A stretch of DNA of 59,555 bases, the filler included, from Globobulimina sp. (taxonomy: Eukaryota): NCBI GenBank assembly GCA_003354225.1. It is 10 parts of 10 records of this genome, joined end to end, with 100 filler letters (N's around TTAATTAATTAA, not from the genome) between each part and the next. Parts side by side here need not be neighbours in the genome. Positions count along the whole stretch, not along the records: positions 47,760 to 53,607 come from PIVH01000420.1; 9 more parts are not named here. One strand, given 5' to 3'. Shown here in pieces: positions 1-59,555 of this stretch. A model generated the notes under the pieces. That model worked only from the letters and a program-made list of their open reading frames with translations. It searched no databases and was not told the DNA's origin. The stretch's first letter is position 1; every line of letters begins with the position of its first letter. The position numbers and the translations under genes were made by a program.

Positions 1-1
1 T

Positions 2-208
2 CACAATATTATTAAGACAGCAGATAATAAATATTATTTATGGGGATATAATGGATATAATCAATGTTTATATGTTCGTGATGCCAATCCGCCAGAATAT
101 ATTAAGAAACCATTATTATTTAATTCAAATTATTTTGATACAGATGAAGAAATTCTTGAAATGTATCCTGGATTTAATGAAACACGAATAATAATTTGTA
201 AAATTTAA
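2..208 (+). CDS. 3' fragment of an RCC1/BLIP-II-repeat-like protein
   Basis: Open frame from the contig start: HNIIKTADNKYYLWGYNGYNQC...EMYPGFNETRIIICKI*. H-x-x-x-x-T-x-D-x-K-x-Y-x-W-G-x-N-x-x-x-Q-C resembles the RCC1 repeat consensus. Confidence 0.55.
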   Translation, partial: HNIIKTADNKYYLWGYNGYNQCLYVRDANPPEYIKKPLLFNSNYFDTDEEILEMYPGFNETRIIICKI

Positions 209-297
209 ATGAAGATGAAAAAAAAATTAAGTGACATTTGAATTTTGGTTGTTTTCATCAACTGCTTTAGAATAAAATAAAAATAAAAATAATAAAA

Positions 298-356
298 GTG
301 ATTGGGATTTGAACCCAAATCTTGTTCATAAGATGCTTTCTTTGAGCTATCATCAC
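298..356 (-). ncRNA. degenerate tRNA-like element (tRNA pseudogene or SINE head)
   Basis: Minus strand reads GTGATGA TAGCTCAAAGAAAGC ATCTT-ATGAAC-AAGAT TTGGG-TTCAAAT-CCCAA TCAC TTTT. It has an A-box-like motif, a perfect T-arm with B-box GGTTCAAATCC and a T-run, but a non-canonical anticodon loop and short acceptor stem. Confidence 0.45.
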
Positions 357-382
357 ACTCAAATTCTTTAAGCCCCAAACAA

Positions 383-476
383 CACTGCAGTCACAACTAT
401 AGACCTAATTTTCATTGCGGTGGTCGGATCAATAGTCAATAATTGTATCATTAGGTCAATGGTTGTGTCTGCAGTG
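383..476. mobile_element. 94-bp MITE with CACTG...CAGTG imperfect terminal inverted repeats (CACTA/CMC-like ends)
   Basis: CACTGCAGTCACAACTATAGACCTAAT at 383 matches the reverse complement of ATTAGGTCAATGGTTGTGTCTGCAGTG ending at 476. A related copy lies at 11973-12388. Confidence 0.6.
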
Positions 477-864
477 GTTGTGACTGCAGTTGGTGTTCTC
501 AGTGCCAAATAAAAATTAAATTGGCAAACAAGTATCAAAATAAAAACATGTGTACATAAATATGTAGTTTGCCACCATGCATTTCAATTTATGGGAAGGA
601 AGGTGAAGGTCATTGTATATTGAACTGCGTAATCATGAGATTCAACGTATATTCATATTATATACAAGTTTTGAACAATTTAATATTTTATATTAACATA
701 TATATCAAATCAAAGTCTTTGTTTTTTCGACAGTGGAATACGATGAATGCTAAACGATTTAGGTTTGGCTGTTGCATCAAATTCATTTTCAGATTCACCA
801 ATCACTTTATCAGCCATATTATAATTAATTCGCTACATTTTATATTACAGAGCACATAATTTAA

Positions 865-1848
865 TTAATTCGCTACATACAAAATATGTTTACAATAAAT
901 CATCTTAACTTTTTCAGTCCGTCTTTTTCTTTTTTTTTTATTTCTATTACCATATTCGATATCATTTTTTGTTTGTCGTTCATAATAAGTCCGCGGTTTC
1001 CATTTTGTGCGACATGCGATTTTATTCCATTTTTGGCGACATGCGATGGCTGTTCTTTTTATTCCAAATTCATCCGAGATTTGTGCTGCTATTTTTTCCC
1101 AATCATTTGCATATTCCCCACGAAGCGCTCTTAATTTTTTTTCATGGAATTTATCCCATATAATATATGCTCTTTTTTTTATTTTTTTTTGCAACGATAT
1201 CGAAGCATTCTCAATTATTGGTATATCTGGTTCTGATTCGTGGTCATCACTTTGTTCACGTACAGCAACGGCAGAAACTGATTCAATATCCATATTTATT
1301 GCAGATTGTGACGTATTTGATGCTGCATTGTCTGGAATCGGATTATCGTTAATATGTTCAGAATAATTAAGTGTAACACAATTTGTATTATGATTACTGT
1401 TTGAATTGCATTCATATTTAATTGCTTGCTCCTTCTCCTCCTCCTCCTCTTCTTCACTCATTTCACTCATACCTTCGATCAACAGTCTCTTCGATACGTA
1501 TACATCTTCTTTAATTTTGGCAAATGCCTTTTCTTCTTTTATAGGCAAAACATGTGATGGTTCTGGTGTTATTACATTAATTCTATAATTTCGATTATTT
1601 GCCGCATGATCATGATCACAAAATATTCGATTGAACATTGTCAACATTTTAATACCATCAACACTGTCCGTTTTTATTTTAATCCCTTTTTCGATTAATG
1701 TCTCAACGCTGTCCCAAGTCGGTATAATTGATAATTTTTGTATGGACCCAAGTTTTAATCGCCTAAATTCTGCTTCATATTCTGATAAACCAAAGTCTGC
1801 CAAATGGGCCTTCAAATGTGGTGTTGGCTCACGACAATCAGAAGACAT
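865..1848 (-). CDS. Myb/SANT-domain protein with N-terminal SAM-like segment
   Basis: WDKFHEKKLRALRGEYANDWEKIAAQI...RTAIACRQKWNKI is a Myb repeat. LKAHLADFGLSEYEAEFRRLKL is SAM-like. The start is probably MSSD at 1848 and the 3' end may be spliced. Confidence 0.7.
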   Translation of the reverse strand: MSSDCREPTPHLKAHLADFGLSEYEAEFRRLKLGSIQKLSIIPTWDSVETLIEKGIKIKTDSVDGIKMLTMFNRIFCDHDHAANNRNYRINVITPEPSHVLPIKEEKAFAKIKEDVYVSKRLLIEGMSEMSEEEEEEEKEQAIKYECNSNSNHNTNCVTLNYSEHINDNPIPDNAASNTSQSAINMDIESVSAVAVREQSDDHESEPDIPIIENASISLQKKIKKRAYIIWDKFHEKKLRALRGEYANDWEKIAAQISDEFGIKRTAIACRQKWNKIACRTKWKPRTYYERQTKNDIEYGNRNKKKRKRRTEKVKMIYCKHILYVAN

Positions 1849-1963
1849 GTTTGCGTGTTTTTGATGAGCTAAAAAAAAAGTATAATATCGAGAAAAAAAA
1901 CAGTTAAATAAAGTGTGTTTATGCACATAATGAATAAACAGTATTTATAATGTCAAATGTCAG

Positions 1964-4655
1964 TCATTTAGCCTTCCAAAATGATAACAACGTTTTCTGG
2001 TTTGATGCATTGGAATTCTTCTTCTTTATTTTTCCTTTTTTCTTCACAGAAACTTTCGTTTTTGGATTGATTTTCTTCTTAAAATTCCTATTTTCCATTG
2101 CCATGTTACTCTTATTTTGTTTTATTGGCGGAGGACCATTCTTAAATTTGGGTGCCTTGAATTTAGGTTTCCTTTTTGGAACAAATGGTTTTGTATTCTG
2201 CTTTGGTTTCAAATTAGGTATAATCTCAATATCATCATCTTGCTCATTATCGGCGCCTTCCTTCATTTCCTCACTGTTTTGACTCTGTGATTGTGATTGC
2301 GAATATATGCCAAAATCCTTAACCATGTCTTCCATTTGTTTTTCGCTCTGACTCTGTGACAACGGACTATAAATCCGACCATTTCCGCTCACTTCGTCAT
2401 CAAAATTATTATAAATGGCATCGTTGCAATTCTTATTTGTATCATTTTGACCGAAATTACCCAACAATTTCTGTTTCTGTTTCCGTTCCATTGCCATATC
2501 ATTATCACTCTCATCGTCGCTGTCGCACATATTAATTGCTTTGATTTTGTTACGTTTGATAGAAAATGGATTCTTATTTGCCGCCTTTTTGCGGCTCGCT
2601 GTTGATTTAATATTTTCTTTATTTACTTTATTAGAACTACGCGGTTTGCTTTTTTTTGAAGAAAATAAATCAGAAATCAATGAATCAGCGTTGATACGCG
2701 ATGGCGTCTCGATATTTGTCGCTATTTTCCTTGCTATGAATTTAGTGCTCGGTGTGGCCACATCACGAGGCAAATTATCTTGTTTTTTCGTGGTATTATT
2801 ATTTAATTTCCGTCTCAATTTCCTTTGTGTATTATTTATATTTTTGAGCGGCGATTCCTTCATTGCGCTCCGTTTTCGTTTCCTATTTTTAGACGGCCGT
2901 AGCAATGGTTTATTGTCTGAATTGCCTCCGTCTTCTTCCTCTGAATTTGCTACAATTATCCCACTTTCATCCTTTTCATCAAAATTCAAAGTTGCCGCAA
3001 ACTCCGTATCCTCCGTATTATCGCTACATTATTACACAAATAATATACTAAAAACAAACAAAAAACACAAAACATACCGGTTGCATTCGTCAACATTCAT
3101 ATCGTCAAAGTCATGATTATTATTATTCGCATTGCCGGTATAACCAAACTGTGTCATCATATCATTCAAATTCGATTCTAATCCATCATCGCATTGCAAT
3201 TCCATGCGATTATCATTGTTACCAAAATATTTCTTCTCTTTCACTCTCTTATTCAGTCTTTTTGCTCTATTTCGGAATATATTATTCTCCGCCTTTGCTT
3301 TTGTTGAACTATTCGCAGCAAAAAACCGATTGCTATTTTTATTCTCATTCTCATCCTTATCATCATTCACATCGACAGTCTTATCATCAATTTTAAGATT
3401 GCGTTTTTTCAGCGAGCGAGCATCAATTTTGCCTTCGGCAATGCCCACAGCAGTCAGATCATCCACAGGCTTACCTAAAAAATGCAAGCTCTCATCATAC
3501 ACACTGGCATTCGCGCCCTTGTTCCTCGACAGATATTTCTTCAATTCCTCATAATAAACACTCAGATCACTCGACAATTGCAATGGGTTCAAATGAGTCA
3601 CTTTCTTGGTGTTGATGTCATAGACAGTCTGATGCAAAAACGTCAACACAGCGCGTTTAAAGCGGACCCGATAATCTTTGGGAGCACTCTGCCATTTCTC
3701 CGCCGTCACCTTTTGTAACAAAAACTCGCTCCGTCTGAAATCCGTGCAATACTTAACGGCGGTTTTCAGGCCAATGCCTGGCAAATTATCCACATAGTCG
3801 CAGCCGGACAGCACACAGACTCGGATAAATTCGCAAATGTCCTTTTTGAACCAATATTTTTTGAGAAACAGACATAAATCCATTTTCTTCTTCTTGTCTG
3901 ACATGTTTCTGTCCGGTTTGTACTGTCCGATCTTTTGCATGTTTATAAAGTCTCCGCTGGCCCTCTTCACATCAAATTTGTACAACGCCTTTTCAACACC
4001 AAACAGCAACAAATCGGAGTCTTCGGTGATGACAAAGTCGACCATGCCGTTTTTATACAGATATCCCAATTGGGAGTCGGCTTCGTACGGCGCACAGATA
4101 AATTGGATGTTGTGCTCCAGGCATTGCTTAATAAATTGGGTCACCATTTCCGCCGTGATTCGCACCGCCATCTGGGCGTGTTTCCAGGCATTGGAATGGT
4201 CGCCGCATTGCAGATATCTCAGTGTTTCTCGCTTATTTCTTTCGCGCACAGTGTTTCGTTTCAGTTCTTCGTTGGCTTTCATTGGTAACTGAGCGCCGTC
4301 GAAGACAATTATTGGAGTGATGTCCCAGTGTTGCAGCAATTGGATGCAATTTAGGGTAAATTTTAAGTATGCTCTGGTTGGTTTGTTGCAGACTAGCTTG
4401 AGAGCACAGGAATGTGCGGCACGATGCAACCTTTTTATATTATTTTTAATTGTTTATGTTTATATTTGATTTGATATGGAAATGTAGAATATACCAACAA
4501 GAAGCATCGACGCCACACTTTTGTCCACTTTTTAATTGTGTTTTGTGCGATTTATTATGAACAATGTGTGGTATATACATGACAAACCTCAAAAGAGATA
4601 GTGTAATATTTTCGGTGATTGGCCTTAGTTCTTTCAATAGATTAGTAATTCCCAT
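1964..4655 (-). CDS. EXO1: Exonuclease 1 (XPG/Rad2 family), multi-exon
   Basis: Spliced MGITNLL...GVDASCWLHRA, VFDGAQLPMK, APYEADSQL, ITEDSDLL, LSGCDY motifs. Short GT-AG introns near 4587-4530, 4495-4432 and 3077-3024. Long low-complexity C-terminus. Confidence 0.92.
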
Positions 4656-4846
4656 ATTAATTGATATATATTGTTGATTCAAGTTAAATTGGTACGGTTG
4701 CCATTGTCGCAAGATGTTGAAACTAAAATTGCGATCTTAAATTATTTATATTTGCCGCAATCGCCGCATTTTGTAGCATTGGAAGGAAACACTGAAAAAG
4801 TCATGCAAATATTGAAAATAATCGAATATTATAATTACAGCAACAA

Positions 4847-5887
4847 CTAACAATTCAGACATTTGATAAAATTAAACGAAATTAGCTCACTTTTGTTGGA
4901 CTCGACGCATTGTTTAATATAATCCCAATCGGCGGCCCTTCGATATCTTTGCTGTTTGGATCGTCCATGAATGCCAATCGCAGAGATTCCATCATTGCAC
5001 AACACATTAATCAGCTCTTTCGCGTTTGGCTCCGAATGAAAGAAACCCATTCGCATTTTGGCAGTGATGGCCACCGCACCTTTGGAGAATATGGATTTGT
5101 TCTCATTGCTCACAGCGTACATTCCACGCACAATACTCCTCAAATGATATGGTGACCGCATCAAAGCAGCTCCACACCGTTTATTATTAATTTCATCCAA
5201 CGGACAGCCCACATTCAAGTCAATAAAATCATATTTAAAATCCAGAGAATGGTGGCAATATTCCATTGTTTTGCAGACCGAATCCATAAAACCTGCCGCC
5301 AGCTGCAAACCAAATACTTTCTCAGATTCGTGCCTTCGACACAATGCCCATTCGCCGCGCATTCCTTTTAACAAATTGGTAGTCATTGCCATTTCTGCGC
5401 AGGTTATGTCTGCTCCGTATTCCACACAAATCCGTCTGAATGGTAGGTTTCCGACAGTTGTTAGCGGCGCCAAATATAATTTGTGTTTAACATCAAATTT
5501 CCGCGGCTCCAAATCGATTAAATTGAGGGAAGCATAATAATTTGGAATGGAATCACTGGCTGATTCTTGAAATAAATGCTCCAGTTTGCTGTCAGCCTCT
5601 TTTCTGTTTTTGAATGAAAACACATTTTGGAGCTTATAGTGGTTGCTTTCAGTGATTATCTGATCTTGTTCCCATTTGCTATAATCTGCAATGTGTTTGT
5701 TATTGTTATTCCTGTGCATATTTCTCCTTTTTGTTGGATGGTACAAATCATTAAACCGTTTGTAATATTTCATGCTGTGTTTGGTTGTAAAAATAATAAA
5801 ACTTACTTAACATTTGTTGTGTGATTGGGAATGGTTTGAAATTGTTTTGTTTTGTTTTGCTGAGCAACCTCGCATTTTTAGCTGTCA
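4847..5887 (-). CDS. DUS3: tRNA-dihydrouridine(47) synthase DUS3-like, 5' end off-contig and apparently C-terminally incomplete
   Basis: LYLAPLTTVGNLPFRRIC, GADITCAEMA, DFIDLNVGCP, HGRSKQQRYRRAADWDYI. Confidence 0.85.
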
Positions 5888-5987
5888 NNNNNNNNNNNNN
5901 NNNNNNNNNNNNNNNNNNNNNNNNNNNNNNNTTAATTAATTAANNNNNNNNNNNNNNNNNNNNNNNNNNNNNNNNNNNNNNNNNNNN
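5888..5987. other. artificial contig spacer (N44-TTAATTAATTAA-N44)
   Basis: Identical spacers at 11873-11972, 17855-17954, 23823-23922, 29785-29884, 35747-35846, 41707-41806, 47660-47759 and 53608-53707. The 12-mer gives stops in all six frames. Confidence 0.99.
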
Positions 5988-8900
5988 TACGGGAGATAAG
6001 AATTGCCTTCCTCCTTCCTGCAGCACCTGAATGTCATCAATCGCCGGTTGTAAAGTTTCATATAATTCTTTGAAAAATGCCTTATTCGCTAACTGTAACA
6101 TAGCAACATTTGTTTTCAAGGGTTGCAACATGAAAGATTATATATACTGAACTGGCGGGTACGGTATCAACGACAGTCCATTTTTATACATTTGATTGAC
6201 GAAGAAAGTGGATTCCTTCACTCCTCGCTCATTCATAATAACGTCTGATTCCTGCGCTAGTCGCTCAATATGGCGATTAAAATCTAGTTCGTGTCACAAA
6301 TAGAAAGCAATTACACTTTGCAATATGCAGAATTGGAGAGAAAATACCATGGACAGCGGCTTCAGCGCCGGTCTCAACCACATCTTTGATGACCAATAAT
6401 AATTCGCCTTGAAAACATAACTGTGAGCCAGACATAATTTTAACTCCAGATTGGAATTTGTTAAACATGTCTTCCACGGTTCTATCAAATCTATTGTCGC
6501 ATTTGAATATGGTGCAATTTGATACTGCAGAATTGAATGTCGCTAATAACATGTCTTCCTGCGGTGACCTTTCAAATGAGCCTAATCCTTCGAAATCACA
6601 CAGTATAAACAATATATCCTCAATAAATCTGGCAGATAACCATGAACCATCTGGTTATCAAAAGTAACATATTACAACAAAAACAACATTGAAAACACCA
6701 AACCTGTACATCTTCCACCAGAAATATCAAATTTTGTACCAAATAAATGGTTCAACATATACGATTTTCCTTTATTAACAACAAAAACAATGCAAACAAA
6801 AAATGAATATTAGTATGAAAATTAACCTGTCGATTGTTTCCCCATTGATGTAACAATTTTTATTTTACCTTCCCATGATTTAATTAATCCATCGTATGCA
6901 CCAAACCTTATCTCCTTACATAACTGATAGGGGTCGCCAGCTTTAATGTATTTCATTTGATCATCGGCTCCGTTGTACATTAATTGAAACTTATTATTTG
7001 CTCCGCGAGCAATCTGTATCGGCAATTGTATGATTACATTTTTCACAAAGTCAGCTCCGGTCAATGCTATTGGTTTATTTTTAATTGCTCGTAATACCGA
7101 CGCTATTGATTGCGAATCCTCATGGTTCAATACATTACATTTCCAATTAAGAAATGCAAAGTTTTTCTTTTCTTTTTGTTCCAATGATGTACAAATTTTG
7201 GCGGCAACTTGATCGCATAAATGCTTTGCATTGAAACTGTCGTCATCCTGCATCAAATATGTTGTATGAAAAGCTAATATGGCATCTTCCGGGAAAAATA
7301 CCGCAGCTCTCGACCCAAACTGAAATACATATTTTGTCTCAAAAATTGAATGGAAGCTGGATCGACAAAACATACCTTTTCTACCATATATTCCATATAA
7401 TCCAATTTTGTTATTTTCCGTACAGCTGTTTTCTTAGCTTCTCGTTTTATTTTCATGCGAGCCTCAGACACTGAAATATCCAACAAATGATACAATAATT
7501 GACATTCATTATCGATCGTACATACCACAATTTGATCTTTTTTAACTTGTTGGATTTTAATGCGCTTCAAATCAACATTGGTTAACAAAAACGTCTCCGG
7601 CAACAATGCATTGTCAACAAAAAATTCTAATTGGAATCCATCGTCCTCTTGTTTTGAATCTTGTAGTTGCATTTCGTAGCCAGTGCACGATTTATAAGTC
7701 ACTTTATACTCCAATTTCTTCTTCTCACTCATTAAAAATGCATGGATTTGAATTCTCCCCGTTGGATATTTCACATTCGTCAATGATTCGACATCTTTTA
7801 TCTTCGAATATAATCTAATCCAATATTTATACGGTATGTCCAATGTTTGCTGATTTTCAAACTCGTCATCAGACTCAACAATACAAATATTAATAATCTC
7901 AGCTTGTTTATTGATAATAGCAACTAATACCCAGTCGTTCCCCGATAAATCTTTAAAAGCAAAAGACGCTTTAAATCCATTTTCAATCTCTACCAATTCC
8001 TCTGCGTTTAATGCGGTCAATGATAAATCATCAGTTATTAACTGGCGTTGTGCTCTTTGTATCGTCGATAATTTATCTATGTCACTGGCATCCATATCAT
8101 CCAAATCTAATTCATTTAGTATCATATTTATATCGTCGATATATTCATATTGAGGTTTAATACCAAGCAAAAAGGAGCCAGTGGGAGGCACTAAATACAC
8201 ATTATATGCTTGATCCAATGTAAATCGCTTGGCAGTGTCCCATGAATTTGCATCGTAATCATAAGCGCGACATATATTATTCTCGTCAATCAAATAAACA
8301 AAAACATTCTTATTTATCTCTTGAATCAGCAATGCTTTAAACTGTAAATCCTCATCATACCATCTTAAATCATGCAATTCGCTCATTTTATTAGTAAATG
8401 ATATCCGTCCGCCATCCTGAAATATGCAGAAAGCCAACACACCGCCGGCAAATAGTATGGCGAATAACTTCTGCGATGAACAGTATGCCACCAAATGTAC
8501 TCTGTCCTTTTTTAATACGATCAATGGTTTGCTATCAAAGGTTAACGTTCGCGAACTTGAAACAATAATCTTCGTTTCAGACCTTTTCTTTTCATAATCA
8601 TCGGATTGAATGAACATAATACTGTCCCCATTCTTCATCATCTCATTAAAGATTATTTTATCGCTCCGGGCAATTTCATATTGCATATTGCGCATAATAT
8701 TGGTCCGGATCTCGTCCGTGAAAGCCGGCAAGTCAATGCTCACAAATTGCATATAATAGCTGGGTGCGATTGTAATTGGGGTTAAATATGATATGTCATA
8801 TTGGCCGTATTTCTCCTGATACATAAATTTTGACAGCGTAATAACTGCCATGTCACTGCTCTTAGTTTTGTCCTGTTGCGTTTCTTTCAGTTTGTCTTCC

Positions 8901-11872
8901 AAGTTATAAATAATTATTTGTTTCTCCTTCTTATACACTTCGCGAATTTCTGTCTCGAGATCAACTTTTATACTTTTGATGTTTAATATGGACGAATATC
9001 CGTACACATCCTGTTTATATTCACGCAGTGATTCTGTATACAAAGCAAACCATGTATCAATAGTCTCATTTTGCTGTTTTCTGAGTTCAATTTCCTCCTT
9101 ATTTTCCTTTTCAATGTCTAATATTTTCTGGTTGTAGTCCGTTATCAATACATTCAAGTCATTCTTCATTCGTTCTAAGATAATATCTCTCCACGAACTG
9201 TATTGCATTTGTTGTATATTTGACAATGAAGTATCGAAAATCTCATCCGTTTCCAAGTAAATATATTGCAAAGCTTCACGGTTATTTGCATCTAATTTAT
9301 CGCCCAACAGAGTGATGATTTTTTTTATTTCGTCATGACTTTCTTTACAAAATTTTTCTTCAGTATAAAAGTCATGAAATTCAAATAAAATCTCTCTGTT
9401 CCTCGCTAATAGAACCTTATCCGCTTCTTTTTTAATTTTAGATGGCTCAGTTTCTAAATCTTGCTTGGCTTCAATCTCTTTAATGGCGATATTAAAATTA
9501 TGAAATGCAGCGGGTGCGATGCATTCAGATAATAATTTAATTCCATTTGAACCTGAAAATGTATGATTCCATTTAATCATATTATTCTCATGCAATGCAC
9601 TTAAAAAATCGAACAATTCTTGCTTGGATTTAAAAGATTGATATATTTCTTCAGTTCCATCCCGCTGCGGCTGTCCATATAAATTGATGAAACCACTTAA
9701 CATCAAAAACACAAAAAACATATATTTTATCCTTGCACTGTTTCACAACAATTTTACACACAAAATTACTGCATTATATATACAAAAAAAATACCTCAAG
9801 TTATTGCCCCCAATTAAAAATGTGTCAGATGCATCGGAGTCCATATCCCGATTAATAATATCATTGTCATTCTCTTGATCTGCATCTGGATCATTCAATG
9901 ATTTCTGATGTCGCGTCTGCGTATTTGGCGGAGCAATTAAATGCTGATCCTTTAAACACACATCTTTGCAGTCACAATACGCGTCGTCCAAAGCAATCCA
10001 TTCATCGTATTCCGAGCCCCAGCCTGGATAATGAATATAGATCGACTCAATCATATCTTTATTCTCTTTGTTCCGCTTAATTTTCTTAATCTTGGCGATG
10101 AACCATCCACTATCCGAATAACAGTCGATTTTATCTCCCATTTCAAACTTCTTCCAATTCTCGCCATCGTTCGCCTTGGTGATAATCTGTAATCGCTTGG
10201 TTTCTTTGTGCTTATCCGAACACATGATATGGTTTGATTTGGTTTCTTCTAATTTAAAATTCAATTTCTGTCTTCTTCTCGCACCGCCACCACCGGACTG
10301 AGCTTGGTTTTTGTTTCTTTGCTCCACTTCCATCACTCCGAAGTCCTCCAATTCTTTCGACGACACTGGAATTAACACAGAACAGCTAATTTCATACAAG
10401 ACTCTGGTCAATAAACACGACGGATCCTTCCGCATAAACTTCACTTTCATGGCATTCATTCGGAAGGAATTTTTCAGGGATAGATAAAATAAATAAATCA
10501 CATGATTCCAATTTTTAATATTGTCGTTTTTATGCAAATTTACAGGGAGAATGGCATGGATCCCCGGCTGTAAATAATATGTATTCTCGTCGTCGTTGAT
10601 CAGTGCATTGAATAGTTGGTTGGAGATCGAGTTATATTTCCGTAACATATTCAAAACTTCTTCGCGCGAACCAAATAACCCGACTGTGGATATTTTGATT
10701 TTCTTTAATTTCTCGAAAAATATTTCTTTGCAGTTATATTTGGCTGCGGAAGGCATCAAAAAATTGATAAAACGTTGCAGGAAAACTGGATCTAAGATGC
10801 ATTTGTCCACTAATGAAGTTTGCTGGTTTTCCATTACAATTTGCGGCAAGGTGAAGATGATGAAATCTTTACAATTTATGCCAGAGTCATGCACTACGAC
10901 ACTGCCGTTGGTCGGAATGATTATCTTTAATTGCTCGTAAATATTTGGCCGCGGTTTCGAAATCGCATTGGATAAATGGTAAAAATTAGAGGTTATTTCA
11001 TCCAAAACTGGCGCCGAAGGCTTTCCTTTTAATTTAATTTCATTTTTGCCGTATTTCTTTTTCTCATTTTTAATATCATACGTTAATAACTTGAAAAATT
11101 TAAATATGGATTCCACATATTTCACATCTTCATTTTTGGTCATTTCACCTGTAATTTAGTGTACAGTGTGTATACAAATAAGTGTTTTTGTGTTTTTATA
11201 GTGCAAAAGTCCGAAAATATAAACGCAGGACACACCTAACAATCGTTCAAATTTATTATTTAAAATATCGTCCTGATTATCATTTGATTTTATTTTATTT
11301 AAAATACCATTCAACTCTCGAAAACTTTGTTTTTTTTTGTGTTCCTCCAATAATCCAATAATAGATCCCAACTCAATCAATTTGTGCTTAATAGTTTTGC
11401 CTTCAAATGACAAATTTGCCAATAATTTCTTCACATTTACGCTATCATTCATCTCCTCCTCCTCCTCATCCTCGGCAATATCCATTAAACCAAATTGAAA
11501 TTGTGTTTGTAAGGTCATCCCGGGCGTTTTAGCCATTTCCTCTTTTTTCTCCTCTTCCTCCCGCACTTTCTCAATGGATTTGGGCGTGGAGCCAACACGG
11601 ACGGTACGCATCGACTGTGTGCGTACAAAGAATTTATTCATTGGTTTACTCAAAGTATTCATATTCGGTTTACTTTTATTCTTAGTTACATTTAACTTCA
11701 TCGGTGTATAAAAATCGTTCGTTTTATCGATATAATTTAAGATATCAATGGGAGGCGCCTCATTTGAGCTCGTCACAGTTAATTTTAATGTTTTTAGCTC
11801 AGTCTGCGACATATCATCGATAGTATCATCAGTTGCGGCATTGCTATCAGACTGTTTACTATATGTCTAATC
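5988..11872 (-). CDS. giant multi-exon protein with a chromo/Tudor-barrel domain and a VLIG/GB1-RHD3-type GTPase domain (runs off the contig)
   Basis: ORFs 11156-11812, 9743-11143, 7274-9721, 6822-7373, 6277-6612 and 5988-6131 are linked by short GT-AG introns. The spliced G-domain reads KIVTSMGKQSTGKSYMLNHLFGTKFDISGGRCTDGSW...LCDFEGLGSFERSPQEDMLL. The barrel reads FEMGDKIDCYSDSGWFIAKI...IYIHYPGWGSEYDEWI. Confidence 0.75.
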
Positions 11873-11972
11873 NNNNNNNNNNNNNNNNNNNNNNNNNNNN
11901 NNNNNNNNNNNNNNNNTTAATTAATTAANNNNNNNNNNNNNNNNNNNNNNNNNNNNNNNNNNNNNNNNNNNN

Positions 11973-12388
11973 TCACAACTATTGAGCTAATTTTCATTGT
12001 GGTGATCGGACTTCAACTTTTGGAGTTAATCGCTCACCACAATAAACTGGAACGTTGTGAAGGTGCTGGGATATTCTCCTATTGATTATACCTCTATCCA
12101 AATAAAACGTATACCAAACGAAGTACACAATGACAACTGCCATAAAATATATGCTATAATATTGTGCTACTGACTATATATATAGCTTCGCTACTGCAAC
12201 CAAGTACAGTATTCTAAGCAAGCTATGAAGAATCGCACAGATTTAAAGTTTGAAAGAAGGCCGACGTCATTAGAATGAAGACGCACAGATACCGCGTTTC
12301 ATTGCTTTACCCTTATGACTTGATTATGGGAAATATGTTAAACAGTATATAAAGCAGTAATATTACTAATATAGTTGTGTCTGTAGTG
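11973..12388. mobile_element. non-autonomous TIR element with a CACTA end, same family as 383-476 (left end clipped by contig start)
   Basis: TCACAACTATTGAGCTAATTTTCATTGTGGTGATCGGA resembles 391-428. The right end ATAGTTGTGTCTGTAGTG has reverse complement CACTACAGACACAACTAT. Confidence 0.6.
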
Positions 12389-12456
12389 GAGTGCTGGTAC
12401 AATATTTTGAAAAATATGCATAAAGAGAATTTTAGGCATTACATAATAAATAAATG

Positions 12457-15372
12457 TCATGCTACAGAACGTATGTTTGACATTATTATAGAAGCGGATT
12501 TAATTTGTAATTTATTATCATTAAACCTTTTGACAATTTCTTGATATATTTCCTCAGCAAATAATTTATTTTCGTTATTTATATATTTATAACATGAGCT
12601 TAATAGACAATTCCACATACTTTGATGATATTTATTGTTTGAATATTTTTCATATTTTAATATTATTTGTTTTGCATGTTTTAAATGTCCACATCTTGCT
12701 AAACCATCAACAATCGATGTCACCACATATGGATTATATTTCACTTCAATATCTTTTATCTCATTATACCACATCTGCTTTGCACCAATAATATCACCAA
12801 TATGTGAATACATATTAATTAATGTTGTATAAATTTTATAATTCAAATCAATTCCTAAATCATTCATATTTTTTAATACTTTCAAAACGTTTTCCAAATT
12901 ATTCTCATTCATCCCATAGACATAAATCATCGCATTCCAAATATCCAAATCTATTCCCAATTTATTATCTTTTTTTATATTTTCAAATATCTCATCAACA
13001 ATATCAAATTTACCATACGCACCATACATTTTTATCAAATTAACTGAAATCTCTTTTTCATTCAAAAATAATTTATTTTCTTTCATTAATTTATTATGCA
13101 TTTTCTCACCAAATTCAAAACATAAAGAATTGCAACATGCTTTAAACAAAATAGCATAACTTATATTATCTGCCACTAATTTCTTATTGATATTATATAA
13201 ATTTTTGAATAAAGAGATACATTCAATATACATCTCATTGATGCAATATATGTCCATCATTGTGTTTGTGCAAATAATATCTTTCATTTCATTTGGAATA
13301 CAATTAAATATATTTTCAGCTGCCAAAATGTCATAAAAATTACCATAAAAATTTATCATTGTGATTTTTGTAATTAAATCTTTGTTTTTTATTTTGCGAT
13401 AAATATCCTCCCCTTTCTTACGATCGTTCATTGAAATACAGCCTTTTATTGCCAGTGTATGTGATATATTATCTAATTGTAATATTTCCGAATATTTATC
13501 ATATGTTAACAATGCGTTTGATGATAAATCGTTGTTGATATAAACTGTCATCATACAATTTATGCAAACTGTATTAATTTTATTCATTTCTACCAATAAA
13601 TTAAATATTTTTTCTGCTGCAGAAATATCACCAAACATACCATAAAAATCAATGAATGAATGCAAACATTTCATTCTAATTTCAGTTATTTCACCATTTG
13701 ATAGTTGTAATTTTAAATGGATATCTTTTCCTAAATCATAATATTTTGCCAAACCACACGCTTTAATCGCATATAAATCCGATATTCCATCTGAATATTT
13801 AACACTATATTTATTATAAATCAACAATGCATTATCATATTGTTCATTATTTATATATGCTCCCATCATATTATTTAAGCTTTCTCCTTTTTCTTTATTA
13901 AATATCTTTTCTGCGGCTAAAATGTCACCAAACTCTCCATACAAATCAATTAAAGAACTCCTTAATTTTACGGGCATTTTTTTATTCATAATTTTCTTAT
14001 GTATTTCTTTACCAAACACAAAATTTTTACTTTTTATGCATGATTTAATTGCCAATGTATGTGTTAAATCATTTTTTAACTTAATATCAGTGGAATAATA
14101 TAATTTCAATGCAGTGCTAAATCTATTATCATTTATTAATGTTGTCATTAATGCATTGATTGTGGTTGCATCAATGCTGGAAATATTATTATCCAAAATC
14201 TCTTTTATTTTATCAAATTGTTTAAAATGTCCATAAAAATCGATTAAGGTATTTTGTAACTCAACACTTAAACTTTGATGCTGTTTAATATTTTTATGAA
14301 TGGCAATGCCTTTTTGATAATCGTCAATAGCAATGCATGATTTTAACGCCAGTAAATGCGTCACATCATTGTTAATCATATAATATTTATCATACAACAG
14401 CAAAGCGGGCAGATATTTCGCATTTTTATTTAATATTTTCATCATTACACCAATTAATATAACATTTTTTTCTTGATTTTCAACAGAATCAAATATGAAT
14501 TGTGCATTGTTTATATCACCAAAATGACCATAAAAATCAATTAATGATACTTTGACTGCTATTTGTAGCGCTTGATTCGTACGCAATTTATTGGCAATGG
14601 CATATCCCTTTTCTTTATTACTTGTTTTCAAACATGCTCTGATGGCCAATTTATGCGATATCTCATTATCTAAATCATATTTATCATACACTGATAATGC
14701 TTGAATGAAAAGATTATTATTAATATAAACGGTCATTAATGTGTTAAGACTAATTATATTTATCTCTTTCGCATTGATAATGGACGTGAAAATATTTTCC
14801 ACTCTTTCTATATTTTTTATTTTCCCAAAAGCTGTCATCAATGCGGTTTTATTGTAAATATCGGAATATTTAGAAATTAAATCATTCACTGTTTTTAATT
14901 GATTGTAATCATTGCATTTACTGATTAATTTACAAACTGTTTTTGAATGAGATGTTGTTTCTGATTTATCTGTTAATTTATAGTCAATTGAGTCCATTTT
15001 AGAGAGAATTAAAATGCATTGATTCAAATTAAAATCATTTGTTTTCATATAAACACAGCATTTTAATAATAATGGATAACAAATATTTGGTGTTTGCATA
15101 ATATCATTCCAAAAGGAATAAACTTTTTCGGTTTGATTAAAATGTATTAATAATTTTATGAATAAGTTTATTGTGATATCTGTTTTCGAATCATCGATTT
15201 TATTATAAATATCAAGTGTTTCTTGTATTGCTAAGTCGGGATGTTTGAAACTTGCAAACTTTTTCCCTGTCAGAATATCATGGAAAGATTTGATAGCTGT
15301 TGCATTGTTGATGCATCTTTTGCAAAATCTAACTTTGTTGTTTGTTTGTATATATGTAATATAACTGTTTGA
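12457..15372 (-). CDS. pentatricopeptide repeat (PPR) protein, PLS-like array ending in an E-like motif
   Basis: Recurring units (SLIDFYGHFGDI..A..IF / NxMMxxYINN..Y..AL.LY / HxLAIKAC). C-terminus VTSIVDGLARCGHLKHA...WNCLLSSC...SASIIMSNI. The frame stays open upstream of the ORF-track start to about 15372, so the true start is probably in a small upstream exon. Confidence 0.85.
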   Translation of the reverse strand, partial: SNSYITYIQTNNKVRFCKRCINNATAIKSFHDILTGKKFASFKHPDLAIQETLDIYNKIDDSKTDITINLFIKLLIHFNQTEKVYSFWNDIMQTPNICYPLLLKCCVYMKTNDFNLNQCILILSKMDSIDYKLTDKSETTSHSKTVCKLISKCNDYNQLKTVNDLISKYSDIYNKTALMTAFGKIKNIERVENIFTSIINAKEINIISLNTLMTVYINNNLFIQALSVYDKYDLDNEISHKLAIRACLKTSNKEKGYAIANKLRTNQALQIAVKVSLIDFYGHFGDINNAQFIFDSVENQEKNVILIGVMMKILNKNAKYLPALLLYDKYYMINNDVTHLLALKSCIAIDDYQKGIAIHKNIKQHQSLSVELQNTLIDFYGHFKQFDKIKEILDNNISSIDATTINALMTTLINDNRFSTALKLYYSTDIKLKNDLTHTLAIKSCIKSKNFVFGKEIHKKIMNKKMPVKLRSSLIDLYGEFGDILAAEKIFNKEKGESLNNMMGAYINNEQYDNALLIYNKYSVKYSDGISDLYAIKACGLAKYYDLGKDIHLKLQLSNGEITEIRMKCLHSFIDFYGMFGDISAAEKIFNLLVEMNKINTVCINCMMTVYINNDLSSNALLTYDKYSEILQLDNISHTLAIKGCISMNDRKKGEDIYRKIKNKDLITKITMINFYGNFYDILAAENIFNCIPNEMKDIICTNTMMDIYCINEMYIECISLFKNLYNINKKLVADNISYAILFKACCNSLCFEFGEKMHNKLMKENKLFLNEKEISVNLIKMYGAYGKFDIVDEIFENIKKDNKLGIDLDIWNAMIYVYGMNENNLENVLKVLKNMNDLGIDLNYKIYTTLINMYSHIGDIIGAKQMWYNEIKDIEVKYNPYVVTSIVDGLARCGHLKHAKQIILKYEKYSNNKYHQSMWNCLLSSCYKYINNENKLFAEEIYQEIVKRFNDNKLQIKSASIIMSNIRSVA

Positions 15373-15493
15373 TCAGGAAAAGGAAAGAAATTTCAATACA
15401 TACTATGTAATATACACGCTATTTTCCCGTTTGTTTTGAGGTATTTTGGTGTCATTCTTTTGTCTCACTACTTAGAAAATCGCTAAGTAGATA

Positions 15494-16699
15494 ATGAATA
15501 CAGGTCGTAGCTTGTATGCTAAATCAAGCCTAACAGCGGGATTAACCTGTATTGCGGGCTATTGTTTGTATCACAAGAACAGACTGTTGCAGCAACACAA
15601 ATACCACGCAATGATCCACATGGATTTGAATAAAACCATGATTATGAGCGATGCAGTGCAAGGCTTAGGATTCAGACAATCAATAAACACGATATTAGCA
15701 GATACATCATGTTGGGGAAAGGTAGTCGATGATACTACACAATCAAAACAAGCGATTAATAATAAATTATGGCAACCAATGCTGATAGAAACAGACAAAA
15801 ATAAAATCAAACAAGAATTAATAACATATGGCAACTTTGTTCGTTTACAATTGCCATATACCAATAACTCGGTAAACCCAGAAATAAAACATAAACGGAA
15901 AACGTTAAGAGAGCAATTTACAAATATCGGACATGCCGGTCACCAGTATTCAAATATTGCGGAAACACTATTCGATAAATTACATAATGTACATATTATG
16001 CCTGCTTTTTTCAATTTGATTGATTTCTTATTTGATAAATATAAAAACAACCACAACCAATCATTTTCAATCATATTCCGGACGTTTGGCATGGATTTGC
16101 CTCAAGTTATTGATGAATTTAATAAATATTGTGTCCAAAAAGGATATGATGAATTATTATCTGTTGATTTAACCGATCCGTTAAGTCATGGTGTTATGGT
16201 ATATAATAAAAATGAATTATATTTTGCGATTGGTACATTTGAAGTAGATCCAAAATATAATCGAATTACAAAAGAAATGACTTTAGAAACACTTAATAGC
16301 GCGGACAGATTATCATTTTATGCGAACAATGAAAATGTTAAATTTATATTGAAAGGATTCGAAGATATCTATGAATTTATTCGCAAGCAATCGTTTGAAA
16401 AGAAAAAAACTATGGCAATACGCGATGATTATTGTTATTGGGCTTTGAATGGCGAGAAAAGTGAATTTGGAAAAACAATGATAATGAATAAAAACGATAG
16501 CGATATTCATCCCATATTTTTCGATGACTGTGCGAGTTATTTGATTAATGCGCGAGATATAAATGACATATCAAAACAAATGCGCTTCCAAGAGATTGAT
16601 GGTATTTATGCAGTGCAATGCAACAGCTATGAAATTATGATAAATGACAATTTTTTTATTGATTCTTTGCAAAAAGCAAGGAATAGGTTTTTAAATTAA
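15494..16699 (+). CDS. uncharacterised HAD-superfamily-like protein
   Basis: IHMDLNKTMIMSD (motif I-like), IIFRTFGMD (motif II-like), HPIFFDD (motif IV-like). The N-terminus may be a targeting or anchor segment. Confidence 0.55.
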   Translation: MNTGRSLYAKSSLTAGLTCIAGYCLYHKNRLLQQHKYHAMIHMDLNKTMIMSDAVQGLGFRQSINTILADTSCWGKVVDDTTQSKQAINNKLWQPMLIETDKNKIKQELITYGNFVRLQLPYTNNSVNPEIKHKRKTLREQFTNIGHAGHQYSNIAETLFDKLHNVHIMPAFFNLIDFLFDKYKNNHNQSFSIIFRTFGMDLPQVIDEFNKYCVQKGYDELLSVDLTDPLSHGVMVYNKNELYFAIGTFEVDPKYNRITKEMTLETLNSADRLSFYANNENVKFILKGFEDIYEFIRKQSFEKKKTMAIRDDYCYWALNGEKSEFGKTMIMNKNDSDIHPIFFDDCASYLINARDINDISKQMRFQEIDGIYAVQCNSYEIMINDNFFIDSLQKARNRFLN

Positions 16700-16742
16700 A
16701 TAAACTTGCACTTTAAGGGAAATTAAAAAACTCTGTTCAGCA

Positions 16743-17345
16743 ATGTCTCAACTTGTTGAAGAAAAGAAAGAAGCTACAAATAACAATGATGACTTGATCA
16801 TTGCACTAGGATCATCATCATATATTAAAAAGAAAGTGATTGAAGAAACATTTGGTAAAAAATGCACAGTAATTTCATTAAAATTTGCATCAGGAGTTCC
16901 TGAACAACCGGTCGGTAAACAACAAACCAAACAAGGTGCGAAATATAGAGCAAATACAGCAAAACAATTGGAGCCAAATGCTTGTATATGGATTGGGATA
17001 GAAAATGGAATGTATAGAGAGTGCCCAATACACAAAAATAATAACAATAACAAGAAAGACATTGATATTTTTGACAATTGGTTTGATATTGGATGCATTG
17101 TTATAATTTATAAAAATAAAAATAATGAATTGATTGAAGATGTAATATGGTCCGAATCGTTAGCAATACCCATCAAAGCTACAAAGGAATGTCTGACAAA
17201 AAATGGGAAAACTGCCAAGAATAATGGTAACTACACTTGGTCTCCACTAAAAGATCCGCACTATGAATTAACAAATGGTAAGAAACCACGCAAAATCTGG
17301 TTATTAGATGCTATGAAAAAATGGAAACATGATTCTATGTTTTAG
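16743..17345 (+). CDS. non-canonical purine NTP phosphatase (ITPase/XTPase, YjjX/DUF84 family)
   Basis: IIALGSSSYIKK, SGVPEQPVG..QTKQGAKYRA, WIGIENG are YjjX-family signatures. Confidence 0.8.
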   Translation: MSQLVEEKKEATNNNDDLIIALGSSSYIKKKVIEETFGKKCTVISLKFASGVPEQPVGKQQTKQGAKYRANTAKQLEPNACIWIGIENGMYRECPIHKNNNNNKKDIDIFDNWFDIGCIVIIYKNKNNELIEDVIWSESLAIPIKATKECLTKNGKTAKNNGNYTWSPLKDPHYELTNGKKPRKIWLLDAMKKWKHDSMF

Positions 17346-17579
17346 GCTGTGGTTGGTTTGGAGAGTGATAACATTCTTAATTACTGCTCTTGTTTTTGTG
17401 TATTCATAACGTACCTATTCCGGATTTATAGCACGGGAAAATGTTCTTAGTCCGACTATTTTAGTTATCGTGGTTCCAGTGAGTCTAAATTATACAATGG
17501 CTGCAGTTGGAAAGCAATTGCAATGTCAATAACGTACAAATAAGGACAAAGAAATTAGACTGATGAATAAGTAATATTA

Positions 17580-17854
17580 TTATGACTGACTTGGATCCCA
17601 AATCCAAACAGGTGCCGACCATTTGACACCGTACTCAATTGGCGTCGATGAATGTAAACTCATATAATCAACATTCCCATCATCTAAAATGGAATAAAAT
17701 GCAGCAACATGTCCCTTTTTTGGTGTCACGCTTAGATTCGCCAAAGGAAATGTTGTAGCACCGCCTTGATCATCGTTCAATGTATTTAAATATAATAAAA
17801 ATGTTAAATATCTCATCTGTTCTCTATTTGTATTATAATCGGAATGCGGTTTAA
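17580..17854 (-). CDS. prolyl 4-hydroxylase alpha-like 2OG-Fe(II) dioxygenase, 3' fragment
   Basis: KPHSDY...RYLTFLLYLN...GGATTFP...SLHSSTPIEYGVKWSAPVWI (HxD...H triad, 2OG-binding K). Confidence 0.88.
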
Positions 17855-17955
17855 NNNNNNNNNNNNNNNNNNNNNNNNNNNNNNNNNNNNNNNNNNNNTT
17901 AATTAATTAANNNNNNNNNNNNNNNNNNNNNNNNNNNNNNNNNNNNNNNNNNNNG

Positions 17956-20900
17956 GTAGATTGGAAAGAGTCAAAAATCTTGAAATTACATGCTCATATT
18001 AATTAAGAAGGCGAAGGCGAACTATCATTGGATTCCTTTATGCGATTTATGATGACACCCAGTAATAAATCGTCATGGAAAGAATTAAAATCTGCCATTA
18101 ATGCCTCGATTAGTTTACCCACTCAAAAATCTATCCGTGAGTCTGACATTTCGCCCGAATTATATCAAAAGAAATTATCGCAAATGGAGAAATTAGTCAA
18201 TATGATGGAAGAAGCAGTGGTAGAACAGCAATTACCTTCTGACGAGCAACAATATTGGAAAAATAAAATATTAGCACACAGAGAGTTTATTCGCGCCCAT
18301 CAAGACGCGGTGGGTAAAGCCATGGGTACTGCAGCCACCAAATTAAAGAAGAAATTAAATCAGTTAGAGAAGAAAAACCGCCGTTTATCTGAATTTGCCG
18401 TGTCAATGGGTATCGACCCTGAGGATGACAAAGCACTTAAAAAAGCGAAAAAATCGGGTGGTCGCTCCGGCAGTGTACAATTACAGCACGCCATTGCTTC
18501 GAATGAAGATAATGAGCTTCTTATCCGCCGCTTACGCCGCGACAACGAAGAATTTAAACGGAAAATCCAAGCGCAACAAGGCGATTTACGCAAATTGCAA
18601 AACGAAAAGAAAAGGAGTGGCAGCACCACACCACGCACAGCCTCGCGTAGAGGGAGCAAATTAAATTTAGAAGACACCCAAATCGAAGAAATGATGAGCA
18701 AATTAAAAAAGGAGAACTATGAATTGCGCAATGAACGAAACGAGTTACGCAAAGAACGGGATTTATTAGACACGCAATTAAAAGCCAGCAAAGATAAAGT
18801 CAATAAATTATCGCAATTAATGGGCGATGACGAGGACTTATTAAAGCAATTAGCCTTAGCTCGAGCTGATGCGCGGCAACAAAGACGCGAGAAAAAGGAT
18901 TTGCGCGCCGAGGCTATCAAATTGAAGGGGATTGGCAAGGGCTTGCAACGTAAACTAATCGCGTTGGCGAAGCGAGTGGCGAAGTACGACCCGGAGATGG
19001 GGCACAGAATTATGGAGAAGACCTCCGCCAATGAGATGATTGATGAGTTGGCCACGCAGTTAACTGCAATGATCGAAAAGTATGAGTTGTCGCAGGAAGA
19101 GGTGAAGAAATTAAAGAAGCAGATAAAAGACGAGCAAAGGAAGCATGAGGTGGAGATTCAGAATTTAAAGGACAAATTAAAAGAAAGGAAACAGATTATT
19201 AAACAACGCGATGTTCGCATTGCTGAATTGGAGGAGTTATTGGCGGAAAAGAAGGAAGATTTAGAAAATATGGAGGAGAAATTGCGTGATGCCCAAGAAT
19301 ATCATAAGGATAATAAAAAATATCGACGCAAAATTGCTGATTTAGAGGATGAAATTGCGCAGTTTGAGCAAATGAGAGAAACATATCAAAAGGAATTGGG
19401 TATGTGTCTATGTGCGCAATTTCGCAAATATACGTATTATAAATATAAATATATATAATTAGCGGAGGCCAAACAAAGAGAAAAGAACTTCAAGAAACAG
19501 TTGAGAATGATCGAGAAGATGCCAGGCAATGCGTCTATGCTTAAAAAAATTGATCGTTTACATAAAATGTTTACGAAATTGGATTTAGATCGCGACGGAT
19601 TTTTAACTTTCGAAGAGTTTCAACCGGGCGCAGCTGATTTTGGTTTTGGAGAAACCATTGAAGAGCAACGCGCAGGCTTTGAAGCCATGGATAAAGACTA
19701 CGATAAAAAGATTAACTTTGAAGATTTTAAACAAGCATGTTTACGAAATATGGAACGATCGGCGAATAAATCTGATGAAGAATGGAAAATGACGTATAAG
19801 TTATTGAGTAAACCGCCGTCGAAATGGAATAATGAAGACGTAAATTTATGGCTGTCGCATATTGGTCTGGATCAATACCAGGAGGAGTTTGATAACGTAG
19901 ATGGTAATATGTTGATTAATATGAAGAATCAACGCGATGTCAAAGATTGGGGGGTCCAAAAAAATGCGCACGTTCGCAAAATGATGCGGGAGATTAAAGA
20001 CTTGAAAGCCAGGGACGATTTATTGAGTAATTTAAATTATGATAATCAGAAATTAAAGCAGGAGTTGGATAATATGAACAAGAATGGACCGACGTGGCAG
20101 GCGGTCCATACCTTACAACGAAAGATCCGCGATTTAGAAGGACAAGTAAGAAAAGAGAAATATGCGCGAGAGAATATTATGATTAATGTGAAAGATCAAT
20201 TGAAAAATGACAAGCGATTTGATAATATCTCGCCAGATTATGAGGATGTATTGGCGGAGGTGGCGTTGTTAAAAGGTGCGATGGCCGACGCCAATCAGAA
20301 ATTAACCAATAAAGATAAGAAGAAACACGATACCGGCTCTGCCTATGACAATGACGAGTCACCGGCCTCGCAATTGAAGAATTATGGGCAGCCCATTGGG
20401 CGCTTCTTGCAGAAATGGTATGTGTTGGCCAATCACAGTACGCAATATTGGATATCGCGCACCAATGCGGAGTTAAAAACACGCGATGAACATTATAAGA
20501 AAATGAAAGAAGCGCGAAAGAGAAAGAAGAAGAAGCAATACGGAAGCGATGAAGATGCGGATGATGATAAGTATGACGATGACGATGATGACGAGGAGGA
20601 CAGCGATGCAGAGGAGGAGAGAGACGAAGAATATACGGAATCATTGGATTGGATATTATTTGATACGCGGCAGAAGAGATTGATCAGCGAGTTGCGAATA
20701 CAAGGACGGGGCGCTCCGAATGACCCAAAAGATATTAAGTTGCAAATGAGCGCCTCGCCATCGGGGCCATGGACCACAGTGAAAGAGCATGCCATGGATA
20801 ATAAAGGGGATAAGGAGAAAGTGGGCGGTTTTGAGGCGGAGGCGAGGTTTTGGAGAGTGGTATTTTTATCCAATTATGGTGAACAGGAACCAGATGCACC

Positions 20901-20979
20901 GCGCTATGTATTGTATGAATGCCAGTTCTGGGGACCCTTAGATGATGAAGTGGAAAATAATCATTTTGTAATAGAATAA
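17956..20979 (+). CDS. coiled-coil + EF-hand pair + SAM + C-terminal discoidin (F5/8 type C)-like protein
   Basis: The two ORFs are joined by an intron at about 19400-19461. EF loops DLDRDGFLTFEEF and DKDYDKKINFEDF, SAM WNNEDVNLWLSHIGLDQYQEEFDNVDG, and discoidin-like DWILFD...PKDIKLQMS...ARFWRVVFLSNYG. Confidence 0.75.
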
Positions 20980-21313
20980 ATGCATATTTGTAGCAGCAAA
21001 TTAAAGTATTTTTTAATTTATAACTAGTTTCTCCTTATATTTGTTATATGTGTTTAGTACAATATTTATTTATGGTGTATTGTTTGGATATTTCTGTTTT
21101 AGTTGTACAGCCTGTATTTTTTGTTTGTTTTTTTTTGTTGTTGTATAGAAAAATGACAATTTTTGTTGAATATTCATGTGTTAACTAACTAGTGTGAATA
21201 TTACTGCATTCATTTTTTTTGTCTGTTATTTATTATTGTGTTCATGGTTTTGTTGTAACTGTCATAGAATAGTAAATTTTAGTCATAGTGAATTCAAACG
21301 TGAGGTCCTTTAT

Positions 21314-22162
21314 TTATGATATTGGAAGAAAGTATTTCATTTTCCCTTCAAAATACGCTTTTCCATGCATATGCTCATTATTCCGTAATCTATTGCAATT
21401 GCCACGGTATTGATTAATTGTAGAATCACAAAGGTATAAACATTTGCATTTCACTATGATTGAGCTCCAATACGTTTTACTATTCTTTGTTACATCATAG
21501 CCAATAATATGAGATTTATTCATTTCTATTGAATTATTGCACATAATAATCAATTTATTGACCATTATCTCACTATTTTCAATTTTAAAATCACCATTCA
21601 CTTTTAATATAATCAAGTAATTGGGATCATTGTGTGATATTTGCATGCCGTGAATTGTTAAGTTATTATATTCATATAACTTATTACTTTTGAAAGGGAC
21701 CGTCAAATCATTTTTGCATGGTAATGACTCAAAATCTAACAATAAATCCTCTCCAATAAAATCGTGTGCGTATAACCATTGTTTTGCCCATAATTCATTA
21801 GTATGCGGGTATTTGTTGCTCCTTTTTTTATTTACTTTTATTCTAAGCTCAAATGAAAATGGATCATAATCATATTCATATATCAAAGCAATGATATCAT
21901 TTGGAATGTAGTTATCTGATGATAAAGCTCGAATAAATCCGAAAAACAAATGTTTTGATGGATCATATGGATGGTCCAGATATTCATATTCTTCATTAAA
22001 CAGCACGGATTTGTCTGTGAATTCAGTAATACTATGAATGGTCTGTTTGTAATCTGCTGCTTCTGCTGCTGCTGCTTCAACATAATTAATTTTGATCAAT
22101 TGATGTATGTCTCCTGTTTGATCAATTGCGATCGAACGCATTCTATCTGGAAAACAACCCAT
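21314..22162 (-). CDS. hypothetical protein (start uncertain)
   Basis: 282-aa ORF containing HLFFGFIR...IPNDIIALIYEY, a short motif resembling an F-box/SOCS-box-like helix. Confidence 0.5.
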   Translation of the reverse strand: MGCFPDRMRSIAIDQTGDIHQLIKINYVEAAAAEAADYKQTIHSITEFTDKSVLFNEEYEYLDHPYDPSKHLFFGFIRALSSDNYIPNDIIALIYEYDYDPFSFELRIKVNKKRSNKYPHTNELWAKQWLYAHDFIGEDLLLDFESLPCKNDLTVPFKSNKLYEYNNLTIHGMQISHNDPNYLIILKVNGDFKIENSEIMVNKLIIMCNNSIEMNKSHIIGYDVTKNSKTYWSSIIVKCKCLYLCDSTINQYRGNCNRLRNNEHMHGKAYFEGKMKYFLPIS

Positions 22163-22431
22163 GCAGTCAAGGCAACAGCGGTTCGCAAATCCAATACAAA
22201 GTCAGAACAAATGTATAACTGAATGGAATGTATGCAAAGGCCAAAGGGGTGAGTTATCCAATGGAATATATCGTTTAAAAGTTATAAATCTGCTCTGCAA
22301 CATTAGCGCTTGTATCAAAATGCATAACTTATATTTGATGAGATGACAAACAAAAAAAACAAAACAAGAAAATATAACACAATTACTCAATTACACAATA
22401 ACACAGCATAAAAAATAATAATACGATACAT

Positions 22432-23170
22432 TTACGCAGAAAAAAATTTATTAATCCAATATGCCGGTATTCTATTTGATAGCATCTTACTTGCAATCGT
22501 ATCATGTGGCATTCGGTTATCTTTCATATTTACATATTGAGTTAAATCTGGTGGTTCAACCCTATTGGACCAAAATTTTAAATCTTCCTCTTTAACATAT
22601 TTACAACAAGTTGTACCTGCACCGGTACCATAATTATCATTTCGACTCAATTCTCCAGCTGGTTTTGAAATATTTTTCTGTTTTGGGGCGGCATTTTTTT
22701 TATTTTTCAGTTTTTCAATGGATTGCGCTCTAACAAAAATTCCATATTTTTTTTCACAAATAAAATATTTAATTCCTTGAACTGTTCCATTATTTTTACC
22801 CAATGGTCGTTCCAATTGAATTCCATACCAAATAACATCAGGCTTAAACTCTGTTGTTCCAATATACCGTATTATGCCATGACAATTCTTATTAATCACA
22901 TTAACAATATCACCAACAGTCACTCTTAAGCTATTATTACATGCCTCGAATGTCTGAATATCTTTTCTTTTCACAAAATATAAACCATTTGAGGTTGCTA
23001 CATTTTCATTCATATTTTGAAATTGATTTAAATTTATATTTTGATTTTTTTCATTCAATTGAACACCATAAAATGTTCCAATTTGTCGTTCAATGCATCC
23101 AATAAATCTGACTATTGCTTTTGACTCTCGATTGGCAAATGACGGGTTTTTTACCCAAACCTTTGGTTTT
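22432..23170 (-). CDS. CAP-Gly domain protein (one canonical and one degenerate CAP-Gly)
   Basis: GIIRYIG..WYGIQLERPLGKNNGTVQGIKYFIC..YGIFVR. The upstream in-frame VWVK...AIVRFIG...FYGVQL is a second, degenerate copy. Confidence 0.85.
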
Positions 23171-23342
23171 TTATTTTAATTATAATTATTAATTATATTA
23201 CGTTTCCTAATTCCTACACAACATCACATGAAAAATAACTTAACTACGTCATTAATTGTGACCACAGCAGACTCTGACATTGTGATTAATCAGTTTTTAA
23301 ATAATTGTAGTTTTAAGATACTTCAACTTCAGTTCAGTTGTC

Positions 23343-23822
23343 ATGTTGTTATCAGAACGGGTTGTTTCCACAGCAAGTTCAAAGACCAAAACACTGCTTT
23401 ATACCATATCATTTGTATTTTTATTTCTTTTTTTGGAATACTCATTAAATTATATATCCTCAACAAGTTATTCATCGTTCGGAAATATTGCAGACAATGA
23501 CGATACGAAAAATTACGAAAAATATAAAAATAGATATGAAAGTTACGAAAAGTTTGAAAAATCGAAAACTTCATTGTCCTCAGGCTCTGCAGCTGATACA
23601 TCATTTGCATCTTTAAGTTCATCATTAATTGAAAAAGAAAAGTTGTTAATAGAAAAAGAAGAAAAATATGTGGTTGCATTACAAAAATTGAATGAAAGAG
23701 ATTTGAAATTAAATTATGTGGATGAACAATTATATAAATTGCAATCATTATTAAATACATATAAGATTCACACAAAAAATTTGCAAACAAAATTGGGGGA
23801 ATTGGAAAATAAATTTAATAAT
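23343..23822 (+). CDS. hypothetical type II membrane / coiled-coil protein, 5' fragment
   Basis: N-terminal hydrophobic helix followed by a coiled coil. Open to the contig end. Confidence 0.5.
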
Positions 23823-24018
23823 NNNNNNNNNNNNNNNNNNNNNNNNNNNNNNNNNNNNNNNNNNNNTTAATTAATTAANNNNNNNNNNNNNNNNNNNNNN
23901 NNNNNNNNNNNNNNNNNNNNNNCAAAACCGCACTGACATCACCACGACGGACTGGCGCAAAAAGTATAAATTTTTCAGTAAATTACGCGACTCCAACAAC
24001 ACAAAAACGGCAGAAAAG

Positions 24019-25095
24019 ATGGAGAGTGCAATCAAGTCCTTTTTTAAACGAATGTTCAATCAAATCACGTTGACGCCGTCTGTGTCGGTGATCGATGACA
24101 ATATCAATGAATATATCCCGTATTTCATCGCTATGAACGAAGCCATCGAGAGCTTGACGGATAAAAATATTGTGCCTTTCCAGATTGATATGTGGATCAT
24201 ACCCAAAAATGTGGAATGCTGCATCGCTGAGTTCAAAGACGAAGCAATGGACGACATTGACAGTGGAGGTGACAGCGGCGGCGATAGCGACAAAAAAGAC
24301 GATTTAGAGTCGGAATTTGAAGAAATTGGAGTGGATAAGATCGGTAATTTGGACTATCGGTTAAAGAAAAATAATTTTAAATACGAGATGTTTGAAATTG
24401 GAATCAAGCAAAAAGAGAAAATTAGAAGGAATTTTGTACAGAAACTTGAATCGTTTATTTCTGGCGAAAGGAACCAGCGAATTATCATTTATATCGATCG
24501 CAGGAATCCGCACTGTATCGTCGCAGAGAATAAATGCGCGCAATATGTGGCCAACAATTATGGTCAGAATGTGGCGGATGATTTCGATACATCGCAGACA
24601 TTGGCACAAAAAATGCGGATTCAACGAAGGAAGTTTGCCGCCGGCAAAAAAACGTGGGACGATAGGATTTATTTTGTGCAGAGCAATAAGAAAGAATTCC
24701 AGAAATTGCCCAGTTTGCATACACCGGAGACGTTGTTTTGGGCGTCGACGCAGTGTATGTTGCCGCATTTGGATGGCGAGAAGATCTCAGTCGAGGTCGG
24801 CTATGGCTGTCGCAACGACTTCAACGGTTATCAGTTTATGTTGTCGTGGCACGTCGAGTCGCAGGATTTGATCAAAAGTTACTGGTTTACGAGTTGTTGG
24901 GGAGCCAGGCTTTTCCCCTTTGACTGCTTTATGTTATGGCCGAGGTACTTCAAACAGCATAAACAACACAAGAAAGCGCAAGCCGTCCAGCAAGATTTTA
25001 TCAAGAAATTGAAATCTATGCCGCAATGTCATGACGCTGGCTTTTTGAATTGGTTTGAAACCACCACACAATCAAAATTATTATTATTCTCATAA
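24019..25095 (+). CDS. hypothetical protein (probably extends 5' off the contig)
   Basis: 358-aa ORF with coding-like GC content and no recognised domain. Confidence 0.6.
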   Translation: MESAIKSFFKRMFNQITLTPSVSVIDDNINEYIPYFIAMNEAIESLTDKNIVPFQIDMWIIPKNVECCIAEFKDEAMDDIDSGGDSGGDSDKKDDLESEFEEIGVDKIGNLDYRLKKNNFKYEMFEIGIKQKEKIRRNFVQKLESFISGERNQRIIIYIDRRNPHCIVAENKCAQYVANNYGQNVADDFDTSQTLAQKMRIQRRKFAAGKKTWDDRIYFVQSNKKEFQKLPSLHTPETLFWASTQCMLPHLDGEKISVEVGYGCRNDFNGYQFMLSWHVESQDLIKSYWFTSCWGARLFPFDCFMLWPRYFKQHKQHKKAQAVQQDFIKKLKSMPQCHDAGFLNWFETTTQSKLLLFS

Positions 25096-25371
25096 CCTGC
25101 ACATGTATCCATCTTTTTTTTGTATATTGCATGTTTAATGCGTTTGTTAGTTTGCGATTGGTTGTTACAACTTGCTTGTTTTACTTTGTATATTTTTAAC
25201 TAAAACATCACATTTACAATTGCTTCCATTCATATATCAACTCCGATGGTTCATAATCTTTAGTTATACTTTGTTGCTATTTATAGTTTTCTTTATTGTC
25301 TTACATTAACTCAACAATTCTGACTCAACTAAAATAATAACTTAATTGTTTGTTGCTACATTTTTAAGTGC

Positions 25372-26293
25372 AATGAACCAAGAACATCGTAATCAAACAA
25401 GTCGTAATCAAAGAAGAAGAAGACAGAATCATCAGCAACAACACTATAACAACATCAATTATTATCAAAACAATACTAATCATCAATATTACCAAACACA
25501 TGCACCACACAATTTGAATAATGACTATTATCATCAACCATATCAATATCATAATCATTACAACCATTACAATTCTCAAAATTATCAACATCAACAAGTC
25601 TACCAACAACCACATCAAACCACCAATAAATCAGTAGAAGAAGAGTCAAAAAATGATACAATTATTTCAAAGTTTGATACAAGTAAATTATTACAAGAAA
25701 AAGCAAACGAATTAAAGACAAAAATGGATTTAAAACATATTCTTTATTATCATACTGATCCAACAAACAACTTATTACAATTTAATAATGAGATAAAACC
25801 ATTGTGTGCTAAATCCGCAAATATTGAATCATTAATAGACATTAATTTAAATCAAATACCAATTCATTATCCAAATAATATTATCCATAGTTTATATCAA
25901 CAAAAGCCGGCAAAACGGTATTGGAATACGACAAGAATTGATCCATTTTGTCACGAAATAAAGAAAATAGAAAACGAAATAAAGAGTAACGATGATATAC
26001 AAATACAAACAAGAAAACGATTCATAACCTATCGACATAATTTGCGAGCAATATCAAATGTTGTTTTATTTAAATTAACCAAAATGCGCATTTTTGATAA
26101 GTGTGGTATTAATATTGGGGTTCACCGAAATGGAAACGATATTTTTCTTGAAAATATTACTGAATTTGATGAAAAAGCCAATGAATCGTTTTTTGCGATT
26201 AATTGTACCTATGGATATTTATTAGAACATACATTAGAATCATTAGCAAATAACGGCGAGATTGAGGCTATGAACTATAAGAAAAATTTCTAA
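25372..26293 (+). pseudogene. truncated RAI1/DXO-family nuclease-like gene with Q/N/H-rich N-terminus
   Basis: FITYRHNLRAI, GVHRNGNDIFLE and YGYLLEH resemble RAI1/DXO N-terminal motifs (FVTWRG / YxGYKFE). The ORF stops before the GEVD and ExK catalytic motifs. Confidence 0.5.
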
Positions 26294-29200
26294 TTATTTG
26301 CGTGCTCATACTATTTTGCATAATTTCATGATTATTCCTGTTTTCATTGATATCTGTTTTACATTCAAAGTAATCGGTTGGTACTATTCCTGTGTTAAAC
26401 GGATAATAGTCTTCAAACATTGTTTTGCCTCTTCTTGTTACCACACCTTTTTTATTAATGGGATGTTCATTCTCATAGATTGTAACAGCTCTATTTTGGT
26501 TTTGCATACAATTCCGGATTCTTGCCAATTCATTGTATTTTATTTGTTTTTTACTGTTGCTGTTATAATTAAATTGCATGAATTTGTCATTTTCTTTTTG
26601 TTTCATTTGCTTCCATTTAATATATTCATAGTTTTGGATTCGATTGTTGCTCAACATAAATATTAATATGGCAATGATGATATTTAATAATAGCATCAAC
26701 ATCACAAATTTACGTTTCTTTCTTTTATGAATTGCATATTTTGGATGATTACCATATGGATTTGCCGACCATGATCTTCTTTGTGCATTATTTAATTGCC
26801 TATTTCGAGATATTTCAATGTTGGGTTGGTTGGCATTGTTTGTTTGTTGTTGTTGATTTAAATTATTTTGCGACGTTTGTTGTTGATTATTATTCAAATT
26901 AAATCCAAAATTCATTGGGTTGGCAGCAATGAGATTTATTCTTTGGTGATGCATCATTTGTTGTTGTGTTTGTTGCTGCATTTGTTGAGTTTGTTGCTGT
27001 TGTTTATTTATTTTATATTGATTATCTCTCATTTGATTATTTAAAAATTGTTGCGATGGGATTCTTTGTCGTTGTTGATTTCTTGGCGGTTGCATTTGTT
27101 GTTGGTTTTGCGCGGATTGCATTTGTTGGTTCCTTGGCGGTTGCATTTGTTGTTGGTTTTGCGCGGATTGCATTTGTTGGTTCCTTGGCTGTTGCATTTG
27201 TTGTTGTTGCTGTTGGTATTGATATGGTGGCTGATATTGTTGATATTGTTGATATTGCTTTTGTTTATTAAGGCAATTCTTAGCCTCATGCCCTGTTTCA
27301 CCGCAACTATAACATTTTCTTTGTCCATAATTAACTTTTCTTCTTTGTTTATTTTCAAATTCTTCGATTTCAAATCTTTTCTCTAATTTCAGGTATTTCT
27401 CTTTCAATTCAAATAACATCTCAGTTGGATCGTAATTACTTTGTTTGTGTTGATTTTGTTGGTTTTGTTGCCTTTCTTGGTAGTTATTTTGTTGATTTTG
27501 TTGGTATTGTTGATTATTTGAATCGTCATATTCATTTTCATCATAATTCTCATTGGCGCCATAAATATCATTTTTTTGTTCGTTGGGTGAATCGTTGATT
27601 TTTTGTAAATAGTCATCCCGTCGTTGCTTCAATTCATGCGCCCTATTTTTCGCGCGATCAATTAATTTATTATATTCATCAATTTTTTTTCTTTCTTGTT
27701 CTAATATATCATAATCTTTTTGTAATTTATTTGCGTTGTGATTGTCAGGTATCTTATTTGGTGATGAATGCGTCTTTTTTACATTATGCGCGTAATCATC
27801 GTCACTGTTATCATCGTACGGTTGGTTGGGTACTGATATACTAATTTTTGTTTGTTGATTGTGTGTTTTTTGCATTTGTTCATTTTGACGGTGCATTTCT
27901 TCCATTTGCTTTAATTCAGCCATTTTCAATTCAATTGCGAGGTTTTTTGATAGCAATTCATTTCGAAATTGATCCATTTGTAGCTTCATATCATAATTAT
28001 TTCTCTTTAATTGTTCAATTTCTTTTTTAAATTTCAATTTTTCAAATCCATTTTCGCGCTCTTTTTCATCCAATTTCAATTGTTGCAGTTTATATTGATC
28101 AATTAGGGCTAATTTCTCTTTTTTCAGCACTTCTTTTTCATGTCGTTCTTGTTGCCATTGTGTTTTGTAATATATACTCATTTCATAATTTTCTTCACCG
28201 CCTTTATTTACTTCATCTATGAGTGTTTCATTGATGGTTTCATTTATTATTAATTTGCCATCGCGCTCTTCAAATTCTTTTAATTCGTTATTTTTATTTC
28301 TGAACCCATAATCGAATAATTTATTACCTTCATTCTTTTGGTATTTTGCGTGCTTACTTTTTGGGGCTTCAGCATCATACTCAATATTATATTCACTGCA
28401 AATTTTATTATAATCATCGATTGGTTGACCTGTCTGTAATATATTGATCAATTCCCTCATAATTAATTGTTTATCGATTCCTCTGCCTATTCTGCTTCTC
28501 ATTTCATCCAATAATTGGATATTTCGATTAATTTCATCAGATTGGTCTTTTGTTGGCTTCAATGCACAATTAAATGTTTCAAAATTATTTTTAATGTGTC
28601 CATTAAGCTCATATATACTAATACATAGAGGCAATATATTATTATGTACAGCTATTGCTAATCCAACATACATATCATTCACATTAATTAATTTCTGATT
28701 TATTGCTTGATTAATTTGTTCTGGTATTTTTACTATGCATGGTATGTTATATTTGGCGCAATTGCAGCTACCTTGCATGCTTTTTTTCTGTGTTTTATTT
28801 GTTTCTCTCATTATCATTTTCTTTTCAATAAATGCATTACAGCTGTGACCAAATGATACATTGCCACATACTGCTTGCGATCGAATTATTGGTCCACAAT
28901 TACCTGAATCAACGTGGAAATGGAGGCATGCCCACTTTGTTTCTGTCACTTCATTTGATCCATGATTATAATCTGTAATTTGCTTTCTAATGATTGGATT
29001 TAATACTTTAATTGATGGCGATTTATTTAATATTAATTGTATCTGTTTTTGGTCATAGTATGTTAGGAATTTTGGTGATTGATCATCGTTGTAAAAGGGA
29101 TATGCGAGTTTCATAACAATACGGTACATAGACCATGGATTTAATTGTTGTCTTATTTCCTGGTTTCTTTCTTGATTTAATTTCTCTAAATTAGATTGGG

Positions 29201-29684
29201 ATAATTTTGAGTTATTCTTATAACTAAAATTAAATTGGTCGGCGTTAATGGTATTGTTGTCATTTAACATTTTCATTGGATTCATCATATCGATTAATTC
29301 TTGGCTGAAAGTTACTGGTTTTTCATTAAATTTTGGGTGATATGGAATTAGTTCACGTAATGAATTATCTTTAATTGCGTTGATATTTTTGATGCATTTG
29401 TTAGGTCTTCGCGTATTAATTGCGATTATTTGACATATTATTAATTTTGATATATTATTATTAATTTTATAAATCTTTTTATTTATTTTCCATTCATGTA
29501 TTTTTAATACATTTTTTGTAAAATATACCAATGTTTTACGATTAACTTCGTGAAAATTTGGTTCAATGGAACCTTCGGGCGTAAATTTAATATTATCTCT
29601 GTTGCGAATAACCGCGCCAGATTTAATATTCTTTGTTTGTTTTTTATTTAGTTTCTTGTTATTATTGTCTGTAAATGATCTCAT
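26268..29684 (-). CDS. 1138-aa intronless Gag-like ORF (coiled coil, CCHC zinc knuckle, Q-rich repeats, hydrophobic helix)
   Basis: RKCYSCGETGHEAKNC is CX2CX4HX4C, preceded by a long coiled coil. No pol domain is visible. Confidence 0.55.
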   Translation of the reverse strand: MRSFTDNNNKKLNKKQTKNIKSGAVIRNRDNIKFTPEGSIEPNFHEVNRKTLVYFTKNVLKIHEWKINKKIYKINNNISKLIICQIIAINTRRPNKCIKNINAIKDNSLRELIPYHPKFNEKPVTFSQELIDMMNPMKMLNDNNTINADQFNFSYKNNSKLSQSNLEKLNQERNQEIRQQLNPWSMYRIVMKLAYPFYNDDQSPKFLTYYDQKQIQLILNKSPSIKVLNPIIRKQITDYNHGSNEVTETKWACLHFHVDSGNCGPIIRSQAVCGNVSFGHSCNAFIEKKMIMRETNKTQKKSMQGSCNCAKYNIPCIVKIPEQINQAINQKLINVNDMYVGLAIAVHNNILPLCISIYELNGHIKNNFETFNCALKPTKDQSDEINRNIQLLDEMRSRIGRGIDKQLIMRELINILQTGQPIDDYNKICSEYNIEYDAEAPKSKHAKYQKNEGNKLFDYGFRNKNNELKEFEERDGKLIINETINETLIDEVNKGGEENYEMSIYYKTQWQQERHEKEVLKKEKLALIDQYKLQQLKLDEKERENGFEKLKFKKEIEQLKRNNYDMKLQMDQFRNELLSKNLAIELKMAELKQMEEMHRQNEQMQKTHNQQTKISISVPNQPYDDNSDDDYAHNVKKTHSSPNKIPDNHNANKLQKDYDILEQERKKIDEYNKLIDRAKNRAHELKQRRDDYLQKINDSPNEQKNDIYGANENYDENEYDDSNNQQYQQNQQNNYQERQQNQQNQHKQSNYDPTEMLFELKEKYLKLEKRFEIEEFENKQRRKVNYGQRKCYSCGETGHEAKNCLNKQKQYQQYQQYQPPYQYQQQQQQMQQPRNQQMQSAQNQQQMQPPRNQQMQSAQNQQQMQPPRNQQRQRIPSQQFLNNQMRDNQYKINKQQQQTQQMQQQTQQQMMHHQRINLIAANPMNFGFNLNNNQQQTSQNNLNQQQQTNNANQPNIEISRNRQLNNAQRRSWSANPYGNHPKYAIHKRKKRKFVMLMLLLNIIIAILIFMLSNNRIQNYEYIKWKQMKQKENDKFMQFNYNSNSKKQIKYNELARIRNCMQNQNRAVTIYENEHPINKKGVVTRRGKTMFEDYYPFNTGIVPTDYFECKTDINENRNNHEIMQNSMSTQIIRNFSYSS
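27075..27205. repeat. 51-bp coding tandem repeat (~2.5 copies, QQQMQPPRNQQMQSAQN)
   Basis: CTTGGCGGTTGCATTTGTTGTTGGTTTTGCGCGGATTGCATTTGTTGGTTC repeated. Confidence 0.85.
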
Positions 29685-29884
29685 TGTCGCCGGATAGGTG
29701 TCTTTGTTACGACTAATCGGGTGCGATTTATAAAAAAACTCTGTGCTCGGCCACTTATTACGTTGAATATATTTTCCAATGGATNNNNNNNNNNNNNNNN
29801 NNNNNNNNNNNNNNNNNNNNNNNNNNNNTTAATTAATTAANNNNNNNNNNNNNNNNNNNNNNNNNNNNNNNNNNNNNNNNNNNN

Positions 29885-32800
29885 ATCACCACATTTGAGA
29901 TAAAATCAAAAAATGCTATTATCCATGGAATGGAACAAATTACCGACAGATATTTATAAAATACTATAAATTTAAATATTGTAATGCTTGTCATAAATGA
30001 TATGCCAATAAACACCGCCGTTGAGGTAATATAAATAACCGATTCGTCTGCGGCTGTTAACTTATCATAGTCCCAATTATCAGCAACGTCCCAAATCACT
30101 GCAGTTGTTAAAATTAATTGCAATGAAACGCAGAGTACACATAAAAACATTTTGATTTTTGACAAAAATGTGTCAGAAGAATCAAATATATTTGAACTGA
30201 AAATGTCCATTATATTTCTAACTTGTTTATATTTCACTACATACGGAATATTATCAATTAACTTCTCTTTTAATTGTTTATAACCGGCCATATCAAAGCA
30301 TATATTTCTGAATATATTAAATTCATCGTCTTGGTTATGTAAAACCATCTCTTTTAACCATACATATCTGGCAAAACGCACAAAATTTTTGGTGATGTCT
30401 TGAACCTTCTCACCGTTCTCAATTTTCATAAAATCCGCTTGTTTTTTAACAACATAGCATTTTTTATTTGCATCATCGCGAAGTAATATTACATTGCCAT
30501 CAAACGGGAAGATTTTATGCTGAGACATTGCATCACAGACTGCATCTTTGAACAATTCGTGCATATCATCGAATTGATCAAATGTGTTAAAATTCTCTTT
30601 ATAAATATTGCTGCCAGAATCAAACGATTTGAATTCTTTAAAATTGTTATAATAATATTCATATTCAACCGCAGTGAAATCATCATATTCCGTCATAGGA
30701 TCTTCCCATGGCGCTCCACCTCGCAATGTTTCAACCACAATCTTGAAAAATGGAAAATCTTTTAATCGATCGTGATGAATGGTACATTCTTCGACATTTG
30801 ACTCTGACAATTCATCTCTTTTCATCTCTGACAATTCATCTCTTGACTCTGACAATTCATTTGACTCTGGCAACGATTCACCAGCTCTTTTCGCCTCTTT
30901 TTTTTGTGGTATTAATGGTATTTGATATAGGAATTTCATACAACAATCTTGCATAAGTAACATATTACTGTACGAAGCGTCTAATGGGTCGAAAAACGTC
31001 TTTTGCGCATAAAGTAATGCCAATAAAAGAACAGTTATAACAATAAAATATACCGTATAAGCAATTTCCGAATCGATAAAATCAGAAATAAGGTCGGTTT
31101 TGAATGTAATGAAGGACATATTTGTGATCACAGACAATAAGGTAAATGAATGAAATACGTTGTTCCAAACGCCTATACCACGAATCTCTGCATATAATTG
31201 CCTTCGTGAATGCAAAATTAAATTCCATAAATCCACTCTAATTTCTATCGTGCAAACCAACAGCGAAAATACTGTGATTATTGGGCAAATTGCAATGAAT
31301 AATATCATAAAACCATAACAAATTACTATTTTATGCAACATATTGTCAGTAAATTTAAAGATAGCCGAATCGCATGACAGTTGGCGTCGGATATCATAAA
31401 TTAATTCATTTTCTTCTTCTGCCGGATTGTCATTAATTTTATAACGGGTATTCGCGCAGCATTTTGCTTTGATTTGTAAGAATTTCCATAAATTTCTACA
31501 GATACATATCGTAATAAATACACATATGATATGGCTTTGCAACATAAATAAATGATTTGTATGCTTCTCATAGTCCTCTTGGAAAAATGCTAAATAATAC
31601 AAGGAACAAAATGAATTTATAAAAAAAAAGAATATTTGATGGTAAACTGTTATATCATTGGTATGGACATATTGAGTCAATCTCAAATACGCAGAATTTA
31701 ATACAAATATTAAAATGCCAATTAATATGCCCGCAGCTGCCACCATAATAAATGATAGATCACTATTTTTATAAACACCTTCAACGATTAATATATTGAC
31801 AGCACTTGAAAATATACTACAAATAAAACATGTCAATGTTGGTAATGAAAAGCAATAAAAATCCCGCGCAGTATTTGGTTGTGGAGCGCACCATTTTGTT
31901 TCTTGACGTTGTGTGTTTTGTATAACGCCCCATTTAATCATACACTTCATTTCATGTCGAATCCAGACATGAATATGCCAGAACGTTACGGTTAAAACAG
32001 CAACAATCATAAATGCAGTCAGCCCTTTCAGCGCAACTTGGCCCTCAATTATCTGACATAAAAAGCAGACCATCCCCATGACCGACATCAACAGCAACAT
32101 TTTATGAGACGCTCTGCAAAACGCAAAATAAAATCCAACCGAAGCTCCATAATAATCCTTCAACTCAGAAACGCATTCATTGCGCATAAAACAAAAACAC
32201 TTCCACGGTTTATATATATCTGGACTGAACTGAGAAGCATTTACAACAAAAATATCCACTAACATGGATTTATAATCATTGCCTAAATCTAACTCATTGT
32301 TTAACGAAATATTTAACAATTTTTTAGTGGTGTTGGCGGAGAGAATATTGGTGCTGCTCCATTTATAAATTTGTGCTGGTAATGTGGAGGCATAGGGCAG
32401 ATAAACATGACTCCAATATTCAAGTGTAGCTTTTTCATATGTTTTAAATGTATTTCCTGACCTAACGCGAAAGAATTCATCTTCATCACCAGAAGGGAGA
32501 TATGTTCGATGTGCTGCCGTACAGCCACGCATTCGCCTTCCTTGCCTCACTAATACCTCAGCAACAGTTGGTACAAAAATATCATAATTGGCAATATAAT
32601 CTAATGCTTTTTGTGTATTCTCAATGGATAGAACTACGCAGAGATGTTGGGTGAAATCGAGTATCTGACATTTGATGTTGTTTTTCTTCAATTTTGCTAA
32701 TAAATCAATTGAATTTGAACCCAATAATTTATTTTCTGCAAATGTCAGTTCAATTGATTGCTTTTTTCTATTTACAATTATATTCAATTTGAAGCAGAGA

Positions 32801-33000
32801 TGAATTTTCAAAGTAGTATGGATGACAAACTTTAAAAAAACCAATACAAATTGGATGGTGTCTTCTGATCCGGCTGGCTCGTTTTCAGATAACTTGCGAT
32901 ATTTATCATCACTGTACATTTTAATTTCTTCTGGGTACAGTGGATCTGTCTCCAACCGCGTCTTTTCCTCACTCAATAGAGCTGTCTTATTGAGCTCCAT
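29885..33000 (-). CDS. divergent anoctamin/TMEM16 protein with a long C-terminal extension (3' end off-contig)
   Basis: LKDYYGASVGFYFAF, FFFINSFCSLYYLAFF, VICYGFMILF...P...EIRVD and GIGVWNNVF...LSVITN match anoctamin motifs. Confidence 0.85.
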
Positions 33001-33322
33001 TTGCGAAAGCTTACTCTTAAGATCTGAGTTTTCGAAAAATAGACGACTACCGAAAATAAATATTTAATGTACTTTTCGTGAATCCAACGCCTTTAATTGA
33101 TCGGACTTTTTGCACGAATAAAATGTTTCATAACACCACCCCTTTGGATAACCGCACCCATTCAATTATACATGTTATAATAATAGAGATCATAGATATT
33201 CATTAAGAATGAGTAGTATGAAATTAAAGACTCAACAAAATAAATTAACAATTGAGTTATTGTTTTTGATTGGATGCATTCAATAATTCAATTAGACATT
33301 TTTAGTGCAAGGAATGTTAAAA

Positions 33323-33730
33323 TTATTGGTATTTTATTTGGTTTGATTTTTTTGAATCACGGAAATTTTTCTGTACTGTAATTACAGCAAATAAACTCAG
33401 TACATATGTTACTAAATAAAACCCCTTTTCAGATAATAATAAATCAGCTCTGTATAATCCAACGATCATCATAAGAACTACAACAATACACGATAACCAA
33501 CACGTCATTTCATAAACATCTGAACATTCTATTCCATCTTCTTTGTCTCTCACAACTTTTTGAAGTGATATCATTGAAAATAATCCATAAAGCATTACAA
33601 TTAAATAAAATCCCTTTTCATTCAATGACATTTCTGCATTGTACAAACCAAACATCCAACACGACACTCCAATGACTAATGATATTATAGAAACGGCTGT
33701 AAACTGTTTGGTTGGTTTGTTACCTTCCAT
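33323..33730 (-). CDS. yiaA: YiaA-like inner-membrane protein (two YiaAB two-helix repeats)
   Basis: GLYNAEMSLNEKGFY...SLQKVVRD and GLYRADLLLSEKGFY...TVQKNFRD. Confidence 0.85.
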   Translation of the reverse strand: MEGNKPTKQFTAVSIISLVIGVSCWMFGLYNAEMSLNEKGFYLIVMLYGLFSMISLQKVVRDKEDGIECSDVYEMTCWLSCIVVVLMMIVGLYRADLLLSEKGFYLVTYVLSLFAVITVQKNFRDSKKSNQIKYQ

Positions 33731-33986
33731 CGAACCGATCGAAGCGCGTGTAATAAATAAACAAACTCAGCAAAGTTGTTTCAATGTTGTTCAACAAAAT
33801 ACTTAGTAACCTTGCTCTTTTTTTGTCGAAAACAGTATCTCCCAAAAATGATGACGTTATGATTGGTTTTTTTGGACGTTGAGTTTATGAGATGATGAAC
33901 CGAGTAAGCTAGTCATCAAGAATTCTGAACCTTAAATTAACTTTTCAAAAAGCGTTAGAGAACTAGTCGTCATTCAAACAGCAGTG

Positions 33987-34856
33987 TCAGTATTGAATTT
34001 GTATATCACTTTCAACGTTTATCTCGTTTTTCTCATTTTGACCGTTTCGAATAATCGACTGAACATATTTTAGAAGCATTGCGTAAAAAATGATTGCAAC
34101 CATTGTAACAACACTAAATATGGCCAAATGATACTTATTATCATCGATTCCTTTCCATAAAGTATCAGCTTTGGTTACATTAGTAAACAATGAAGAGATC
34201 TCGGCACCAAATAAACAAAATAAAATTGATCCAGGAATGAAGCCGATGCTGTTACCAATTAAATATTGTACAAACGTTATTTTATCACTTTGGAATGAAA
34301 ATAAATAATTTATTATTCCAGCATTAAAATATGGTAACCTCAATATTGCCAAAATTTTAATAGGATTCCATGTTTTAAATAATTTCCGTACAAAGGTCAT
34401 TTTCCGAAATCTGTTAATGCCGAATAGTTTCAATGCGCATTTAACGAACCCATTTTCTTCGTATCTCAACACCAAATATCGAATCCACAGTAAGTTTAAT
34501 GCGGCACCGATATTAATTGAAACATAGGAAACTAAAATTGCTGTGAGTTTGCTGTCAAACATAACACCTGATACCATAGTCGGAGCTGAGCCATTTGGTG
34601 ATACAGCTAACCAAATGCTAAAAAGTGCACTCATCACAACGGGAAGCCAGAAAGGTCCGACAGTTTCTGTCAATTTCTGACGAGTTATGTGCATTGCGTT
34701 TCCCACTTCTTTAGTGAACAAAATCATTATTATCAGAATGATGATGATTAATATTGTTTTTGTAATTCGTTTAACAATCAGTGAGGTGTTGCTTGAATTT
34801 CCAGATGTTGTTTGCTCACAGCAGTCGGTAATGGATATACCCAAACCCTCAGACAT
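33987..34856 (-). CDS. DedA/VTT (TVP38/TMEM64, SNARE-associated) membrane protein
   Basis: SGVMF...INIGAALNL..IRY, LAILRLPY...INYLFS, YLIGNSIGFIPG. Confidence 0.75.
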   Translation of the reverse strand: MSEGLGISITDCCEQTTSGNSSNTSLIVKRITKTILIIIILIIMILFTKEVGNAMHITRQKLTETVGPFWLPVVMSALFSIWLAVSPNGSAPTMVSGVMFDSKLTAILVSYVSINIGAALNLLWIRYLVLRYEENGFVKCALKLFGINRFRKMTFVRKLFKTWNPIKILAILRLPYFNAGIINYLFSFQSDKITFVQYLIGNSIGFIPGSILFCLFGAEISSLFTNVTKADTLWKGIDDNKYHLAIFSVVTMVAIIFYAMLLKYVQSIIRNGQNEKNEINVESDIQIQY

Positions 34857-34947
34857 GATTTCGTTTTTGAGTTTTCCGTTAACAACAATTAAATTAGAGT
34901 TTTCCGTTAGATCGCCGAATTGCAGCTGTGAACAGTAGCTGTGATAC

Positions 34948-35746
34948 TAGATATCCTGCGTTTATCTGACTCTGAACTAGTCAGATTTCACATGAGTTCA
35001 GCTGAGCTCACATTATTTCGAGTGTGGTGATTGAGCCTTAAGGAGTTTTGAGCGTAAATCTTTTTTCCCTTGATCGAGTCACTTTTTTTCCCTATCGAGT
35101 GCAACCATCGAGTCAGTCGGTATAAGTATGTATGCATTAGCGCAGGATTAGAATTATCATGGTAGCATGCACTGTTATTGCAACTTATTGCTATGGATAT
35201 ACATTATATTGCGATGCATTGGAATCATCATTCAGGGATGGATAAAATCCTATGAATATAATGAAAGAAACGGGGAAAGTGGATGATGAAAGAAAATTTA
35301 TATATTGCATATTAAAACGCAGCCTAGCTCAAGTAGAGCACTGGATAGATATATCCAGAAGATTCAGGTTCAAAGCCTGAAGCGCAGCAACAAACCTATT
35401 CAAATAAATGAACTGCTTAGAAATAAATTGAATTAATTGAAGAATTAAGAAATATATTGCTTGGAATTGAGAAAATGGATTGGATTCAAGCTGATGGAAT
35501 ACGCAATAAGTTGCAATAACAGTGCATGCTACCATGATAATTCTAATCCTGCGCTAATGCATAAATACTTATACCGACTGACTCGATGGTTGCACTCGAT
35601 AGGGAAAAAAAGTGACTCGATCAGGGAAAAAAGATTTACGCTCAAAACTCCTTAAGGCTCAATCACCGCACTCGAAATAATGTGAGCTCAGCTGAACTCA
35701 TGTGAAATCTGACTAGTTCAGAGTCAATATAAACGCCGGATATCTA
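34948..35746. mobile_element. foldback/MITE-like element with ~244-bp inverted repeats
   Basis: 34948-35191 is the near-perfect reverse complement of 35503-35746 (a few substitutions and indels), with a ~310-bp spacer. The right arm runs to the contig end. Confidence 0.85.
35318..35388 (+). ncRNA. tRNA-like sequence inside the foldback spacer
   Basis: TA GCTC-AAGTA-GAGC A CTGGA-TAGATATA-TCCAG AAGAT TCAGG-TTCAAAG-CCTGA. D, anticodon and T stems all pair, while the acceptor stem is degenerate and the anticodon loop is 8 nt. Confidence 0.6.
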
Positions 35747-35846
35747 NNNNNNNNNNNNNNNNNNNNNNNNNNNNNNNNNNNNNNNNNNNNTTAATTAATT
35801 AANNNNNNNNNNNNNNNNNNNNNNNNNNNNNNNNNNNNNNNNNNNN

Positions 35847-36629
35847 AACACCATTATCATTGGACAGATTTCCATTGTTTTGTTTACGTTCATCCACTTC
35901 ATCGGCAACAATTGTATCGATATCATTGCCCTCCGCCGTCTCATAAACATAATACTCATAGCCATCATCAGTGCCATTATCACTTACGTAGGAGGACGAA
36001 GATGGTTTATCATGATTCCCTTCCGTATGATTGCTGTCTGATGCTGGTATTGCTTTTGCTTTTGCTTTGGGCAAAGGTGGAGGTGGCGGAGGTGGTGATA
36101 ATGGTGGTGGAGGAGGAGGGGGAGGCAATGACGGTGTTTGAGTTAATGTTATTGAAGTATTATAAAAATGTGGTATAAATTGAGGTGGTTGCTGTTGCAA
36201 GTATGGTGGTACCGGTTGTTGTATGTATGGTGCTTGAGAATGAGATTGAGAATTTTCATGCTTATGGTATATCATTTGTTGATTCATTTGCTGCATTGGT
36301 TGATGTATGAGTTGTTGCATTTGTTGGTGTATTTGGTGATTCATTTGCTGAATTTGTTGCATTTGTTGTTGATATAATTGTGGCGGTTGTTGTGGATAAA
36401 ATTTCGGTGGTGCTTGTGGTTGATTATAAGTATAGTATGGATAGGTTTGTTGGTTAATTTGTGGATTTTGTGGTGTTTGACCTTTTGTATGTTGATTGCT
36501 TTCGTTTTGGGTATTTGATGCTGTTGGAATTGATCCAATGGACCACATTGAGTTTTGTTTTGAATGTTGCGCGCTTGCCGTTGGACTATTATATCCTCGG
36601 GAAGAATATGAACGAGGTTGACGAGCCAT
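35847..36629 (-). CDS. Gln/Pro-rich low-complexity protein, 5' fragment
   Basis: MARQPRSY... with poly-Q/P tracts. Open to the contig end. Confidence 0.55.
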
Positions 36630-36791
36630 GGTATTGTGCTCGAGAAAAACTTTGGTGACAAAAAGCAAAAATGATTCCCTTCTTATTGGATATAATGTCA
36701 CCGATGAGAGCTGCCACAAAGTGCATGCACAAACTGTCCATGATTTACAAAACAAAGTCATAACAATATCAAATATATTCTACTGACACGG

Positions 36792-38810
36792 TTACACCCC
36801 AACATCAACAACAATATCAAAGGGCAATTTTGTGTATCTTTTGCAATAATTATCCCAGCCATTTTGATATATTTGAATACCAAACAAAGAATAAAACATT
36901 TCCGGATGTAAGTCTAATGAGTGAATTTTATCCCATAAATCCGGTGGAAATAAAACATGTTTAAACTTAGTTTTTTTGTTTAAAGTTCCATATTGTTTCA
37001 TTTCGAAGCAATATCTATTCAAAAATTGGTATTTTTTATGATACTGCGGCAAAAAAGACGGCCTTCCATATTCTATCCTTAATCGATCAAATTCCTTTTT
37101 TATTTTTCTATCGTTTGTATTCATATCATTCTCTTTCAAATGATTGAATCCATTCACTTCCAATTGCTTACTCCATAATATTGACTCACAAAACAAGGAA
37201 GAAGCCATTGTCCAAATATTGTCCAACCAACTCGACGACTTTGTATGTACCACATATTTTGAATTCATTTGTAACATCATCGAGGAAAACGCGCCAACCA
37301 CAACATCGTGTTCTAAATCAATACCAATATCATCATCAAACTCAAATTTGTCATCATTATTTTCTTGAAAAACCCGAAAATTTGCATTGCCAATCGATGG
37401 TTTTGTATCCTCATCATTGACAATAAAATTCCATTTAAAATCCAAATAATTGCCCAATACATGCATCTTTGTAGTATTTTCACAATGTTTCTGATACTGC
37501 ATACATTGAATCAACTTCTCCACAAAATCAAAATCTTCCGACGTAAATATGATTGTATCGATATGTTGATTTAGCACATGAATGGCTTGAATCACTAAAA
37601 ATATCTCCTCTTTGCTCCAGCATTGCATTTCCCCATTCAGTCCCAACTTATTTTTATGACATTTATCTGAAGCACGAATTGGAAACGATATCGATTTATA
37701 TGGATCAAAATGATAATCAGATAATGATTTAATAAAAGCGTTTCTCACCTTTTCCATGATAATTGTTCGAACGTTGGGCTTTAATCTAAACACAAACGCT
37801 TGTAACACTGCTTTAAATTCAACAAAATTACTAAATATATTCCCCTGTGAATGCATCCATTCATTAATAATTTTGTTTGTTGGCATCCATCCGCTCGATC
37901 TAGAAACGCTATAAATTATGCGTTCGGTGCACTCATTATCCGCATCTCCGAGAGTACAATGTGTGGGCACGCTGCCTGTCCAAATATCAGCTTTTGTTGC
38001 TTTTTCAAGTAAGTTATCTGGATCGCAGTTGGATGGCGGTAAGAAATAACATTCCATTCCAATGTATGTTGAGCAATATTGTGCATGTTTGGACCATCCA
38101 AATACTCCGTTAATCAAAAATATGCGATTACTGACCATGGCACGAAAAAAGTATTTCAGAATACCACCATTGAATTGTGCACCAATTCCGGTTCCCGACA
38201 TTTGGGATATATCAAATATTACAAATTTATGCTTTGGATCGTCGCAATCGGAGACAAATTGAGTGTTGTATATGAATTTCAATAATCTTTCGCCAGCGTT
38301 GCTAATCCCACTGTTGTCAATGTGCAATGATTGTGAATAACGAATGGGACAAAATAATTGTTCATTCAAATGAATCCATGAGATGGGATGTGTGTTGTTG
38401 CTTACTTTAGTATAATATGATAATAACTCATCAAATTGTGTTTGGTTTGTTAATAGATTGTTAAGTTGTGTGTTATTGGATGGATTGGATGGATTGGATG
38501 GATTTGAAAAGGATTGGAGCTCTAGTTTGTGGTAGATTGCTTGGCTGGATATGGGTTGTTGTGGTAACCAATATAGTTTTATGAATTCAATGTCAAAAAA
38601 AAATGATGATGTTAGAAGGATGAGAATGATGAACAGTATGGATCTATCTATTGCAAACATGCATTTTTGGGAATTATAAAAGAACAAATTGTTTTAGCAT
38701 TGTAGATACCTTAGTCCTCCTGATGGACACTTATACTTTGAGCGATTAGAATTACGAATTGGTCGTTCTATTAAAGTGGACCTCAGATGTGTTGTGAGTG
38801 TGCGTGACAT
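36792..38810 (-). CDS. type II membrane glycosyltransferase, GT23 (alpha-1,6-fucosyltransferase FUT8/NodZ)-like
   Basis: N-terminal TM helix, GIGAQ...AMVSNRIF..W...ECYFLPPSNC, PIRASDK (cf. HVRRTDK), IFTSED, SSSW. Probable first exon from the ATG at 38810, with an intron at about 38709-38645. Confidence 0.6.
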
Positions 38811-39588
38811 TGTGCTGTTTATCTTGTTTTTTTCTTAACTAACAGGGTAGCACTAAAGTTATGTCTGCAATGTGTGACTGTGCAATGTTGACTGTGTTGC
38901 CTGATGACTAGTTGGGATAATAAGTGTTTTAACACTCACCGATTATCCTTGCACCTTTTAGTTATGAATAATTCAAAACAATTAATACATTACATCCAGA
39001 ACCAGAATATCATCCGATCAAAATGGTTTCTTATACAATAGTTAATAGTTTAAATGCAAAACAAATAATTAGTATTTTGGAGGCGGGTGTTGTATTGGCA
39101 ATAAATTAAATCTTTTTTTGAATGTTATTCTTTGTTTTGAATACTTATCAAATGGATTAAAACGTGCTGAGTGCCCTGATCTAGTTGCTTTGCCGTCAGG
39201 TGATTTATTCTTTGCATTTGTTTTTATTTTTGTCTCTGTTATTAAATCAATTGACGTATGGAATGCAATAATTAACTTTTAGTGTATAAACACGATCTCC
39301 ATTTTCATTCAAATAATATTTTAGCATCCAATGAGAACTCATGGTTGATTGATGTTACGTACGTTTGTCTTTATTGACGTAAAAAAATTACACAAATTGA
39401 GCTGATTTGAGCACTGTATATTCTCAGATAAAACTTGAGTAAATTTTCTTTTCTTTTCACATCTTTTTCGCAATTTTTCATGTCTTCTTGACTTTTTGTG
39501 TTTTGTCCATAAACATCAAGATCACACACAAACCCATCAAGATCACATTTCATTCCGTAAATAGTAAATCAAACCGACTCGATCTCCA

Positions 39589-41706
39589 ATGTCTGCGCAA
39601 CCAAGAAAGGAACCTAAACACGTTCCACACATCAACATTACAGAAATCCACAATCACAAGAAAATAGCCTCTGCTCTCCACGCCTTCAACTCCATAGTTT
39701 TAGACGAGAAATTACGATGGTATTCAGAAGAACTGTCGCGAGGCTATTTTAGCACTCCCGCTGAATATGCCAGCTATATGAAAATTGTCCACAACAAACC
39801 CATGGATTTTACCACCATCAAGGTCCCTTTCTTATTTTTTTTATCCTTACACCCAAACTTGAGCAAAACAAATAAAACAGAAAAAAATCTACAAGCATCG
39901 CTACAATGACAGTAACACTTTATTCTCTGACATGGAATTAGTATTTAAAAATGCAATGGCATTCAATACCAAAGGCGATACGTGGTACGATGAAGCGCAC
40001 CGATTACATAAACTCGTCTTATTATTGAAAAATAAGAAAGTAATCAAGCTCGACAAAACCCCCTGGTTTTACAACGACCCACACGGTCGGCTATGCCCGC
40101 AATGTAATAATATTTTATTACCCAGCAAAACCATCCAACCTCGCCGTTGTGGCGATTGCTCGGCAAATATCCGCGGCGAACGCATGGATTGTTTCATCTG
40201 CCATAACCACACTGATTCGACGCATGCGTTTTGTAGCAAATGTGTCAAAAAATGGTGCACCATTTGCGAGCATTGGCACGTTGGCAATAAATGTAAGAAA
40301 GCACATACAAAAAAGAACAAAAAAACAAATACAAATAACAAAAACAGAAAAGCAAACAACCACAGTAACAACGGCCATGCTCCCGAATGGGGAGTGACCA
40401 AAATCAGCCTGCAAGTCCCGGCAAAGCCGCATGGCATTGCTGCGGTGGATAAGTTTGAGCGAATTATCATGAAAAAGAATGATACGTTAAAAGCCCGAAT
40501 AGAAACTATTATTAAACAGATCAAATCGCATGATATCGAATCTCATTTTTTCAAGGAAGTGCAAATTGACGGCTATTCTGCGACGGTGACCAATCCCATC
40601 CATTTTGGCGAGATTTTACAGCGGATGAATGGCAATAAATATGCTACCATGGGACATATATTGCGCGATATTAAGTTATTATGGAGCAATTGCTATAAAT
40701 TTAATGGTAATCCCGATCCTAATAAAGGTCCTACGTTATTTAGTAATTTTGCCTATGATTTGCAATGGGCGATGCAGGAATATATTAAGCAATTTGAACA
40801 TAATTTGATTAAACAAGGCTGGATTGATGCCAATGTGTCAAAATCCACGGCGGCGAAGGAGGAAAAACACAGAAAAAAACATAAACATTCGAAGAAATCC
40901 AAACATAGAAAAAAGTTTAGTTATTTTGTCTTATTTGTTCTGACTCATTGAGTAGTTTTTTTTTCCATTTTTTTTAGTGATGATAATAACCGCATTGCTC
41001 CACTTAATAAAATAAATAAATTTGAGAATAAAAGTAAAAGTAAAACGAAAAAAAAAAATAAAAAAAGTGTTTTAATTCCTAAAAAAAGACGTAACAATGC
41101 TTCCATGCTACCCACTAAAAAGAAGAAGCAACTTAAACATAATGAGAGTGCAACCACAGATACAAAAAGCACCAAAAAACACATAAAATCCAATAAAAAC
41201 ATCATAAACAACAAACCTGAGCATACTGCGGTTATTGCACCAAACGCTTCCACAACATTTAATAATAACGCTTCAAATGTAATAAATGTAATAAATAATA
41301 AAAATAATAAAAAAATAATAAACGACGATGACAGCGATTCTTCCGTCTTCAGCATCAATAATGACTTAGTCAGTTATGCTAAAGCCGTCGATGTTGCAGT
41401 CTTATTGGAAAAAAACAAACAATTTTTTGAAATGCCCTCGACCGACACCACGCAATCCACAATCAGTGACAATTCCAAATCGAAAAAGAAACGGAACCGT
41501 GCATCCAATGATTATTTCTCCTCCAACAGCGACGATCAGATGGATAATTTTGACATGAATCATTCGAGAAAAAAGGCAAAATTATCCGCATCGCCAGCCA
41601 TTGATATTGTGTCTGTGTCCTCCACGGAGAAGAATAACAATATAGTCATTCCTGCAAAAGTAATGAATATAAATAACCAAATTATACCACAAAAACGACC
41701 CTCGCA
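39589..41706 (+). CDS. double-bromodomain protein with an intervening Cys/His-rich zinc-binding region (3' end off-contig)
   Basis: YMKIVHNKPMDFTTIK|KNL...DMELVFKNAMAFN and YSATVTNPIHFGEI...DIKLLWSNCYKFN. CPQC/CGDC/CFIC/CSKC/CTIC lie between them. Introns near 39823-39880 and 40920-40977. Confidence 0.85.
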
Positions 41707-41912
41707 NNNNNNNNNNNNNNNNNNNNNNNNNNNNNNNNNNNNNNNNNNNNTTAATTAATTAANNNNNNNNNNNNNNNNNNNNNNNNNNNNNNNNNNNNNN
41801 NNNNNNAAAAAAGAGAACGCCAAAATATTTCGAAAACGAACACACCAAAATATTTCGAGAAAGTGCGCGAACGACAAGAGAGGAAAAAGAAAAAGGAATA
41901 ACATTAAAGCTT

Positions 41913-42272
41913 TTGCATGATTATGAATCTGATGTTATATTTGAGATAGATTCCGATGATAAAAAAATTAAATATAATTATAATATCGAAAAGATTGGCT
42001 TTAAAAATGGAACAGTAAAAGATGTATCGATATATTTAGGGGGAGAGCATGAATGGATATTGTTAAGAAATATTAAGAATATTAGAAAAAGTGAATTTGT
42101 CAAATATTATTCGATTGATGATAATATTTCAATTCAGAAGAAGGTAGAAAGTAAAATGAACAAAATAAAAATACAAATTTTAAGGAGTTATAATGGTACT
42201 AAACAGGAAGAAACCACATATTATTTCAAAATATTTAGCCTGGCAACTTTTTCATATGGAAATGAACGCTAA
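41913..42272 (+). CDS. hypothetical protein fragment
   Basis: Short ORF convergent with the next gene. No recognisable domain. Confidence 0.3.
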   Translation: MHDYESDVIFEIDSDDKKIKYNYNIEKIGFKNGTVKDVSIYLGGEHEWILLRNIKNIRKSEFVKYYSIDDNISIQKKVESKMNKIKIQILRSYNGTKQEETTYYFKIFSLATFSYGNER

Positions 42273-42364
42273 ACAACGACTATAATAACGTTTTTGTAAG
42301 TATAAAATAATAAAAAAAGTTTTTTGACAAGCTGCAGATTATTGGTTTTTTTGTAATGTTAGTT

Positions 42365-45300
42365 TCAATACGATTTGATTCCTGGCTTTGTTTCGTCATT
42401 TGTAGGTGTACAAACTCTATACAGTGCTCCCCTGATCACTGCTAAATGTGGTTGTCTTGGAGAGTAAAATACTTTGTTTGGAAAGTCTTTCTTCAATCTG
42501 GAAATCAAATACTGACTTCTTGCAAATCCGCCAGTCACTAAAATGCTATCACAATCAATACATGCTGTCTCATTCAATACGTTTTGCAAAAATGATGTTA
42601 TTTTATCCAATATTTCTTGATGTAAAAATAACCAGCCATTTTTATTTATTTTTAAAACAGCTCTGCCCAATTTAAACGCACTCATTTCCTTCTCTTTATT
42701 TTCAATATTTGCTACTTGATATCCTTCAATTTTCTTTTTAATTTCTTTATACATTGGATCGTTTCTTCTCTTTTTCTTTAGCTTTACTAAGCTTCGTTGA
42801 ATTGCATAACAAAACGGTACATTCCAATATTCGCTTTCCAATTTTAATGGCAAACTCATTTTTGACATCTCAAATTCTTTTCGTTGCTTAATCCATTGCA
42901 TTGGTTGCCGCTCTCTAATATGTTCAATAATATTTGATGGGATAAGATCAGTTAATAACGACATAAATTTATCTCCAATTGCTAATGATCCATGCAACAT
43001 TCCATCACAATATGTCGTTGGTGAAACGAAATTATTCTCAATATCCACAACAGCGGCATCCACAGTACAAGCCCCGCAATCCAACACTAACAATTCTTGC
43101 CGCTTAATTCCCGACTCATTTTTTGCGAAATAGCATGCTGCAGCAACAGCTTCTGATATTATTTCAAAATGTTTCATTCCAGCAGCTTCCATCGCTTTTT
43201 TCATTATTTGAACACTACTTCGATTCCGTATGATTAGTACAGGTGCTGTTACCACCCAATATATCCTATCTTTACCAATATCATCAATACCCGCTAATTT
43301 ATTGAATGAATTAATAAAACGCAATGAATGTTGAATAATACATTCGAATGACTTAGTAATTAATACTGACAACGGCAACGATGATACACCATCGGATGCT
43401 TTAATTTCTATACCTCCTTTCAAATGATCTTTGCTGTATAAATATGGCTTAAAGTATTGGAAATACATATATTTATCCTGTTGTTTTTTTTCTTTTGCTT
43501 TGGCATATCTCTCTTCTGCAACATAACCAAAAGCCACTGCTTCTTTTGTTGTTTTGTCAATTAACAGAGCCGCGAGATTTTTTTGCAATTCAACAGAGGC
43601 TCTCGAATCGCTCCAATCTTGAACTATTCGCTGGTGATCTGGGGCATCAGCAAGACAAAATGCAGCAGAAAACCCAAACGATCCAAAATCTATTGCAACA
43701 ATTTGATCAACAGCCAATGTTTCAAGCTTAGAGAGTTTGCCGCCTTTTGGCCAGTGTTCCGCCAACAATTCATACACATTTAAATGATGATTATTTTTCG
43801 CAGCTGAAAGCGCGGAAAGTCCTTCAAAGTCCTTCAAAGTCATTTTGATTGACTGTTTAATCAATAATTTAACAATTTCAATATGTCCATATAAAGAAGC
43901 AATTAATAATGGTGTTCTGCCTTCAGTGGTCGTTGCAACGTTAACATTAATATGATCGGTTGATAACAATGTTGCTACAAATTTTGTGTTTCCTTCCTTA
44001 CACGCAACGTATAATGCGGTGGCACCATCTTCTTCTCTTTTTTCATTAACATCATAAGAGGGATATAAACGCAATAAGTTTAATAAAGCATCGTAATGTC
44101 CATATTGACATATTTCAATCAAATTGCATTGGTCGATGTTGGTTGAAATACATAATGTTTTGCATTGTTTTTGGGTCGTTGATATTTGCTTCATTCTTGA
44201 CTCCAACTTCAATAATTTGACACGATCGTTTTTTGTCTTATGATTAAATTTCTGTATTAATTGTTCAATTGTCATTGTGCTTTCATCTGGATCAAATATT
44301 AGAATTTGCCTTAAATTTTGTGATGTGACTTTAAATGATAATAATTGAGCTAAAATATCATCATTCAATACAACACTCAAAGTGCGTTGTTTTGTGTAAT
44401 TCTGCGATTCATTGTCGGTATCAGTATCAGTATCGGTGTCAGTTTTTACATCGTCAGTTTTTGCATCGTCAGGATTGCTTTGAATATAATTATAATATTT
44501 TATGGTGATAACATTACCGAATAACTTACATAATTTATCTATGTATAACCAGTTATTTTTATCACCAATGAAAAATGGTTTTACTTTCTTATACCCATAT
44601 TTTACGGATTTATGTCCATAGTTTTTATACTGGAATTTATTTTGATTCATCAGCCATAAATTTATATTTATCGCTTTTATTTGAACTGCAATGTTACCAA
44701 ATAACTGGTTCACATATTGTGGATATAAAGAATATTCTTTGTTTGCCATTGCTTCGTAATATTCAATAAATTTGCCACTCACAATATCCTTATTTATGAC
44801 CGCTTGATCATCCAATATGTTATTTAAAATATCCATTGCTTTGCACTCCCACACATAAGTCTGACCCAATGGAACATGCGTGATCGACTCTATTCGAAGT
44901 TGAATGTGAAGAAATAGTCTCTCGTCCTCCGCAGGAAAGTCACTCACAGCTCGACAGTCAAAAAACGAATAAAAATGAGGTGCGTCGTGCAATTTGTTCA
45001 GCTGTAATACCAATCCGTATCCATTAGAAAAAGTTACTGCCACTTGCATTCTCCCAGTGGTGCTTAGAGGGCCGTACATCCATCCGATGACAGAGCCAAA
45101 TACCATCGGTTTATTGATGCCGTGGTACACCACATTGCCAAATGTCTCATCCACCACATCGTCCCCAAATATATGTATAGCTTCATATAAATGTCTCGAC
45201 CAATGATGAAATGCGCTGTTTCTTGCAATCAATTCCTTATCCGATTCACCTGGCAATTTACGGAAAGTATCGCTGAATTTTGCAGATAATTCATCAAAAC

Positions 45301-46846
45301 AACAATAAAAACGCATCGATAATACTGCTTCAATGGTCATTGGCGCGCCTAGCATGATTCCGGTGTCTTGCTGTTTGACCTCATCACCAATCAGATAATA
45401 ACACTCCCGCTGTTTTCCATAATCTGAGTTCAAATAATCCTCCGCTTTTTTAACTTCATCGTCATATTCTTCTAACGGAACATCGACAAATTTATTTTCT
45501 AATATTTCCCTCTTCAAATCTTGATATTTTGGGGGTATATACCAACGATTCTCTTTATACCGAGTCCAATATTTATATTTATAGCCGAAACTATATTGAA
45601 TATTATTTTGAGCGCATACGTGTTCTCCAGCAGTTATTTGGTGTGTTTTTGCTGCTTTCTCTTCCTCATCGTTTGTATCGTTTTTATTGTCTGTTTGAAC
45701 CACTTGAGATACAAATTTATTGTTAGTAAATCTATCCAAACCGGCTATTTCCCTCAGTTTTGTTTTTTTTGTCCGTATGAGCTGCTGCAATTTTTGGAAG
45801 GTGGGGTCTGAATAATTCGTATGAATAACATCGCTCTGCAATTCGTAATTAGAATTCTCATCGCTTTTATTATCACTCAATCGATATATCATTTCTTTCT
45901 CTTTTTCCGTCAAACGATAATTTAAATCGAATGAATGGAATAAATAGCAATGGATAACATCAATTTGTTTATGCAAATAAACTACATTTTCATCATCAGC
46001 GTCATATATCTTATTTCTTTTCGAGTCTCTTCTGTCTCTGAAATTTCTTAGCAACGGCTTACAATCTCTTAAATTATTACATTTAACATAATTATGGCAG
46101 AAATAATCAATAATTTGCTGCAATTCATCATGATGTTTGAACAGAATATGATGATAATCATTGTATAGCAATTCTGCACCATAGTTTATGGCATCATCTT
46201 CAAAGTATTTATCAATCAAATTATTATTTATTTTATATTCACTCAAAATTGCACCGACGCGGTTTATGGAGTAACAACTTTTGCAGATACCATCGCATTC
46301 AGTCACGCTTGAATTTGAACCGAACCATTGTTGGATATTATTTTCATTTTTCTTTTCATCGCTGAGCTGAATGATATTTTCCGTCTCATTCTCATCATCG
46401 CCAATTGCAATGATTGGTTTTCGTTCAATTGATTGTGTTAAAAGATTGGTTAACTTTTGTCTGTATTTATCATTTTCTGTTCTCAGTTGAAGTATGATGG
46501 TTTTTTGTTCATTAAACTCTTTTTTTAATTTATTGTGTGCAAATTGTAATTGTTCAAATTTGACTTTATAATCAATATCTGTTTCTTTGTGGACATGTAT
46601 TTGTGGGCTTTTTTGTTCAGTAATATCGGTTTTGGGTTTATGAGATTCTAAAAATTCTATGGCGTCTGCAACGTTGGAATGTAGTTGTGCTGCCTTGAAA
46701 GACAATGATTCGTCGAAACCCATTGCCATCAATTTTTCGTAGCATTGTAATTGTTTGAAAAATACGTCGTCATTTGGCTGCTGTACCGGGTGTTGATGCC
46801 GCTTGGTGGCCACCCTCCCGACTGCAGCATGTTGCGCTGCACCCAT
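42365..46846 (-). CDS. UBA - coiled coil - ADP-ribosyltransferase-like - ankyrin repeats - HSPA12-type Hsp70 fusion protein
   Basis: Intronless. UBA: EKLMAMGFDESLSFKAAQLHSNVADAIEFL. ART: VYHGI...GPLSTT...VAVTFS...SDFPAEDERLF. ANK: GATALYVACKEGN, GRTPLLIASLYGH. Hsp70-like: VAIDFGSFG, WVVTAP, SEAVAAA, LVLDCGACTVD, LVTGGFARSQYL. Confidence 0.85.
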   Translation of the reverse strand: MGAAQHAAVGRVATKRHQHPVQQPNDDVFFKQLQCYEKLMAMGFDESLSFKAAQLHSNVADAIEFLESHKPKTDITEQKSPQIHVHKETDIDYKVKFEQLQFAHNKLKKEFNEQKTIILQLRTENDKYRQKLTNLLTQSIERKPIIAIGDDENETENIIQLSDEKKNENNIQQWFGSNSSVTECDGICKSCYSINRVGAILSEYKINNNLIDKYFEDDAINYGAELLYNDYHHILFKHHDELQQIIDYFCHNYVKCNNLRDCKPLLRNFRDRRDSKRNKIYDADDENVVYLHKQIDVIHCYLFHSFDLNYRLTEKEKEMIYRLSDNKSDENSNYELQSDVIHTNYSDPTFQKLQQLIRTKKTKLREIAGLDRFTNNKFVSQVVQTDNKNDTNDEEEKAAKTHQITAGEHVCAQNNIQYSFGYKYKYWTRYKENRWYIPPKYQDLKREILENKFVDVPLEEYDDEVKKAEDYLNSDYGKQRECYYLIGDEVKQQDTGIMLGAPMTIEAVLSMRFYCCFDELSAKFSDTFRKLPGESDKELIARNSAFHHWSRHLYEAIHIFGDDVVDETFGNVVYHGINKPMVFGSVIGWMYGPLSTTGRMQVAVTFSNGYGLVLQLNKLHDAPHFYSFFDCRAVSDFPAEDERLFLHIQLRIESITHVPLGQTYVWECKAMDILNNILDDQAVINKDIVSGKFIEYYEAMANKEYSLYPQYVNQLFGNIAVQIKAININLWLMNQNKFQYKNYGHKSVKYGYKKVKPFFIGDKNNWLYIDKLCKLFGNVITIKYYNYIQSNPDDAKTDDVKTDTDTDTDTDNESQNYTKQRTLSVVLNDDILAQLLSFKVTSQNLRQILIFDPDESTMTIEQLIQKFNHKTKNDRVKLLKLESRMKQISTTQKQCKTLCISTNIDQCNLIEICQYGHYDALLNLLRLYPSYDVNEKREEDGATALYVACKEGNTKFVATLLSTDHINVNVATTTEGRTPLLIASLYGHIEIVKLLIKQSIKMTLKDFEGLSALSAAKNNHHLNVYELLAEHWPKGGKLSKLETLAVDQIVAIDFGSFGFSAAFCLADAPDHQRIVQDWSDSRASVELQKNLAALLIDKTTKEAVAFGYVAEERYAKAKEKKQQDKYMYFQYFKPYLYSKDHLKGGIEIKASDGVSSLPLSVLITKSFECIIQHSLRFINSFNKLAGIDDIGKDRIYWVVTAPVLIIRNRSSVQIMKKAMEAAGMKHFEIISEAVAAACYFAKNESGIKRQELLVLDCGACTVDAAVVDIENNFVSPTTYCDGMLHGSLAIGDKFMSLLTDLIPSNIIEHIRERQPMQWIKQRKEFEMSKMSLPLKLESEYWNVPFCYAIQRSLVKLKKKRRNDPMYKEIKKKIEGYQVANIENKEKEMSAFKLGRAVLKINKNGWLFLHQEILDKITSFLQNVLNETACIDCDSILVTGGFARSQYLISRLKKDFPNKVFYSPRQPHLAVIRGALYRVCTPTNDETKPGIKSY

Positions 46847-46974
46847 TGAGTTAGTGAGTTTTTTTGCAACACAAATACTGACATATATGTTTGATAACCA
46901 GCCCCTTTGCAAATGTACAGTAGCTTGAAAACGAAGTCACTCCATCTAACACACCAACTAAATAAGCAAACATC

Positions 46975-47172
46975 ATGTCAATCCCAACTGACATTGATGA
47001 GTTAAAACGGCGCATGAAATTAATGGGTGTCTCAGATGAAGATCTTGACAAATTTCAGGACGAAGTGGATGATGAAGGTTATGACATTGAATCCATCGAA
47101 GAAGACATATCAGATCGAGAACAATCTCTGTTGCTTGATTTTTTTCATATCGCTCATTTTCTTATTTTATGA
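46975..47172 (+). CDS. short acidic ORF, possibly a first exon or gene relic
   Basis: MSIPTDIDELKRRMKLMGVSDEDLDKFQDEVDDEGYDIESIEEDI looks protein-like. Confidence 0.35.
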   Translation: MSIPTDIDELKRRMKLMGVSDEDLDKFQDEVDDEGYDIESIEEDISDREQSLLLDFFHIAHFLIL

Positions 47173-47411
47173 AATCCCATATCCATTCCTCCAGTCATTG
47201 ATATTATTTGTGAGTGATATGAATGCGTATAATGCAATTTTCGTTTTTGAGGTACTTTTTTTACAGTCGATATCTCTCAAAAACAAAAAATGCAGATTTT
47301 AAGATCCATTAATAAACTCATGATCAGCACAAAATAATTAATTAAAACACTTTGGTTCACAGCATTTCATTTTTTAATTTGTACAGAAATCGCGAGGATT
47401 TTCTTTTTAAA

Positions 47412-47659
47412 ATGGGAAACAAAGAAACAATGAGAAAAGCCAAAGCCACAGTGACTAAAACAGAGAAGTTTGATTTTCAAATATTTAAAACAAACAGAAC
47501 TGAATGTAATTGCAGTGAATACGACGAGGAAATCATCAAAAATTGCGATCATTTATTACGGATAGCATACGGCTTACGATATTACCAATTATTATGTGGT
47601 AAAAACTCGAACTCGAACTCAGAAGCAATATTTAGCGAATATAATTTTGTAGCAATGCA
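47412..47659 (+). CDS. 5' fragment of a protein possibly related to the N-terminal region of the ART-fusion protein
   Basis: MGNK... with TECNC...CDHLLRIAYGLRYY, loosely similar to TECDGICKSCYSINRVGAILSEY in the 42365-46846 protein. Confidence 0.4.
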
Positions 47660-48381
47660 NNNNNNNNNNNNNNNNNNNNNNNNNNNNNNNNNNNNNNNNN
47701 NNNTTAATTAATTAANNNNNNNNNNNNNNNNNNNNNNNNNNNNNNNNNNNNNNNNNNNNGATCACGGACTTGAACTCAAGTCACCCGGATGAAAAAAAAA
47801 ATAGACATAGTATTCATACATAGTAGTCGTACACAGTACCGCCGTACAGAACCTGTTCAATTTTTTGCCTTAAAGCATTTTTTTTCTACAGGGTAATTAT
47901 TGTGAATACACAAACAATATGATCATATAACACACCGTATGTGGTTGGTTGATGATGTAGCTGTGAACAAGGACATGTAAAGTAAGCATTAAGATGAAAG
48001 TTTTCTTGAAAAAACACTGAAATTAAAACAATGGATCACTCATTAACTCGTTGTTTTTTTGCACGAGATCTCAAATTGTATGTGTTTTGTTGTGTGTCAT
48101 TGTTATTGTTTGGCGTATCATCAACAGTATCAAGTTGGTGATGTTTCTGTCTCCTACGCTTCGGTCTCCTACGCCTTTTATTCTGTGATATATTATTATT
48201 ATTACCCGATATTATTTGATCATCAGTATTGGAATTAATATATGTATTATTTGTATTGTTTACATTGGAATTATTTGTATCTGAATGAGAATTATTTGCG
48301 TTTGAATGATAATTACTGTTTTTTAAATCCGTAACAACTGTTTTTTTTATAGTAACAACTGTTTTTTAAATCCGTCTCACT

Positions 48382-50047
48382 ATGGGTCAACTGATACAAA
48401 TAGTACATAAACATGAAGAAGATATGATATCACGCGATGAATTGGTTGAGAAAATGTTGGAGCAGTATCCTCCAAATGTGCTCAAAATGTTTCGTGCTGC
48501 AAAAGATGCGTCATTGAAGACAGAACGTAAATTATTAAAATCTATGAGCTCAGAGTCTCGGATGAAACAATTTTTAAAAGATATAATTAAAACAGAAACG
48601 GAATTTAACAAAGTCTATGAACCATTAAAACAGCAACAAAAAGAAGAAAGAGCCAAAATCGAATCAAATATTTCCAAATATGAACGTAAAGAGAAATGTT
48701 TAAATCAAGACGTATCTTCATTGGGTGACTTAATATTTGCGCAGTCGATTTATATTCGTTCGTTACAAGATTTTATGGAAAGTGTCATCAATGAATGTCA
48801 TATTAAAGGAATTGTTATATACAATCACGGTGTCAATATGAAGAAAATCGAACGTAGTTTCTATAAATGTTTCTATGTTTATAATATGAAAACCGGTCAC
48901 AAACAAATAACGGATATATTAAGAGCGTCCATTGTTTTTCAATCATTCAGAGATTTATATGGTGCGTTCAATATCATTTCAAAACAAGCTGGCCAGAATA
49001 AAGAAGTTGGCCCCATTTTAAGGGTAAAAGACAGATTCAATCCTGAGACCGTGCCATTTGGTTATCGCGATTTATTGATAAATATTCATGTTCCGGGTTC
49101 GAAAATTGTCGGTGAGATTCAGTTACATCATAAAATGTTACGTACTGTATATCAGTATAAAATGTTACGTTATTTTGTTTAATCGATTTTTTTTTATCAG
49201 GTTTTATGATCGAAAACATGAATCGCATGCAATTTATAAGAAAGCGCGTTTATTTCAAGACCTTGATACCGGCACTAATGTTGCTTATGAAATGGCAGCA
49301 AAACGGTATAAGATGGAATTTAAAGATGAAAATGATGAAAAAATGAAAGGCGTCGACTCGATTGAAAAATTAGCGCAAACATTTGATGACGAAAAAGAAC
49401 TTTGCATATTAATTGACAAAGCATCGGATTGTGAACGCTATGATGATATGAGAACTTTGTGTAAAAGGTTGGCGGCAATAAAAAAAAAATTAAAGCAAGA
49501 TTTCGACGATGACCAAAGGGATTCATTATGGTTAGCATATAAAAAATGTACAGCACGATTACGTTCCGCATTAGAGGAAGATATTGGAAATGTATATTAT
49601 GAAAACATTTTATTGAATGAATTGGAAAACGTTTGCGACGAAGTTTTTACGATACTGACAGATTTAGCCAAGATTGTGAAAGATAAAAACGATGCTGACT
49701 CTGAATGTTTTTATTTGAAAATGGCAGGCGATTATTCAAGATATATGGTTGAGTTTCAACCTTCTCCGGATTTACCATATATGGGTGCTGCAAGGGAGTG
49801 TTATGAGAAAGCTATTGCTGTCTCAAAAAATGACGGCGTCCAAATATATTCGCGACTTTGCGCTGTTTTAAATTATACCGTATTTTTAGAAAAACACGCT
49901 AAAGAAACGGAATCTGCCATTAAAACCGCACAGAGAGCGATTGATTATGAGAAGTTTAAAAATAACAAACTTGGGGAAAACGAGCAAATAATTGTAGATT
50001 TATTAAAAGAGAATATTGAACTCTGGGAATCGAACAATGGTGATTAA
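48382..50047 (+). CDS. RelA/SpoT-like nucleotidyltransferase - 14-3-3 fusion protein (2 exons, intron 49137-49200, ~533 aa)
   Basis: Removing the GT..AG 64-nt intron joins the two ORFs in frame (HKM|FYD). RelA/SpoT-like motifs: MKKIERSFYK, ITDILRASIV, RVKDRF, GYRDLLINI, GEIQL, SHAIYK. 14-3-3 motifs: ERYDDM, LWLAYKK, FYLKMAGDYSRY, RLCAVLNYTVF, LLKENIELW. Confidence 0.88.
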
Positions 50048-50169
50048 TATAATTAATATCATACATATTAGAGACTATAATAATTAATATAATCAAGTTT
50101 TCCGTTGTACGTACGTTATAGATTATCCTTGCACACATTATCTGAATTAATAAATATAATTTTACCCAC

Positions 50170-50355
50170 TTCAGTCTTGCTGTGAACAACAATGGTATCA
50201 CGTATCAATGCAGGTGCAAACGGAGAGAGAAATGGTAGTCGTGTCCATAACACATTATTTAGACCAGAAACATCTGCGAACTTTACCCTAAATGTGGGCG
50301 ATGAGCAAGATTCTATATTAATCAGCACATTTTTCAGTCTTGCTGTGAACAACAA
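50170..50355 (+). repeat. ~143-bp copy of 52048-52190 flanked by 23-bp direct repeats
   Basis: TTCAGTCTTGCTGTGAACAACAA at 50170-50192 and 50333-50355. The insert differs from the source at about 6 positions. Confidence 0.9.
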
Positions 50356-50414
50356 AGAATATGATCCCCTGCCTAATTAATAATTAAATTATAATTAAAA
50401 AAAAAACAATATAT

Positions 50415-51939
50415 TCACCATCCGTCTCCAACAGTAAGCTGTTGTATCATAGCCAAACCATTTTGCGGTTGATCCATCGGCACCTTTTTCACAAAGCAAA
50501 TAACAATCAATGCAGTAAATGCACAGAAATACAAATTAAAAATCTATTATTGAAGAAATATAAGACAAATGAATACCATATGCCCAGCTCCTAATACTTG
50601 CAGAAACGTCAAATTCGCATAACTTTGATAATACCCAGCCACATTATTAGCCACTATCCAGCTATGATTCCCTGCACCATTCCATTCTTTTTTATACCGC
50701 CAATCCAATGCTTGCATCCAATCATAACCGCCATACCAATTTACAATGTAATCCCAGACACCAAAGTACACCAACACTTGCATTCCACCATCCAACAGCA
50801 CCGGTATATCCTGCGCGAAATCCTTCATCCAATCCCCAGCAAAGACCAAATCCATTTCAACCATACGATTGCAAGCAACCCATTTATTAACCTCAGCGCC
50901 TAAGCCTTTAATCGTTGACTGCAAATTAAAGAACTTGTCCTCATTTGAAAAATCATAACAGAGCGGCGGCACTGCACATTGTACCCGGACATCATAGGGG
51001 TTTATTCCAGTGGCCGTCACCGGGATTAATTCGCAAATATTGCAGGTATCATACGCATTTTCGCAGGCCACGTATGCTTCTGTTCCATTCAAGTCATTAC
51101 AAAGTTTGATTTCCTCCTCACACAAAGGGAGACATGCTAGCATAGTGTCGTAGGCTGCGTTGGATACTAAATTATGGTCCTTTGCATAGGGCGGATATCC
51201 CGGATATTGATTGTATGGATCAACGAGGCCATCGCCAATAGCTACACCCTTCAAATTAATGTAAATATCGCCAGGTTGTAAGTGCTGATTTCCTTCGAAT
51301 ACTCTCCGAGAAAAATGCGGAATATAATGTCCGGCGTACGACTCTCCAGTAACATAAAAATCGAGTTTGGAATATTTTGTGTTGTTTTTTAAGAAAAGTT
51401 GCATGAATTCATACAAATCCTGAGCTACCTGGTCCTCATTATACACTGTGTCGTCGGGCTTGAATTTGTCGTCGTAGCTGTAACCCGTTGCAGATGGCTG
51501 GTCGATCCATATTACGTTTGCTTGCGCATTCCATGAATACTATGGGTGATGGGTTTGTATTGTTATGTGATATAGGAATAATTTATGTGTTTAACTGGAT
51601 TCATTGTGAGAGACATATTTTTTTGGACATGATATGGCCCATTTTCTACCATCAAAGCCAGCATGGAGCTGCATCCCGGACCTCCTGTTAACCAAATTAA
51701 TAATGGGTCAGTTGATGGATTATTCCGAGATTCAAAAAACCAGCTAGTTGTTATACGGTTCAGTTGTACTATTTTTTTTAGACATAAAAATAATTATAAC
51801 GCAACTAAAATAAATGAATTTCTTTTTTGTGGACTGGATGATAACCAGAGAAATTAATAACTGTTGATGGGCCAAATCCACTCAATGTAATCCCATATAT
51901 CGTACTTAGAAACAGTAAGATGTGATGTAACGAAGCCAT
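50415..51939 (-). CDS. serine carboxypeptidase (peptidase S10), multi-exon, secreted
   Basis: Signal peptide, [61 protein letters not shown]. Confidence 0.95.
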
Positions 51940-52008
51940 GAACGAGATATATCTAGTTTTAATTTGGTTTAGTACGAGAAAAAAACATTTGAATAAAATC
52001 TTCAAACC

Positions 52009-52908
52009 ATGGTGCGACTACAATCACTTTTATTGGTGGTATATTGCATGGTATCATGTATCAATGCAGGTGCAAACAGAGAGAGAAATGGTAGTCGTGT
52101 CCATAATACATTATTTAGACCAGAAACATCTGCGAACTTTACCCTAAATGTTGGCGACGAGCAAGATTCTATATTAATCAGTACATTTTTTGATTTATTT
52201 TGGTATATCATTGGTTTACTAGTTTTCTGCATTTGTTGCATTTCGTGTCTATTATTATTTTATCTTCAACAAACAAAAAAACATGATTCTAACATCAAAT
52301 CCCAAACCTCCATATCACAGTCATTACAATATTGTGAATCAAGATCTCCTCAAACTAACATTTCAACAGCAACAACAGCATCACGTCAAATGTCAAATAA
52401 ATCAGCATTATCTACAACAAAATCTCTGACAGTAACGTCAAAAACCTCTAAACCTTCAGCGAATACTGTTAATAAACACACTCCATTTTCATTATCCGCA
52501 GTATCTGCGTTTAGTGCTGTTGACTCTGAGGGCGTTGATATGCGCATAGATAATATTAATATTTCTGCAAATATGATTAATATATTTGAGACTTTAGGAC
52601 CCGTTGCTGATGAATTTGAATCATCGCAGTCATCGAAAACGTTCAATGAACCACCTCAACCCAAACCGTATGATGTTATGAGTAATACAGATTGCATTAT
52701 ACAGTCTGAAACACTCGATGATGATACTGATGTGGAGCTAGATTATAATGATAGTAATTACTGTCGCGATCGTCATCACACACAAACGTCAGAAAGTTCT
52801 ATTGACTCCAATGGTGGTTCCATCATTGCAATGATGAAAAAACGGTCAAATATGGCATATAATAAAGCCATTACATTTATTCCAACACAATCATCAGATT
52901 GTAATTAA
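52009..52908 (+). CDS. hypothetical single-pass membrane protein with Ser/Thr-rich tail
   Basis: Signal-like N-terminus and a Cys-rich TM helix (WYIIGLLVFCICCISCLLLFY). Confidence 0.6.
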   Translation: MVRLQSLLLVVYCMVSCINAGANRERNGSRVHNTLFRPETSANFTLNVGDEQDSILISTFFDLFWYIIGLLVFCICCISCLLLFYLQQTKKHDSNIKSQTSISQSLQYCESRSPQTNISTATTASRQMSNKSALSTTKSLTVTSKTSKPSANTVNKHTPFSLSAVSAFSAVDSEGVDMRIDNINISANMINIFETLGPVADEFESSQSSKTFNEPPQPKPYDVMSNTDCIIQSETLDDDTDVELDYNDSNYCRDRHHTQTSESSIDSNGGSIIAMMKKRSNMAYNKAITFIPTQSSDCN

Positions 52909-53184
52909 TATTTTATTTACTTTATTTTTTTATTTTTTTAACGTTTCTTTCAATTTGTACGTTAGGTTTGTATTCAGATGCTTGTATTTTTTCTATTGGC
53001 ATTTTTTGTTTTAAAATGGGTAATCCTGGATTTCATTGAAACGCAGTGGAAATATTGGACGTCAGAGCGAAGCATCAATAACATCGCAAAGCCGTGAACA
53101 CTTTCACGTCACTTTGCTGTCAAATATTTGTCTACTAATTTATAACAAAAAATCCTTTTTTAAGTAACTCAAGTCTTTTTGATC

Positions 53185-53607
53185 ATGACAGATGATTCTT
53201 GTTCGCCAAACAGTACATCATTTGACAAGTCGAATCCGTTTTCGTTGAATGGTAGCAGGCCGAGTGAGCACATATTGATTCACGAAGCAAAGACAGAATC
53301 GTCACCTTCCTTTAACGCACCAAATAAAACCAAAAAGCGTGGTCATCACAGGAAAACTTCGTCATTTTCGAAATCTTATCAAGACTTAGAATCGTTACAG
53401 TTCACTAATTTACAGAACCAATGTAAAAAAGGATCAAATTTCACTGCTTCAATCATTCGTTTATTAGGTAAGCTATACACAATACAGTGCAATATACCAT
53501 ATATCCGACAAAACAAAACAAAAAACAGCAAAATTATGCGACGGATATGATAAGTTTGGCAAAAATTTAAGCCACACAGTGGAACAAGAAACTAATTTCA
53601 TCCATAA
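53185..53607 (+). CDS. hypothetical protein, 5' fragment
   Basis: ORF with GTAAG donor at about 53469 and AG acceptor at about 53529. Runs off the contig. Confidence 0.45.
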
Positions 53608-53966
53608 NNNNNNNNNNNNNNNNNNNNNNNNNNNNNNNNNNNNNNNNNNNNTTAATTAATTAANNNNNNNNNNNNNNNNNNNNNNNNNNNNNNNNNNNNN
53701 NNNNNNNGCACACACATTCAAGACGAAATAAGTATAACACGCACCAACTAATTAGAACGCGCACATTGTTCAAAATAAATACAAAACAAGTAAGTTTTTG
53801 CAAGTGAAAAAAAAATATGTAATAAAGATTTCACCTAATACACAAGCAAGAAACACTAATAAATAGTATAAACAAAACAAGGATACAGGCCCTTTTATTT
53901 GGGGATGAAGCCAATGAACAAAGGTAAATAAAAATATTTGAAACTAATACAAAGTATATAGTTTCC

Positions 53967-56900
53967 TTAATCCGAAATGATCGGAGATAAATTCATTAGG
54001 TCCACTTGGTATAGGTAGTTGAATCTTTTTGTTTCTTTTACGTATTGAAGAAGATTTTTCCAGATTCTGACTTGAGTCATAATATCTAGCTCTTTTTCAA
54101 TGTCCGGTGGCTCTCGGATTGTATAAGGATAAAATACGTCATCCAGATGGAATCTATTATTATTCCGGAATCCTTTCCATATAATATGGAAGGAATCAAT
54201 CATTCGTTTTCGTTGGTTTATGTACAATGGACATTTCAGGAAATAATGATGAATTGTTTCTTTTACGTTTAAATTACAATTATGGCAATTATGTGATTCA
54301 ATTATTGATTTATCAGTATCTTTAAATTTATGTTTATACAAAAAAGAATTCAATTCTATATGTCCCGATACAATCCGATTGAGCATAGCTGCCTCATCTT
54401 TATTCAAGTATCGTATTATTTTGTTTAGTTTATTATGTAATGTTGGATTAAATTGGTACATTTTATAGCTATCTTGGGTTGGTTTCGTATTTCTATCAAG
54501 CCATGATTTGCTCCAATGATATCTAATTTGTTTATGTAGCTGGGTAATAGTTGTATTATATGATATTTCATTGTACAGAATTGGATTATAGTTCGTATGT
54601 TTTGCTGCGAAATTAGCCAATCTATCAACTTCATCATTAAATATGTTGTTGTTATGAGATTTTATTTTAATAAATGAAATGAATATATTTGGTTTGATAT
54701 GTTGGATTTGGAGTAGTTTAACGAAGATATTTTCGATTAATAATTTTGTTTCATTATATTTCGGGTAATTTTGGCCATTAATGAATTGGAGAAGTGGTAG
54801 GTTATCGATGTATATTTTATAGTGCATTTGTGAATTTTGTGGGTGATTTATTATATAATTAATTATCATATGGACAGCTTCTATCTCTGCTGTGGTGATT
54901 GTAACTGGTATCTGGAAGTAATATACTTTTTTATATGGTAATGTGTGTGATGGTTGTGGTGGTATATAGATTGCAGCACCTCCTCTTCCTGGGTTTGGGT
55001 CACATGATCCATCGGTAAATGATATTGTTATTGTTTCACTGGAAGGTGTTGTAGGATTTGCTGGGTTTAATATGACTTCAAAATTTGTGGGAAGATTTTT
55101 TAAATTGTATGTAGGGGAGGAAGTTATTTGAATTTTTGACATTTTATTGAAATTCAGTGTTAAAGCCTTTATTTCATTGTTATTCTGGCAGTATTTGGTG
55201 GCAATTATTAGTGGATTTTTATTAAGATTTACAAATTTATTTGGTTTGTTTTTATTTTTCCTACGATATTGATGTGTTTGTATTGTTTCTTTATATCTTG
55301 TTAGGTCTCTATAGGTTTTATTTAATGGATGATATGAATCATTGTAATAAACTCTGGCAAGCTGCCTCATAGTGAGGTAATGTGCTCTATTATGGATGGG
55401 TTCAATTTTTAGGAGAAATTGGAGGATATCAATTGGTGAGTCTAATCTGCAGGGAATTGCTAGGCGGAGGAATTTATTTTGTAGTGTATTTAGTAAATTA
55501 TTAGAATCATATGGATAATAATGGGTTAATCCATATTCTATTCGGGATCGCGCTAAAGATTTATAAAGGATTGCAATCGATAAAGGAGATAATTTAACAC
55601 CGGATTTTATTGTAAAATATAAACGCCAATAACTTCGCATGGTTTTGGCTCGGATTTTTGCAAAATGGGCATGGAAATTTAAACGTTCATCGAACCACAG
55701 TCCAAGATATCTCGCTGTTTGTTCATATTGGATTGGAATAGAATGGATTGTATATTTACTTATTAATGTAGTTTTATTTGTGTTGGGATCAGTTTTATTT
55801 GTGGATTTAGGATAGTATTTGATAGGATTACTGTGAGTAAAATTCATTGAGAGGCATTTTGTTGGATTTATCATAAGCTGCCATTTATTACACCAATCGC
55901 CAAAGTTATTCAATTCTTTTTGGAGGAATTTGTAACGGATTGGATCTTTTGATCCTGGACTGGTCCAAAATGCTGTATCGTCAGCAAAACAAGCAAAGTG
56001 GACAAAATTTGGATATTTTATTTCAAAATCATTGGTGAATAATATATATAGGATTGGTGATAAGGCAGATCCTTGTGGTACACCAATAGGTTGCGCCACC
56101 CAATTTGACTCTGCTTTTTTTGCAATAACTTTGGTGAATCTGGTTTGGATGAAAGAAGCCAGCACATTCAATATGTTTCCTTTTATTTTATTTTTTATTA
56201 ATTTATATAGTAAGCCGTTATGCCAAACGCTATCGTAAGCTTTTGAAAAGTCCGTAAATACAACGTCAGTATCACTGACCATATCAAACGAAGTTTGAAT
56301 GTCAGTGATAAATGTTGTTAGTACATCATCGCAGCAACGGTTTATTTGGAAACCACATTGATAATTATTGAATATTTTATTTGCGACACAGAAATGTTGA
56401 AGTCTGTTTGCTAAGATTTTCTCAAAAACTCTACCTAGACAGGAAGAGATCGCAATGGGTCGGTAGTTTTTAGGATTACTATGATCCTTATTTGGTTTTG
56501 GTATTGGTAATAGATGAGAGAAGTTCCAGTAACCTGGAAACACGCCATCGGTCATACATTTATTGAACAACGGGAGGAGACAATCAATGAGAGCTTCTCC
56601 ACCATGTTTAATCATTTGATTATGAATTCTGTCTGGTCCATATGCTTTATGTGTGTCCAGATTTCTTATTACGGAGCGAATTTCATATGACAATATAGGA
56701 TCATTTAGTAATTGGTAATCATTATTTAGCAATGGAATGTTTGTATTTATTTGCGATGGATTTATTATATTTGATTGTTTATTTTGTGTTAATTTATCAG
56801 ATAGGATGTGTCTATTATCATTCTCATTTATTTTTGGATTTTCCCGATTATTTTTGAGGAATTTGGGGACATAATTATTAATATATTTATGCCAATCATT

Positions 56901-58283
56901 ATGTTTTTGACTGGATTTTGGTTTTGGAGGTCTTGTCATGGCCTCTTGGAGTGCTTTAGCTTGTTGCTTTGGGTCAACTATATTGGATTTATTTTTATAA
57001 TTTAATGGGGGGATATTATTCGTGTTAATATCATTTGATTTATTATTAGTTATGGTACGCCAGAAACGTCTACCATAGTCTTTACATGTTTGAATATATT
57101 TATTTATTTTATTATTATAGGCTGATTTAGCAGTTTGTATCGCATTATATTTCTTGGATTGGAGGATATTCAGATCCTTTTTTATTTGTTTATATTTAGG
57201 AAAAATGTGAAAATCTGTGAAATGGCGCTTTGCTTTCTTCTTCATGCGCTGTATTCTGCGACGAAGGCGTTTGCATTTCCTTTTTAATTTTTTTATTTTA
57301 TTATTCCACCATGGTTTATGGCCACGGTAGTAATGTTTATATCCTATGGATTGTTCTGCTGTGTATAGAATGAGATATGTAAGTTGTTCAGTATATATAT
57401 TTGGATTTTGATCAAAATTTGTGTCTTTTATGTGTGTTTCAAGCGTTTCTGTATATTTGCTCCATTTTCTGTTGTCCGATAGGTTCCACGTTTTCTTTGT
57501 CTCACTAAAACCATAAACATTTTCAACGTCAAAGGTCGTTTCAATAGGAACGTGGTCAGAGCAGTTTGGATCATAAAGTGAATGGAGAATACACCATTTT
57601 GTGTGTTTCAAATCATTGGAAATTAGTGTTAGATCAATGGCGGATTTGGTTTGATAGGATTTATGGATATGTGTATAGGATGGATTAATTGTATTCAATA
57701 TTTGCATTTCAAGGAAGTTTAAACCATCAACAAAATTATTGGATTCAGTGGTCGATCGATTACTGCCCCATATAACATTTGGCACATTAAAATCTCCAGC
57801 GATCACATTTTTATTCACAGTCAGTGGATAGTCAAAAAGTTGATCGATATTGGGATTTCTGGGGCAGTTATATAAGGAATGGATTCCAATATTCTGGTCG
57901 CCACTATGGAGGATTATACTTGTTATGTGACAATTTTTTGTACGCTGAGTATGGTCATAGTTTGGTGGTGAATTTAATGGTGTGATTAACAGTGTTTCTC
58001 TATATAAGATAGCTGTTTCCGTGCCTGTATAATGGACTTTGTATTTTGGAAAGAATTTGATTGGGAATTCAATTATATGGACTTGGTTATTTTTATCTGT
58101 GTAATGTGGATTTTTAGGAGTCATAGCAAACCGCAATGTGGCACTCCATTCTTGCAATAGGAGGAAATCTATTTGTTTCGATATCATTATTTGATAAATT
58201 TTCTTGCATTTATCTTCTTGTGTCATTTTTGTGGGGCTTATTAGGCCACTCACATTGTATTGTAATATGTTATACTTAACCAT
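53967..58283 (-). mobile_element. non-LTR retrotransposon ORF2: APE endonuclease - reverse transcriptase - RNase H - Cys/His knuckle (RNase H-bearing, I-group-like)
   Basis: ILQYNVSG, LLLQE, AGDFN, SAIDLTL, SDH. KAYGPDRI, NYRPIAISS, QCGFQ, DFSKAYDSV, GVPQGSALSP, FADD, YLGLWFD. FTDGS, AEIEA, YIDN, KSH..NDEVDRLA. CHNC..ETIHHYFLKC. Uninterrupted 1438 aa. Confidence 0.97.
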
Positions 58284-59274
58284 TGTTTATGTGATATTTG
58301 ATACATTTTTGGTAAAATTTTTTAGTTTGATTAAAATCCAATCCGTTTTTATGTTTCGACATAAAAACAGATAGTAAAATAGTTGTTAACATTGTAGGTT
58401 TGGTGGTGTTGAAAAACACCTGGTAATTAATTATTTTTTCATTTTTGTTCATTAGTTTTACTATCGACTGACAAGGAATGGCCTCAGTTTGCAAAAAGCA
58501 AAACATGAATCCCATTTTTATCAAAACTATCGATAGTTTAATATTACTCAAAATGTATGAATAAATTAATATGTATATATTAAAAATAAAATTAACAGAA
58601 TAACTATGGATTTGGAAATGATAGGATGTATTTGTTGTTGTTTTACGCAATGCGATTCTGCGTAATGTCATTTTGCTCAATGCGTTTGGATCAATTATTG
58701 TTACGTTGTTTAGACATAATGCTTTTGTGCGCAATGTCATTTTGTTCAATGTAATGGGAGTTGGTGCTGTATTTGAATGGGGTGATGTCGATGTAGTACG
58801 TGTATGTGATGGATTTGTTGTGAGTTTGATGATATTTGATACTGCGAAATTGCGGATATTTGGAACTGCGAAATTGCGTAGTTTTTGTATGATTTCGTTA
58901 AGTGTAGATTTGATGTATTTTGTGTTCAATATTTGGGTCTGGCTTGGTTCAATATTTGGGTGTGATGGATTTGGATGACTCTGTGTTTTATGTGCTACAT
59001 AAAATAGTGCATTGGTTAGGGAATTATTTTGTGATGGTGACACATATAATTTATCACCACGCGATTCTTTGTTTAATAAATTGATTAATACGACAACTAA
59101 GAATAGCAACAATGAAAAGTTGAGCGATCTCAACAAGTTTGCTTGGCAAGGTGCCATTGTCATAGTAATTGATTTCTTAGTATTTTGAAGAAGTGTTGCA
59201 GTGTAATAATACACGTTTTTTACTTGAGTGTTAGTATGGCACAGCAAATAGAAACTGCAGCAACAGGTGAACAA
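58276..59274 (-). CDS. upstream ORF of the retrotransposon (possible atypical ORF1 or long 5' leader)
   Basis: Its stop overlaps the ORF2 ATG by 8 nt (ATGGTTAA). No zinc knuckle or RRM is recognisable, and it contains short internal repeats. Confidence 0.3.
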   Translation of the reverse strand: MFTCCCSFYLLCHTNTQVKNVYYYTATLLQNTKKSITMTMAPCQANLLRSLNFSLLLFLVVVLINLLNKESRGDKLYVSPSQNNSLTNALFYVAHKTQSHPNPSHPNIEPSQTQILNTKYIKSTLNEIIQKLRNFAVPNIRNFAVSNIIKLTTNPSHTRTTSTSPHSNTAPTPITLNKMTLRTKALCLNNVTIIDPNALSKMTLRRIALRKTTTNTSYHFQIHSYSVNFIFNIYILIYSYILSNIKLSIVLIKMGFMFCFLQTEAIPCQSIVKLMNKNEKIINYQVFFNTTKPTMLTTILLSVFMSKHKNGLDFNQTKKFYQKCIKYHINNG

Positions 59275-59380
59275 GCTATGGACATTAACACGTGGTTAGG
59301 TCAAAATAGATTGGGCAAATATAAAGATAAATTCGAGGAAGATGTTGTTCAATTCCAAGATATATTGGAAGGAATGCATT
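59236..59380 (+). CDS. 5' part of a SAM-domain protein
   Basis: MAQQ...DINTWLGQNRLGKYKDKFEEDVVQFQDILE is a SAM N-terminal half. It runs into a repeat element. Confidence 0.55.
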
Positions 59381-59386
59381 TAAGTC

Positions 59387-59555
59387 AGAGGTTGAGAAGT
59401 TGAGAGGTTCAGAAGTTTATGCGTTGAGAGGTTGGGATGTTGAGAAGTTGGTGGATAAAAGTATCGTAGAATTGGATTCTTGTTTCATTAATAATTCAAC
59501 TTCTGAACCTCTCAACTTCTGAACGCATAAACCTCCGAACCTCTCAACCTCTCAA
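59387..59555. repeat. inverted-repeat element built from ~9-bp subrepeats (GTTGAGAAG/GTTGAGAGG)
   Basis: The left arm (~59387-59451) is complementary to the right arm (~59496-59555, CTTCTCAAC/CCTCTCAAC-like units). Both share the TTTATGCGTT/AACGCATAAA variant. Confidence 0.75.

Follow-up and report, generated by a model that had tools for sequence, protein, structure and literature searches.

The central finding of our analysis is that one nuclear gene with an intron, from a foraminifer-like eukaryote, almost certainly encodes a 533-aa fusion protein. The protein is of a cytosolic type and is made up of an N-terminal helical region, a divergent SYNTH domain and a complete 14-3-3 domain. Judged from residue conservation and a structural model, the second of these parts very probably belongs to the RSH SYNTH domains and has kept its donor site intact. 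The gene lies in a window of 59,555 nucleotides, the whole stretch of DNA that was analysed, from the assembly of Globobulimina sp. (GCA_003354225.1), and all coordinates (Table 1) count along that window.

In a plain ORF listing the locus appears as two plus-strand frames, at 48370..49182 and 49082..50047, an appearance that speaks for a faulty gene model, two separate genes side by side or contamination with bacterial DNA. We regard such a reading as extremely improbable. When the 64-nt GT-AG intron proposed in an earlier note on this DNA is removed, the joined exons (48382-49136 and 49201-50047) amount to 1602 nt, that is, 533 codons and one terminal stop. The ATG of exon 1 is the first one past an in-frame stop, and the M-G-Q-L start is common to the exon 1 product and its relatives P0015 and P0016. 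An upstream exon with an additional domain was considered and dropped, given the in-frame stop and the lack of any AG between 48370 and 48381. The joint from 49136 to 49201, which skips 64 letters bounded by GT and AG and across which the earlier note had proposed to look for reads, is present in one contig each of run X1 (study P1) and run X3 (study P2), with 255 and 247 letters, respectively, on its shorter side. In X2, a contig begins at 49201, where it carries a loose end of 17 letters that match the last ones of exon 1 exactly, and run X4, which is 99% alike, retains the intron. Runs X1-X4 are RNA by guess, such that the contigs without the intron represent either RNA after splicing or DNA from a relative, about 95% alike, that has no intron here; the joined frame is supported on either reading. 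In addition, P0015, a protein of a separate data set, can be aligned with the joined product as one ungapped block over residues 1-294 (242/294 identical, 82%), and the alignment therefore crosses the junction at residue 252. The fusion itself is independent of the intron, since exon 2 alone carries, in one frame, the entire 14-3-3 domain together with the final helices of the enzyme domain.

The surroundings of the gene are likewise those of a eukaryotic genome. GC content of the coding sequence is 33.5%, the same as that of the window, and the neighbouring genes are eukaryotic, including an S10 carboxypeptidase, ankyrin, bromodomain, anoctamin and PPR genes and a LINE-like element. The gene is monocistronic, with the ankyrin-repeat gene and the S10 carboxypeptidase as neighbours. 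Of the differences that separate the gene from the relatives' contigs, 40 are listed and 30 of these affect third codon positions (20 of 23 in exon 1); 84 further differences lie outside that list. An Rfam scan of the whole window returned nothing at gathering score. The suggestion that this is a spliced nuclear gene, and not bacterial contamination, is thus upheld by the contigs of two studies, by P0015, and by composition and neighbours.

Table 1. Features of the fusion gene and its product, with positions along the window
Feature	Position	Strand	Details
Exon 1	48382..49136	+	start ATG, codons 1-251 and 2 nt of codon 252
Intron	49137..49200	+	64 nt, GT..AG (GT at 49137-38, AG at 49199-49200), 77% A+T
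Exon 2	49201..50047	+	last base of codon 252, codons 253-533, TAA stop (50045-50047)
N-terminal helical region	48382..48714	+	aa 1-111; conserved together with the enzyme domain across the close family (alignment A1)
RSH-type SYNTH (pyrophosphokinase) domain	48715..49315	+	aa 112 to about 290; interrupted by the intron; structural and profile matches
D178-I-L-R181	48913..48924	+	putative Mg2+/ATP motif D-x-x-R; invariant in 37 sequences
E245-I-Q247	49114..49122	+	putative catalytic E-x-Q; invariant in 37 sequences; aligns with YwaC E-I-Q and SaSAS E-V-Q
Acidic linker	49316..49390	+	about aa 291-315; motif E-K-M-K-G-V-x-S common to P0022
14-3-3 domain	49391..50044	+	aa 316-533, nine helices; Pfam, PDB and fold match

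Of the two Pfam matches that the earlier note expected, 14-3-3 (PF00244) lies far above its cut-off (103.6 against 33.2 bits; E 1.6e-29, profile positions 5-223 of 223), whereas RelA_SpoT (PF04607) reaches 16.3 bits (E 0.012) in the exon 1 part, below the curated cut-off of 27 bits, which is an operational threshold on one curated profile applied here to a domain scanned without its last helices (encoded in exon 2). Close relatives behave in the same manner, with four of the 10 scanned (from 12 matches) scoring 16.7-18.9 bits, and 7 of 10 distant family members match the profile, one of them over the cut-off at 33.6 bits. Searches of PDB sequences with the exon 1 product as a single sequence (phmmer) gave coiled-coil noise only and no RSH match, and those with the close-relative profile A1 gave SAM-domain matches only, contributed by the relatives' C-termini, and again no RSH. 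The broader A3 profile of 37 sequences returned 12 PDB matches at E<=10, all 12 of them RSH synthetases and six at E<0.01, among them YwaC of B. subtilis (2.9e-8), Tas1 (6e-6), 3l9d (1.2e-3), SaSAS (2.2e-3) and RelP (3e-3).

The fold points in the same direction. The structural model represents P0015, the relative with 82% identity, in place of the window's joined protein, and was obtained with AlphaFold2 at a pLDDT of 92.3 and a pTM of 0.88. Foldseek placed this model among RSH synthetases in all 25 of the matches listed (best E 6.6e-7, probability 1.00; 58 matches at E<=0.001). VIA-align gave Z scores of 13.7 to B. subtilis Rel (rmsd 2.6 over 135) and 13.6 to SAS1, with matches covering the model from residue 112 to 259-287; rows 1-28 are RSH proteins (Z 13.7 to 8.4), behind which stand RsfS and polymerase beta-family folds (Z<=8.4). 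The earlier note had proposed the fold of the N-terminal domain as a check, and in the model of P0015 it comes out as that of the RSH synthetase domain. Ahead of this domain, the P0015 model has helices at 2-26, 31-53, 58-91 and 94-101 (mean pLDDT of 89-96 in 10-residue blocks). The linker that follows it has a net charge of -4 (aa 291-314) and is poorly modelled, with pLDDT below 50 at residues 40-51 of P0002.

The ordered motifs listed in the earlier note (K-x-x-x-R-S-x-x-K, TDILRA, KDRF, GYRD, EIQL and a later H) are all present, and the window protein holds every conserved active-site residue of the 37-sequence alignment. Beyond the invariant residues of Table 1, K154, R158, K162 and K216 are kept in at least 90% of the sequences, and both sets align with their counterparts in YwaC, Tas1 and SaSAS; R218, G227, D230 and N234 are nearly invariant. 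Window residues D178 and R181 correspond to SaEAS D121 and R124, and R181 to Apk1 R330. According to the accessible part of the SaEAS/Apk1 account, R124/R330, E182/E382, Q184 and K154/K353 of these two enzymes are ATP-binding and the SaEAS D121A variant is inactive (PMC12691689); the ATP-site residues named there are all matched in the window protein. The acceptor motif is another matter. The replacement of G-Y-x-S-x-H by GYRD, to which the earlier note drew attention, is real and family-wide: the family has G-Y-R-D-x-L-x-N where SaEAS has G-Y-K-G-L-N. Because this motif is unlike those of characterised enzymes, the substrate is not deducible from it, and because the classical G-Y-x-S-x-H is missing, we class the family as a divergent SYNTH-domain family and not as (p)ppGpp synthetases proper.

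Comparison with known synthetases refines this placement. RelQ/SAS1, RelP/SAS2 (YjbM, YwaC) and the SYNTH domains of long Rel/RelA are the best structural matches (Z 13.7 to 12.1), YwaC is the best sequence match to the family profile, and these enzymes have K-D, G-Y-R and E-I-Q in the same order as the window family. Classical enzymes, however, carry K-x-x-x-S-x-x-x-K and D-x-x-G-x-R, whereas in the window family R takes the place of S, another R stands at D+3, and D and L occupy the S and H positions of the acceptor motif. The window protein has no HD, TGS or ACT domain. In sequence pattern (D-x-x-R, K-x-x-x-R-x-x-x-K) the predicted active site is closer to those of Tas1/Apk1, a Pseudomonas type VI effector and (p)ppApp synthetase, and SaEAS, an exported alarmone synthetase of Streptomyces, than to that of classical RelA/Rel. 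Tas1/Apk1 (6ox6; Z 10.4, rmsd 2.4 over 133) and SaEAS (8vx3; Z 11.6, rmsd 2.8 over 142) have the fold in common with the window family, are reached by the family profile at 6e-6 and 2.2e-3, and share with it K-x-x-x-R-A-x-x-K, D-x-x-R and E-x-Q followed by H..YK-type helices; the profile aligns to Tas1 residues 262-316 with the same variants of D-x-x-R and K-x-x-x-R-x-x-x-K. Unlike these two proteins, the window protein is eukaryotic, intron-containing and intracellular in type, showed no signal peptide or secretion domain in searches of a general kind, has no evident immunity gene, and adds an N-terminal helical region and a 14-3-3 domain.

The 14-3-3 domain is complete, as the earlier note had it, with a Pfam match along the whole profile, a PDB match to 14-3-3 sigma at 3.2e-19 and a model of nine helices (64-76, 80-96, 103-125, 131-161, 165-185, 193-208, 215-231, 236-253 and 259-279 in P0002 numbering). 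Foldseek found 461 matches to this model at E<=0.001, with TM scores on the target of 0.73-0.82. In what we take to be the zeta numbering, K366, R373, R432 and Y433 are the equivalents of K49, R56, R127 and Y128 (alignment A4), and helix C, which spans the first two of these, is continuous over 103-125 in the model; the claim that this tetrad is kept, along with N173, N224 and W228, is thereby borne out. Residues equivalent to K120, R18 and E89 are kept as well, the latter two at positions that we presume to be those of zeta. The domain differs from canonical 14-3-3 proteins in not standing alone, in being just 27-31% identical to three canonical sequences, in a C-D helix hairpin 16 residues shorter, and in having I in place of the K85 equivalent. 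The shortened hairpin and the replaced K85 equivalent make the pairing of two chains uncertain, and a complex prediction with two copies of the 14-3-3 part (score 0.05, mark 0.32) weighs neither way. No canonical mode I or mode II 14-3-3 motif occurs within the 533-aa protein. The stretch R-F-N-P-E-T-V-P (aa 218-225) was considered as an internal site, but it has Arg at -5, the canonical position being -3 or -4, and its S/T-x-P is also found in relatives that have no 14-3-3 domain, which leaves the idea of an internal site as a lead only.

How might such a protein work? We postulate that the SYNTH domain is an active enzyme that would take the beta,gamma-pyrophosphate from ATP and attach it to a purine nucleotide at the 3'-OH, and its product may be of the (p)ppApp/(p)ppGpp type, as the active-site pattern is closest to those of Tas1/Apk1 and SaEAS. 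The 14-3-3 domain may serve as an input or targeting module that binds phosphorylated Ser/Thr, whether on a partner or on its own protein, and it possibly pairs two chains, such that protein-kinase signalling would set where or when the SYNTH enzyme acts; the SAM, UBA, WW, ubiquitin and kinesin domains of relatives could play the same role for other inputs. Taken as a whole, from gene and fusion through donor site to product and phospho-control, this explanation has about an even chance of being right, and the proposed product and phospho-dependent control are, in our judgement, somewhat more doubtful than that. The phosphorylation-gated messenger synthase or toxin of the earlier note therefore survives in part: the spliced gene, the RSH-type SYNTH fold and the 14-3-3 domain with its tetrad all stand, the messenger or toxin function and its phospho-gating remain conjecture, and the coupling is not unique, as SYNTH joins many domains.

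Other explanations deserve consideration, and two of them concern the chemistry. It is unlikely, in our view, that the SYNTH-like domain is a pseudoenzyme that senses nucleotides or alarmones without catalysis, although its acceptor motif resembles that of no characterised RSH and the window's subfamily has N152 at the first basic position of the classical R-x-K, where most relatives have K. The residues of the metal and ATP site (D178, R181, E245 and Q247) are invariant over all 37 sequences, some of which share just 23-30% identity, and the active enzyme Tas1 is also without a basic residue at that position (P-I-K); N152 was thus dropped as a change that would disable the enzyme. Somewhat less unlikely, perhaps, is that SYNTH acts on RNA and not on free nucleotides, and that the family represents regulated growth-arrest or immune effectors whose appended domains are sensors. 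CapRel (7ztb, Z 10.7, rmsd 2.7 over 142; 9erv, Z 10.7) and FaRel2 (8pu4, Z 7.4) appear in the list of structural matches, the SYNTH region has a basic net charge of +9, and a single enzyme module with many swappable appendages, the arrangement found here, is typical of conflict and effector families. On the other hand, the profile reaches nucleotide-using enzymes first (YwaC, Tas1 and SaSAS), tRNA-modifying toxSAS make up none of its 12 matches, and CapRel and FaRel2 score below SAS1, SAS2 and Rel in structural Z. An active nucleotide pyrophosphokinase is the reading that we prefer.

A third alternative concerns the appendage, and is the most serious of those considered, if still improbable: the 14-3-3 domain may be no phospho-reader here, but a scaffold for structure or dimerisation, or a lid that closes on the enzyme within the same molecule, the tetrad of the window protein being a leftover. 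The main evidence comes from P0022, the only other SYNTH/14-3-3 fusion found (184/337 identical to the window protein), in which V replaces the R56 equivalent and K the Y128 equivalent, such that two of the four phosphate-binding residues are gone. The two fused proteins thus do not have phosphopeptide binding as a conserved property. Moreover, identity between them is 70% for SYNTH and 47% for 14-3-3, and this faster evolution of the latter, together with the substitutions in P0022, argues against phosphopeptide binding as the conserved role of the appendage; the short C-D hairpin also fits a role other than reading. Against this, the window copy keeps K49, R56, R127, Y128, K120, N173, N224 and W228 equivalents, which would be unexpected for a freely drifting groove, and the groove-lining blocks are invariant in alignment A4. 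For the window protein itself, we continue, tentatively, to favour a phospho-reading 14-3-3 domain.

The SYNTH module is a promiscuous unit of a large, lineage-expanded family and is joined to many protein-interaction domains. Across 48 long family members, 40 Pfam families were seen, with SAM, UBA, WW, ubiquitin, kinesin, MATH and 14-3-3 among the partners and 14-3-3 in just one of the 48, which indicates that 14-3-3 is one of many interchangeable appendages and not a unique coupling. Language-model look-alikes of the SYNTH family are clusters with diatom members, and serve as leads only. No longer protein resembling exon 2 was found among 1288 candidates, a weak result in a collection from which the window's own 533-aa product is also absent, and no relative was confirmed among metagenome contigs with 219 (P0002 query) and 491 (alignment A5 query) pattern matches. 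This many-partner family, and the loss of two phosphate-binding residues in P0022, are new relative to the earlier note.

Fusions of this general kind are not without precedent. The divRel group of eukaryotic SAS, from Dictyostelium, Aspergillus, Gibberella, Thalassiosira and Phaeodactylum, comprises stand-alone SYNTH-type proteins outside the plastid long RSHs, comparable in this respect with the window family, and the accessible part of its description names neither rhizarian members nor 14-3-3, SAM, UBA or kinesin as partners (Atkinson et al. 2011, PMC3153485). The same source, in the portion available, describes plant CRSH/Rsh4, in which a SYNTH domain is combined with EF-hands and activated by Ca2+, an earlier example of an RSH synthetase that carries a eukaryotic domain for signalling input (PMC3153485); CRSH/Rsh4 is a plastid long-RSH derivative with a Ca2+ input, whereas the window protein has a presumed phospho-Ser/Thr input. 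For 14-3-3 fused to a nucleotide-consuming enzyme, the precedent is provided by PARP4-like proteins with an appended 14-3-3 in amoebae, lancelet, sea urchin and Capsaspora, as far as the accessible part of that study goes (PMC4245714). Unlike the window protein, these have an NAD+-using PARP catalytic domain and no RSH domain, and belong to other lineages. Our literature search found no description of the SYNTH/14-3-3 architecture or of the family, in keeping with the earlier note, whose author knew of none; supplementary tables of the RSH censuses (PMC3153485; bioRxiv 10.1101/575399), parts of these sources outside that search, may list entries from sequenced Rhizaria.

It is tempting to speculate, though only tentatively, that Foraminifera, and perhaps further protists such as diatoms, possess a large family of cytosolic Tas1/Apk1-like pyrophosphokinases that act as regulated signalling or cell-fate effectors, either making (p)ppApp/(p)ppGpp-type nucleotides or depleting ATP, with the 14-3-3 member coupling Ser/Thr phosphorylation directly to alarmone-type synthesis in the cytoplasm of a eukaryote. 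By analogy, such effector logic would be comparable to that of SAM-TIR enzymes such as SARM1.

Alarmone synthetases are counted among the enzymes of bacteria and plastids. In the accessible part of the 2011 RSH census, eukaryotic SYNTH-only proteins are listed only as scattered, unplaced sequences (PMC3153485). A SYNTH domain whose catalytic residues are kept, and whose copies have multiplied and been shuffled together with typical eukaryotic domains for signalling and sorting, is the signature of uptake into eukaryotic regulatory networks. If these enzymes are active, they would offer a direct way to learn whether eukaryotic cells make use of (p)ppApp/(p)ppGpp-type nucleotides or of tRNA pyrophosphorylation. 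The 14-3-3 fusion, among the few cases of a 14-3-3 domain covalently joined to an enzyme, offers a simple and testable input in phosphorylation, and could connect nucleotide chemistry of the alarmone type with kinase signalling in a eukaryote.

Two plus-strand frames, at 48370..49182 and 49082..50047 in the ORF listing, become one when a 64-nt intron (A+T 77%), with GT at 49137-38 and AG at 49199-49200, is removed, as an earlier note had proposed for a protein of about 533 residues. By script, 48382-49136 joined to 49201-50047 is 1602 nt long and reads as 533 codons closed by a single terminal stop, with a G+C content (33.5%) equal to the window's. The start of the gene is well defined: an in-frame stop lies directly upstream of the ATG, no AG falls between the two, and two relatives also begin with M-G-Q-L.

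Four public sequencing runs containing the stretch (X1-X4), which we guess to be of RNA, were compared with the window, and the junction that the earlier note had wished to see in reads was found there. The joint 49136->49201, skipping 64 nt with GT..AG borders, occurs in one X1 contig (study P1) and one X3 contig (study P2), with shorter sides of 255 and 247 letters, respectively. An X2 contig starting at 49201 carries a 17-letter loose end that is the end of exon 1, and X4 (99% alike) retains the 64 nt. The X1 contig spans 48413-49136 and 49201-49574, and therefore unites the enzyme domain with the first three 14-3-3 helices. Divergence from the window is about 5% in the contigs carrying the junction; the joined frame is under purifying selection, since the listed differences fall mostly at third codon positions (30 of 40 overall and 20 of 23 in exon 1, with 84 further differences beyond the listing). 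The intron-less contigs could be spliced RNA or a relative's intron-less gene, and either reading supports the joined frame.

Residues 1-294 of the joined product align to the relative P0015 (296 aa) as a single ungapped block, with 242 identities; the block crosses the junction at residue 252, and the close family is uninterrupted here (E-I-Q-L-H-H-x-x-F-Y-x-x-K-x-x-S-H-x-x-Y-K-K-A-R-L-F). The fusion itself is independent of the intron, because exon 2 alone holds the last enzyme-domain helices and the entire 14-3-3 domain. The last five codons (50030-50044) differ in relatives; X1 and X2 contigs diverge at 50029 and reach their own stop within 15-21 nt, and thus the extreme C-terminus, beyond the W in helix I, lacks conservation.

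The earlier note had named Pfam as a check on both domains, and the outcome differed between them. The 14-3-3 half matches PF00244 over profile positions 5-223 of 223 (E 1.6e-29, 103.6 bits vs a cut-off of 33.2), whereas the exon-1 product barely touches RelA_SpoT (E 0.012, 16.3 bits vs a cut-off of 27). Of 10 close relatives scanned, 4 match RelA_SpoT just as weakly, at 16.7-18.9 bits; among 10 distant members 7 match it, and one of these exceeds the cut-off (33.6 bits). The identity of the enzyme half as an RSH (RelA/SpoT-homologue) synthetase (SYNTH) domain is nevertheless settled by structure, transitive sequence evidence and the active site. The fold was examined on P0015, which is 82% identical, and on the two exon products, each separately. 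The P0015 model, built with an alignment of 22 close relatives (pLDDT 92.3, pTM 0.88), gave 58 Foldseek matches at E<=0.001, and the 25 listed, comprising Rel, RelA, SpoT, SAS1, SAS2/RelP, CapRel and exported SAS, were all RSH synthetases, as the note's structural check had anticipated. In VIA-align, the model scored Z 13.7 with B. subtilis Rel (rmsd 2.6 over 135), 13.6 with SAS1 and 10.4 with Tas1 (rmsd 2.4 over 133); rows 1-28 were all RSH, and RsfS and folds of the polymerase beta family came next, none above Z 8.4. The SYNTH domain occupies residues 112 to about 265-287 of this model.

A profile searched against 1.84 billion representatives matched 179 proteins at E<=1e-10, 71 of them at E<=1e-30; the 1484 at E<=0.001 include 14-3-3 and SAM proteins, because 14-3-3 and SAM columns entered the profile. 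When the 37-sequence family alignment was searched as a profile against PDB sequences, all 12 matches at E<=10 were RSH synthetases, among them B. subtilis YwaC (2.9e-8), Tas1 (6e-6), S. mutans SAS (1.2e-3), SaSAS (2.2e-3) and RelP (3e-3).

Throughout these 37 sequences (down to 23% identity with P0015), D178, R181, E245 and Q247 are invariant and K154, R158, K162, K216, R218, G227, D230 and N234 nearly so; the window protein has them all. The family's K-x-x-x-R-A-x-x-K ... D-x-x-R aligned with A-P-I-K-S-R-E-R-A-M-Q-K ... K-D-L-A-R of Tas1, and G-Y-R-D ... E-I-Q-L-H ... H-x-x-Y-K-x-x-R with SaSAS. The ATP-binding residues of SaEAS/Apk1 are R124/R330, E182/E382, Q184, N169/N370 and K154/K353; a D121A variant is inactive, and both (p)ppApp and (p)ppGpp are products of SaEAS (PMC12691689, mBio 2025, on exported alarmone synthetases). 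The enzyme half is thus a SYNTH domain of the RSH type whose donor site is intact, and in motif pattern it stands nearer the Tas1/Apk1/EAS branch than classical Rel/RelA. The family carries R, R (at D+3) and D-x-L in the places that S, G-x-R and S-x-H occupy in classical enzymes; the earlier note had correctly read the replacement of GYxSxH by GYRD. The loop before G-Y-R-D (49033-49056, aa 218-225) is R-F-N-P-E-T-V-P; the 14-3-3-linked subfamily has two other members, and both read R-F-N-P-D-S-V-P. The loop's S/T-x-P, at the active-site edge, could be a candidate phosphorylation site; some relatives that lack 14-3-3 have it too, and for 14-3-3 binding the spacing of the Arg is non-canonical.

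The 14-3-3 domain is complete, as claimed. All 60 listed among 124 distinct PDB sequence matches at E<=1 were 14-3-3 proteins (best 3.2e-19), and exon 2 as modelled by AlphaFold2 has nine helices and fits solved 14-3-3 structures at TM 0.73-0.82 on the target; pLDDT averages 79.5 and is low only over the linker and the initial 16 residues. In an alignment including three canonical 14-3-3 sequences, Y-K-K-C-T-A-R-L-R aligns ungapped with Y-K-N-V-V-G-A-R-R, a 16-residue deletion lies at the helix C-D hairpin tip, and the register is supported by the model, in which helix C is continuous over exon 2 residues 103-125. On these two grounds K366, R373, R432 and Y433 (full-length numbering) correspond to K49, R56, R127 and Y128 in zeta numbering; N173, N224 and W228 equivalents are retained too, and the manual alignment in the earlier note was right. 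The domain is functional-looking.

The N-terminal helical region and SYNTH module form a family unit, present in single copy in the window. Its homologues were found in environmental contigs and in transcriptome sets of eukaryotes, of which one is named Ammonia sp., a foraminifer. Among 48 long members, 40 partner Pfam families were found (E<=1e-4), including choline-transporter-like (5), ubiquitin and WW (4 each), UBA (3), kinesin, EF-hand and SAM (2 each), and MATH, TLDc, galectin, intein/HINT and 14-3-3 (1 each); SAM is the usual C-terminal partner. The 14-3-3 case, P0022, is identical to the window protein at 184/337 positions (SYNTH part 70%, linker 58%, 14-3-3 part 47%) and has the same subfamily marks, G-P-I-L-R and I-V-G-E-I-Q. 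As a second fused sequence it shows that the fusion predates one species. Some family members carry two SYNTH-like units per chain: P0003 (a partial internal duplication), P0088 (K-D-R-F...G-Y-R-D twice) and P0147 (a ResIII/DEAD helicase-like region between them). P0113, P0116, P0135 and P0146, found through the profile's 14-3-3 columns, have two full 14-3-3 domains in tandem, in P0146 after a long N-terminal extension; 14-3-3 within larger proteins is therefore not unique to the window gene.

The neighbouring genes are eukaryotic (see table), and no Rfam family match was found anywhere in the window.

Features surrounding the fusion gene in the window
Feature	Position	Strand	Remark
Ankyrin-repeat protein	42368-46936	-	neighbour
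Assembly gap	47640-47710		~700 nt upstream of gene, inside frame 47346-47711
Short tandem/near-tandem repeats	48268-48375		5' flank
21-nt units	48268-48309		
32-nt copies	48301-48332, 48344-48375		
Exact 23-nt direct repeat	50170-50192, 50333-50355		flanks ~140 nt
S10 serine carboxypeptidase	50550-51539	-	neighbour
LINE-like retroelement	53970-58286	-	endonuclease, reverse transcriptase, RNase H in long frame; 4 kb downstream of gene
Bromodomain protein, anoctamin, PPR protein			other neighbours

The repeat-flanked stretch just past the stop codon has a depth of 30-40 vs 4-10 for the gene (X2, X3), and its contigs continue unlike the window on either side; a multicopy element or a small gene that is expressed may lie here. 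An X4 contig goes back 44 at 48315->48272, so the presumed promoter is polymorphic in length. Assembly gaps account for 792 N in the window.

For the enzyme half, a tRNA-modifying, translation-arresting activity like that of CapRel or FaRel2 is still a live alternative to the nucleotide synthesis proposed below; both are structural matches of the P0015 model, at lower Z. A pseudoenzyme is likewise to be considered, and the invariant D/E/Q/R residues argue against it. For the C-terminal half, a solely scaffolding role still stands and is suggested by P0022, which has V at the R56 position and K at the Y128 position. Phosphopeptide binding, judged by these residues, thus appears to be kept in the window copy and not to be a conserved property of the fusion.

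In the literature searched, no description of the SYNTH family or the 14-3-3 fusion was found. In the portion available, the 2011 RSH census has SYNTH-only proteins (divRel) as scattered entries from Dictyostelium, some fungi and two diatoms and mentions neither rhizarian members nor such architectures (PMC3153485); a 2019 census also scanned eukaryotic genomes (10.1101/575399). Plant Rsh4, in which EF-hands are joined to an RSH enzyme, is a precedent for the addition of a eukaryotic input domain (PMC3153485), and PARP4-like proteins, which carry an appended 14-3-3, are one for the joining of 14-3-3 to an enzyme (PMC4245714). Language-model look-alikes, which are leads only, point to unnamed clusters with diatom members and to one cluster with 34% PF04607 carriers.

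The fusion that the earlier note described is real and was well described: one gene in one frame, with a SYNTH fold, conserved donor-site residues and a complete 14-3-3 domain that retains the tetrad. We postulate that the enzyme would transfer pyrophosphate from ATP to the 3'-OH of a purine nucleotide, that its product would be of (p)ppApp/(p)ppGpp type, and that the 14-3-3 domain may bring phospho-dependent control or targeting. Within its family, a divergent and probably active RSH SYNTH domain has been recruited into eukaryotic multidomain proteins.
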